A stretch of DNA of 64,000 nucleotides, taken from a virus. The translations under genes were made by a program, and so were the position numbers. Every line of letters begins with the position of its first letter. The stretch's first letter is position 1. The notes beneath the pieces were generated by a model, which was not told where the DNA came from, did no database searches, and was given only the letters and a program-made list of their open reading frames with translations. Location of the stretch: IMG/VR virus record IMGVR_UViG_3300023035_000005, positions 64,001 through 128,000 of that record; one strand, written 5' to 3'. Below, piece by piece: positions 1 through 64,000 of this stretch.

Positions 1-71
1 GAGATTAGTAGAAATTTATCATTAATTATCTATGGTATTACAATTACCTAAACTATCTATTTTTTATTAAT

Positions 72-1151
72 TTATTCTTTAATTAATATTCTTTTTGTAT
101 TCATATTATTTTTAATTGTTCTTATTAAACTAAATCCTTCTTCAGTTAAATGATCTTTAGATTTAATTAATTTAGCTGCTTTTACTAAATCTAAGTAATC
201 TTCCTTTTTTACACCTAATAAAGGGTACTCTTTTAATAAAGGTATTATTTTGTCATTTATATCTGAAAAGGTTGTAACTAAATATTGTCCTTCGTTACGT
301 GAAGGTGATTTATAATATCTACCACAATTTAGATAAGTTGTAAAGCTATTTAATAATAATTCATCTTTAACGTGTTGAGTTATTGAAAATCTTAAACTCA
401 CGTTAGCTTTATTATTATTTTCTTGAATTATAATTTGAAAACAAGCTTCTGCTTCTATAAATCCTCTAACTCAATTAGAGTTTCTTATATTAGCCTTATC
501 TAAACTTGGTCTAGTTATGGGTTCTCTAAAGACAGCAGGGAAAGATTCTTAAAATTTTACAGGTAAACCTCAATTTAATGCTGATTTTATACGAACTATT
601 TTTAATAAACCTGTACTCGATAAATGTTCTTTATTGTAAATTAAATTTATAGCTTGTTTAAATAAAATATAATCTGCTTGTTTTTGAGTTATTAAAGGAT
701 ATTTGTCAAAATGATCTATAATTACTTGCAAATCATTTAAAGAACTAACACGATATTGTATAGAATCAATACCATGTTTATATATTTTACCTACATTAAA
801 AGTTCTCTGTATTGCCTCTAATAAATTTAGGTCTTTATTATGTAAAGATATACTAAAGATAGGTTTAACTTGTCAACCTGTCAATCTTCTACTATCTTTA
901 AATATAGAAACAGAAAAACAACCCTCTCCATCTACAAATCCTGTAATATAATCAGGATTAAGATAGAAAGTATTTTTATTATTAAAACTGTATCTTACTT
1001 GATTTTTAGATATTTTGTAGCTAATATTGCTCCTTCCGAAGGCAGGAGCGAAGCCTTGATAATATGAAATTGAAGAATATAATTTTTTTAATAGATTGTT
1101 TGAGATAATTAATCATGAATTTATAAGGCACCTTTGTCGACTTTTAAACAT
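72..1151 (-). pseudogene. Double-motif LAGLIDADG endonuclease with premature stop
   Basis: YITGFVDGEGCF and WVRGFIEAEACF motifs in code 4; in-frame TAA at 549-551; homologous to the ORF at 18501-19584. Confidence 0.85.
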
Positions 1152-1269
1152 ATATTGATTTTTATTCAAATTAGTAGCCGTAGGCTTGTGATTTATAAAT
1201 AATAAAGGGTAATATTTATATGACATATTTAATACTCAGGGTTGGCAGGCTTTTTTTCCTCCTACGAAG

Positions 1270-1545
1270 TCAGGCAGGACTACTGCGCATATTGTCTTTA
1301 ATAACATTAATTTCTGCTAATCCTTCTTTAGTAAGATGTGCTTTCGATTTTATTAATTCTGCTACTTTTACAAAAGAAATGTAATCTTGTTGTTTAGCAC
1401 CTAATAAAGGATATTCTTGAAACATAGGTATAATTATATTATATATGTCTGAAAAGACAGAAACAATGAAATATACTTCTTTACGGTTAGATGATGATAA
1501 ATATCTTCCACAATTTAAATATCCTACTATGCTTTTCATAAGGTC
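1270..1545 (-). pseudogene. LAGLIDADG C-terminal fragment
   Basis: YLNCGRY...IIPMFQEYPLLGAKQQDY...HLTKEGL; resumes where the plasmid polymerase sequence stops; 3' end overwritten by a GC repeat. Confidence 0.8.
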
Positions 1546-4545
1546 TTTTCCCTATATATCTATGCAATTCTGCCATTTCCACATCTTCTAACGGTTTTGA
1601 ATCTAATAAATTTCATTTATTTTCTTCAAAGTTAAAAACACCGTTTTCCTTTTCTGTCGTTATTATCAATCTTCTATTGTCAAAGAACAAACGAAATGTT
1701 TGGTCTTTGAGTTCAACCGTAACGTGACCACCTCGTTTATATATATCTAAAGCAGATCTCAAACGCTTGTTAATGTAAATAACCTCTTTATTATCACTCT
1801 TTAACCCTTCTCTTAATAATTTGTCCATTTCTTCCATGCTGTATAAATGTCTTTGAAATCCAGTAGATGCTACCAATTCATTACCACCACCACCTGTACT
1901 AAACTGACCTCTGGTTGTTCAACTACTAATACCAACTCCTTCCTTTTTCTTTTCATAACCTGTTGGATCCCCAAATAAATCTTTTCTACCCTTTCTAAAC
2001 ATATTCAATAAATTAGTTGTTGATGACGGTAAATTTAGAAGTTTTTTCTCTAAGTCAACAATATCCGTTATAAAACCGTCTGTTGTAACTGAAACTACCT
2101 TTCCTTCTAATTTTTGTATGTTATGAAGTGTTTCTCCTATAACACTTCGAATAAACGCTGTTATTCAACTTGCTAAAATAGGATTTGATAAATCATTACC
2201 CTCCATTCTTACTGTTCTATTTAACCTAATATCATATTTCATTTTATTAGATATACCCCGACAAATTAGTCCGTAAATAGCATTTGCTAACTCCTTAAAA
2301 AGTAAATTGTTAATACTTTTTGCAACTTCGTTTGACCTTTTTGATTGCAATTCTTTTATCACCGCGTAGAACGTAGAAAGGTCTCATTAACAATTCCGCT
2401 TGATCTTTTTGCTCTTTAGTCAATTCTTCCTTAGGATCTTTTGATGCATATTTTTTCATGGGTATATAACAAATTTCCTTAAAAATTATTTCACAACATT
2501 GTTCCAAAGCTAATATGTACTCAGGACCTGTCAAATGACATTCACCTTCTAAAGGATATACTGTAGTTGTTTCATCTACAAAACATGGTATTGAAGGGTA
2601 TTTTGTATCTTTTGGAAACTTAAATTTCCCTTGTATACATGTATAAGAACGAATTATATCAATTGTATCAATTTTAGCTAATTCTTCTTTAGAAATGATT
2701 CTTGCGTTTTTATAATCAGGATCACCCATCAAACTCATCCCTGAAGTATAGGCGCTAGTTAGATCATAATCAACCCACTTAAAAGAATCATCAATCCCAT
2801 ACATAAAACTTTCATTTCTACCACCTTTGTAACTAGCTATGTATTTACTAATATGATGCCCAACATCACCCACAGAAAATAACCCCCTAGGCGTTTGTGT
2901 TTTTGCTGAATCATTTATTAAATACTCTGGGTTTATTTGATAACCTTCATAATTATTAAGTTGTCAAAACTTTCTTAAATGACTAGAAGAAAGCATTGAC
3001 AATGATAATGGAACTCCTATCATACCCAACTTAAATGCAAATTCCTCCATATAAACACCGTGTAATAAAGCTATTTTTGCATCTTGTATAGCATAATCCT
3101 TAAACAAGTTAAAATCCTCTACTAAAAGTTTATCCATTTTTGTTATTCAATCACCTATATCTATTTTAGGAAAATCATACATTTTTCCTAAAGCGGCTAA
3201 ACTGTTACTAGTACCGGGACACAATAACATTGCGTCCCTCATAATAACATTTATATCACCAACTAAATAAGGTTTTTTCAAACTTACCATTGATTTATTC
3301 ACTATATCGAAGTCATTTTTAAAGACTTCATAATCTTTTAAAATACTTAAATCCGCTGCTGTATAATGACCTACAAAATAATTATTTCTAGTTAAGGTAA
3401 CAGAAACTTTTTCTGGGGTAAAAGTTTGTTTATACGTTCTCTTAAACTTTTTACTAAGTACCTTCGGTTTTTCTATAGGTATTATAGATTCTAATTTTTC
3501 TACAGAATCTAAAGTCTCTACAGACTCTTTAAAGTGTTGACTAAAGTCAACAACTTTCTTTACATTTATTTCAGTAGTTTTTATACCCTCTAATTTTTTA
3601 TCACTTTTCACACCCTTAACATCCTCAACTAGATCTTCAAGATCAACCAGATCAACCAAATCATTGTTAAAAATCCTTTTTAACAACTCATATACCTCGC
3701 CCAACTTTACGTCTAAATCGTTTTTAGACATTGAGTCTGATTGATTAACTAATTCTGTTAATGAAACACCTTTAGCCACATCTAGAGAAAATCAAGTTTT
3801 TAACAAGCTTTTATCAAACATAAAGAACATGTTATCATTCTTCTCTGTAAAAGGTATACCCTCTTTTATTAAACCGTTTACTAACTTTTTAATGCTTTCA
3901 TCATAACTAGGGTAAAGAAGTTCTCTAACAAATTTTATATTGATGTTTATTAAATCATTTATATAATTTACATTTAATTTACCTCCTAACACCTCTTCTA
4001 GAGGTTTGTATGAAACATTACTTAAGGTATTTACCGACCTCATTCTATAAATATCAATCACAGAAGGAATTTTCATCACAACTCTGGAAACCACTGCTAA
4101 TTGAACCGATAATAGTTGATTTCTTATACCCTCTAAGTATTTATATTCGGTATCAAAACCGGTGTAAGTGTTTAACAAAAAACTGATTCCACCTTTTGCC
4201 AAACCCTTTTTGATATAGGATCTCAAAAAACTTTTGAGATCCTTACCAACAACCTTTAAATAACTATTTTTGTCGTTTTCAATAACATAAAAAAATGTTT
4301 TATTTATTCAAGTTACTAAAGTATATAGATCTAAATAAATTATATCAAATCAAACATTTAAAACCCTTATTTGGTGTTTAATTTCCAGATCATCAAATCG
4401 AGTTGGTTTATCCTTCTTATTCTGTTTTATCAGTTCCTGAATATACCTCGATGTGATGGGGAAATTCACAAAATGTTCTTCAGTAAATCCATTCACAAAC
4501 CCTTTGCTATTTAAACCATTTAACAGCGTTTTTTGAAGGAATATC
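1546..4545 (-). pseudogene. dpo: Plasmid-type family B DNA polymerase (TTD type), frameshifted and C-terminally truncated
   Basis: TGFDTEY exonuclease motif, YKGGRNE, VDYDLTSAY, KELANAIYG, VSVTTDGF; 7-nt tandem duplication (cgtagaa x2) near 2365-2378 shifts the frame; no start codon of its own. Confidence 0.88.
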
Positions 4546-7500
4546 TCCTGATGAGCGATGATTCTACTACCTTGGGCGATTCTATTATTTCAGGCGATTC
4601 TATTATATTAGAGAATTCTTCTTCAGGTACGTTTCATCCATTTTCCTCTGACATAAAGTCTTTAGGAATATCAGATGTAAAATCTATCGGAAGATCATCG
4701 GGTGCGTATTCTCCTATTATTTCGGGGGATTCTATTTTAGAGAATTCTTCTGGTACGTCATAGGATACATACCCTTTGATAGTATAATCAAATTCGTTAA
4801 TTCTCTCGTGAATTTCTTCAACCATCACTTCTGCAAGTATACTCTTTGCAAGCATATAATCGTTTACAGACATGTTTATATTTTTATTTCTATTTTTTCA
4901 ATCTATAAGTTTTTCTGATATATAATATTTATTTGAGTTATCTATAAGATCCCTTGATATATAATAATCCATTATATAATCTTGTAAAGATGTATTTTTA
5001 GCTTTTTCTAAATCTCTAGCTCTTTCAATTATCCCATCTTCTATTCTATCAAGTTCTATTTCTATTCTATCTATTTCTTTTTGGATATATTCAACACCTC
5101 TTTCAGGGTTATACTCTACAAGAGCTAATTTTTTAGTTTTCTGGATGATTTTTAATTCATTAGCCTTTCTACGACGTTCTTTCTGTACTTCTTGTGAAAA
5201 ATCTTTGAAGAATAAGTCAGAATCGAAATCTGGTAGATGTGTCTTTACAAAGTCTACAAAAACTTCGTTTTCTCTATTACGAGGTACAGTTCTTGATATA
5301 GTTGTACGATTCTTTAACTTGGAAATAATGGTAATAGAAAGTTTTACCTCACGAGCTTCTTCACAAGAATGTACAAAATTTATTATTGATTGATAAGTAG
5401 GGAAAGCGTTTATAGGAATTCCAAAGCGTTTTGATACATCTGTAGATAAACAGGCTTTTATAAATCCTCTAACCGAAGTTTCGATATAACTTTTATATAC
5501 TTTAGAAGTCTGTGTTGAGTATCCTGTATAAATAGGTACTTTAACAAGTTTTGATAAAACTCTTAGTCTTTGAAATTCAGAAGCTCATTTTCAAGGTCTT
5601 GAATCTTTTAAACCTATATCAGTATTTTTCCTTGGTATATTAGGATCTCCTTCTAAGAGACATCGTTTGTTATCATACTCAAGAGTGTATCTTACATCTC
5701 TATATTTAGATATAACATGTCCACCCTTTTTGTATATATCATTACCACGTCTTAATCCACTCTGTATAAACTCAAAAATCTTGGATTTATCTTCCAAATT
5801 TAGAATTTCACTAAATTCTTTAATAAGAAAGTCTTTATCTAAACCATTAGTTTGAAAGCCTGACGCAGCACTCATTCCTGCGACTCCGCAGGAACCTCTA
5901 GTTTTTCAAGCTGCTAACCCATTCTCCTCCTTATGCTTTACTTCCAGAGCTTCGTCGGAGCTTTCTAGGTCTTCTGATGTCAAGTAAGAACGTATTTCTT
6001 TATATATCAGTAAACAATTCTTTTTACAATCTGGAGAATTCATTATTTTATCTTCTAAGTCTTCTATATCGGTAATAAATCCATCGGTTGTTACGGTAAC
6101 TACCTTACCACCTAAAATATGGATATTATTTAGACATTCTCCAATAAGAGCTCTTGTAAAACCGCATATATAACTTGATAATATAGGATTAGATAAAATA
6201 CCACCTTCTACTCTGATATAGCTTTTTGTAGCTATGTCATAGCTCTTTTTTCCACTAATTCCCATTGATACCAAACCGTAAATCGCATTAGCGATTAACT
6301 TATACATAGCATTAAGGAAAGTACCCTTTGGGTTCTCTCTTCTCATCGCTTGTATCTTTGACATTATAGATCTGAAGGGTGTCAGGTAGCTAAAAACAGC
6401 TTCTTCTATTTTAGCTCTATAATTTGTTCCACCTTCTACTTTCTCATTTTTATCCTTCTTATTTTTAGCTTCTTCTTCTGCTTTTTTCTTCTCCTTCTTT
6501 GCTGCTTCAGCAGGACTAATAGGACTCTTTTTAAACGGTATCATAATACCGTCATTCACGAATAAACGACACCCCATTTCTTTAGCAACTAGGTATTCAC
6601 AACCCGTTATCACACTTCTACCTTCTTGAGGATAGATATCAACATCATCATCTACACGCGTTGGAATACAGGGGTATTTTACGCTAGATGGGAACTTGAA
6701 ATCAACATCCAGCGAAATATAATTTAGTAATAAAGATTCATTACTCATTTCTAAAACAGTCTTATTATAAATACGTACTGGTTTTTCTGTATCAGGGTGT
6801 CCCAGAATAGACATAACAGTACTATAAGCACTAGTGAGATCGTAATCAAATCACTGGCGTGATTTTGGAGTTACTATCTCATCTATTCCATACATAAAGG
6901 ATTCATTTCTACCACCTCGGTAACAGGCTATAAAGGATACTATGTATTTGGATAGATCTATCGCACGAGCGAATTTTGGTGTTAATTTAGAAGTAAGATT
7001 ACCTATATTTATGTCATGACGTACTTGATAACCACCATACTTCGCTTGTGATCACTCCTTTAGAACGTATGAGTTTGATATCCCAGAAAGAGTTAATGGT
7101 ACTCCTATTTTACCAGTTTGGTGATAAAATTGTTCCATACTAACCGTATGTTTTAGTGTAATTACAGCATCCTGAAGAGCATATTCATCAAATAATTCCT
7201 TATTTTCTTTTAATAAATCCTTCATTTTACCGCTTCTGTAATTACCAATATCCTTTTTCTCATAACCCTTTCCATAAATCTCACCTACAGCCTTAAGACT
7301 TTTAGATCCTGGAGGTGATAATAATATGGTATCTCTAATATTGACTTTACTCTTGCAAAAGTCGAATACTAGAGCATTACCTCTAGTTACGAAGGACCCG
7401 CTTATCAGATTTAAATGATCCTTGAATTCATTAAAATCACTTAACATAGATAAATCCGCACTAGATTCGTGCATACTTAGGTATAAATTTCTTGTAACGG

Positions 7501-8770
7501 TTATATTCAACTGATGTGTAGAATCTCAAAATTTATAACATATACGCGATGTTGGTTGACTAATTGCTCTATTTATACTGTTCTTCATTTTATCCGACAG
7601 TTGATCAGGATATGATCCTGTCAATACTGTCTCCCCTTCCAGAAAAGCTTTATCTTCGGTAGTTACATCAGTAACAACCGAAGGATTGCTTTCAAGTAAA
7701 TTCTTTGAAGGTATATTATTTAATAACGATATAAATTCTGATAAAGCCTTTGTATGTTCCATATCATTTATAGACTCAGAGTCTATAATTAACTCTTTAC
7801 TAGAGTACTCACTAACATATCTAATCAATTTTTTAACCTCTGTTTTCGGGCTTGTATAAATAGTAAAATCTTTTTCTTCCATAATTATATCTTTATTTCC
7901 CTCTTCAATGTCTCGAAATTGAATTTTGTGTCTTTCAGATAATGCATCATGCAATCTTCTTATAAATTTATCATTTCCTATAAACAACATCTCCCTTATT
8001 CCCCGTATAACATCCGAAATACTCTTGCAACACGATGTTACCATAGTTTTTTCACCTATCTGGAAAATGTTTAAATTAGGTTCATCATAACTAAATTCAA
8101 TTCATTGTACTGAACCTCATTCTATATTAGGTACTTTTACATAAAAAGATGTTTGTGATGCTAATTGGATAGAAATCAATTCATTGGTCATTGTAGATGA
8201 ACACGAAAGATCGTATTCACTATCATAACCAGTGAATGTATTCATTAGTACATTAACACCTCTATTACAAAGTCTTTTATTTATAGCAGGATGTATCATC
8301 CGCGTATAATTATCTCTAATCGTTTTCAAATCAGCCTTTCGGTCGATAGAAAACTCAGTTTTTTCTCTACCTTCATACTCCTGTATATACCGTTCTAATA
8401 GTATAATCAAATTAAGCATCAGGACCATAATTAGATTATAGAGTATTGTATTCATCATAATAGAGGCATTGAAGGTCTTACGTTTTGCTAATCGGCTAAA
8501 CGGATTCTTTGGATCAGGATCCTTCTTAAGCTCTTCCATAAAGTAACGGACTATCGGAATATTCACAGAAGGATCGTTTATAAATCCTTTAGTATTTATA
8601 GAACCTACATCTATAAATAACTTATCCAAACAAGTAATTAACTCTATTGCATGCTCCTTATCTCTAATGGTAAAACCTTTCGATATAGCGATCCCATAAC
8701 GACCATCAAATTTAACAACCTTATCTAATCAACTGTAACTGCTATTCATTTTTTCTTCTTCTTCTTTCAT
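4520..8770 (-). CDS. dpo: Plasmid-type family B DNA polymerase (Fiji/LaBelle-like, TTD), ~1416 aa open ORF
   Basis: Track fragments join in one frame via TGA=Trp from ATG 8770 to TAA 4520-4522; TGYDSEY, YRGGRNE, FDYDLTSAY, KLIANAIYG, VTVTTDGF. Confidence 0.88.
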
Positions 8771-8843
8771 TTTCTATTTTTGATTTTTATTTTTATTTAT
8801 ACTTAATCATTCTAGTGTTGCTATCTTATCGATAAGTGAAACA

Positions 8844-8897
8844 CTAACAGGATGGGGCGATCTAACAGGATTGGGCAATCTGACTGGATTGGGCAAT
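8844..8897. repeat. 3 x 18-bp tandem repeat upstream of dpo
   Basis: ctaacaggatggggcgat / ctaacaggattgggcaat / ctgactggattgggcaat. Confidence 0.9.
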
Positions 8898-8929
8898 AAT
8901 AATCATCAACTATAGTTGTTATTCATTTT

Positions 8930-9225
8930 TCATTTGTTCTAATAGAGCTATATCCCTGTTATGTAAAGATATTTTAAAAACAGGGTTAACACGTCAACCT
9001 GTTGCTAATTCCCTATTCTTATTAATAGTGATATTAAAACACCCCTCACCGTCTATAAATCCCGTTAAATAGTGAGGATTTATATGATTAGATGGATTAT
9101 CATTACTAGAAGAACTAGTAGAATACCATCTATTGGTGAAACATTTACCTTGAACTTTTGTCTTATTTATTTTTAAATCACCTAATGTTAAATTATTATC
9201 AATAAATTTAAAATATGTTAATTGT
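8930..9225 (-). pseudogene. LAGLIDADG N-terminal fragment in frame with duplicated atp6 exon
   Basis: HYLTGFIDGEGCFNI...W RVNPVFKISLHNRD then breaks off at plasmid DNA. Confidence 0.85.
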
Positions 9226-9350
9226 ACCATTCCTATTAAGTTATTTATCAAAATAAAGAGAAATAAAGCATATATAAATGGAAAGTACATTTGTCCATTT
9301 TTAGGATTTATTTGGTTTGTAACAATACTATGTACTGTAGCATATAAAGA
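9226..9350 (-). pseudogene. atp6: Duplicated, 5'-truncated atp6 exon 1 segment
   Basis: SLYATVHSIVTNQINPKNGQMYFPFIYALFLFILINNLIGMV, a divergent copy of 19585-19709. Confidence 0.9.
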
Positions 9351-9747
9351 GAGAGAGACTCCTACACGAAAATTACACCCTCCTTCGTAGCCCAGCATGA
9401 CTAGCCGCGCCTGTGCTAGGCCTACGTAGTCGGGGTAGAAAAATATTATTTATATTGCCCTCCTCCTATACTTCTGGCGTAGCACAGAAGTATGGCAGTC
9501 CTACGGACTCCACCCGATTTTATATTTAATATAAATAACCACAACAACTTCCGGTCGTAAAAAAAACATTTATCCTCACCATCAGGGCCAGGTCTTATAA
9601 AAAAAAATGTATTTTTTTTATTAGACCTGGACCTGAAACTAAATTTTATAAAGGCAGCTAGCCTCTATGCTTCGCTAGTAGTAGAAAGCTCTTAATTAGT
9701 GTCCTAATCCGGAGGATATGGATACTAATTAAACCATTTAATATTTA

Positions 9748-11072
9748 TTATGAACTAATTAATTTTATATAATACTTTTTATTGTTAAATAATACAGGTT
9801 TATTAGATTTAATTTTACTGTAGACACTTGTACGACCAACACCTAAGTACTGAGCGCAAAGGTTTCCAGAATCAAATATCTTAAAGATTTCCCCTGTTTC
9901 ATCTACAAGTGTTACTCCTTTACTTGCAGTTTCTTGAACTATCTTTCCAGAACTCTTATCTATTCTTTTACCTTCACTCCCCACATCATAATTAGAAGGT
10001 GAAGCTAAAAGTTTATTTATTTCAAAGTCCAAGTTAATTCTATCGTCTTTCGCTGCTTCTACTGAAGCAGTAGATAGTCTTTTACTATTCATTTGTGAGA
10101 TAATTTTTAGAATAAGCTCTTTTCCTTCAGGTAATAAATGTTTACCCTCGGATTTTAATGTTAAAATGTAGGCTCAATCTATGAAATCTGATTCTTTCTT
10201 AGTTAATCAAGATAAGCTCTTCAAAAATGGGACAAGAACCTTTAAAAGATATTCACTATTTGAAGTTTCTATTGAAACATAAGGTTTAGCATTAGGTTTG
10301 TTCTTAAAGCTAGTATATTCGTACATATGAAAAAAAGAAGATATTCTCTCGCTAAAAGACTTACCGCTATATTCATTAGCCAATTCATCCAAAAATAAAA
10401 CGATTTTTTGGAATAATAATTTATCTCTAGAAACTTGTCCTAATCTAAATTTTAAAGCCAAAGATTTGGACTCTGCATTAAAATTACCCTCACCTTCAAT
10501 AAACCCTAATAGTCAATACTTTGTAATTATTATATTATCAAAATTAAAAACTTCATAAGGACGATTCTTATTCATACCATTTTTTAAATTAGCAATTTTT
10601 AAGAAAACTTCTGATTGTTCTTGCCGATTGTCACCTTCACCTGAAACTCTATTCACATAAAGTTCAAAGGCGCACTTTCAATCTTCAAAGTCCAATCTTT
10701 TAGCTGTATTTAAAGGATTGTTACTTAAAATATCAATAAGAACTTTAATATCTGCTTGACGATTAACTTTTCACGAAGCTGACGAGCAATAAGCATAAAC
10801 TTTACCTATATTTAATTTGTCTTGGAGAAAATTTAACACAGCTAGATCATCTATATGTACTTCAATTATAAACTCAAATTGATAACCGTGCTGAGTTTTT
10901 TTAATGACAAAACAACCCTCACCGTCGATAAACCCCCTTAGTTTCATCACTCATATAGATCAGAACTAGCTATCTTTGAGTTAACCTTGATGAAAGTATC
11001 ATTAACTTTACTAGGGTTCACAGTACAATCTAAATTATCAATAGTAACACTAGTACAAAAATTTTGTTTCAT
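9748..11072 (-). CDS. Free-standing LAGLIDADG endonuclease with C-terminal HTH/NUMOD1-like domain; early frameshift, alternative ATG at 10947
   Basis: ATG overlaps the atp6 stop (TAATG); LRGFIDGEG and WLLGFIEGEG motifs; apparent 5-nt insertion near 10942-10947. Confidence 0.8.
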
Positions 11073-11279
11073 TAGTGTAAATCCAATCCGTCTTTTATAT
11101 ACCCCGCAGATAGCACTATGAATACCTGAGCTTGGATAAAGGCTATACCTAGTTCCAAACCCGAAAAAGCTATTATAAAAGACAAAGGGATAAAACCTAA
11201 AAAAAAGAATACTATACCACTTGTCATAATATTGTATGTAAAACCTGCTAAGATATTTAATAGCATATGGCCAGACAAT
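11072..11279 (-). CDS. atp6: ATP synthase subunit 6, exon 4
   Basis: (I)LSGHMLLNILAGF...ELGIAFIQAQVF...GLDLH*; preceded by omega-G at 11280. Confidence 0.95.
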
Positions 11280-11467
11280 CGTCCAACAAATTCATCCTTA
11301 TATTATACTATTTCTTAAAATATACCGCAGTATTCTAGTATACTAATTTGAACAAATATTTTCCTTTAAAAGGTTTACTTCTATTTTCTTTTAAGTATAA
11401 AGAAATACTGGGTTATCTCACTCAAATGATATATTAACCATATCCACTTTTTCTTACGTAAGACAAC

Positions 11468-13745
11468 TTAAACTAATTTAAAAAGATAAATACCTCTAAA
11501 CGGAGTAGTACGTTTCCTACTTAAATAAACGGAAATACTTGCCTGTGAAATACCCAGAGCTTCACCTGCTGAACTAAGCGAAGAATAATTAATAACTTCA
11601 TTTGTCTGAACATTAGTAACTTCTATAGCTTTACAGTTTTGTCCGACTGAGTCTAGTTTGGAGATAATGTACCCTTTAATGGTACTAACTTCCCCATTTG
11701 TAGATGAAGACTTGTTATTTTTTAAATAGTTTGAAAGTCGTCTAGGAGATATATCCAAAAATTGATATGCAGCTTTCATTGTAGAGAATTGTTGGGTAAT
11801 CCCTGTTACACTGTTAGTTAATTCTACAGCCTGTCATGAATTAGTTAGGCTAGAGGCAGAAGAGGTATCGCCCGCTAAAAAATTTAGCGCGGGAGATGTA
11901 GCTTTAGTAATCATATAACCTTTGTATGGCTTATTAGTAACTAAATACTTTTTTACAGTAGTCATATGAACACCTAAAAACAGAGCAGCCCGTATCAAAG
12001 AAGTAAATTCTTTATTCTCTCCTGTTTCGATATTAGAAAGAATAATCGCCACTCTAAAGGGATTATTTTTGGCCATTCCTTCTAATTGAGATTTAGATAA
12101 TTTTCGCCCTAACATAACCTCTCTTTTAAACTTCAGGACTTCCTCTGATTCATTTCTACTTTTGGAAGCAGCACTCATAAGTTTAAGAGAGGCTTCACTA
12201 TGTTTGTATCCCAAAGAAGATCCTGCTATTTTTAATATATTGTATTCTGGATTGAATTTATCTATGTAGAATTGCTCTCTATCCAGTACTATTGAAGTAG
12301 GACAATATTCTAAAATCTCTAATCTAAACCCAGCATAGCCATATTTTAAAAGTGCCCTACAAATAAGAGATGCACCTCTCATACTGCTCGACAAATAGCT
12401 ATGATTAAAGTATCGTCTAAATCTTTCATCCTCTTATTTTATAACTAACAGTTACTTACTTCTACTTTTTCTACCTTGTATCGCTTTTTGACTATAAATG
12501 GATCTCGAGTCATTTTCTTAAACCTTTTTGATATGGCAGCTTGTGAAACTCCCATTGCTTCTGCCGCTTTGGTTATGGAAGAATACATGGAAGTTTCATT
12601 TGTTTTTAAGTCTAAAACTTTTAGGGGTGTCCCCATATCTATACTCATTTTTGATTTCATTGTATCTGAAAGAACAGATTTTCCTAATTTGGCTAAGCTA
12701 ATTAAGGCTTTTGTTTCTTCACTATGTGTTTTACCAAAATTTGGGTTATTCATACCTTTCTTCGCAAGACTAAGTAATTTTTTAGTCTCTTCAGAAAATT
12801 TACGCCCTTTAGATGAGTTACTCATTCTAAGCCTGGCTTCCTCAGAATGAATATGTCCAAGTCTTGAACCTGCTGTAGTCAGTATATTATATTTGGGTTT
12901 TAGTAAATCAAGATAATATTGTTCTCTACTTATGGCGTTTTCTGTCGCACAGTATTCTAATATTTCTATTTGAAAGTTTTTTAAACCATACTTAACAATA
13001 GCACTATAGATTAGACTTTTACCTTTTAATAACTCTAAGGAAATATTCCTGAAGCTATAGTACTTTCTAAACCTATCTGTTAGATTTCCACTACTACCGA
13101 CATAGCTATTACCATTCTCTTTATTAACTCAACGATAAATTCCGGCTTTATTTTTATTATCCTTGAGTATAATAGATTTGTCAGTAGAAGCGTCAGAGTA
13201 TACTACAACAGGAATAACGCTTTCCTCATGTTTATCATTTGTAACCTGTGAGTAATTTCTACGCTGAGTTACATTATATTTAAAAATATACCTTTTATTT
13301 GTATAAAAATATACCTCCCTGCGGAGGGATCTACGTTCTCGTATTCACAAATTTATCCTTTGTATTTTATATTTATACGGACTTTTGTCAGTTTGAATAA
13401 GAACCTACATAACTTTTGCCTGAATCCTTATGAACTCAACGATAAACACCTGATTTACCTTTATTTTGTTTAATGATCAATCCTTTATGCTCATCAGGAT
13501 TAGTATAAATTAGAACAGGTTCAAGTTCAGAAGAAGTAGACATAGTTCTTATGTTTATTTCCCCTTTAAAGTGTGTATTACTTAAGTTGGTTGATGTAAG
13601 CCCAATTCGTTTTTGACAGTGAGTTCCGCCGTAGGTAAAGCTTTTTTGAATATAAATAGATGTTTTTAAACTTAATTTCTCTTCCATATCTGAAGGATAA
13701 GTTTTAATGAAAGATAAAATATCTTGTGTTTTGTTAACGAATAAT
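11468..13745 (-). pseudogene. GIY-YIG endonuclease D, split by a nested HEG (5' part 13391-13745, 3' part 11468-12430)
   Basis: KSGVYRW...KSYVGSYSN | DERFRRYFNH...ALLKYGYAGF...NUMOD repeats. Confidence 0.85.
12445..13339 (-). CDS. GIY-YIG endonuclease E (nested, open frame, no upstream ATG)
   Basis: KAGIYRW...NSYVGSSGNLTDRF, EQYYLDLLKPKYN, NUMOD3 (HSEETK) and NUMOD1-like end. Confidence 0.85.
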
Positions 13746-13768
13746 CGAATCACAATTTTATCCTCGAG

Positions 13769-15805
13769 TTAATATATATTTCGGTTATTTTCTGTAAAGT
13801 AGCTGTAACGACTTATATTTTTCCCGGCTGCTGCGAACGCAGCAGCGGAAATAGAAGAATATATTGTAACCTCTTTAGTGTCGACGTTAGTAACCTCCAC
13901 TTTCATAGAGGCTTTCTGAACCTTTTCTTGAATTAAATTTGTACTTTCGTCATCTGAGTTTAAGTTTAATTTAAAAGTATATCTACCTAAAACAGGTTTA
14001 TTTTGTTTCAAGTAAATGTAATGTTCAATATATCTTCTGTCTATATCTAAGGCTCGGGCTGCAGCTCTAATGGCATGGTAAGTAGTAGTAGTATTTGTTT
14101 CCAAATCAGTTACCTCAACTTCAATACCACTAGATTGACCTTTAGATAATTTAGTTAAAAATTCCGGAGATTTGAATGTCTTAGAAGCAGCTATACGCAT
14201 ATTCTCTATTGTAGCTTCAGAATGTGTTCACCCAGATCCTCGAGAAGGGCTTCCAGGTGTTTTTAATATATTATACTCAGGAGAGTATACTTCAAAAAAG
14301 TGTTTTTCTCTAGACATTAGACTATCTTTGTCACAAATTTCTAAGATAGTCAAAGTAAAGTTAGTGTAACCGTACTTTAATAATGCAATGTTAATGGGCA
14401 TACTTTTTTCGTTTAGTATTCTATTTACATTGTAATATTCCAAAAGTCTACGTCTCTGATTATGGTTTGGCCAATCAATAACTACTACTTATCAGAATTT
14501 TCCACCTTTTCAACTTGGTAACGTTTTTTAACTATAAAGGAACCTTGTGTATTCTTAACTCTTTTACTTAGTCCGGGCTGTGTAACACCCATTGCTTCAG
14601 CCGCCCTAGTTATAGAAGTATATGTTTAAATTTCATTTGTTTTTAAATCTAAAACTCTCAGTGATGTACCGGTATCTTTGCTCATTTTATCTCTAGCTGA
14701 ATCTGAAATAAAATTTTTACCTAATCTAGCTAAACTAATTAAAGCTTTAGTTTCTTTACTATGAGTTTTACCAAAGTTAGGATTATTGATACCTTTATTA
14801 GCCAAACTAAGTAATAATTTACTTTGTTCCGTGTGTTTAAACCCTACAGAAGATTTACTCATTTTTAACCTGCTTTCCTCCGAACAAATACTTCCAAGTC
14901 TTGAACCTGCTATATTATTAAGATTATATTCAGGTTTACATAAATCAATATAATATTGTTCCCTACTTATAGCATTTTCTTTTGTGCAGTATTCTAAGAT
15001 TTCTAACTGGAAATTAGAGTAACCATGCTTTAAAATTGCACTATAAATTCGGCTTTTAGCTTTTCCTATTCTAACTGAAAGATAAGAAAAATCATAGTAC
15101 ACTCTAAATCTTCGGGATAAATTTACACTACTACCTATATAGCTATTACCATTTACTTTGTTTACTCAACGATAAATACCTGCTTTATTTTTAAATTCTT
15201 TTAGAATGATAGATTTGTTCAAAAAAGCATCAGAATACGTTACAACTGCTATAAGGCTACTACTTTCTTTTGGTTGATCATTTGAAACCTGTGAGTAATT
15301 TCTACGCTGTAGAAAATTATATTTTAAAAGACACCTCTCATAAGGATACCTTTTAAAAGAGAAGGAATGTGAAAAAGATTTATGTTTTCGGAGTCACAAC
15401 TCTACCTTAACAAAAAATTATCCTAAATTGTGTACGAACTTACACTATATTTGTTATTATTCTACTAATTATTATTTTACTTATTAAAAATTATCCACAG
15501 AACTCCCTACATAATTCTTACCATTCAATTTGTTAGTTCACATATAAATACCAGATTTACCTTTAACATATTTAAGAACATTCAGTTTGTCTATGTCCGC
15601 ATCAGAAAAAACAGCTAGACCGGAAGAGGAATCGTCACTTTTTGAAGTTGAAAACATCCTTACGCCAATAGGTCTGGTACACTTCATAGAGAAGGCATAA
15701 TTTTTATATATAAAATTTAGGCTACGTGATCTCACATTATATAAGTGAAAACAATAAGATATGCCAGATCTCTTAGTAGAATCTTTAACCAAAGATAATA
15801 TAAGT
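13769..15805 (-). pseudogene. GIY-YIG endonuclease A, split by a nested HEG (5' part 15493-15805, 3' part 13769-14458)
   Basis: KSGIYMW...NYVGSSVD | RRRLLEYYNVNR...ALLKYGY. Confidence 0.85.
14485..15388 (-). pseudogene. GIY-YIG endonuclease B (nested; paralogue of E) with late in-frame TAA
   Basis: KAGIYRW...NSYIGSSVNLSRRF; TAA at 14626-14628, homology to E continues to 14485. Confidence 0.85.
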
Positions 15806-16322
15806 CGTTCACAACTTTATCCTTTCTTTAAAGGTATATATAAACTTTGTCCCTTATTTAAAAGTGTTTATATACTTTATCCTTTCTTTAAAGTGTTACA
15901 GTATAAACTTTTCGTATCATGAAAATAACCGAAAGATTATCTAAGTCTATATATAATAACATAGTTATTTTCTTTATTTTCCTTAAGGATAGGCTATTGC
16001 GATACCTTTAATCTTAGGTTACTTAGTTTCTCCTAAGAACCAGCTTTCCTGGCGACTAGAGTACACCTTACCATTAGTTTAATGTAATGGAAGAACCGTC
16101 TACTCGTTGCTCTTTTACAATAATCATTTCAAATATTACTGATTTAGATCCACGATCACCCATTCCTATTACTAGAATCTCTAATGATATTACTATACCC
16201 TCAATCATTAATGAGGCCAGGTAAGAAGTTTCCGTCTTATCTTTAGTTATTAGAGCTTTAGGGCTTCCCTGGAGTTTGGTTCTTTAACACAACAGAAATG
16301 AGGTACCTAATCTCATATTTTT

Positions 16323-16373
16323 ATGTTTGCGGCCAATCTTAAACCTAATGAGATATTCCTTGCTAAGTATGAA
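16323..16373 (-). CDS. atp6: ATP synthase subunit 6, exon 3 (51 nt)
   Basis: SYLARNISLGLRLAANI containing the conserved Arg. Confidence 0.93.
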
Positions 16374-18045
16374 CGGCTGCACTCTGGGCCAATTTTAATA
16401 TTAATCTTATAATCATATATAGCTTAAGAGATAAAAACTAAAAACCATTACTAACTTGTTCTTTCGACTAAACTTAATATATATCTTTTTTTAAAAGGAT
16501 TAGTACGTTTTTTTGAAAAATACATGGATAAACTTGAAGATTTTACGCCTAAAGCTTGGCCCGCTAAAGTAAAAGAAGGGTAAAGAGTTTCTTCATTTGT
16601 TTCTAAATCTATTACTTTTATCTTCTTTGAATTTTTTTTCTCCTTTTGTAGCGGGTCCCCTAGGTTTGAAACTTCTAACTTAGAAACTGTATACCCTTTT
16701 AGGGTTACATTGTCGCCACGTTTAACCGTATTTTTTAAAAAATACCATAAACCTGCTCTAGATATATTTAAATATTTAGCTGCATCTACCATAGAAGAAA
16801 ATTCTTTTATGTCCCCTGTCTTATTGTTAGATAATAAGATCGGTTGTGCTGTTAATTTAGTTTCATTATAAAGAGAATCAGCTTTATTATTTTCTTTATT
16901 AATTAAATGACTAGATAATATATAATTTTGGTAAGGAATACCTTTTAATATATAATTACGTACAGAAACTCTTGATATCTAGATTTTTTCAACAATAAAC
17001 TCCGGATTTACCCTCATTATCTTGCAAAATCACTTTTTTTTGTGTCAATGCATTATTATAACTCTTTACAGATATAATAGATTGAGGGTTTCCGGAATGA
17101 AAAGAACGTTTATGTAATATTATGCTATCCTTTTTCCCTGAGGGATAAGGGACAATTTTTCGTTTATATAAATCATCAATCATATTATATTCAGGTTTTA
17201 TGCAATCTACATAATAAAGACAACGCGCTATTAGAATATTTGTATCGCAATACTCTAAAATTTCTAAACTAAACCCTGCATAACCGTATTTTAATAATGC
17301 CTTATAAATTCTCATATTCCGTTTAGGATAAGATATATGATTATAATTAAAATATTGTTTAAATCTTATACTCAAATTTTTAGCTGACCCTATGTAAGAT
17401 TTACCTGAATCTATGTGTACTCATCGGTAGACACCTGTTCGCCCTTTATTTTCATTGACAATTAATTCTTTATCCTTATCGGAGTCAAGATAAACTTTCA
17501 CAGGTTCTATTTTAGACGATGTAGACATAGTTCTTTTACAAGTAAAGGTATAACGACCTATTTTATACAGCTGTCTATAGGACATATTAATAGTACGATG
17601 TCTAGCTTCAGTCACAGGATAAAAATCAGAATTATTAAATATTCATCTTAAATATTGAGTTAAAGATATAATAAATAGGCTACTTATTCGTAATTGACCC
17701 AGACTATGCAGAAACTTTAATTTGAGTTACTTAATTCTACTCAAAACCACTTTCATGGCGACTAGAGTACACCTTACAGTATTCAAGTAATACTGAAGAA
17801 CCGTCTACTCGTTGCTCTTTTACAATAATATAATTTTGTAAACAATCCATCAAATGTAATTATTAATATATATAATCGATTTAGATCCGCGATCACCCAT
17901 TTCTCGATTGATCATCTTATAACTTATTACTATACCTGAGTAATTACTTCAGCCGCCTATATACTTGCATATGTAGGTTTAGTATTATAAGCTTTAGGGC
18001 TTCCCCGGAGTTTGGCTCTTGTTCACAAAGTAACCTAAATACTAT
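16374..18045 (-). mobile_element. atp6 group I intron at ~521 (IC2-like)
   Basis: Core motifs at 17755-18020; TCTGGGTCAATT pairs with AATTGGCCCAGA just before omega-G. Confidence 0.9.
16451..17615 (-). pseudogene. Degenerate/chimeric GIY-YIG ORF
   Basis: RTGVYRW...SYIGS, then a second GIY start (KSGVYCW) and a frameshift before the NUMOD1 tail. Confidence 0.75.
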
Positions 18046-18222
18046 ATGAATTCTATTAAAACCAATAAAGGTAATAAGGGTAAAGGACAACCAGCAGGTA
18101 CTAAAAGAGAGAAGAACACTAAACCGTGTTTTTGGAATCCTAATATTGTTGCACCTAAAACTATAGTAAAACTAATAGAGAAAGTTAGAACAAAGTGACT
18201 TGTCGAAGCAAAACTATAAGGT
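18046..18222 (-). CDS. atp6: ATP synthase subunit 6, exon 2
   Basis: PYSFASTSHFVLTF...VPAGCPLPLLPLLVLIEFI. Confidence 0.95.
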
Positions 18223-19584
18223 CTACTCAATAAAACATATAGATCTAAAGAGCTGGACTATATCTTAACTATTAAATTATACTTTTTTTTAACTTAAAGT
18301 TTTTCACATGTAGTCTCTGAGGATCCTACTCATAACGTGGTTGGTTATTTTGGTTTCCTGCTGATTATTCATTGTTGCATCTTTAAAATTTTCACTGAAT
18401 TAAAACTCAGTATCTAAAGCCTTAGAAACTCCCAGCAATATAGTGAAATTTATGGTTATTTTTTTTTTTATTATATTTAAAATATAAATAAATATTAATA
18501 TTAATCTTCTATTATTCTATTTTTATTCATATTATTTTTAATTATTAATATTTCTTTTAAACCTTCATCTGTTAAATGTTTTTTTGTTTTCATAAGTTCC
18601 GCTACTTTAAAAAAATCTAAATAATCTTTTTTTTTTACCCCTATCAAAGGATATTCCTTAAATAAAGGTATAATTTTTTCAACTATATCTGAATAAACAG
18701 AAACTAAAAAATATATTTCATTACGAGTAGAAGCTTCACATATCCTTCCACAGTTTAAATATTCAACAAATTTACTTATTAAAACTTTATCACGACTATG
18801 TTGAGTTAATGAAAATTTTAAACCTATATTTATTTTATCTTTTTTAGATTGAGCAGTAACTTGAAAACTTCCTTCTGCCTCTACAAAACCTCTAAATCAA
18901 TTTAAATCCTCTATTTGATTATTCTCACTTTTAGGTATTTCCTCCGCAGGGTAGGGTATTAAACTAGGGAAAGATTCTTTAAATCTTTCAGACAATCCTC
19001 TATTTAATACTGATTTAATACTAATTAATTTTAATAACCCTTCATTTGTTAAATGTTCTTTTTTTTCCATTAAACTAAAAGCCTGTTTAAACAATAAATA
19101 GTCTATACATTTTTTAGTTATTAAAGGATAATTATCAAAATGTGCAATAATAATTTTTATATCTTTTAAAGAACTAACACGATATTGTATAGAATAAGCA
19201 CCATGCTTATATATTTTTCCTACCCCAAAAGTTCTTTGAATTGCTTCTAATATATTTATATCTCTATTATGTAAAGCAATACTAAATATGGGTTTAATCT
19301 GTCACCCTGTAAACATTCTCTTTTCTTGATGCAAAGAAAGAGAAAAACACCCCTCTCCGTCAGTAAAACCTGTAATATAGTAAGGATTAAGATAATAAGA
19401 ATTATTATTTTTAAAATTGTATTTAGCCCTTCGTTCGTCTGCGAGTAAACTGGGCGGCGTTACTGGAGCCGTATAAGCTAAATTATTTGAGAGTGTAGAA
19501 TATGAATTTTTAGGTTTAAAAGTTAATATTTTAAATATAATAAAATTACAAATTTTTTGTAATATATAACCAAGGCACAGTTTT
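18223..19584 (-). mobile_element. atp6 group I intron at ~344 (IB-like)
   Basis: TTGCTGGGA, AATCAGCAGG, TCAGAGACTAC, AAGATATAGTCC core at 18255-18450. Confidence 0.92.
18501..19584 (-). CDS. Intronic double-motif LAGLIDADG endonuclease in frame with atp6 exon 1
   Basis: [10 protein letters not shown] and WFRGFVEAEG; fragments share one frame to TAA 18501. Confidence 0.88.
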
Positions 19585-19967
19585 ACCATCCCTATCAGAT
19601 TATTTATAAGTATGAACATAAATAAGGCATACAAGAAAGGGAAGTAGGCTTGACCCCCTTTAGGGTTTATTTGATTTGTAACAATACTGTGTACTGTAGC
19701 ATACAAAGATTCCATGCTTATTGATCAATTATTACTAACTAATTTATTATAGTTTGTACTTAAAAAATTAAGAGCTAATATAAAAAAAGCACCTATCATT
19801 AAGTATAATCCTATATTAGTTATTGATATATGTAAATTACCTACCACTGGTGCATCTAAACTTAATAAATCATTTATTTCAAACTGGATTAAAGGACTAG
19901 CTACTTCTCTGTTTAAATTTGTTAAAAATAAGTTTTTCATATTAAAATTCATAGTAATTGTATTCAC
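19585..19967 (-). CDS. atp6: ATP synthase subunit 6, exon 1 (start could be 19967, 19952 or 19940)
   Basis: SPLIQFEI...NNW SISMESLYATV...NNLIGMV. Confidence 0.93.
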
Positions 19968-19999
19968 TAGTTAACAAAATAAGAATTTTAGTGCTGCCT

Positions 20000-20495
<496 letters not shown>

Positions 20496-20573
20496 ATCTA
20501 GATAAATCAAGAGAAATTTAGTATTAATTAATATGTGGCATGCTGCGGTGTCAGCGGCGTGCGCATTTAAGTA

Positions 20574-20726
20574 TTAATTAAATAATTTGGGTATAAAAGT
20601 ACGAGTTAAAAATACACGAACAAATCTAGGTAATATATATTTAGATAACATATATATTGTTATGATTATTATAGCAAAAGCAAAAGTTACTTCATTTATA
20701 AAATAAAAAGGTGTTAATTGGGGCAT
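20574..20726 (-). CDS. atp8: ATP synthase subunit 8 (50 aa)
   Basis: MPQLTPFYFINEVTFAF...SKYILPRFVRVFLTRTFIPKLFN*. Confidence 0.96.
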   Translation of the reverse strand: MPQLTPFYFINEVTFAFAIIIITIYMLSKYILPRFVRVFLTRTFIPKLFN

Positions 20727-20799
20727 ATAAAGGAATAGTTTGGGTATTTAATACTAAATATAGTATTAACGTTTATTGTTAAACAAGAATTTAGGTACT

Positions 20800-21731
20800 C
20801 CAGTGCTCTTAAACTCGGAGATTGAAAAAAAAAAAGCGATAATTATAAAAAGATCCTGTCGATTTCCTACCTCAAAACAAACTTCAGCTCTAGTATTCTT
20901 AGCTTTAACCAACCCTAAACCTAATTGACTTTGAATATAATTTAATACTTCAACGTCATCAGAGTGAAGGAGTATTGAAAATCTAAACCCATGTCATACT
21001 CCGACCTTCATTATAGTGAAACATCCCTCAGCGTCAGTGAAACCTCTAAATCAATCAATAAATTCTCTGCTCCTCCTCCTCCTCCTGCCTTCTAACGAAG
21101 TATGGATCCTACCAGGAAGGAAGGACTGCCTCCTCCTGCCTCCTGCCTCCTGCCTCCTGCCGTAGGAGGCAGGAGGCAGGAGGCAGGAGGCAGTCCTTCC
21201 TCCTGCCGTAGGAGGCAGGAGGAAGGAGAAGTCAGTCCTCCTCCTCCTGCCTTCTAACGAAGTATGGATCCTACCAGGAAGGAAGGAAGGACTGCCATAC
21301 TTCGTTAGGCTACGAAGTCAGTCCTTCCGTAGGAGGAAGGATGGATGGCAGTGGCAGGCCAAGGCAGGCAGCACTAAAACCCGTTTTTCACCATTACCAT
21401 TAGGTGACTCTACCACTAGAGTCCCATCAGCTTGCTCTTGAATTAAGGCTGCTAACCGATTTTGTAGGGACGGATCTAAGGTATTCTGATTAATAGAAGA
21501 TAAGGTTTCTTCCTTTAATGCAGCTACCCTCGTTGAACTAAATCTTACAAAATTGAGGGGTAATGAAGATAACGAAGGTTTTTTAAAAGGTGCGGTGGCG
21601 GCCACCAAATATAAAGAATTTGAAGATTCCTTTACAATATATATTAAAGTAGATAAACGATAGTGTATACCTGCATCTAGCAGAATGTGAAGATAAACAC
21701 CTAATAATACAGTAAAGAAAGATAATAACAT
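20800..21731 (-). pseudogene. Free-standing LAGLIDADG pseudogene interrupted by GC repeats
   Basis: ATG TTA TTA TCT start; after the repeat block EFIDWFRGFTDAEGCF...LHSDDVEVLNYIQ; truncated. Confidence 0.8.
21068..21372. repeat. GC-rich repeat cluster (cctcctg / ggaggca palindromic arrays)
   Basis: Two copies of cctcctcctgccttctaacgaagtatggatcctaccaggaagg plus inverted heptamer arrays. Confidence 0.9.
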
Positions 21732-22033
21732 TTTTTTTCTTAAAACAACAAACTTCAACTTCCTATAAAATTAAATTATAATTACATCATAGTAAACAAT
21801 TACATGATTATGCAGTAAAAAAAATTGGTTTTTTTTTTACGAATTCAAGATTTAGCCCTCTGCAGTATATGCAACGGAGAGTACCTTAGGCGGAGCCATG
21901 ACGCAAGCACAAAAAAAATTAAGATGTACTTACTTACATGGAATGGCGCACCTATACATTAACATTAGAAAATACCTAAAAGGTAAATCTTTAAATTTAC
22001 AAGGAATATATCAAAACTATATAAAATACAAGG
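21720..22033 (-). repeat. Diverged duplicate of nad1 3' end and nad4 leader
   Basis: PCILYSFDIF coding sequence (22004-22033 vs 25521-25550) and aattaaattataattacatcat(a)agtaaacaattacatgattat (21769-21811 vs 25407-25450). Confidence 0.88.
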
Positions 22034-22215
22034 GGGGGTTAGAATAAATATATAAAACCTAAGGGAATGGTTTGGGTATCTCACTATAAATTTTAGATTT
22101 TTCCAATCATATTCCTCCTACGAAGTCAGGACGAAGGACTGGTTTGTCACTTACCTTTGAGTAACCCCCTACCTATTTTTCAATAAATTCCAGTCCTTAT
22201 TAGAAGTTAATAACC

Positions 22216-23168
22216 CTAATAACTGTAAATTAAACCAGATACACTAAAGTGTAAACCATCTAATATAATAGAAGGATAAATACCTAATAATACCGCAAAG
22301 ATTACTAAGATTCCTAAGATAACAAATTCTCTTTTACTCAAGTCTACAAAGTTATCTTTAAAATAACCAGAGAAGGTACCCCCTAAGGCTACCCTGTTAA
22401 ATAAGTAAATACTATAAGCTGCGGAGAATACTATTGAAGAGGCTGCTAAGGCTCCCATTATAGGCATTCTTTCAAATGCACCATAAAGAGAAAGGAACTC
22501 TCCTATAAAATTTAAAGTTAAAGGTGTTCCACAGTTTCCTAAACAAAGGATAAAAAATAATAAAGATAACAATGGCATTAGCTGGGCAACTCCTTTATAA
22601 TAAGCAATTGAACGAGTACCTGATCTATCGTACAAGACTCCTCCAGCACATATAAATAATCCACTAGAAACAAATCCGTGTGCTAACCCTAAGACAATTG
22701 CACCTTCAATACCTGCTATTGTATTACTGAAAACACCCATTAAATAAATAGCCGCGTGAGCTACAGAAGAATAAGCTATCATCTCTTTAATGTCTAAAGT
22801 CCTAAGTGTACTTAAACTAGAATATATTACTGTAATAACTGCAATAACGTATACTATATAAGTTAAATCTAAAGAAGCTTTAGGAATAATGGGTAATATT
22901 AATCTCATAATTCCATATAAACCTAGTTTTAATACAATCGCTGCAAGGATTATACTACCACTAAGAGGCGCTTCTGTGTGAGCTTTTAGCAATCAACTGT
23001 TTAATCCATATACCGGAGTTTTTACTGCAATCGCAAAAAAAATACCACAAAACAATAAAATTTGTGTATTATAATCAAAATTTGTTTTAAACAAAGCATC
23101 AAAATCAGTAGTACCCATTATAGAAGACATAGCTAAAATAGATAACAATAAAAAAAGAGAACCGAACA
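22216..23168 (-). CDS. nad4: NADH dehydrogenase subunit 4, exon 2
   Basis: FGSLFLLL...W LLKAHTEAPLSGSIILA...LKLGLYG...IAYSSVAH. Confidence 0.96.
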
Positions 23169-24864
23169 CGCACATAATTTTTGTCCTTATTGTGTTAATA
23201 ATTTAGAACAGACTATTATGTTATCTTTAATTTTTAGATACTTTAATTCCTACCGGGCTAACCGGTTAAATCCATCCTTGCTAATTATTGTAATTGTGCA
23301 ACACGCAATCGCTAGTAACAAAGATCAAGTTATAATAGCCTAACGTCAAAAAAAGATTAATTTAGTCATACAATTAATATAATAAACCGTTCCCCTGGGG
23401 GAGGGGGCCCCTCCCCAGGGGAACGATAGGCAAATATGCATGTATCAAACGGAACTTTTATTTCTCAGATGTATTACGGACAAAATTCATATTTGACTTT
23501 ATAAATTGAATTTCAGATAATCCTTGTTCTGTTAAGTGAGCTTTCTTATTTATTAGAATAGCCGCTTTTTTAAAATTGTAATAATCTGAGATTTTCGCTC
23601 CTTTAATGAGATATTTTCCAAAAAATGGTAAAACTTTATGAGTAATATCTTCAAATCTTGTAACTACAAAATACACAACTGATCTAGATAAGTTTAATTC
23701 AATTCTACCACATCCTAAAGTAGTTATTATATTTTTCATAAGCTCAGTATCTCTACTATGTTGAGCTATTTGAAATTTTAATATTACAGCTTTACCTAAT
23801 TTAGTTGTAGAAGATTTTCGTATAGAAATAAAGAAACATCCTTCTCCATTAGTAAAACCAGCTAATCAATTGGGATCTTTAACACTTCTATCTAAAAGTA
23901 AAGGTCTTGCCATCGGAGTAACATTAGGAAAAGTTCGCTTTAATTCCTCGGATAAACCTAGATTAATAGAAGCTCTAATGCTAAGTATCTTATTAAACCC
24001 TTCTCTAGTTAGATGTACTTTATTTTTAAGTAATAAAACCGCTGATTTGAAAAGCTGATAATCAGCCCATTTTTTACTAATAAGGGGATATTTATCAAAA
24101 TGAGAAATAATTATGTTTAAATATTTCAAAGATTTAATCGTATATTGTAAGGTAGTATTACCATGTTTTGTAATACTTCCTGCCCCAAAATAATCTTTAA
24201 TTTGACATAATAAATCATAATCTTTATTATCTAAAGTAATTTTAAAAATAGCTTGAACTCTATAAGCCATTTTATAATTACTATCTGCGAATACCCCTAA
24301 AGTAAAACACCCTTCTGCGTCTACAAATCCCGTAATAAATCAAGGATCTAACTTGTCAGGTCCTGCCATAGATTTTACTGAGATCGTAGTATCATTTACT
24401 TGTTCTGTGTAGTCCAAAGTTAGGTTTTTTTCTGTAGGTATAGTTGAATGTATAAAAGCTTTTTGTGCTACGCTAAAAAGCCCCATTACAACTCTGCGGT
24501 TATAAGAATGGGAAGAAATTTTTCTCAAAAAAACTGGTTTCCCAGCGACTAGAGTACACCTTACAAAATCTAAAATCCTAGATTCTGAAGAACCATCTAC
24601 TCGTTGCTCTTTTACAGATTCCCTCCGATGGAGTAACCGGGATAATCTGATTTAGATACGTGATCACCCATTTAGGGAGCGAAGCGCCCCCTCATCTCCC
24701 TGCAAAGCAGGGTTTTCATAACGGTGTAATGAAAACTAGTGATGTTACCTTACCCCCTGGCATTAAAGGGGCCGGCTGTAGAGTTTCCTCTGCAACTTTG
24801 GTTACTAGAGCTTTAGGGCTTCCCCGTAGTTTGGCTCTTTTACACTGAAAAAGGTATTTTTTTA
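23169..24864 (-). mobile_element. nad4 group I intron at ~505 (IC2-like)
   Basis: Core motifs at 24545-24840; T|TG junction restores YTLFGS. Confidence 0.92.
23458..24528 (-). CDS. Intronic double-motif LAGLIDADG endonuclease
   Basis: WFITGFVDAEG and WLAGFTNGEG in one code-4 frame; start codon uncertain. Confidence 0.85.
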
Positions 24865-25375
24865 ATGTATACAAGAAAAGATAAAAGCTAGCTCTAACCT
24901 TGTTTGAAGATCCAAAAAGTCCTAATAATAAAAACAGGGGAGGAAGGATTGATTCAAAAAAAATATAAAACAATAAAATATCTAATACTAAAAAGACAGC
25001 TAGCAATAATGTTTCTAATAATAACATTATTATTAAATAAGATTTTACATTTTCAGTTATTGAATTTCAATTAGATAATATAGCTATTGGCATTATTATA
25101 GTAGTTAACAATACAAAATATATAGATATTCCATCTACTCCTAGATAAACATCAAATAAATTCATATCATAATGCTCTTGAACAAATTGGAACTGATTAC
25201 TACTAAAATCAAATAATATAAAGATTACTAAAGATAAAATTAAATTTAAGATAGATGTTACAAAAGCAGTTATTTTGTATGATCTTAATTTATCTTCGGT
25301 ATCTTCAGAAGAAATATTACTAGAGATTGAAAATATACCTAAAATAGGTATTAATAATAAAGATGATAACAACAT
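24865..25375 (-). CDS. nad4: NADH dehydrogenase subunit 4, exon 1
   Basis: MLLSSLLLIP...GVDGISIYFVLLTT...FYIFFESILPP...FLYT. Confidence 0.95.
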
Positions 25376-25497
25376 TTATTATTTAAAAATAAAAAACTTC
25401 CCATATAATTAAATTATAATTACATCATAAGTAAACAATTACATGATTATACTAAAAAAAATATTTAATCTTAGAAATATCCAAAAAAGGAAAATCT

Positions 25498-25893
25498 TTA
25501 AAATAAATTTAAATTAACTGAGAATATATCAAAACTATATAAAATACAAGGTACTATTATTATAAAGGCAAACACTATAGGTAATAGGATAGTTCAACAG
25601 AAAGACATTAGCTGGTCAAATCTTATTCTAGGGAAAGATGCCCTACATCATATAAATGTAAATATCATCATAGAACTTTTTAATCCTAAACTAAAACCAT
25701 ATATTAACCCCTCTAAAACAGGGGTACTCATTATATCTTCTAGAAAATAATCCAATACAAGAACTCAATCTATAAGAAAAATTTCTCTAACGATGAAATC
25801 TAAATATGTTAATAAATAAATAACATCTAATATTAAATAACCACCTAAAAATAATAAACTAGTTAGTATACACATTAATACAATACTACCATA
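25498..25893 (-). CDS. nad1: NADH dehydrogenase subunit 1, exon 4
   Basis: YGSIVLMCILTSLLFLGGY...IWCRASFPRIRFDQLMSFCW...DIFSVNLNLF*. Confidence 0.93.
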
Positions 25894-28714
25894 CACGTCT
25901 GGGTATTCTTTTACCTTATCCTTTATTCATCTTATACTACTTTAGCTTACGTAATATACTCTTCAATGCATACGAAGTATGCGCTACGAAGTATGCACAA
26001 AAATTTATTTTTCCCGGCTTAGCACGCATGGGTGCGTGCCGTGCTAAGCCGCCGCGGGGGCATTCTAATTCTTGGGTAGTAACACCTAAAAAATCTGGGT
26101 ACCTACCCTACCCTACCCATAAGCGTATTCTTCTCTCTTTCTTTCTTTTAAGACCTTACCTACCTACGTATATTTTACTGCAAAGATATTTATTTTGGCA
26201 AATTCTATAAACTAACCTTACCCCTTCTTAAACGTTTCGTCCCTGCTAATAACTGGTCTACGAGATAATCTAAACTCTATTCTAGTGGATGGGTCTAGAA
26301 TTGGCAATTCTTTAGCTAATCTGTCATTAATAGTTTGAGAAGTAACACCAAAGTACTCGGCGCAAGCTTTGGAATCTTGGAAGAAAAGATTTTGTTCTTC
26401 GTGAGGTCCTTCAGCTAATAAATAGAAAAGTTGTCCTTTGACGAGAGAACGATTTGCAGCTATAATTCTTAACCCTCGGGAGTCTCTAATGTATATATCC
26501 TCCATATTTAACACTTTATTCCATAAAGAAGAACTTTTGTCAATACTATCTTTAAGTTTAGTAGCTCCCTGTTTAAAAGTAGATAAACGATAATTATTCA
26601 TACGCTGACTAATCTTTATAATTAATTCTCTACCTTCCTCGGTAGTGTGCTTTCCAGTATAAATTAAAGAAGCAATAATCTGTCAGTCTAGAAAGTCTAG
26701 ATGTTTTTTAGTAAGGAAGGTAAGATTCGAAAACATAGGAATAAGTTTATCCACTATAAAATTTACTTGTCTAACCGCTAATTCAATAGCGGGTTTAATA
26801 TTAACTTTTTTACTAATTTTTATGGAAATATAAGATAATTTACTACTTATTTCTAAGTAAAAGGGGGAAGATTTTAAAAGGGGATCCGTAACAAATTGGG
26901 TATCCAGGTAAGATTTTATTGCATAAATAAGAGGAGCTTGTGATGCAGTAAGAGCAAAACTGAAGGAAATACCCATAGTTTTAGGATCATTCAGACAGAA
27001 ACTACCTTCACCTTCAATAAGACCTAATAATCAGTAAGGAGTGATTCTTATAGTATGAGAATCAGGCATTTCAAAGTTCACTCTCTGTGTATTCATACTA
27101 ATTTTCAAGGAGGCTATTCGCCTAAATTGTTCATCCTTGGGGATAGAACCATTTAATTTTAAACTAACACCCTCTTTAAAGCATAAGTAATCTAAATATT
27201 TTATACCATTTAATGGAAATTTTTCGAATAAAGGTATTAAAATAGTACTAATATCCCTAATTTTAGTTAAGTAAAACTGAGCACTATTATCTTTACCAAC
27301 TATGATTGTACCACAATTCAATCTATTTTTTATAAACTCCAATACACCGAGATCGTCAATATGTAATTTGATCTTGAAAGCAAAGCTTATAACATTACTA
27401 GGACTTATAGATATAAAAAAATGTCCTTCACCGTCGGTAAATCCTGTAAACCATTGATTAAATTCAGAGTCTGTTATACCCTCTCCGTTCGACGAAGAAA
27501 AATCACGTGCATATCCAGGACAAGGGCGACTAAAGTAACCTGATTTATTAGCAAAGAAGTTGTAGGGTAAGGAATTAGGGCTAACCAAACATCTAACCGG
27601 ACCAGCCAAAGTGCAACCAGCGGTAGAGCTGATACCAAAATAAATGTAAGCTAGGTCTAGAATATGCATGTAAATTGTTTTAATTGTTTTCATTTTTTAT
27701 TGATTATTATATAAATTGCTACCTCGGGTTCTCCCATGCCAACTTACTTTTGTAGTGTTGGCTTGAAATCTATCCCTCCGCTCCACTCCCCACAGTGGCT
27801 ACCCACCTGCACCTGCACATGCACATGCACATGCACATGCACATTTTGCAGGCATCCTTTCACGGGGTCCTTTCAAGTAACGCTACGCTATTATTCTCCT
27901 CTAGACCTAACACCGGTTTTGCCCCATGTTATTATTAGATTTGAATCTCTCAGATTTCTTAATCCTGTGGAGTAAGGCGAAGCTGTGGTCGTCGCGGGAA
28001 ACACTTGTGTGTAAGAGAATCAAAGTCAAATCCGGGGTACTACCTACCTCTATCACGAGCGGCAGTAGCTACCGAGTGATTCCTGCAAACGCGAATTATA
28101 ATTGAGCAACCAGACTGGGAAGATTAATGAAGTAACTGTGCGAGAGGCCTAGGTGATTCCGAATTTCCTCCAACCGAGCTATTTAACCTCCTCGGTTCCT
28201 TGCGTGCTTTATACTACTTAAGCTCTCGAAGAGATTGAAGGTAAAAAAAGAAAGAAAATAAGAGATTTGTTGCATGCCTCGCGGGATTTTTTTGTTGAAA
28301 AAAAATTAAAATAAATATAATTGTTAAAGGACTTAGGTATAAGCTGAATACATAACACCTCATTTCTTTGGTTATTAGAGTACACCTTACACCATCTATC
28401 TATCCTCTATACTCAAGAGGTATTTTTAGCTTTTAACTTAATAGGTGGCGAGTAACCATCTACTCGTTGCTCTTTTACACATTAATTACTTACCTTATTC
28501 ACAAGGATCCTAAGTTTGTAACTAAGAGGTGATTTAGATCCGCGAACAACCATTCTGACTTTCATCAAATCTCAGAACTTGTTACTATACCCAAATGATT
28601 AGTTTGGCCCCCCTTCTTACCCTTTTAGGTTACGGGGTTAGTATTCTGAGCTCTTAGGTTTTACCCGGAGTTTGGCTACTATAGAGTAATTGAGACTTGC
28701 TTAAGGTCTCTTCA
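25894..28714 (-). mobile_element. nad1 group I intron at ~709 (IC2-like); junction ambiguous by 1 nt
   Basis: Core motifs GCCAAACTCCGGG, GCGGATCTAA, GAGCAACGAGTAGATGG, AAGGTGTACTCTAA at 28374-28680. Confidence 0.85.
26218..27693 (-). CDS. LAGLIDADG endonuclease with C-terminal HTH/NUMOD1-like domain (~491 aa)
   Basis: [20 protein letters not shown]; own ATG; track fragments in one frame. Confidence 0.88.
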
Positions 28715-28786
28715 CTCAGCTAAAAAAAAGAACACAAAAACAACCGCAGCATGTTCTGTCATAAATCCACTAACTAATTCAGATTC
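28715..28786 (-). CDS. nad1: NADH dehydrogenase subunit 1, exon 3
   Basis: ESELVSGFMTEHAAVVFVFFFLAE. Confidence 0.93.
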
Positions 28787-28958
28787 CTGTTGTGGTTTAA
28801 CAGAGGGTGGCTCCTCCGAAGGAAGGAAAGCTCCCTCTGAAGATTATGTGAATTAGGAAAATTCAATTGATATAGAGGTGACGATAATTATTAAAATCTT
28901 TTTAATAATTATGTCGACTAGACATAAGAGAGTGTTGGATTTGATTACGCGTCATAAT

Positions 28959-29773
28959 TTATTTAGTTATAGGTTTAAAATAATAAAGATTTTTGTATAT
29001 AAGCTCAGAATTTAAATATTTACCTACTGTAACTTTATAAATACTTAAATGTTTAGCTAATTCTACATTGTTTTTAAATTTTAAAATTAAATTACCATTT
29101 AAATCAAATATTCCTACTCCTAAGTTATATTTATTTTTATTTTCACTCATTATAGCCTTGGTATTCTCGGTATGACTTTTACCATACATAGGATTTTTAC
29201 TACCTGGTTTACTGATTTTTAATTTAGATTCCTCAGTATGTTTATAACCCAAATTATTATGGGCGATAAGACTAAAATTATATAAAGTATTGAAATCAAA
29301 TTTTGATATATAACTAGTTTCTAGTTCAGTTAATGATTTATGACTTATAATTTTACTTTCATATGTAAAATACTCATAAATATATAATTTAAACTTATCT
29401 ATACCATACTTGACAAAGGCTTTTTGCATGGCTACATTTGAATTATTTTTATACTTTAAATGTTCATTAATTCTAATAAAAAAGTCTTTAGCACTACCAA
29501 TGTATTGCTTATTATTAATAGTGTTTACCAAAGAATAAATACCACCTTTTCCCTTTAATATATCCTTATATGATTTTATACCATCTTTGTCGAGCTTCGC
29601 ACTAAATCTAGAATTAAAATCGGCTTAGGCCCAGGATAAGAACCTAAATGTGAAGGAGAATTAGAAGAATAATATTTACGACTATAAATTAAAGAGTTAT
29701 CTAAAAGAGTTAAAGGTAAAATACCCCTACGCATATAACTAAATGAATTCTCAAATTTTACTAACCTAGATTT
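28959..29773 (-). pseudogene. GIY-YIG endonuclease, frameshifted near 29575-29600
   Basis: KGGIYSLVNTINNKQYIGSAKD; GC insertion gagcttcgc at the frame break. Confidence 0.8.
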
Positions 29774-30286
29774 CACACAATTAAAAAAAACAAAAATGGG
29801 GGGGATATAAAACCCCTATATGCTGGTAGGAAAAGGGACATAAAACTATATTTAATTTTGTATTGGTTTAAACCGATAAATTTTATTATATATCAGACCC
29901 GAATTTAAATACTTACCTACTGTAACCTTAGAAATACCTAAATGTTTAGCTAACTCTACATTATTATTAAACTTCAAAATTAAGTTATCATCTAAATCAT
30001 AAATTCCTACACCTAAAGGATATTTATTCTTCTTTTCACTCATAATCGCTTTAGTAGCTTCACGATGTTTTATACCAAACATCGGATTTAACTCACCAGG
30101 TTTACTAATTAAAGCTAAGGCTTCTTCAGTATGAGTTTTACCAAACATAGGATGATTATTTTTATCCTTATAATAACGAAAATAAGATAAACAATAAGAA
30201 GATTAAACTTTAGAACACCTAGCCACCGAACATGGTCAAACCTCACTCGCACTCACTCTTTCATTTACAAAAATATTCAAAATAAC

Positions 30287-31693
30287 TTACCGTAGGGGTC
30301 TCCGAGATAACTTAAACTCAACTTTATTTGAGTCAAACACGGTTACTCCTTTGTTCAACTTAGCATTTATAGTTTGCGGTGCAATTTTAAAGTAATCAGC
30401 GCAGGATTGGGAATCCTTAAATATTCTAAATTTTTCTGATACCTGAGAGGATAAGCAAGCTCGCGAAGCAGGAACAACCTCTTCAGCTAAAATATAGAAA
30501 AGCTGTCGTTTAACTAGCGAACCGCCTGTTAAAGAATTTATTCGTAAGCCATCTTGATTTATTACATATATATCCTTCATATTTATTACTTCATTCACCA
30601 GGTTCGAAGATATTCCCCTAATCTCCTCCCCTCCGGGAGATACGAAAGTATCGCTGCTTTCTATATGTTTAAATGAAGATAAACGGTAGTTATTCATTCT
30701 TCTACTCACCTTAATTATTAACTCTTTACCTAATTTTGTTAGATGTTTTCCTTTATAAATTAAAGAAGCAATAAACACTCAATCTAAGAAATCTTTATAT
30801 TTTTTTGAAGCAAAACTAAGGTCAGATAGAAAGGGTATAAGTGTATCCACTATATAACTTAAGTGGTTAATATGGAATTGAACCACGAGTTTACCTTTAG
30901 TTGTGCATTTACCCTTATCATAAATAGAAGTTCTTTGACTAATTATTTCTAGATATTGAGAAGATGCTTTTAATTTTACATCCTCTATCCCATAAGAATC
31001 TAAAAATTCTTTAATCGCATGAACTAAAGGGGCTTGAACAAAAGTAAGCCCAAGGCTGAAGGAAATACTTATATCTTTTGTATCGACAAGTGAGAAACAA
31101 CCCTCTCCCTCCAGAAATCCTAAGAATCAGTAAGGAGTTATTCTTATTGTATGAGTAGAAGGCATTACAAAATCCACTCTTTTACTATTCATCTGACCTT
31201 TTAAGTCAGTTATTAACTTTAATTTTTCAGACATAGATAAAGATTTGTTAAATTTTATAGCAACTGCTTCTTTAAATCCCAAGTACTCTAAGTACTTTGT
31301 ACCATTTAAAGGGAATTTATCAAACATAGGTATTAAAATATTTTTGATATCGTTAATCCTCTTCACATTCAGATGAACAACCTTTTTAGATATATAAATA
31401 CTACCACAATTCAATCTATTTTTTATAAACTCTAAAACACCAGTGTCATCAATATGAACCCCAATAGTTAATATAAAACTAATAGTATTTCCTTTAGAAA
31501 TATCTATCAAAAAACATCCCTCACCATCTACAAAACCTACAAATCATTCTAAAAATTCAGATTCCGTCATATCTCTAAATCTAACTTTAATATTGCTTAA
31601 ATTTGATGTATTTTTTAAAATAAGTTCATCTTGGTCACTACGAGACAGCGCAGAACTACCTTTTGTACTAAATATAAATCCTTTATTTTCCAT
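30287..31693 (-). CDS. Nested LAGLIDADG endonuclease with HTH/NUMOD1-like tail (~468 aa)
   Basis: [20 protein letters not shown]; paralogue of 26218-27693. Confidence 0.87.
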
Positions 31694-31730
31694 TTTTTGT
31701 ATAAATTTTTAATTACCTCCGTAGAGGATA

Positions 31731-31817
31731 GGGTTTTGTAAAAATCCATTCCATTTTACAAAACCTAACTCAGGTTAGGTTTTGTAAAAATCCATTTTAC
31801 AAAACCTAACTCAGGTT
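31731..31817. repeat. Tandemly duplicated hairpin (ggttttgtaaaa...ttttacaaaacc taactcaggtt)
   Basis: Two adjacent inverted-repeat units. Confidence 0.85.
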
Positions 31818-33011
31818 CGCACTGAGTATTCGGAGGTTGAAGCTCCATGTTTTACCTGTAAACTATACTCTTAAAAAAGCATAAGATGTACTCAATTCAT
31901 CGCAACAGCTGTGTGTTTCTATAAAAAAAAGTACATCACTATAAACTTTTGGTGACAAACACCAAGGAGTAGAATGGCACGGATAAGTATTAAGGTGTAT
32001 AATTGAAAGAGGAGGGAAGAGAGTGGGCGAATTCAACCATCTTTAATTTGGCTTCTTCTGTATGTTTATAACCTAAAGAGCTTGTAGCTGTAGCTTTAAA
32101 ATTCTAAAGATTATCAAAATTAAATCTCTTAATATAACTAGTCTCTAGATCAGTTAAAGCTTGATGACTTATAATTTTACTTTCATATGTGAAATATTCA
32201 AATATACAAAATTTCAATTTATCTAAGCCATACTTAGCAAATGCTTTTTGCAAAGCCAGATTAGACTTCTTATTTTCCAAATGTTCATTAAGTCTTAAAT
32301 AAAAATCTTTGGCGCTTCCTATATATTGATTGCCGTTTACTGTATTTATAAAAGAATAAATACCTCCTTTGTCTTTTAAGAATATTCTATAAGATTTAAT
32401 ACTATCTTTATCATTTAGATTATTAATAGTTAAAACTGGAAGAGGTAAATCAGATGATTGTAAATCAGAATTTGAAGTAGAATAATATCTATCACTAGCT
32501 TTCGTACCAACTTTTCATCTAGATATTGTATAAAGATAACCACAGTTTGTAAGAACTAAAGGGTTCGCACCAATGGTAGAAACGCTACTATAGTTCAGCA
32601 TATATGATCCCATTTTTTATTAGTTGGCATTTACAAGCCAATTTGGACTATACCTTATCTAATATAAATACTTATATTAAATGATCACGTCTAGTCTCTG
32701 AAGGGTTTAACATTATATGTTAACTTCCCTGCTGATTGTCCTATTCTCTAATTAGGGTTTTCCAGCAATTTGTGATCTTTAATGAGACCAAATCTTATTA
32801 GTAGCCTCTGCTAAATCAATATCTATACTATCTAAGCATTCACCTTAGGTTTTCCAACTTGTCTTAACTAAAATATAGCTAAGGTTGTTCAAGGGATAGC
32901 AAGGTTGTAAATAATAGAGTATGAACATTCAATAGTTACATACTACAAACATATTTAGCTGTACTACCTTGCTTTCCCTCTTTTCTGCGAAGTAAACCAC
33001 ACAGAAAATTT

Positions 33012-34139
33012 TATTTGGTGTATTTATTCATAATACTTTGAATATTTTTAAGATTATTAAATTGTTCTTCAGTCCATTTCCTCCGAAGGCGAAGATTTGC
33101 TTTTAATTATATCAGCTGCTTTAACAAAAGATACGAAATCGGATTGTTTAGCGCTTTGAAGAGGATATTTTAGGAAAAAAGGTATAATTATATTATTCAA
33201 GATCTCGAAATTATTTAACTTCAAATCGACAGCATCGTTGTTTCTTTTTTTAACACTACCGCAACCTAAATAAGTTACTATTCTTTCCATTAGCAAAGTA
33301 TCTCGGGAATGCTGAGTTATTTGAAAATGTAATCAAACCTTATAACTACTAGATAACTCAGGAGCCAGAGTGGACCTTTTCTCTACAGTAATAATATTAA
33401 AGCTACCTTCCCCATCTACGAATCCTACTACCCATTCAGGATGTATTTCTCTTTCCGGTACTTCTGGTCTCGGTTCGGGAACAAGATTTGGATATAATTC
33501 CTTCAATTCTTCAGATATCCCTTTATTCAAATAATATCTAAGATTAAGAATCTTCATGAACCCTTGTTCACTTAAAGAGGGTTCCTCTTTAATAATTAAT
33601 ATAATTTGTCTAAATAATTCGAAGTCAGCATATTTTTTAGTTAATAAAGGATATGCAAGGAAATGAGGTATAACTTTCTCAAGTATATCACTTAGTTTAC
33701 TAATAATTAGCTTAGCGAAATTTTTATCGAAACTTATTACCCCTACGCCTCCAAAATACTCCTTAATACGATATAAAATATCTAAATCACGGGAATTCAA
33801 TTTAATTTGAAAAACAGGTTGTAATTTTCAACCTAACCTGTATGCTTTGACTTTCGAAATTTTTATCACGAAGGATCCCTCACCATCAGTGAAACCTGTA
33901 ATTCACTCAGGGTGAAGTAAAACCTTATTATGGGAATTTGTGGAACTATAGTGTCTTCTGGCTGCTGGTAATTTTCCCGCCCGTTCATTAAGTACGGGTT
34001 GCAATCCGTAAAAGAAACAAATTAAATCTCTAATAATATTCAAAATATAATTACAAATGTATATTAACATAAACATTGTAATTTTAATAACTTTAGCTGT
34101 AATATAGTTGCTAGCGAGGGCTGTGGATTTGTGACGATT
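33012..34139 (-). CDS. LAGLIDADG endonuclease in frame with nad1 exon 2 (extreme C-terminus frameshifted by a GC insert)
   Basis: [20 protein letters not shown]. Confidence 0.85.
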
Positions 34140-34387
34140 AGCCTCTGCAAGATCGAAGGGCGGCCGATTAGTTTCTGCAATAGAACCTATAAAAAATATT
34201 ATAAATATAGGTAATAAAGGTAATATAAATCAAACAGCTCTTTGTGATTCTACATTTACAGTTAGATTTAAACTACCTGTTAACATAATTACTAATAATA
34301 AAGCTGAACTTAATATTAGTTCATAACTAATTAACTGAGCAGTACTTCTAAGTGAACCTAAAAAAGCATATTTACTATTAGCACTTC
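34140..34387 (-). CDS. nad1: NADH dehydrogenase subunit 1, exon 2
   Basis: (W)[22 protein letters not shown]...[13 protein letters not shown]. Confidence 0.95.
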
Positions 34388-36653
34388 CAGATTTGTTATT
34401 TTAATACATTTAATATTAATCCCGCACCTCGCGGTGCGGCTCAGACTAGGTTATGATCTATCTAATTTTTGTAGAATAGACCCCGAATACTCGTGGCAGC
34501 AAATTTATATCTGCTAGTCGTTGAACGTTCCTCGCTGAGCGTGGTTTCGCTTCAAGTTGACTTAATATAATAAGTTATTCTTGAAATTCAATCGGTTTAT
34601 TCTTAATTACTCTCGCAATTAAGGGGCTTATCTTTTTATTTATTTAATGTGTACGCAACATGTATACGAAGAAGTGGCCACCTACAAGAAAAAAAAATAC
34701 ATTTTTTTTTCTTTTACTAGGTTATGCATCCGTAAAGGTGCGTAACTAAAATACTGAATTAGTATAATCACATTAAACCCCAATATTACATACTAAACTC
34801 TTTATATGGATTAAGTACTCTGTTCCTTGTTTTTTTTTGTTAATAAAAAAAAACAAAAATGAAAAACCAGAATATTAATCTATATATCTATCTCTCAATA
34901 TATCTATTTTATCTATCTATTAAAACACCTCTCTGAAAAATTGCGTAGCTTGCAACTTCAAGAAAATATATCTATGTATGTACCGAAGTATAGGAGATCA
35001 CCATAATTAGTAAATCCATCAATACTTAGTTACAGATTTACCCTTTCTTAATTTTATCTTTGAACTCAGAGCTCATTTCTTTAGTTAGAAAGTAGACAGT
35101 AAGCTTAACTTTTCTTAAGGCTACAGGTTTACTACTGTCTAAATTTCGATAGATAGTTGATTTATCTATACCTATATAGCTAACAGTAGATAAAATGGAG
35201 TCAAAAGGGCAATTGTTTATTAATTCTAGAGTATTAGCATCATAAACGTAAACTTTCGTGTTATAATTACGACTATTCGCTATTATCGGTCTTGCAGCAA
35301 GTAATTCTTTGCTTAATGACGCATCCAACTTTTTCTTGAAGAAATAAACTAACATATCACCTCGTTTAGTAGCTTTATTACTATTTAAATTACGAACAAT
35401 TGTTCGAGAATCGACGCCAAAATAATTTGCAGTATCTAAAAGTGAATCGAAAGGCGCATTATTTATTAATTCTAGAGTATTAGCATCATAAGCGTAAACT
35501 GGTATTTTTAGACCTAGTTGCAAATCTCCAACCTTAGCTTTAAGAGTTTGAATTTCTTTGACACTTAGAGGTACTGAATATACATAAATAGCCTTCGATC
35601 CTGCAGTTCTTCCTTTGTCTAGAACTAAATCTAGAGTTGCTCTAGGTATTCCTAAAGCTTTAGCTGCTTGAGCTTTTGAAGCGAAAGGACTACCTATTAA
35701 TAATTCTAAAGTAATAGCATCATACGCTCAAACTGGAGTCCTAACAACTCGATTCAATAGACCCTTAGGTGTGAGTTTTTTTGATTCTTCGTACATTAAG
35801 TTAAAATCAGTAATAGGGTAATTAAAGAACAATTTACCTCTGTAAGGTATAGATGTGTTTTTATATCTACCTATCCCGGAAATAGGGTAAGATAAAGATC
35901 GGCTTGCCTCATTACTGCTCTTATATATAGTTGCTTGAGGATTTATACCTTTTTCTGTACATTCGTAAACATAAACGAGAGTATCTCTAGAGTCTAATAC
36001 CTTATTAGTTTCTCTAAGATCCTTAAGTTTTAATAATAAGGTTTGTTTAATTACGCCTTCAGTTATTGATGAAGAGAAAACAGAATTAAGTATAGGTATA
36101 TACTTTTGTAAGTAATAAGTTTCCCTTTCACCTAATTTAGCTAAAGGGCAGACCTCTAGGATGTGAATACTAAAATGCTCTATCCCTATTAGCCGTACGA
36201 AAAGATGGAATTTACTGGGGGATTCTGCTTTTGAGTGTTCAAATAATCTTTTTTTAAATAGATTTGTTCTCCCTATGTAATAAATATCAGGGTAATATTT
36301 GTACTCTATAAGGTAAATTCCAAATTTGGAACCTCATTCTTTAAGGAATTTTGCTTTCAGTACCTTATCTGTATAGTTTAAACAAGAGCCCTTTATTAAG
36401 TCCCGATCGAAAGGTATAACTGGAGCAATTCTATCTTTTAAAAGATCTTTGATATACTCGATATTCTTATTACTCTTATCCATATTACTATTATTTTGAT
36501 AAGTGTGAAGAAAACATCTAGATATATTAAGATATTCTGAAGAATATTTGTTGTATCCTACTGATCTTTTGGTTAAGATAGATATAGGCTTAGATATACT
36601 AGAGAAAAAGTATTGAGTATTTTTAGTTTGTAAAATATTGGCTGGAAATAAAA
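34388..36653 (-). mobile_element. nad1 group I intron at ~388
   Basis: Core-like GAATTTCAAGAA, ACTTGAAGC, TTCAACGACTAG, AACCTAGTCTG at 34440-34600; T|GA junction. Confidence 0.88.
35038..36653 (-). CDS. GIY-YIG endonuclease with multiple NUMOD1-like repeats, in frame with nad1 exon 1
   Basis: FGIYLIEY...YYIGRT; repeated V(Y/W)AYDAxTLEL units. Confidence 0.85.
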
Positions 36654-37044
36654 ACCCAGCTAATAGAATTCCGTAAGTGGCTAAAGATGATACGGCCAAC
36701 ATATATAATATACCTAAATTAAAATCATTAATAGCTAAACCTGGTCCATAAGGAATAACACCATACCCTAATAAAGCAAAAATTAATGTTATAACAGGCC
36801 CTAAGAAAAACAGTACTATGTTAGCTTGTGTTGGGGCTACATATTCTTTTAATAGAAGTTTTAGAGCATCTGCAAATGCTTGAAGAAGTCCAAAATAACC
36901 TATATGATTGGGACCTAATCTTCTTTGCATACTAGCCATCGTTTTTCTTTCTGCTACAGTCACATAGGCTACACTCAGTAGGGCAGGAACAATAACCAAC
37001 AACACTTCAAGAATAGATATTAAAGTTGGAGGTAGATAATACAT
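36654..37044 (-). CDS. nad1: NADH dehydrogenase subunit 1, exon 1
   Basis: AERKTMASMQRRLGPN...GLLQAFADALKLLLKE. Confidence 0.96.
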
Positions 37045-37204
37045 TTTTTCAGTTTATATTTGAATTAATCCTTTCTACATAAAAAATATAAAAATTAAAT
37101 TAAAAATTAAGAGTAACAATAATTTGAGTTAATTACTTATTAGGTATATCTTACTCTACTTTTAAATTAATAAAAAATAGTGTTACTAATAAAACAAGAG
37201 CTTG

Positions 37205-37570
37205 CTAATCCTGGCTTACTGCCTTATCCTCCACCTGGCAGGCTTCGCTGCAGAAGTCTGGGAGGCAGGAAGCCAGAAAAAGTAAACATACAAAACATCA
37301 GAGGGTCACTAATTATTTTTTAGCCCTAGGCCTCTGGTGTAAAGCGTCAGCGCCACCAAGTTTCAGTCGTCGAAGACGACGCCCTCCTACGTAGTCAGGC
37401 AACTAATAAAAAAAATACGTTTTTTTATAAGGCCCAGGACTCCCTCCTGCCTGCCTCCTACGAAGGAAGGCAGGAGTCCTGACTACGTAGGCAGCAGGAT
37501 GGACTTCCTCCTGCCTGCCGTAGGAGGAAGGAGGAAGGAGCCAGCTTCGCCAGCTTCGCCAGCGTAGGTT
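37205..37570. repeat. GC-rich repeat cluster between duplicated nad1 leader sequences
   Basis: cctacgtagtcagg, cctgactacgtagg, gccagcttc tandem; flanked by near-identical 37045-37090 and 37598-37646. Confidence 0.85.
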
Positions 37571-37668
37571 AAAATTAATTAAAATTAATTAAATTAATTT
37601 TTTCAATTTATATTTGAATTAACCCTTTCTACATAAAAAATAAAATGACTAGTCAGTCCTTCGGAGGC

Positions 37669-37739
37669 ATTCCCATTTTAGAGTCGAACTAAAATCATAA
37701 TATTTTAAATATTCTACTCTACCGTTGAGCTAATGAGAA
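37669..37739 (-). tRNA. tRNA with trnR-type body but UAA anticodon (variant or pseudo-tRNA)
   Basis: Cloverleaf TTCTCAT-TA-GCTC/GAGT-A-GAATA TTTAAAA TATTA-TGAT-TTTAG TTCGACT CTAAA-ATGGGAA-T at the cox1-nad1 position. Confidence 0.8.
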
Positions 37740-37882
37740 TTTGTGTTAATAACACAAAAGGAATACCTGAGTAATGAGAGTACATAAGCAAATAATATTT
37801 TTTGGCTGCTCCTCCTTCGTAGGAGGAAGGAGGAGAAGTCAGGGGGGAAGCAAGCTCCTAAATTAGACTATAATTTAACTAA

Positions 37883-39540
<1,658 letters not shown>

Positions 39541-39689
39541 TTGCTCCTACGAAGTCAGGCATAAAAAAAAGCTACTTTTTTTATGCTGCCTTTAAAGAAT
39601 TTGTTTGTTTTTTTTTGTTTTTTTTATTAATAGTAGAAAAATTTAACTGTTTACTTGTTGTTTTACAAAACAATAATTAAAAGAGTCGG

Positions 39690-40042
39690 GTAGTGCTGGC
39701 TGACTTCGTAGCACTGACTAAGTATGGACTGACTTCGTAGGAGCCGAAAATAAATATATTTTCTTCCGAAGGACTACGTAGTCAGGACTCCTCCTTGGCC
39801 TGCCACTGCCTCCTACGAAGTCAGTCCTTCCGTAGGAGGAAGGAGGAGGCAGTCCTTCCGTAGGAGGAAGGACTGCCATACTTCGTTAGGAGAAGTGGGC
39901 AAGCGCAGCAGGCTCCAGCCTCCTACGAAGTCAGGACTGGCTAATAAAAAATATATTTTTTTATAAGCCCTTCGTAGGAGGAGTAGTCAGGCAGCTACTT
40001 TTTTTTATTTTATTTCATGAGCCCGCCTTCGGACGGCGCGCC
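39690..40042. repeat. GC-rich repeat cluster
   Basis: Same module family as 20000-20495. Confidence 0.85.
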
Positions 40043-43765
<3,723 letters not shown>

Positions 43766-43851
43766 ACCCTCCTAATGTAAACATGAATACAAAACCTAAT
43801 GCAAATAACATAGAAGGTGTTAATTTGATAGATCCTCCATAACATGTAGCT
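43766..43851 (-). CDS. cox1: cox1 exon (972-1057)
   Basis: [28 protein letters not shown]. Confidence 0.95.
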
Positions 43852-44328
43852 CGGGAGAAGGCCCTTCGATCATCTCAGATCCTAGTAATGGGCTTTAAGT
43901 CTCGTATATATAGCAATAAAAACAATATATATATACTTAAGTGCTTGTTTAAGGCACTATCTATTTCTAGTGTCCCGGACCATTCCTTCATATTTCATAT
44001 AAATAAAATAATTCACATAAAATTAATACTATATATGTAAAATAGTCTAAATACTTAGAAATAAGTGTGGCGTCTGGCCTCTACGCTTTTAAATAAGATA
44101 TAATTTTTTGTCCTTCGTCCTTCGTGCTTTGCCAGGAGTGTGGCCTCCTTCGTTTTTTAAAAAGAGACGAAGCTCACACTTAGTGCGTATATCTTACTAA
44201 ATATATTTATTAATATATTTAATTACACTTTCATGTAACTATTTAGTTCGACGATAATCTAAATTTAGTTGATTTTTAAATTCCTAACTCTAGATGTCCC
44301 TCGAGTTTGCCACATCAATGACATTGTA

Positions 44329-44595
44329 TTATTTCATAATATTATATTTATATTTTAATTTGTATTGAGGTCCTTTAAATTTATATATCATAGTAGGATG
44401 AATATAAGGTATTAAGTGGTGTAAATTTTTTTTAATAGATTTACTTTTTATATAAAGAACTTTATGTTTTTCTTGAGTATGGATAGAACATTCTAACTGG
44501 AATTTAATTATTAAAACATTAATCAATAAAACTATTTCTTTTTCAGTAAAAGATTGAGTTTGTATAGTTATTCCTGAGCTATAAGTCCCTCCGAA
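44329..44595 (-). pseudogene. Displaced LAGLIDADG (type 2) C-terminal half
   Basis: GITIQTQSFTEKEIVLLINVLIIKF...PYIHPTMIYK. Confidence 0.8.
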
Positions 44596-44631
44596 GGACC
44601 AGGACCCCTTGTATAGGACCAAAGGGTAAAT

Positions 44632-45498
44632 TTATTTGTTTATATGATTTATTTTATAAATACCTTTTAATAAATTTTTATTTTTTAAAATTCTACGTAT
44701 AGAAGTATGAGCACAACCTAATTTTTCGGCAGCTTGTCTAATTGAATCAAAATAAGTCATTTCATTTGTTAAAGTATTTAATACTTCGATTCTTTGACCT
44801 TTAGCTTTATTAATTTCTAGTATACGCACTACATCCATTATTTTAGATTCTTCTGAACGATAAGTATGCATTTTACTTGCTCTAGCTTTTTCTTCAATAG
44901 AATAAATTCGACTTTTAGCCCTTTCTTTAAATTTTTCTATAGTTTCACTAGTATGTTTATAACCCAGAGATGAACCCGCAGTTTTTAAAATATTATACTC
45001 CGGGCTTAAAAGATCTAAATAATATTGCTCTCTAGCTAGAACTTCTTCTTTACTGCAGTATTCTAAAATATCCAATCTAAATTCAGAGTAACCGTATTTT
45101 AATATAGCTTTATGAATCGTCATATTTCTTTTGGGGTCGACTAAATAATTATAATTGTAATAATTTACTAATCTTCTAGTTAAATTAGAACTACCCCCTA
45201 TATAACTCTTATTTAAATTTTTTTGTACTCATCTATATATACCAACTTTACCTTTTATCTCTTTAAAAATTTCTACTTTCTGTGTATCCGTATTATCAAA
45301 AGAAACTATAGGTGTTATATCTGAGGAACTATTTTTATTTTTATTTGTATGCAAACCTCTTAAAAGATTTAAAGTAAATGTAGAATTGAAATTAAAGGAG
45401 TTTATGCAGTACCCAAAGGACGGAGATAGAAAAGGTGCATTAGTGTCGTTATCGTAAAAAAGGGCAGGGATTATATTAAAGAATCTTGTGTTTTTCAT
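44632..45498 (-). CDS. GIY-YIG endonuclease with own ATG (~288 aa)
   Basis: KVGIYRW...SYIGGS...AILKYGYSEF. Confidence 0.87.
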
Positions 45499-46086
45499 TT
45501 TAGTTTTAAATTGCGTTAACTATTTTTAAACCCTAAATAAGGGATATAACAAATAGCAAAATACCGGGCATTACGCCCTAAAAACAGGAATAACAAATTT
45601 ATTACACTGCTTCAGATGGTCACTATAAATTTTTTAGTTCCATCGCCTGCAGGTATTAGCCTGTTATTAGAAGGGTAGTTTGCGCAGTGGTAAAACCAAA
45701 AACAGGATCCTCCTTTTTTCTCCGTATAATTTTTCACTTAGGAAGCTAATGTCCTCCTACGTAGTCAGGAGGCAGACGACCAAGTACCGTCCCATTCCCT
45801 TTTAAAATTGAGCCTAGGTGTAATGAAAATAGCCACCTACGTAGAATAATTCTCAGGGGTCCATCCTTTTCATTAACGATTACTTTTTATAAAACGCTTC
45901 GCTACTACGTAGGAAGCAGAAGGTCACACCTATTTCTATCCGAACTTCTAGCCAAGAATGATTCTTAAAAAACAAATTTCTACATGTCAAATTGACCCCG
46001 CCTTCTTCTTTTACAAAGGGGCTAGGGCTGTAAGGTTTAAATAAAAAAAAGCCAACACCAACTTTAAGTTAGTGGCGGCACCGGGT

Positions 46087-49059
<2,973 letters not shown>

Positions 49060-49062
49060 ATG
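49060..49062 (-). CDS. cox1: cox1 3-nt micro-exon (CAT, His)
   Basis: Flanking exons give VWS and HMYT, one His of HH is missing; G|CAT follows the S element and P9 hairpin of intron 867. Confidence 0.7.
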
Positions 49063-50179
49063 CTTCTTTCACAAGAAGTGTCGGACTATATCTTCATATT
49101 TAAGCTTTTCCTGTTTTATTTGTCATACTATTATTTAAATTAATTTGTTTTTGCAGAGTTCTTACATGAGATAATCCTTCTTCAGTTAAATGTAATTTGT
49201 TAGATACTTGGTTATGAATAGTTAATCATTTTTCAAAAGAAAGAGCTTTTTTAGTTTGTAAAGGAAATAAATTAAAGTATACTATTACATCCTTCAAAGG
49301 TTTAAATCCAGTAGCCGTATAACGATAAACATTATCAGTTCCAGATCTTAATGTGACTTTACCAAATCCAAATAACTCGTATACTTTATTTAGTATAACA
49401 CTATCTTTTTGTAGCGGAGCTACCAATAAATAACGCATTTTTATAACATGACCTAATGTATATCGAGAGTTTGTTGTAATAGATACATTAAAACATCCTT
49501 CAGCATCAGTAAACCCCGATAATCATGCATCCTGCAATGTAATTGAAACAGGAGTATTTTTTAATTTAATGGTTTTATAACCAAAACGATTATTTAAAGC
49601 ATTAACTCAAAGAGCTAATTGTTCAATTCTATGATTTTGAGCTAAATTACCATTAAATAAAAAAGCTAAAAGTAGAATATGTGAAGGATTATCAACCATT
49701 CATCTATAAAAATCATTATTTTTACCACTCTTTCCTTGAGGAAAATGTTTAACAACGCCAATATTTAATTTAAATTGTATTTTATGAAGTATATCACTTT
49801 CTTTTTGAGTAAGAACAAAACGAACTCTTTTACCTTCACCATATGTTTGAATTGCTCCATCTCCCTCTGCAAACCCAATAAATCAAGTTAACCATTCATC
49901 AGAAAGATGATCTGTATTTTTAAATAATGTATTATAATAAAAACTCTCGTGAGAGCTTGCGCCTCCGTAGGAGGAAAAATTTAAAAATGTTTCGCGTGTA
50001 GTCTCTGAGACACTCTGTTTGTTATCCTTTAAGGAATACAGGGATAGATTGTCTGCTGATTGAGTATAGCTAATTAGATTTTCACCGTGCAAGGTACTAA
50101 TTAACACTAAACTGTTCCAGCATACAGCGAAATTAATTATATTCCCAGCCTCACGACTGGGTGAAGCCATCAATAAAAA
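49063..50179 (-). mobile_element. cox1-867 group I intron (IB-like) with in-frame LAGLIDADG ORF (49100-50179)
   Basis: Core P/Q/R at 49990-50135, S at 49082-49097; WFIGFAEGDG, WLSGFTDAEG. Confidence 0.88.
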
Positions 50180-50239
50180 ACTTCAAACTATGAATCCTAA
50201 TATTCCAATAGACATCATTGCGTAAACCATTCCTATGTA
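50180..50239 (-). CDS. cox1: cox1 exon (808-867)
   Basis: [20 protein letters not shown]. Confidence 0.95.
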
Positions 50240-50528
50240 CATAATCATACCCTTATTAACAAAAAATAAGTTTTTTTTTAATTTAATATCTGCTCTCTAC
50301 ACATATATTTAATTAGAATAATCCCCTGTCCCACCCTACTAAGTTATAACATAATAATAAACATTTATATTAAAACAATTCTAGTATGCCTATATAATAT
50401 TAAATTATATAAAATAAACTAAATAAAAATATGCTTTTTTTTTGTAGAGAGAGAATTAAAATTATATTTTTAAGTGTATGAAATTGGACTATCTCTTGAT
50501 CAATGAATTATAAATTCTTTTTTTTTTA

Positions 50529-51563
50529 TTATTTATCCATAAAACTATTTCATTTTACCATAAAGTATTTTCAAGCTTTCCCTAAATCTGAGTTAGCTGA
50601 AGCTGAATGAGCATGAAGATTTCTAAGTTTATAAAAATCCTTTATCATAGTAATTCTCATTATTTTCTCAGATCTACAAGGATGGATACTAAAATAATCA
50701 TTAACTAAAGCTAAAATTTCGGTTTTTTTGTAACAAGTTCATTTAAAAGCCTCCTGTTTAACCATAGGATATATTGTACCTCCGTATAATTCAACTAAAG
50801 CTTCTAATATAAATCTATTTTTTTGAACAGCAGTTATAAATATTTGACCTGATGCTTCGTTTAAATATACACTACCATCAGTATCTATAAACCCGGCTAA
50901 TCATCCACTGTTATATGTTAAAGATTTAGGATCTTTTAATTCCACTCCATAAATAGAACAAATTTTACCTAATTGTAAAATTCTTGTAGGATTTCTTAAT
51001 AAACCGTTAACTGCGTAGATTAAATTTAATAAACCTGCTTTATGATGTAGTCTATATCTTAAAAAATTCTTACCACTTACTAGTTTTACAGATCCTCCAA
51101 ATTTTTGTTTTATTAAGTATAAAATTTTTTTATCTCTAAGTTGTGTAACTATTTCTAAACTACAGTACCCTTTTTTAGAAACTAAAAAACAACCATCTCC
51201 GTCGATAATTCCAGCTAATCATTCAAAAAATTTACCATTTTCTTTAGGATCAGAAGCAAATATATCATAAAAATTTTCATGTGCTTGCGTAGCAGGCAAT
51301 GAACGACTATTTTCATCTACTTCTTCATTAATTTCAGAACTTTCGTCCTCATCAACTTCTTCATGAATTTCTTCATTATTTTCGTGCGTGACCCTTACAA
51401 GCGGTGAATTGTCATGTTCTTCTGTTTTAAGAATTTCTTTTTTTAAGGCTGCATTAGTAGTATTAAAATACAATACGTAATTTAGCAATTTAGATAAATT
51501 TATAGTAGATAAAAAAGTAATAATGTTAATAGTTAAACAAAAACTGCAATTTCTAATTAACAT
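50529..51563 (-). CDS. LAGLIDADG endonuclease with acidic N-terminal repeat
   Basis: WLAGIIDGDG, WLAGFIDTDG. Confidence 0.85.
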
Positions 51564-51943
51564 TCATAAATAGTTTAGTTGCCTTTGTAAAGCATGGCAA
51601 ATAAAAAGAAAAAAAATTGATCACAAACGTATAGTCTCTGAAATTCCTACTCACATGCTTAACCCCATAAATTGTTTTATACAAGGTTTGAAGTATTCAC
51701 TTCGTGCTTTGGTTATCTGCGGGTTATCATAAATTACTAAGATTTTTACTAATGAAATTATAAATTTACATGACGGAGTACTTAGTAATATTTCTAAAAA
51801 GAATTTGACTTTCCTGCATATACGTTTGTTAACTTTATATAATTCGATTAATCACAAACATATAGTCTCTGAGATTCCTACTCACTTATAATAAGAATTT
51901 TGCATTTTTATTAAAATAAATACTAATAAAAAGCTACAAATCT

Positions 51944-54370
51944 CTATAATTTATCCCACTTTTTTTTAAATAGTATTCATTCATTAAATTTTTCTAGATT
52001 ATTATTATTAAAAGATTTATAATCTTTTAATAAATAAAAATCTTTTATCAAATTTAGCTTTTGGGCTGCTTTAAACGACTTTAAAGGATTAAATTTAAAA
52101 TAATTATCTATTAATTTAAGTATTTCATTTTTTCTAAAAATAGAAAATTGAAATGCTTCTTTATATTTTAAGATTTCTATTCTACCTCCGTAAAATATTT
52201 GTAAAGGATCTAATAAATATCTATTTTTTTGAGTTACACTAATTGTTAATTGATCAAGTTTTTCATTATAATATATAGAACCGTCACTATCTAAAAACCC
52301 ACTAAATCAACCGTTATTATAAGTTAAAGGTTTAGGTTCTAAAAATTTTAGATTATAATTTTCACATACTTTGTATAATTGAAGCATTCTTGTAGGATTT
52401 CTCATTAAACCATTTACTGATTGTACTAAATTAGTTAACCCTTTAGGATTAAGCAATTGATACTTAAAAGCATTAGACCCTGAAATTTGTTTAATTCTAC
52501 CTCCAAATTTATGTTTTATTTCATACAAGGCAGATTTATCCTCAATATCCATTATAATTTGTAAACTTGAAAAGCCTTTTTTAGTAGTTTTAAATTGTCC
52601 GTCTCCGTCAATAACACCTGCCAATCATTCAAAAAATTTTTGTTCTTTATTAAATAATGTACGCCCAGATATTTTTGATTGCTCTTCCGGCACAGACATT
52701 ATTGACCTTCGAAGTATACTATTATTAGTTGAAACTCTATCCATAGCTCAACTAGAGTAATGTCTTTTATTTATAAATCCTAGATTAGGGCTTCCCATAT
52801 GCACGGAGCTAGCCTGAGCTGCATCGCAGCATCGCTTACTTATTTCGGCAATATTAGATTTAATTTTTGCTAGCGCAGCTAGGCGATGTTGCGAATTGGA
52901 TTCTTCTTCGCCAGCGTTGCAGGTTTCTGCTGCACCAGCGCTGAAACTAACTTCCTCATAGGTTCTACTTTGGTTCATTCCTTCTTTTAATTTCTTAATT
53001 TCGGATAATTTTTCAGGAGTTAGTTTAATACTCTTATATTTAAGTTCTATAGCTAATTTAAAATCCAGATAATCTTTCAATTTATTACCTTGAAGATTAA
53101 ATTGATCAAAAAAAGGTAGGATTTTACCTATAAATTCTTCTTTTTTAGTAACGAAATAATCTCCATGATTAAGGCTATTAGATCTAGGTATAGCATAACC
53201 ACAATTTAAATATATTGCTAATTTTTTCAATAATTCTATATCTCGAATATGTTGAGTAACTAAAAATCTAAAACTTACTTCATTTTTAGTAGAGATTTTT
53301 ATATAAAAACTACCTTCTCCTTCAACAAATCCGGCAACTCAATATGGGCTTGGTATATCTTGACTATTGACTGAAGGTCTTATAGCTGGCGCTACTTTCG
53401 GAAATAACTTCTTTAAGTTCTCAGATAAACCTTTATTAGATATAGCTTTTAATGAAACTATTTTTTTTAAACCCTCATGATTTAGATGTTGACCGTCCTT
53501 CATTAAATCAAATACTTGTCTAAATACAATATAGTCAGAATATTTATAAGAAATCAGAGGAAACTTGTCAAAGTGATTTATAATTATTTGTAGATCTTCT
53601 AAAGATCTTACATTGTACGAAACAGAACTACCTTGAAATAACAATCTACCTACACCAAAAAAATTTTTTATTCTTTCTAAAAGCAATTTATCTTTTGAAG
53701 ATAAAGTTATTTTGAATAATAATTCTACGGCGTAACCTTTATTTCTAGCAGGTCTAGGTCTAACATTTATAAAAAAACAACTCTCTCCATCCGAAAACCC
53801 AGTAATATAATAAGGATGTAGAATAATATTATTATTTTTATTATGTAATATAGAAAAAAATTTTTTATCCCTCCGGCCTAGGACCAGGTCCATAGGCCTG
53901 GGCCGAAAAGTTAAATAAGATAAACTCAATTTACTGCGAAGCGTCTTTATATGAAAAATTATGCCCACTATTCTATAAGCTAAATCTATAAATGAATTAT
54001 TTATTTTTATGGGTAAATTTCGAGTAAGTAGACTAATCAATTTACAGATTAATCAATTTAATGCATTAAAAAAATTCTTACTATTATTAGGGTAAAGTTT
54101 AAGTATACTAAACTTATATAAAGGATGCTTCAAAGCACTATCTTTTGAAAATAAGCCACCTAGGGCTACCGGCCCACCTGACCTCATTAGAGGTAAGACC
54201 GCCCTGCTTTTAAAGACAGATCTAAGCTTAGCCTTAAACCATACGCTAATTGTTTTGGTTATCTGCGGGTTATTTAAATAAAGAAAAATCTTTATTTTTC
54301 TAAAAACTTTCCCGAATATAGTTTGTTGCGTTAATAAATTTAAATTTATTAAAGAGCTACTTGTAGAGTA
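51944..54370 (-). CDS. Exon-fused ~808-aa ORF with four LAGLIDADG motifs
   Basis: YITGFSDGES, WVAGFVEGEG, WLAGVIDGDG, WFSGFLDSDG in one frame. Confidence 0.82.
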
Positions 54371-54446
54371 ACCAAATATGGATTTATTTGAATTTGCAGA
54401 AATAGTTGTACTTATTATACCGAAAGCTGGTACAATTAATATATAA
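54371..54446 (-). CDS. cox1: cox1 exon (732-807)
   Basis: YILIVPAFGIISTTISANSNKSIFG. Confidence 0.95.
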
Positions 54447-55645
54447 CTTTAGTTTTGATTAATGAAATAGTTATAAAAAATAATCTATTTTTAATTAATA
54501 CTCAAGAATTTTACATCCTTGTTAGGACTTTATCTTAAACTGTAGCATCACTTAATCTATTCATTGTACTTTTTAATCTAATAATTTTACTAAGGCCAAT
54601 TTTAGAGCTTGCGCTATCCGTTACCAAATGATCTTTATTTTGAATTATTAAATAAGCTTTTCTTCATTTTAAATAATTAACATGTTTACTAGACAATAAA
54701 TGAAAAGAATCAAAATAATTAATAACATTTTTCGCTGAACCAAAATTAGTTGAACCGTAATAATAAGTATCTTGACTTTTTCTGTAGCCTATGTTGCCAC
54801 CTAAAAAATCTTTAATTAATAACAAAAGATCCATATTCTTTTGATCAAATTGAAAATTTAATATAATATCAGTATTATTAATATTACGATTAATAATTTT
54901 TATTTGAAAACTAGCCTCTGCATCTGAAAATCCAGCTAATCAATGATTTCTTAAATCTTTATTTAAATTAATTTCAAGAGAGTCTCTTAAACTATTTTTA
55001 AGATCATTAAAATTAGAATTATTTAATATATTATTAATTATTTGATTAAATATATTTTCTGTTCTAATTTTACCATTTACTAAATTAATAACTTTATCTA
55101 TACCTTTTTTAGCCGCTATAACTAAAATAAAAGCGTTCTTTTCTTTAACTTTTCTTACACTTCCAAAACCTAAACGTTTTTTAATGTAAAAAGCTAAAGA
55201 AGCATCTAATGAATGAAATACAATAACCAATTGTTGTTTACTACTAAAATGACCATCACCATCTATTAAACCAGCCAAATAATGTCCAAATTGAACATCA
55301 CTGATAGGTTTCAAATGTTTAGGTATATGTTCAGAAATGGGTTTTACATTCTCTGCGTGAACTACAGTTTCGTTGCGTAAAGTCTCTGGGGTTCCATTTT
55401 TAATATTAAAAATGTTACCTGCTGATTTACTTCCTAGCCCTAAGGGGCTGGCTTCTGCCGACCGGATTAAAAAATACATTTTTTTATAAATTTTTATATT
55501 CATAAAAATCGTGGCCGGCACGCTTACCACCAGGGGGCGCGAAGCTAGTTTTAACTTTTTTACTGTAATCTTAAAAATAGAGTATTTAAAACTAAATATT
55601 GAAGTAGTCCCAGCATATAGCAACGTTAAGAAGCCTATATATTTA
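54447..55645 (-). mobile_element. cox1-731 group I intron with in-frame LAGLIDADG ORF (54535-55645)
   Basis: YLAGLIDGDG, WLAGFSDAEA; core overlapped by the ORF. Confidence 0.9.
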
Positions 55646-55656
55646 ACCTCTGGGTG
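55646..55656 (-). CDS. cox1: cox1 11-nt exon (HPEV)
   Basis: G|CACCCAGAGGT|. Confidence 0.88.
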
Positions 55657-57239
55657 CATCATATTGATTATGCTTCAAAGGTTTACCCTTTTTTATAGGT
55701 TATATTTTTATTAAAAGTATTAGATTATTTAGTTAATTTTTTCTTTATTCTACATATTTTCTACTAGTTTTGAATTGTTTTTTTTTGGTAAACCGTTCCC
55801 TTGGGGCCCTGGAAGGGGGGCCCCTTCCAGGGCCCCAAGGGGAACCGAAGTCAGGCATACTATTTTGTCCTTGGAATGTAAATTTAACGAGTTATAAAAA
55901 TTCGAATAGTGAATTGATTTATTAAATCAAATATGTTTTAATTGGTTGTCTTCGTCTCCTCCTGCCATACTTCGTTAGGCTACGAAGTATGGCAGGCAGG
56001 AGGAAGGCAGTGGCAGGCCAAGCCAGCTCGACAAAAAATTTTAAATTACAACTAATATGTATAACTAACTTAAATAAACAACTAAAAACAAGTAATAATT
56101 TTAGAGGCACGCCCCTAATTTAAAATATCTTTTTAGGTACGCACAAAATATAACTTATCAAAAGGGTAAGTATTTGCAACATAAATTTATATGTTGGACC
56201 ATATCTTTAAACACCAGTGGGGTGCTGCGTGTGAAACGCAGCGGGGTCCCACAGGTTCCAGCCGCCTTAAAGGCGGCGGCCGGAACTAAATTTAATCATA
56301 ATTATTTCATTTATTCATAATGATATTTCAACTTTTAGCTAGTAAGGACTTTTCAGGTGCAATATGAGCTTTCATACCTTTCAATACATAAAATTTAGGT
56401 ATTAAATGTAATCGATTATTTTTAGCAGATCTTGAAGGACATTTTTTAAAATATTCGATTAGATTAAGTATATCTTCTTTCTTAGTTACATATCACTTAA
56501 AGGAACCCTGCCCACCTCTATCAATATAAACATAACCACCATATAATTCTACTAAAGGTGTAAGTATTTCAGAAGTCTTTTGACCCGCTGAAATAGATAG
56601 TTGTCAAGTAGAATTATTAATAGAAACAGAACCATCTGCATCCCAAAATCCGGATAATCAACCGTTATTTAAGGTTAATTTTTCAGGGTATTTTAAAGTT
56701 ATGTCATATTTAACACAAATATAATTTAATTGTATTAATCTAATAGGGTTTCTTATCTCCCCATTTATATCGTTAATAAGCTTTAGTAAACCTTGTTTAT
56801 TATGTAATCTATATCTTAAAGCACTAACACCTGATCTTAATTTGATTGAACCACCGTAAATATTTTTTACAGCTTGTATAGCTCTTTCATCTCTAATATC
56901 CATAGTAATCTCTAAGCTTGCATAACCTTTTTTAGATAATAAAAAACAACCATCACCATCTATTAATCCTGCTAATCACTGTTTATATCTTAAATTTTTA
57001 TATGAATTGTTATTTAAATAATGAATTCTCTTTTGGTTGTTTAACAAACGTATGGCCTCTGAAGTTCCTACTTGCGTGCTAAGCGCGTTGGTTACTTGCG
57101 AATTATCGTAAATTTCTGGGATTTTTACTATTACGGTATACAATAAAATATAACTTATGCTAATAGTACCTAGTAAATATAAAACGAACTCCTCGCTTAT
57201 AGTTTGTTGCGATAAATTAAAATTTAAGGGCCACATTTG
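55657..57239 (-). mobile_element. cox1-720 group I intron with in-frame LAGLIDADG ORF (56292-57239)
   Basis: WLAGLIDGDG, WLSGFWDADG. Confidence 0.88.
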
Positions 57240-57250
57240 ACCAAAGAATC
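57240..57250 (-). CDS. cox1: cox1 11-nt exon (WFFG)
   Basis: G|GATTCTTTGGT|. Confidence 0.88.
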
Positions 57251-60200
57251 CATTTCTTCAAATTTAACTTACCATTCTTATTGATGTTCTCTTGTTAAAT
57301 CCCGGTACCATGATTTATGGGCTTGTGTATATACATGTTAAAATATATATAGGAGAAACCGACTGTACATTGAGCAGCATTTCAGCCACCCACTAGTGAC
57401 CCAGTCTGTAGCGGTCACTTAAATAACCGACGGTCTTTAAATGAGAAAATTTATTGACCGTTAACACTAGCATTGCTAATATAAATAAACTAAATTTCCT
57501 TATATTAACTAAAATCTAAAATACTTATAGTTAACATGAACAACAATATACACTTAACAGTATATACATTGAACTTAAGAGTTGCAAATAGCTGTAGTTA
57601 TATATTAACTAAGTTTAAGGTATATTCTTTATTTTGCGAGCTTCTCCTACGTAGTCAGGAGCCTGCCATACTTCGTTAGGAGGAGTCCTTGTTTTAGCCC
57701 TTAGTCCGCTTACGGGCGTGCTGGGCCTTAAAAAAAATATATTGTTTTTTTTTATAAATTTTTATATTCATAAAAATCGCCAGGGGGCAGCGGAGCTGGA
57801 GCCGGTAAAAAAACTAGAATTATTTGCTCTTTTAGATCTTATATATATTTTTACATCTGTCTTAAGAGCTTCATAACTTGCACGTTAAACCTTAACTTGT
57901 TTTCCCTTATATCTTAATCAAATTTATTTATTAATCTGGATTTTTCTATCATTTCTATTCTTTTAACTGGGTCTAAATGACGTTTATTTAACAAATCAGT
58001 ATGCATTTCTTTTCAGAAATTATAGGAAATAGCTTTTTTAGAACATAATGTATGTTTATCAAAGTAAGGAAATATGTTTTTACAATTTTGTACTCCTCCT
58101 ATTCTATATTCATTTACATTATCAGCTGAATGTTTAGATACAATTCCTGCATTAAATAAAACGCACAAATGTTGTAATATTGCTATATTTTCTTCTCATT
58201 TTTGAGATATATTGAAATTAAAGCTAAACCCTTTATCTTTTCCAATAGAACAAGTGAAACAACCTTCAGCGTCCGTAAATCCTGTTAGTCAACTATCTTT
58301 TAAACTAGGTAAAATGTCTCTATGTTTTAATTCTATAGGATCTAATCTTATTCTACCTTTAGTTACTCAATTATTAAACCCTTTAACGAAGTTTTCAAAT
58401 TTGGTTTTTCTACTAGGCAAAATAATATTACCATTAAATAAATGAACGATTAATTCTATTTCCTTTTTATTTTGTGTAACATATCTGCTAGTATTAGCAG
58501 ATTGTGGAATTACTTTACCAAACCCTAATGTTTCATTTATGAATTCTAAAACTTTAATATCAATATTACCTTGTGTAATAACAAAGACAAGATCACCTCT
58601 ATTGTTTACAATAAAAGATCCTTCACCTTCAGTAAATCCTATAAATCAACTTAAAAATTTATATGATGGAGGAGTAATATTAGGTAAAGATAAAGAAAAT
58701 TTATCATAAAAATTCGAAAATTGAAAATTTTCTGTTACAGTGATGTAGTTACAATTTAGTAAAGAATTAGATGATTTGTTAAAAACATAGCCTAGTGATA
58801 AAGAAAAAATAAAGATAGGAACTAAATATATATTTTTTAAGATATATCTTGCACTTCCTCAAAAATTAGTATGGAAGAAGTCGACTGTACATTAAGCAGC
58901 ATTTCAGCCACCCACAGGTGAACCAGTCTGTAGTGGTCAGGTAGATAACCAACGGTCTTACTTATAATTAGCTTTGACCGTGCCACCCGCATAGCTATAT
59001 AAATATAGTGATTATATGTAATTTATATTTATACTTATCCATATGATAAATAATCCTTTTTAATAAAAAAAATGTTTTTTCTATTATCATCTAATTTCTT
59101 CTACCAGTTTGTTTAGATTTAAGGATTATAACTAGATAGTAGTATCTTTTTTGATAGGGCATACACTAGAATAAGTATATTAAATTAGGCATTACCCAAA
59201 CAAGAATAGATTAAATAATATAGTCTTTTTGATATAAATATCTAAAAATTCATAAATTTCTTTTTATGAATAGCATCTGCTATATTATCACAAACTACTT
59301 TATATTTTTAACCTCTACTTTTAAATATAAAGTATATAGTCTCACAACTAACTACTACCTTAACTTTTCCTATTAAATATCGTACTCCTGAATAAAAATC
59401 TTAGGGTGCAAGCTTTCCTGTGAAGGATCACCTGCTAAGTCCTAATAAGTATTATTTTTATAAAATATATTTACAGTTTTAGATAATTCTCTCTTTATCA
59501 ATTTTTTGTATTTAATTATCCTACTTATAAATAGCCGCGGTTTAAGTACAATACAAGGGTTTATTCCCCCTTATATATCTATCCCAAGTTCACCACTAAT
59601 AAAACGCTTAAATTAATTAGCGCTTATATAAAGGATTAATAAAAAAACCATGTCACTTAGGTGTAAATAATAACCCTCTTTCCCCCGTCAACGAAGCAGA
59701 TTCCAGCCCGCTGTATGTAATATACAAGGGCAGCTGGAACTGACAAATTATTAACTACTTTAAAATAAACCCTTATACCTAATATGTTGTAAATATTCCG
59801 GTACTAAAAACCTAACAAAACCCAAGAAGATATTATGGTACCTTAAAAGCTTATCTTATTCACTGTATTTATTTACAGTTTTAGATAAACTTATCAACTT
59901 TTGTCTTTGTATTACATCCAAATGTTCTTTTTCGCTTATTGAGTTACGAATTTGCTTTCATAATAAATAACTAGAAGCTTTCTTAGTCAAGAATGTGAAG
60001 TTAAAACCATCAAAATAATTAATAAGAACTAAACTATCAGACAAACCACTAACTTTATAATACCAGATGTTGTCAAAATAATGTTCAGAAACTTTACCTA
60101 CTTTGAAAAGTTGAACGAATTTATCTAAAACTATTTCTTTACTATCTGCTCCTTTTTGTGCTAAGTCAAAGGACAGTTGATAAGAGTTATTCTTTTCAGA

Positions 60201-60895
60201 AAACCCTACATGAAAACAACCCTCAGCGTCTATAAAACCAATTAATCAGCTATCATCCAAAGATATTTCCTTTGTATAATTTAAGGGTTGAATATCTTGA
60301 TAAATATCTGTAGTTAGTTCAAATTCTTTAAGGGATTTAAGTGCACGACCTCTAGACTTTTTAATACTCACATTTAAATTTTTTAAAAATTCATTAAAAG
60401 ATCTAAGTTTATCAGGTGTTCTAATATTACCGTTAAATATTAAAGAAATTAGATACAAACCTAATTTGTCTTGTATTACAAAACGAGAAGTAGTTTTTCC
60501 TTGAGTTATAACTTTACCCATATTAAGCTCTTTTTGTATATAGTCTAAAACTTGCTTATCTCGAGAATCTTGAGTAATAACAAAATGAAGATCACCTCTT
60601 TTAGCACAAATAAAAGACCCATCACCCTCACTAAACCCTATAAATCAATTTAAAAAGTCAATACTGGGTTGTTTAAATTTACCATAACATTTAGAATTTA
60701 ATTCGTAATATCTCTCAAAGTCATTTTTTGTTGTCCCTTCTGTAACGGTAGAAAAGGACCTTCGGCTTACATTAATAAGTAACAATTTTCCCTCACTGAA
60801 CGAAGGAGAAAACTCAGTGGGAAAGGCAAAGGAAAGATAAAGAGATATTGCACTAAAACAAAATAATACCTGATATTTAATTCAGGTGCATAGTA
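57251..60895 (-). mobile_element. cox1-709 composite group I intron (two ID-like cores, two LAGLIDADG ORFs: 59856-60895 and 57914-~58855)
   Basis: Duplicate CTACAGACTGG...GGCTGAAATGCTGC...ATGTACAGTCG cores at 58880-58990 and 57358-57470. Confidence 0.87.
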
Positions 60896-60989
60896 AGAAA
60901 AGATGCTGGAATAGAATAGGATCACCACCACCAGCTGTTTCAAAGAAAGATGTATTAAAATTACGGTCTGTTAATACCATTGTTATTCC
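60896..60989 (-). CDS. cox1: cox1 exon (616-709)
   Basis: [31 protein letters not shown]. Confidence 0.96.
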
Positions 60990-63224
60990 CTAATATATCT
61001 TGATCTACTAGACCAGGTCTCATGACAATAACGTCTCAAAATACAATTAAGGTAGATACTTAATATGTTACCATATTAATGGGACTATATATTATTTGTA
61101 TAAGTTATAAAAATTACCTAAATGATCTCAATTAAATTCTGTTCTTTTATTATTCATTTTTGATTTTATTTCAATTATAGCTTTTATAGATTCTGGTTTA
61201 GTATTTGATTTGTTTTCAAAATATGTTAATACTTTTCTTCAATCTCTATAATTTAAGTATTTACTTGAAAATAACGGATAACTTTATAAATAATCTACTA
61301 ATATTAAGAGCGGATCCTTCGGAGCCTCCATTTAAACTTGTAGTTCTTACTCTGTATTCAGGATTAGGTTTATCACCTCTAACCTCTTTAACAGTAGTAG
61401 ATAGTAAATCTGCAATTAAACTTAAATATTCATAATTATTTTCATTATTATGATCATTTTGTCTTTGCGAAACTTCAAATTTACATTCCATTTTAGGGTA
61501 TTTTGAAACAGTAGTAGTTCTAACTGAAAAGTGTCCATCAGCATCTATAAATCCTGCTAATCAGCTATTATCTTTTATATTACTTTTATCTTTTATTTTT
61601 TTCTCTATACTTAAATCAAATTTAATATTTAAGAAATCGATTAATTTATATAAAGCATTAATTTTAGGTGTTCTCATATAACCATTTATTATATTAACTA
61701 CAAGAATTATACCTTCATAGTTATTAATTGTTAATACATAAGCATTCACCCCTTTTTTTCTAGAGATTGACCCATGACTTAATTTTTGTTGTATTATTAA
61801 ACCCAAAGGTAGATCTCTTAAATCAAAAACTATTTGTATCGAAGGGTAGTACAATTTACCTTTAGGCGATCTTTCTGTTTTAGGTACTATTATAGATCCA
61901 TCTCCCTCTATTAAACCGGTTATATAACTAGCAAAATTTTTATTAAACTTGTAATTTTTATAGGTATTTTGGTGTTTTTTAGACGTACCTCTAGAGGTAT
62001 TTAGATATTTTTTATTTTCATAGTAAAAGAGCTTTGGCGTATAGTCTCTGAAGATCCTTAATAAGTTTAAACTTATTAAGTTTCCTGCTGATAAAGATAT
62101 AATAAATGTAAATATGTATAACTCTTCCCAGCAAATAGCCAAATTTAAAGCCGGCAGAACTTTACCGGCTTTAAATTTATATCTTTTAATTAATTTTAAA
62201 GTCTAGTAGATACTCAATATGTCACCATATTGTTGGGACTATATCTTATTTATGTAATAACCTTAAAAATTATACATAAATTTTACCGTTTAGTCTCTGA
62301 AGACTTAGTAATAATATTATTACTAATTCCTGCTGATCGAGTTAGATTTAACTTTTTCCAGCAATTTGGTAAATTTAAAGCGGGCGGAATAGGTTTAATA
62401 TTTATAAACACTAAAATGCAAAATACAAAGGTAACGCGGCTTTTCTTTAATAATATATAACCTCTTAAAGACGGCTTTACGAAACATTAAAAGTTTTATT
62501 ACTTTGCTTCATAAGATCCTCTTAACTTTAATTTATATTCAAAGTGAGGAATTATATAAGGACTAACTAAATTTTTAAACTTTTCCCAAGAATCCTTTTT
62601 AATATAAATCATATATTGCTTATTTCCTTCCGCAGGGATGAAGCGCCCTTTGGATTTAGAACTCATTCGCGTATGTATTGAACAATTTAGATCAAATTTA
62701 GTTTTTAATGCCTTAACTAATAATTCAACTTCTGGTAATGTAAAATAATTTACATGTAATACAAACCCAGAACGATCTGCTGTACCATCATCCATTGCTC
62801 AATAAGCAAGAGATCTAGCAGTAATCAGCTCTATAATATTTTGAGGTACTATTTTTCTACCTTCTTTATAAAATAAATCATAGAAGTAATTAAAAGCCTC
62901 ATAAGTCAACGTATCAAAAAATATAGACTGATGAGTTTTATTTTGAAGCTGAGCATCTTTAATTTTAGGTGTCATTTTACAGAATTCTTGAAATAAAGTA
63001 TAAAGGTGAAGGATATAATCCTGATGTTTAATACTTTGTTTAAAGTGCAAAGAAGTATTTTTGGCTCTTTTACGTATATAAAGATCACCCAAGACTAAAC
63101 CTATTATGATCTCTTTTAAATCTGAAGGTATTTCTTCTAAAGTTAAATTTTTAGGTTGTTTGTTTAAAGAAAGGGGGATAAGGCTTGAATTTAAAACATG
63201 GGAAATTAATAAGTATATTAGTTC
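60990..63224 (-). mobile_element. cox1-615 composite group I intron (two IB-like cores; LAGLIDADG ORFs 62499-63224 and ~61110-62142, the latter frameshifted)
   Basis: Core 1 at 62230-62380; core 2 P/Q/R at 62035-62140 with S at 61081-61093. Confidence 0.87.
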
Positions 63225-63346
63225 ACCCGCTAGGACAGGTAAAGATAATAATAATAATACAGCGGTAATAACTACAGCTCATCCAAATAAAGCTAATTTG
63301 TGTAATTTTATACCAGGAGTTCTCATATTAACTATTGTAGTTATGA
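63225..63346 (-). CDS. cox1: cox1 exon (494-615)
   Basis: [40 protein letters not shown]. Confidence 0.96.
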
Positions 63347-64000
63347 CACTAAATAATGTAATTTCTTACATTTTGTGGACTATCTCTTCAGCAAACCGAA
63401 AGCTCGGTTTGGTGTAAAACGTATAGTCTCTGAGGATCCTACTCGTAATAAAGGTAATTACCCTTGGCTACGCCACCCAGCAGAGCTTCGCTCCGCGTAG
63501 GGATTATTTTGGTTTCCTGCTGATTGTCCTTTGTTACATCCATTAAGATTTTCACTATTCAAAGTACTTAAGGCTTTAGGAGTTCCCAGCATACAGTTTT
63601 AATTTTATATAAATCTCATTTCTTTGTTGCTAATTAATATTTATTAATTCTTTACAGTTTTACAAATATAACCTTTATATGATAGATCTGTATTTAAACG
63701 TTTTACTAATGTCTTTTGAGAAGCAGAAAATCCTTTACTTTTTAAGAAATCAATACATTGTCCTAAACTTTCAAATAAAAGTTCTTCCTTACTTATTATA
63801 TCTATTAATAAAATGGCTTTACTTGAACCATTAACAGGCTTTTCTTTATTAAATTTTACTCTGTCTCTTTTTAACATTAAAGCTATTTCAGCTAAAGTCA
63901 TATCAGATGACCTAGCAGTAGAAACCCTTTCTCTTAAGAATAAATATTTACCTAAGTAATAAGTACCTTTTGTAAGGTGTTTAGTGAATGTCAAATGACT
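63347..64000 (-). mobile_element. cox1-493 group I intron (3' part) with C-terminus of a probable GIY-YIG ORF (63644->64000)
   Basis: IB-like core at 63375-63600; NUMOD1-like FESLGQCIDFL tail. Confidence 0.85.

What the first reader, a model, noticed from the sequence alone, without database searches (positions are those of the whole stretch)
11280..16002. Array of in-frame decoy 3' splice sites, one in front of each of four GIY-YIG genes in atp6 intron 572
Seen: the true acceptor is AAGGATGAATTTGTTGGACG|A (omega-G 11280). Close copies precede each ORF: AAGGATAAAGTTGTGAACG|A (15806), AAGGTAGAGTTGTGACTCCG|A (15389), GAGGATAAAATTGTGATTCG|A (13746) and AAGGATAAATTTGTGAATACG|A (13340). All can pair with one upstream strand just after the core (TCGCAATAGCCTATCCTT, 15985-16002). 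In all four, joining exon 3 (...AAC AT|) to the following A puts the ORF in frame with atp6. ORFs B and E have no ATG before the GIY motif. Established: alternative 3' splice sites that express a P9-located ORF are known from Podospora group I introns. Inference: one ribozyme core serves five competing acceptors, and each invading HEG carries its own plug-in acceptor. I do not know a description of a fourfold array with nested carriers.
Basis: partly seen in the sequence, partly recalled or inferred. Interest (0 to 1): 0.92.

Follow-up and report, generated by a model that had tools for sequence, protein, structure and literature searches.

The report
Repeated splice-acceptor mimics before intron endonuclease genes
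A self-splicing intron in a fungal mitochondrial atp6 gene carries, in front of each of its four selfish endonuclease genes, a conserved in-frame copy of its own 3' end, which most likely works as an alternative splice site to get those genes translated, though no RNA evidence could be obtained.

Summary
The atp6 group I intron (16322-11280, minus strand) ends in AGGAT-N4-TTGTTGGACG|A. Copies end at G 15806, 15389, 13746 and 13340, one before each GIY-YIG reading frame, all in the frame set by exon 3 (..AAC AT|). A pattern for the motif hits 4 times against 0.19 expected.

I fetched about 25 homologous atp6-572 introns from other fungi. Every endonuclease module in them (about 40: three GIY-YIG lineages and one LAGLIDADG) has the same motif in the same frame. 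One intron carries four copies plus the true site. Single-gene introns already have one copy.

Evidence that the copies matter:
- The motif is an invariant island between diverging flanks.
- Leaders downstream vary in length but stay open, and mostly lack ATG.
- Where the upstream partner strand changed C to A, the copies changed G to U.

This supports the alternative 3' splice-site reading, but it is not proven.

In this window A and D are split by B and E, and B has an internal stop, so only E looks complete.

The principle is known from Podospora nad1-i4 and "splicing-mediated core creep". The new part is the conserved, reusable cassette and the size of the array. The scan holds no earlier follow-up of this on other DNA.

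The parts
16323..16373 (-). atp6 exon 3 (51 nt, ..SYLARNISLGLRLAAN + AT), ending in T 16323, which forms the U·G pair of P1.
   Evidence: Translation. It matches Atp6 proteins of other fungi..LIEFISYLARNISLGLRLAANILSGHMLL...
11280..16322 (-). Group I intron atp6-572 (5043 nt, phase 2).
   Evidence: Exon junctions come from translation. Homologous introns of 1.6-7.4 kb exist in about 25 other loci.
16037..16318 (-). Ribozyme core, P1 to P9.
   Evidence: Rfam Intron_gpI matches the full model at 25.7 bits, E 1.2e-4, when the core is searched alone. That is below the gathering score of 50, and the match is not seen in whole-window scans. The consensus fold of 10 homologues has 22 pairs with compensatory changes.
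15985..16002 (-). Upstream (5') strand of the long-range helix after P9.1, here called P9.2: TCGCAATAGCCTATCCTT.
   Evidence: It pairs with the true 3' end. Covariation across loci: ATCCTC with GAGGAT versus ATCCTT with AAGGAT; CCACAA with TTGTGG; AACAA with TTGTT.
15806..15824 (-). Acceptor mimic A: AAGGATAAAGTTGTGAACG, followed by A 15805.
   Evidence: It is near-invariant in 19 distinct homologous introns. An in-frame TAA sits inside the motif, 4 codons before the CGA codon.
15484..15805 (-). Host gene A, N-terminal part (leader plus GIY..YVGSSVDNF, then stop), cut off by insert B.
   Evidence: Intact relatives of 292-342 aa read ..YVGSSVDLRRRLLEYYN...
15389..15408 (-). Acceptor mimic B (degenerate): AAGGTAGAGTTGTGACTCCG, followed by A 15388.
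   Evidence: It has the best duplex energy with the 5' strand, -17.7 kcal/mol.
14626..15388 (-). Inserted GIY-YIG gene B (E-type lineage), 254 codons up to an in-frame TAA at 14626-14628. The conserved frame continues to about 14492.
   Evidence: B and E align along their whole length, including leader and motif.
13769..14488 (-). Host gene A, C-terminal part (rest of the GIY-YIG domain plus two NUMOD1), still open.
13746..13765 (-). Acceptor mimic D: GAGGATAAAATTGTGATTCG, followed by A 13745.
   Evidence: The same motif precedes D-type genes in L006 and L008.
13373..13745 (-). Host gene D, N-terminal part (leader plus GVY..YVGSYSN, then stop), cut off by insert E.
   Evidence: Relatives P0002, P0004 and P0005 carry the same leader.
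13340..13360 (-). Acceptor mimic E: AAGGATAAATTTGTGAATACG, followed by A 13339.
12445..13339 (-). Inserted GIY-YIG gene E (297 codons from the join; GIY-YIG, NUMOD3, HTH). It is the only apparently complete enzyme of the four.
   Evidence: 1413 relatives.
11468..12433 (-). Host gene D, C-terminal part (321 codons, NUMOD1), still open.
11280..11299 (-). True 3' end of the intron: AAGGATGAATTTGTTGGACG, with omega-G at 11280.
   Evidence: The junction gives ..LAAN-I-LSGHMLLNILAGF... The motif is conserved at the 3' end of every homologous intron.
11072..11279 (-). atp6 exon 4 (last exon, including the stop codon).

Best explanation
The atp6-572 group I intron closes its long 3' region with a long-range helix. 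The upstream strand lies just after P9.1, and the downstream strand is AGGAU-N4-UUGUKG, followed 1-3 nt later by ACG|. That helix brings the last intron G into the catalytic core.

Each endonuclease module inside the intron starts with a copy of this downstream strand plus the G. The copy sits so that a join from exon 3 (..AAC AU|) continues in frame into a start-codon-less leader and then the nuclease domain.

Inferred mechanism:
- In a fraction of transcripts the core uses one of these copies as its 3' splice site.
- That makes an mRNA in which Atp6 residues 1-191 are fused to the endonuclease.
- The endonuclease is then translated with atp6's signals and probably cut free.
- The distal, true site yields atp6 mRNA.

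The cassette (motif plus leader) is reused by different endonuclease genes.

In this window, two host genes (A, D) each carry a cassette, and each was later split by an inserted gene (B, E) that brought its own. So A and D now lead to truncated products, B is cut short by a stop, and only E can give a full enzyme.

Shown: motif, frame, pairing potential, conservation, and one compensatory change. Inferred: use in splicing, fusion translation, and processing.
For: 1. The motif is real and non-random in the window, and all four copies are in frame.

2. About 40 endonuclease modules in about 25 homologous introns all carry the motif in the phase-2 frame. These include single-gene introns of 1.6 kb and one intron with four copies plus the true site (L006).

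3. The constraint is at the nucleotide level, not the peptide level.
- In the E lineage, AGGAT lies 1, 2, 4 or 5 nt before TTGTGA.
- In L014 and L017 it lies upstream of an in-frame stop.
- The codon before CGA varies (Leu, Pro, Ser, Ile) but keeps its third base A in 13 of 15, preserving ACG|A.
- In the A lineage, AAAGGATAAAGTTGTGAACG is an invariant island between diverging flanks.

4. The A-type ORF opens at an in-frame TAA inside the motif and has no in-frame start codon nearby.
- Leaders of 79-96 codons (A) and 62-79 codons (E) differ by many in-frame indels.
- They are always open, while the other two frames hold 9-23 stops.
- 7 of 13 A leaders and most E leaders have no ATG.

5. There is a compensatory change. 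The 5' strand is ATAACAA only in L008 and L092. There the A copy (both loci) and the D copy (L008) read TTGTTA instead of TTGTGA.

6. The copies keep the same spacing from helix to G as the true site (9-11 nt). Most keep AC before the G, which can pair with GU in J7/9 (P9.0). P10 is essentially absent, so nothing in the exon favours the true site.

7. E-type genes that lack their own motif are fused in frame to the host's N-terminal part, which has one (P0002, P0004, P0005; L006 at 6603).

8. There is precedent: alternate 3' splice sites fusing intron ORFs to the upstream exon (Sellem & Belcour 1994, cited in PMC7902536; "splicing-mediated core creep", PMC8393795).
Against: - No RNA evidence was obtained.
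- No Atp6-endonuclease fusion protein was found in the 5.8-billion-protein set, even with a junction peptide as query. This is weak, because rare isoforms are seldom assembled.
- The copies pair with the 5' strand as well as or better than the true site, and they are transcribed first. It is unexplained how enough atp6 mRNA is made.
- The outer pair ATCCT[C/T] covaries only with the true site. The copies keep AAGGAT.
- Some E copies have a weakened second helix (L006 TTGTTA, L017 TTGTTT) although the gene is intact.
- TTG is invariant in the E motif and is an allowed start codon in code 4, so E-type genes could start there.
- Invariant TTG and CGA codons are not special. Other conserved Leu and Arg columns are equally invariant.
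- Frame and motif are inherited within lineages, so the number of independent observations is small.
Confidence: 0.55

Rival explanations
1. The copies are alternative partners of the upstream strand with a structural role only. They close a short local helix so the ribozyme folds while the long ORF region is being transcribed, or they are junction duplications kept by selection on folding. The endonucleases are then translated from non-AUG starts: TTG in the E motif, ATA or TTA in the A leaders.
For: - The compensatory change shows pairing, not splicing.
- The first copy always lies 150-250 nt after the 5' strand.
- TTG is invariant in the E motif (15 of 15).
- ORF callers pick alternative starts such as MLSLVK.. 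and MWLREH...
- No fused proteins are on record.
Against: - A purely structural role does not need the conserved ACG|A after the helix.
- It does not need the fixed reading frame.
- It does not need copies several kilobases downstream, before D-, E- and LAGLIDADG-type genes.
- The A lineage has no conserved in-frame start of any kind after its TAA. L011 reads CGA TTT TTC ACT AAA...
- ATG never replaces TTG in 15 E copies, which is odd for a start codon.
Confidence: 0.25
2. The copies are sites of ribozyme-catalysed 3'-site hydrolysis or other processing, not exon ligation. Cutting there releases separate endonuclease mRNAs whose 5' ends lie at the start of each leader.
For: - The same sequence features as for splicing apply: helix, AC-G, and the position in front of every module.
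- Hydrolysis at the 3' splice site is a known side reaction of group I ribozymes (established knowledge, not tested here).
Against: - Released RNAs would still need a start codon, and most leaders lack ATG.
- Conservation of the atp6 phase-2 frame in about 40 modules would be unexplained.
Confidence: 0.1
3. The copies are non-functional relics. Each endonuclease gene arrived by a recombination that duplicated the intron-exon junction, and the resemblance and frame are simply inherited.
For: - The A leader begins ..ATA TTA TCT (I L S), like exon 4's ATA TTA TC. (I L S), which hints at a junction duplication.
- L001 shows recombination between two copies.
- Frame and motif are family-level constants.
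Against: - Relics would decay. Instead the motif is the most conserved 20 nt between core and nuclease domain, across introns whose cores are only 75-95% identical.
- The copies follow a change in the partner strand.
- Leaders keep their frame through many indels.
Confidence: 0.1

Closest known systems
Alternate 3' splice sites of Podospora anserina nad1-i4 and cox1-i7 group I introns (Sellem & Belcour 1994), and the two-ORF nad1-i4 with four splicing pathways (Sellem & Belcour 1997). I know these papers from memory; they are cited in PMC7902536 and PMC8393795, and the originals were not held.
   Same: - A mitochondrial group I intron.
- A GIY-YIG ORF in the 3' region, discontinuous with the upstream exon and without a start signal.
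- An upstream G that would fuse the ORF in frame to the 5' exon.
- Mobile ORFs that add to an existing intron.
   Different: - Here the acceptor is a recognisable copy of about 20 nt of the true 3' helix strand.
- It is conserved across many fungi.
- It is reused by three GIY-YIG lineages and a LAGLIDADG lineage.
- It is present four times in one intron besides the true site, including inside genes that interrupt other genes.
- Splicing was demonstrated there by PCR. It is not demonstrated here.
"Core creep" and "splicing-mediated core creep" (Edgell 2011; Guha 2018; Zubaer 2018; reviewed in PMC8393795, PMC7902536 and PMC10448965).
   Same: The intron ORF gains the host gene's translation signals by becoming continuous with the upstream exon, either directly or through an alternative splice.
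   Different: Those cases mostly involve tandem or nested intron modules, each with its own core. Here a single core would serve all acceptors.
atp6-572 intron of Ophiostoma ips and relatives, reported to encode two GIY-YIG ORFs (PMC12308204).
   Same: The same insertion site and the same kind of cargo. It probably has the host-plus-insert arrangement seen here.
   Different: In the passages I retrieved, that paper only lists the ORF content. I found no mention there of an acceptor motif, frame or nesting.
Mobile endonuclease ORFs that insert into the 3' part of atp6 or other genes and bring a duplicate of the displaced gene end (known from Allomyces atp6 and others; from memory).
   Same: A selfish ORF enters in frame, and a duplicated downstream segment restores the host gene. 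The A leader's I-L-S start hints at such an origin.
   Different: Here the duplicated segment is the intron's 3' helix strand and splice site, so the ORF ends up inside the intron, not in the exon.

Membership tests
Group I intron | Conserved core P3-P9 with a G-binding P7, a U·G pair at the 5' splice site, and a terminal G. | tested here: met
   - Rfam RF00028 matches the full model at 25.7 bits, E 1.2e-4, on the core alone. This is below the gathering score of 50.
- The consensus fold of 10 homologues recovers P7, P3/P8, P9 and P9.1 with 22 compensatory pairs.
- Exon 3 ends in U, opposite G of GUGUU, and the intron ends in G.
Group I intron with an alternate 3' splice site expressing an intron ORF (Podospora nad1-i4 type) | The ORF is not continuous with the upstream exon and lacks an initiation codon. 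| tested here: met
   - Stops lie between the core and each ORF.
- B and E have no ATG before GIY.
- 7 of 13 A-type and most E-type leaders in homologues lack ATG.
Group I intron with an alternate 3' splice site expressing an intron ORF (Podospora nad1-i4 type) | A candidate internal G, with the same local context as the true site, whose use puts the ORF in frame. | tested here: met
   same helix strand, same spacing, mostly the same AC-G, and always phase 2.
Group I intron with an alternate 3' splice site expressing an intron ORF (Podospora nad1-i4 type) | RNA molecules with the predicted alternative junction exist in vivo. | not testable with these tools
Searches for fused proteins found none.
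GIY-YIG homing endonucleases | A GIY-YIG catalytic domain plus NUMOD or HTH DNA-binding modules. | tested here: met
   Pfam PF01541, PF07460 and PF07453 in B, E and the A and D halves. Cleavage activity was not tested.
Twintron or nested intron (an intron with its own core inside an intron) | A second ribozyme core inside the outer intron. | tested here: not met
   No further group I or group II match lies in 15985-11280. Inserts B and E (about 1 kb) are almost entirely ORF. The only paralogous core lies in the separate upstream intron.

The most novel reading that the evidence does not exclude
The unit [downstream strand of the P9.2 helix + terminal G + in-frame, start-less leader ending in R-x-F/Y-S-T-S] is a portable expression cassette. 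Unrelated homing endonuclease genes (three GIY-YIG lineages and a LAGLIDADG lineage) capture or bring it, so a single ribozyme core serves up to five competing acceptors. The competition between them sets how much atp6 mRNA versus endonuclease mRNA is made. An endonuclease that parasitises another endonuclease gene carries its own cassette, so that it does not depend on its broken host.
Probability: 0.35. Interest if true: 0.75.

Novelty: new variant of a known kind. Interest (0 to 1): 0.6.

Why it matters
How start-codon-less endonuclease genes deep inside organellar introns get translated is only documented for a handful of cases. This intron family would give a sequence-defined, widely conserved acceptor element, with natural variants carrying one to four copies besides the true site. 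That makes three questions directly testable:
- how a group I ribozyme chooses among competing 3' splice sites;
- how a host gene and its selfish cargo share one transcript;
- how new endonuclease genes plug into an existing expression route.

It also bears on annotation. Many of these ORFs are currently given arbitrary start codons.

Tried and rejected
- **Fused transcripts in protein databases.**
  - The best 120 hits to E show no ATP-synt_A domain.
  - 83 longer hits to the A N-terminal part show none either.
  - A 46-residue junction peptide, built from the exon 3 tail and an A-type leader seen in the tool outputs, hit only plain Atp6 or plain A-type proteins.
  - The over-long Atp6 hits are N-terminal extensions.
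- **Codon argument.** I expected the invariant TTG and CGA in the E motif to be exceptional. The control showed that many other conserved Leu and Arg columns are just as invariant, and that CGN codons are common in these ORFs. I dropped this argument.
- **Whole-window duplex scan.** The five sites are not the very best pairers in 128,000 windows; a few GC-rich sites score lower in energy. They are only the top 0.1-1.3%.
- **P10.** I looked for pairing between the guide sequence and the bases after each G. Only the first A:U is available, at the true site and the copies alike. P10 therefore neither supports nor discriminates.
- **B and E inserts as small introns, or removal through an alternative 5' site.** There is no room for a core and no P1-like sequence at their 5' borders. 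Rejected.
- **Shine-Dalgarno reading of AGGA.** The spacing to TTG of 1-5 nt is too short, and fungal mitochondria are not known to use it. Rejected.
- **Rfam at gathering threshold, and at E-value threshold on 8 kb.** Both miss this core. It appears only when searched alone.
- **Original papers.** The Sellem & Belcour papers were not held.


Full report
**What is in the window**

The region is fungal mitochondrial DNA (TGA read as Trp), with atp6 on the minus strand.
- Exon 3 is 51 nt (16373-16323) and ends ..GCA AAC AT.
- Exon 4 starts at 11279 (A TTG TCT GGC CAT ATG..). Together they give the conserved ..LRLAAN-I-LSGHMLLNILAGF...
- The 5043-nt intron between them is a group I intron.
  - Its core (16318-16037) matches Rfam Intron_gpI over the full model. 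The score is only 25.7 bits, and the match appears only when the core is searched alone (missed).
  - A consensus fold of ten homologues recovers P7, P3/P8, P9 and P9.1 with 22 compensatory pairs.
- The strand TCGCAATAGCCTATCCTT (16002-15985) follows P9.1.

The rest of the intron holds four GIY-YIG reading frames, but they are nested.
- Host gene A is 15805-15484 plus 14488-13769. Host gene D is 13745-13373 plus 12433-11468.
- Each is split right after the ..YVGSS codons by an insert of about 1 kb that is almost entirely ORF: B (15388-14626 and onward) and E (13339-12445).
- B and E align along their whole length, leader included.
- B has an in-frame TAA at 14626-14628. E is intact.

**Check of the observation**

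Every sequence and coordinate in the finding is correct.
- A motif pattern hits 4 times against 0.19 expected, and 0 of 100 shuffles reach 4. B is a degenerate fifth copy.
- All four copies are in the frame set by ..AAC AT|.
- All can pair with the upstream strand. Energies are -14.5 to -17.7 kcal/mol, the top 0.09-0.65% of all windows. The true site scores -13.4.

**Related sequences**

A protein search with E found 1413 relatives. Their ORF calls nearly all begin (M/L)WLREH.P, which is TTG TGA xxA CGA GAA CAT, so the motif sits at the head of the called ORF.

I fetched the DNA of relatives. About 25 distinct loci hold the same atp6 intron, with cores 75-96% identical and exon 4 downstream. 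Three things follow.

First, the true 3' end carries the motif in every homologue, and it covaries with the upstream strand:
- ATCCTC with GAGGAT versus ATCCTT with AAGGAT;
- CCACAA with TTGTGG;
- AACAA with TTGTT.

The long-range helix is therefore real.

Second, every endonuclease module in every homologue is preceded by a copy, always in the phase-2 frame.
- 19 A-type modules carry ACCTTTAAAGAAAGGATAAAGTTGTGAACG|A.
- 16 E-type modules carry AGGAT-N1-5-TTGTGAxxACG|A.
- 3 D-type and 2 LAGLIDADG modules also carry it. The LAGLIDADG modules sit behind an A-like leader.
- Single-gene introns of 1.6-1.76 kb already have one copy plus the true site.
- L006 (7.4 kb) has four copies plus the true site.
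- The motif occurs at 1.06 per kb inside these introns against 0.10 per kb elsewhere in the fetched loci.

Third, the constraint is on nucleotides.
- In the E lineage, AGGAT keeps no fixed frame relative to TTGTGA (spacing 1, 2, 4 or 5 nt). In two loci it lies upstream of an in-frame stop.
- The codon before CGA changes amino acid but keeps its third base A.
- In the A lineage, the 20-nt motif is an invariant island between diverging flanks.

**Is the leader translated from the motif onward?**

- In the A lineage the frame opens at a TAA inside the motif, with no start codon of any kind conserved after it.
- Leaders run 79-96 codons (A) and 62-79 codons (E) to the GIY motif.
- They differ by many indels, yet they are always open and in frame. 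The other two frames hold 9-23 stops over the same stretch.
- 7 of 13 A leaders and most E leaders have no ATG. Where ATGs exist, their positions differ.
- The Met of MFSTS, used as the start in some annotations, is V, A or T in other lineages.

**Do the copies pair with the upstream strand in vivo?**

- In L008 and L092 the upstream strand reads ATAACAA instead of ATCACAA.
- In exactly those loci the A copy reads TTGTTAACG, and the D copy (L008) reads TTGTTATCCG. Everywhere else they read TTGTGA.
- This C-G to A-U change sits at an internal helix position. The two loci may share one ancestral event, so the evidence is good but thin.
- Against this, the outer pair covaries only with the true site, and a few E copies have a weakened second helix.

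**Interpretation**

The best reading is that the copies are alternative 3' splice sites.
- They fuse exon 3 to each module, so the endonucleases are made as Atp6 fusions and then released.
- The spacing from helix to G (9-11 nt) matches the true site.
- AC before the G can form P9.0 with GU of J7/9.
- P10 is essentially absent, so the exon gives the true site no advantage.
- E-type genes that lack their own copy are fused in frame to the host's N-terminal part, which has one. That either/or pattern fits a requirement for an in-frame acceptor.

In this window, acceptors A and D now lead into truncated genes, and B into a shortened one. Only E is a full candidate enzyme.

**What is missing**

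No RNA evidence was obtained. No Atp6-endonuclease fusion is on record, even with a junction-peptide query. It is also unexplained how the distal true site competes with better-pairing proximal copies.

Rival readings:
- a purely structural role with non-AUG starts; TTG is invariant in the E motif;
- processing by hydrolysis;
- inert relics, which is the least likely given the conservation.

**Comparison with what is known**

- Alternate 3' splice sites that express start-less intron ORFs were shown in Podospora nad1-i4 and cox1-i7.
- A two-ORF nad1-i4 with four splicing pathways was also described.
- The idea is now called splicing-mediated core creep (PMC7902536, PMC8393795, PMC10448965).
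- The atp6-572 intron with two GIY-YIG ORFs is listed for Ophiostoma ips (PMC12308204). It is the only paper in the library that names this intron.

What I did not find described:
- the conserved copy of the 3' helix strand as a reusable cassette;
- its use by four endonuclease lineages;
- arrays of up to four copies;
- its presence in genes that interrupt other endonuclease genes.

I therefore class this as a new variant of a known kind, with moderate to high interest and 0.55 confidence in the mechanism.

Noticed in passing
window 15494-14455 and 13400-12440 (minus strand); also L002, L006, L008, L010-L017, L024: The E-type GIY-YIG lineage is found inserted at one spot, right after the ..Y[VI]GSS codons of another GIY-YIG gene. 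This holds in nearly every homologous atp6 intron, so it is an endonuclease gene that homes into endonuclease genes. Upstream of the insert lies a degenerate copy of the host's YVGSS-coding stretch (..TATAGTATAAGTTCG..). Intact hosts without the insert are also common (P0121 and others).
   Followed up: partly
window leaders: A ..VRMFSTSKSD (about 15660), D ..IRTMSTSSE (about 13545); relatives P0002, P0003, P0014, P0022: A short motif R-x-[F/Y/M]-S-T-[S/L] recurs just before the nuclease domain in the A, D and LAGLIDADG leaders. It also appears at host-E fusion junctions (GRSFSTLNKE, ARPFSTLNKE). It resembles an R-3 type matrix-peptidase cleavage motif (from memory). If so, it could be where a fusion precursor is cut.
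   Followed up: no
L006:2872-10246: One metagenomic atp6-572 intron is 7.4 kb long and holds four cassettes plus the true acceptor: an intact A-type gene, an E-type gene, a D+E in-frame fusion, and a LAGLIDADG gene behind an A-like leader.
   Followed up: partly
L001:5195-5240 (and L026): The host N-terminal part is missing, and the sequence reads ..AAAGAAAGGAT|AGGATATTGTGATTACG... It looks like a deletion by recombination between the A copy and the E copy of the motif, which would place the E gene directly behind the first acceptor.
   Followed up: no
window 18045-16374 (minus strand): The preceding atp6 intron is also phase 2 (..GAA TTC AT|) and has a paralogous core, 69.6% identical to the atp6-572 core. 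It has its own long-range helix: CTGCATAGTCTGGGT pairs with GCCCAGAGTGCAG just before its last G at 16374. Its frameshifted GIY-YIG ORF (17726-16451) starts right after the upstream strand, with an in-frame ..CAATTACG|A.
   Followed up: partly
window 15893-15874 and 15833-15814 (minus strand): A 20-nt direct repeat, CTTTAAAGAAAGGATAAAGT. The first copy is a half-motif without TTGTGAACG. Between the copies lies an inverted repeat (GTATATAAAC / GTTTATATAT). The same arrangement is present in L002, L008, L010, L014 and L075.
   Followed up: no
window 14626-14628 (minus strand): Gene B has a single in-frame TAA where E has a sense codon. The frame downstream stays open and conserved for about 45 more codons. 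This is either a recent knockout that removes the C-terminal HTH, or a sequencing error.
   Followed up: no

What the first reader, a model, noticed from the sequence alone, without database searches (positions are those of the whole stretch)
12431..15492. A GIY-YIG lineage that inserts into the catalytic motif of other GIY-YIG genes (hyperparasite)
Seen: paralogues B (14485-15388) and E (12445-13339) share QRRNYSQV...KNKAGIYRWVNK and each interrupts a different, dissimilar host gene at the equivalent codon: host A YVGSSVD|(L)RRRLLEY and host D YVGSYSN|(L)DERFRRY. Inference: two independent insertions by an endonuclease whose target is the conserved YIG-S-x-x-[DN]-L coding DNA. Such an element would kill the resident HEG while borrowing the intron's splicing. 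Only E is still fully open.
Basis: partly seen in the sequence, partly recalled or inferred. Interest (0 to 1): 0.85.

Follow-up and report, generated by a model that had tools for sequence, protein, structure and literature searches.

The report
Endonuclease gene nested inside endonuclease genes
In a fungal mitochondrial intron, one lineage of selfish nuclease genes sits inside two other, dissimilar nuclease genes at the same point of their catalytic motif; the same nesting recurs in many fungi, which marks the lineage as a parasite of parasites.

Summary
The window is fungal mitochondrial DNA (code 4, genes on the minus strand). The atp6 intron "572" (16322-11280) holds GIY-YIG gene A, split after YVGSSVD by B, and gene D, split after YVGS by E. 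B and E are 65% identical. A and D are only 36-42% identical.

Public contigs support most of the interpretation:
- All 28 distinct B/E-type genes recovered have host gene halves on at least one flank.
- Relatives at 55% identity or less are ordinary, un-nested genes.
- In a tree the inserts form one clade (support 99). The hosts fall into at least five clades, in atp6, rnl and nad1 introns.
- Empty sites exist: 94 of the 120 closest A homologues read straight through the motif, and intact D and X alleles were found.
- Every combination of filled and empty A and D sites occurs, so B-in-A and E-in-D are separate events.
- Filled A alleles are scattered among empty ones (at least 8 changes).
- Inserts are less diverged at silent sites than their hosts in 18 of 20 comparisons.

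No ribozyme signal was found in the inserts, and excising them would not restore A or D here. Cleavage specificity is untested. The host halves still evolve under purifying selection, which is unexplained. Papers list "two GIY-YIG ORFs" in this intron, but I found none that describes the nesting.

The parts
11280..16322 (-). atp6 group I intron at position 572, the outermost carrier of all the nested genes. It lies between the mini-exon 16373-16323 (..SYLARNISLGLRLAANI) and the last exon 11279-11072.
   Evidence: Exon reading. Splice points were placed by comparison with L001 and L004, where the same exons flank the same intron. An earlier scan note names it intron 572.
15493..15816 (-). A-N: the N-terminal part of resident GIY-YIG gene A, with ATG at 15657. 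It ends ..GIYMWTNKLNGKNYVGSSVD.
   Evidence: It matches the N-termini of 94 intact A homologues.
14462..15492 (-). B insert: a leader plus a complete GIY-YIG/NUMOD3/HTH gene of the B/E clade. The ORF is 15417-14485, broken by an in-frame TAA at 14628-14626. A 31-base tail follows before the host resumes.
   Evidence: It falls in the insert clade in the tree.
13769..14461 (-). A-C: the rest of gene A (RRRLLEYY.., two NUMOD1 modules). Its last ~20 codons are replaced because the D unit is inserted in its 3' end.
13391..13768 (-). D-N: the N-terminal part of GIY-YIG gene D, related to gene F of the upstream intron. It ends ..GVYRWVHKDSGKSYVGS.
   Evidence: An intact D allele is in L020.
12431..13390 (-). 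E insert: a leader plus an open 319-codon GIY-YIG/NUMOD3/HTH ORF (13404-12445) of the B/E clade, with a 14-base tail.
11468..12430 (-). D-C: the rest of gene D (DERFRRYF.. to its natural stop).
11335..11393 (-). Leftover last codons of gene A (LKENRSKPFKGKYLFKLVY, stop), displaced by the D unit.
   Evidence: Read. It matches the ends of A in L004 and L005.

Best explanation
B and E belong to one clade of intron-less GIY-YIG homing endonuclease cassettes whose home is the coding DNA of other GIY-YIG endonuclease genes. The insertion point is just after the YxGS[SA] part of the catalytic motif, in front of the conserved Leu-x-x-Arg.

Proposed mechanism:
1. The enzyme cuts an uninterrupted host gene near this point.
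2. Repair from a filled allele copies the roughly 1 kb cassette in.
3. Because the host gene lies inside a group I intron, the cassette leaves the mRNA together with the intron and costs the organism nothing.
4. Rare jumps to paralogous GIY-YIG genes, helped by the motif DNA they share, founded host-specific sublineages: B-type in gene A of atp6 intron 572, E-type in gene D, and others in rnl and nad1 intron genes.

What is shown: the nesting, the constant site, the single insert clade against many host clades, the filled and empty alleles, and the independence of the A and D sites. What is inferred: that the cassette's own nuclease makes the cut, and what its recognition sequence is.
For: - Anatomy and domains are.
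- The same A-N/B/A-C nesting lies in the same atp6 intron of other fungi (L001, L004).
- D-N/E/D-C is also seen elsewhere, in frame with D-N (P0002-4, L005, L009).
- Other hosts carry the insert: X in an rnl intron (L007, group I core 98 bits upstream), Y in a nad1 intron (L008), and a Cryphonectria protein (P0014).
- In a census of 80 metagenome loci, every B/E-type gene at about 60% identity or more shows the order hostN-insertN-insertC-hostC, or is cut by a contig end. Relatives at 55% or less are plain. All 28 of 28 have a host part on a flank.
- In the tree, inserts form one clade (99) and hosts at least five clades. Insert subclades follow host type.
- Empty sites exist: 94 of 120 A homologues, D in L020 and X in L050.
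- All filled/empty combinations of A and D occur.
- Filled A alleles are interspersed with empty ones, needing at least 8 changes, 5 of them forced by strong branches.
- dS of the insert is below dS of the host C-half in 10 of 10 A/B pairs and 8 of 10 D/E pairs.
- 21 of 27 B/E-type insert ORFs are open for about 230 codons past the motif, with dN/dS 0.13-0.44 in most pairs.
Against: - No cleavage data exist, and the recognition site is unknown.
- Host halves evolve at dN/dS 0.16-0.45 and mostly stay open. This is odd for genes that have been killed. Recent re-invasion of intact alleles is my explanation, but it is not shown.
- Sliding identity along filled units gives no clear co-conversion gradient.
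- In this window neither copy looks expressible in a simple way. B has a stop. E has no ATG and is out of frame with D-N.
- One un-nested, long-branched gene (L047) falls inside the insert clade.
- The pairs used for dS are not independent.
Confidence: 0.75

Rival explanations
1. Passive recombination. The cassette has no targeting of its own. It spreads between GIY-YIG genes by ectopic gene conversion or microhomology-mediated repair, because the motif-coding DNA is the best shared homology. The breaks come from other nucleases or from replication errors.
For: Junctions carry short shared strings. The last ~17 bases at the 3' junction are nearly the same in host A (L004, L025) and host Y (L008), but are read in different registers. 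The tail of the insert in L007 resembles host A's flank. Junctions differ by small deletions between direct repeats. The 9 bases TATGTAGGT are identical in A and D.
Against: The insert ORFs are kept open and under purifying selection in most loci, which argues that the protein matters. Only this one clade is found nested at this site, whereas passive recombination should nest any GIY-YIG gene. Filled alleles recur among empty ones many times.
Confidence: 0.13
2. One ancient composite. A single nesting happened once, the composite gene then duplicated and diverged into A[B], D[E] and the rest, and today's uninterrupted alleles arose by precise loss.
For: Insert subclades mirror host types. In some pairs dS of insert and host are equal (L022 against L024).
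Against: A and D are 36-42% identical against 65% for B and E, while their dN rates within a type differ by at most about 1.5-fold. Un-nested clades lie between the host clades, so many precise losses would be needed. 94 of 120 A homologues are intact, and in this window excision cannot restore the frame.
Confidence: 0.06
3. Twintron. B and E are carried by small self-splicing introns, so that A and D are restored in RNA and all four genes stay functional.
For: Host halves are under purifying selection. In the window one can choose boundaries with U before and G at the end of the insert. Nested introns that interrupt endonuclease ORFs are known (PMC4801052, listed).
Against: The ORF and its conserved coding leader fill the insert. 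Only 0-31 bases separate the stop from the host flank. There is no group I match inside any insert at E up to 1, although the host intron core of L007 scores 98 bits. Junctions vary by indels that are not multiples of three, and 5 bases (A) or about 9 bases (D) of host sequence are missing, so no common splice solution rebuilds the host.
Confidence: 0.05

Closest known systems
Mobile GIY-YIG ORF in the cytochrome b intron of Podospora curvicolla (Saguez, Lecellier and Koll, Nucleic Acids Res 2000). The content is recalled from memory. Only the citation was seen here, in the reference list of PMC6221350; the paper itself is not held.
   Same: A GIY-YIG gene moves as a cassette without its own intron, lands inside another endonuclease ORF in a group I intron, and can form a fused reading frame. 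Optional (filled and empty) alleles exist.
   Different: There the host is a LAGLIDADG gene and the case is a single one. Here the hosts are members of the invader's own superfamily, hit at their catalytic motif, in at least five host lineages and three carrier genes.
Twintrons whose inner intron interrupts the endonuclease ORF of the outer intron, for example mS1247 of Chaetomium thermophilum (PMC4801052; reviewed in PMC8393795).
   Same: One mobile element sits inside the endonuclease gene of another, within one intron.
   Different: The inner element there is a ribozyme that splices out and rebuilds the ORF. Here no ribozyme was found, and excision would not rebuild the host.
Published annotations of two GIY-YIG ORFs in one atp6 intron: atp6-572 of Ophiostoma ips (PMC12308204), atp6 i3 'gg' of Chrysoporthe and Cryphonectria (PMC4894602), and atp6-i2 of Annulohypoxylon stygium at 1,918 or 3,269 bp (PMC6140425).
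   Same: For O. ips this is the intron at the same atp6 position (572), and strains differ in having one or two ORFs. The Chrysoporthe/Cryphonectria and A. stygium introns are only possibly equivalent. I did not compare any of these sequences.
   Different: The ORFs are listed side by side. None of these papers says that one lies inside the other or at the catalytic motif.
Free-standing GIY-YIG homing endonuclease genes of T4-like phages (seg and mob genes; PMC2988022, listed), from general knowledge.
   Same: Intron-less cassettes that spread by cutting a cognate site lacking them.
   Different: Those sit between or beside essential genes, not inside genes of their own family.

Membership tests
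GIY-YIG homing endonucleases (I-TevI type) | GIY-YIG catalytic domain with its conserved Tyr, Tyr, Arg, Glu and Asn positions | tested here: met
   PF01541 covers profile positions 2-78 in B (E 1.4e-10) and E (E 2.4e-10). GIY, YxG, R, ILEYC and YN are visible in the translations.
GIY-YIG homing endonucleases (I-TevI type) | C-terminal DNA-binding modules joined to the nuclease | tested here: met
   NUMOD3 at E 1.5e-18 (E) and 4.3e-17 (B). E also has weak NUMOD1 and helix-turn-helix matches, below Pfam's cut-offs, at residues 262-298.
GIY-YIG homing endonucleases (I-TevI type) | Site-specific cleavage of the allele that lacks the gene | not testable with these tools
   This needs a protein assay on intact A and D alleles.
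Homing element in general | A fixed insertion site with both filled and empty alleles among close relatives | tested here: met
Group I intron or twintron | A ribozyme core inside the inserted element | tested here: not met
   No Intron_gpI match in any insert at E up to 1. The model is weak on mitochondrial introns and also missed the atp6 host cores, so this is not absolute. Almost no non-coding room is left in the inserts.
Group I intron or twintron | Removal of the element restores the host reading frame | tested here: not met
   The window lacks 5 bases of A and about 9 of D. L001 lacks 7 bases at the 3' flank relative to L004. Junction indels differ among lineages.
Mobile ORF cassette fused to a host ORF (P. 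curvicolla type) | Insert reading frame continuous with the upstream host ORF | tested here: inconclusive
   Met in L005, L007, L008, L009 and in P0002-4, P0014, P0038 and P0063. Not met in the window or in any B-in-A locus, where a separate conserved leader (..ILWLREHRP..) is used.

The most novel reading that the evidence does not exclude
The B/E clade is an obligate hyperparasite of homing endonuclease genes. Its recognition site includes the most conserved coding stretch of its own superfamily. That lets it hop between GIY-YIG genes in different introns (atp6, rnl, nad1) and end the homing phase of those introns, which would be a previously unrecognised step in the life cycle of mobile introns. 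The purifying selection on the split host halves would then mean that the nested pair still works together in some way.
Probability: 0.5. Interest if true: 0.85.

Novelty: new variant of a known kind. Interest (0 to 1): 0.74.

Why it matters
A lineage that actively invades and splits other endonuclease genes would be a second, faster route to that end. It would also be a clear case of selfish elements parasitising selfish elements inside an organelle.

It would explain the "two GIY-YIG ORFs" that mitogenome papers keep listing in atp6 and other introns, and it would help annotators join split genes.

If the enzymes really recognise motif-coding DNA, they offer a natural series of related nucleases with shifted specificities (A, D, X and Y targets). 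That series would be useful for studying how modular GIY-YIG enzymes retarget.

Tried and rejected
- **Rfam searches.** Searches of the region and of seven related loci found no ribozyme in the inserts. The model also missed the atp6 host cores, so the negative result is weak.
- **Co-conversion signature.** Sliding-window identity along filled units gave only a slightly higher identity in the insert and no gradient. This is inconclusive.
- **Target-site duplication.** GTRGAT appears on both sides in L025. Most of the 3' copy is probably the insert's own stop codon plus 2-3 host bases, so I do not claim a duplication.
- **Domain swap.** P0064 has a catalytic half slightly closer to another clade (61% against 55%) and a B/E-type DNA-binding half (65% against 36%), at the same site. 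This is suggestive only.
- **Own genome.** It is not held, so other copies outside the window could not be counted.
- **Saguez 2000.** The paper could not be read.
- **Exact-phrase literature searches.** Searches for a GIY-YIG gene interrupted by or nested in another found nothing. The library lacks most subscription journals, so prior description cannot be excluded.
- **Assembly artefact.** Rejected, because the arrangement recurs in dozens of independent assemblies.
Full report
**Setting.** The window reads as fungal mitochondrial DNA: about 30% G+C, genes on the minus strand, TGA as Trp. The finding lies in atp6.
- The first atp6 exon runs into a LAGLIDADG ORF (19970-18501).
- A second intron carries GIY-YIG gene F (17726-16451).
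- A mini-exon (16373-16323) encodes ..SYLARNISLGLRLAANI.
- The last exon is 11279-11072.
- Between the last two lies a 5,043-base intron (16322-11280). An earlier scan note calls it intron 572.
- Two other fungal contigs have the same exons around the same intron (L001, L004).

**The observation.** Read 5' to 3' on the minus strand, the intron holds A-N, B, A-C, D-N, E, D-C and a short leftover of A's end. Coordinates are under parts.
- Pfam finds complete GIY-YIG plus NUMOD3 in B and E. A-N has only a sub-threshold match to the first 20 positions of the GIY-YIG profile, and D-N has no hit. A-C and D-C have NUMOD1 modules.
- B and E align over their whole length, including the leader with QRRNYSQV, and are 65% identical as proteins.
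- A and D are 36-42% identical, no closer to each other than either is to B or E.
- B carries one in-frame TAA (14628-14626). E is open but has no ATG near its start.

**Is it an insertion into a once-continuous gene?** Yes.
- Of the 120 best database homologues of A-C, 94 are single proteins that read ..KYVGSSVDLRRRLLEYYNV.. straight through the point where B sits.
- An uninterrupted D allele (..YVGSSTMLNDRFKRYF..) lies in L020, and an uninterrupted relative of a third host (X) lies in L050.
- Against these, the window's A has lost five bases (TTAAG) at the junction. D has lost about nine, and the letters YSN before E are not original D codons.
- The two insertion points fall within the three codons between GS[SA] and the conserved Leu.

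**Is it a lineage with a habit?** This is the main result.
- The closest homologues of E include proteins in which a D-type N-terminus runs in frame into an E-type gene (P0002-4, P0007). Others have different host N-termini ending in YxGSS followed by a full B/E-type enzyme (P0014 of Cryphonectria parasitica, P0021, P0038, P0063, P0075, P0082, P0104).
- Fetched contexts show host X in an rnl intron (L007, with the intron's own ribozyme core upstream) and host Y in a nad1 intron (L008).
- A scan of metagenome contigs with an alignment of six B/E bodies returned 80 loci. I marked the N-side motif (GIY..YxG) and the C-side motif (LKYG..ILEYC) along each. Every locus with about 60% identity or more to B/E has the order hostN, insertN, insertC, hostC, or is cut by a contig end or a further insertion. 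Loci at 55% or less have the plain order N, C.
- Counted strictly, 28 of 28 distinct B/E-type genes have a host part on at least one flank. Host N was found in 21 of 26 with enough upstream sequence, and host C in 21 of 23 with enough downstream sequence.

**Phylogeny.** The tree used 85 catalytic cores (quick IQ-TREE, about 100 columns, so only strong branches count).
- All inserts fall in one clade (support 99).
- Hosts fall in separate clades: A (99), D (97, next to F), X with its intact relative (93), and Y and Z apart.
- Within the insert clade, E-type genes in D hosts (99) and B-type genes in A hosts (97) are distinct. The X- and Y-hosted inserts branch beside the B-type group.
- One long-branched, un-nested gene (L047) also falls in the clade. 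It may be a free-living relative or may be misplaced.

**Independence and mobility.**
- The two sites vary independently. A is empty at the motif with D filled in L010, L011 and L013. A is filled with D empty in L020. Both are filled in the window and in L009, a 206 kb contig. A is filled and there is no D gene in L001 and L004. This removes the rival that A[B] and D[E] are copies of one duplicated unit.
- In a tree of 115 A C-halves, filled alleles are scattered among empty ones. At least 8 changes of state are needed, 5 forced by strong branches, and the window's A-C is nearest to intact alleles.
- Synonymous divergence of the insert is lower than that of the host C-half from the same two contigs in 10 of 10 A/B pairs and 8 of 10 D/E pairs. 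The pairs are not independent. The direction fits an insert that moves among host alleles.
- 21 of 27 B/E-type insert ORFs are open for about 230 codons past the motif, and dN/dS is 0.13-0.44 in most pairs.

**Is the insert an intron?** I found nothing for it.
- The conserved coding leader (..ILWLREHRP..KYN..RRNYSQ..) and the ORF fill the element. Only 0 to 31 bases separate the stop codon from the host flank.
- No group I match lies in any insert, though the rnl host intron core scores 98 bits.
- Junctions differ among lineages by small indels, so no common pair of splice sites would rebuild the host.
- GC-rich palindromes have landed at some junctions (L004, L029).

**How it most likely works.** By analogy with characterised GIY-YIG homing enzymes (general knowledge), the B/E protein would bind a long, tolerant site around the insertion point through its NUMOD3/HTH tail and cut nearby. 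Repair from a filled allele would then copy the cassette. Sitting inside an intron-borne gene, the cassette is removed from atp6 mRNA with the intron. Host switches would be rare off-target events at paralogous motif DNA. The 3' junction strings shared between hosts A and Y, and an A-like flank remnant in the X-hosted element, hint at carried-over flanks, but these stretches are short. In D, X and Y hosts the cassette is often fused in frame to the host's N-terminus and so can use its start codon. In A hosts it has its own leader, with ATG in L001 and L015 only. None of the cutting steps is shown.

**What does not fit.** If the host gene were simply killed, its halves should decay. Instead A-C and D-C mostly stay open and show dN/dS of 0.16-0.45. 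This includes a pair that shares the same junction deletion (L022 against L024, 0.22). Repeated recent invasion of intact alleles, with junction features carried along, could explain this. So could some residual role of the halves. I cannot tell which. A sliding identity profile gave no clear co-conversion gradient.

**Known or new.**
- Mitogenome papers list two GIY-YIG ORFs in atp6-572 of Ophiostoma ips (with strains having one), in an atp6 intron of Chrysoporthe and Cryphonectria, and a 1,918 or 3,269 base atp6 intron in Annulohypoxylon stygium. None says that one ORF lies inside the other.
- Exact-phrase searches found nothing. A large comparative study of fungal GIY-YIG genes does not mention nesting.
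- The closest precedent I know is the mobile GIY-YIG ORF that inserts into a LAGLIDADG ORF in Podospora curvicolla. That content is from memory; only the citation was seen.
- I therefore class this as a new variant of a known kind: a homing endonuclease cassette that homes into endonuclease genes of its own family at their catalytic motif.
- The library lacks most subscription journals, so an earlier description cannot be ruled out.

Noticed in passing
window 13768-11335 (minus strand); also L005, L010, L020: The whole D unit is itself inserted into the 3' end of gene A. A-C ends abnormally at 13769, and A's true last codons (LKENRSKPFKGKYLFKLVY) reappear at 11393-11335 after D-C, with the ..ENR.. 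codons present on both sides. The nesting order is therefore atp6, intron 572, A, then B and D, then E inside D.
   Followed up: partly
window 15822-15809, 13763-13750, 13358-13345 (minus strand); compare 11297-11284: The 14-mer GGATAAANTTGTGA occurs with at most one mismatch at only three places in the 64 kb window, each at the start of a GIY-YIG unit (A, D, E). It resembles the last bases of the intron before the 3' exon (GGATGAATTTGTTG). I did not test that.
   Followed up: partly
window 13328-13314; L004 about 3893-3913; L008 4484-4640 and 5144-5300: Small GC-rich palindromes are inserted in AT-rich coding DNA. One is in E's leader (CCCTCCGCAGGGAGG), absent from B. One sits at the A/B junction of L004. 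In L008 the same in-frame 15-codon insert (VSSPARRLKRGDYLL) splits the REQYY motif of both the insert and its host.
   Followed up: no
window 17726-16451 (minus strand): Gene F of the upstream atp6 intron is a patchwork. After ..KPEYNM it continues into a second GIY-YIG N-terminal fragment (..NEGKSGVYCWKNL, about 17012-16981) and then changes frame into a NUMOD1 tail.
   Followed up: no
L043 560-1900; proteins P0006, P0104: A different layout: an F-like N-terminal fragment ending YIGSS, then a B/E-type insert, then a complete F-like gene with its own N-terminus. Here the host is intact downstream of the insert.
   Followed up: no
window 13390-13260 and 14484-14462; L005 900-960; L009 2445-2500: There are signs of exchange between B and E where both coexist. 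The window's E (and L012's) has the long B-type leader, which the E-type genes of L005 and L009 lack. The window's B has a 3' tail (TTAT..AATCAGAG) like E's, which other B-type genes lack.
   Followed up: partly
L009 1-261; L012 3-545: In two relatives a LAGLIDADG ORF lies where the 5' part of gene A should be. This is a further layer of invasion.
   Followed up: no
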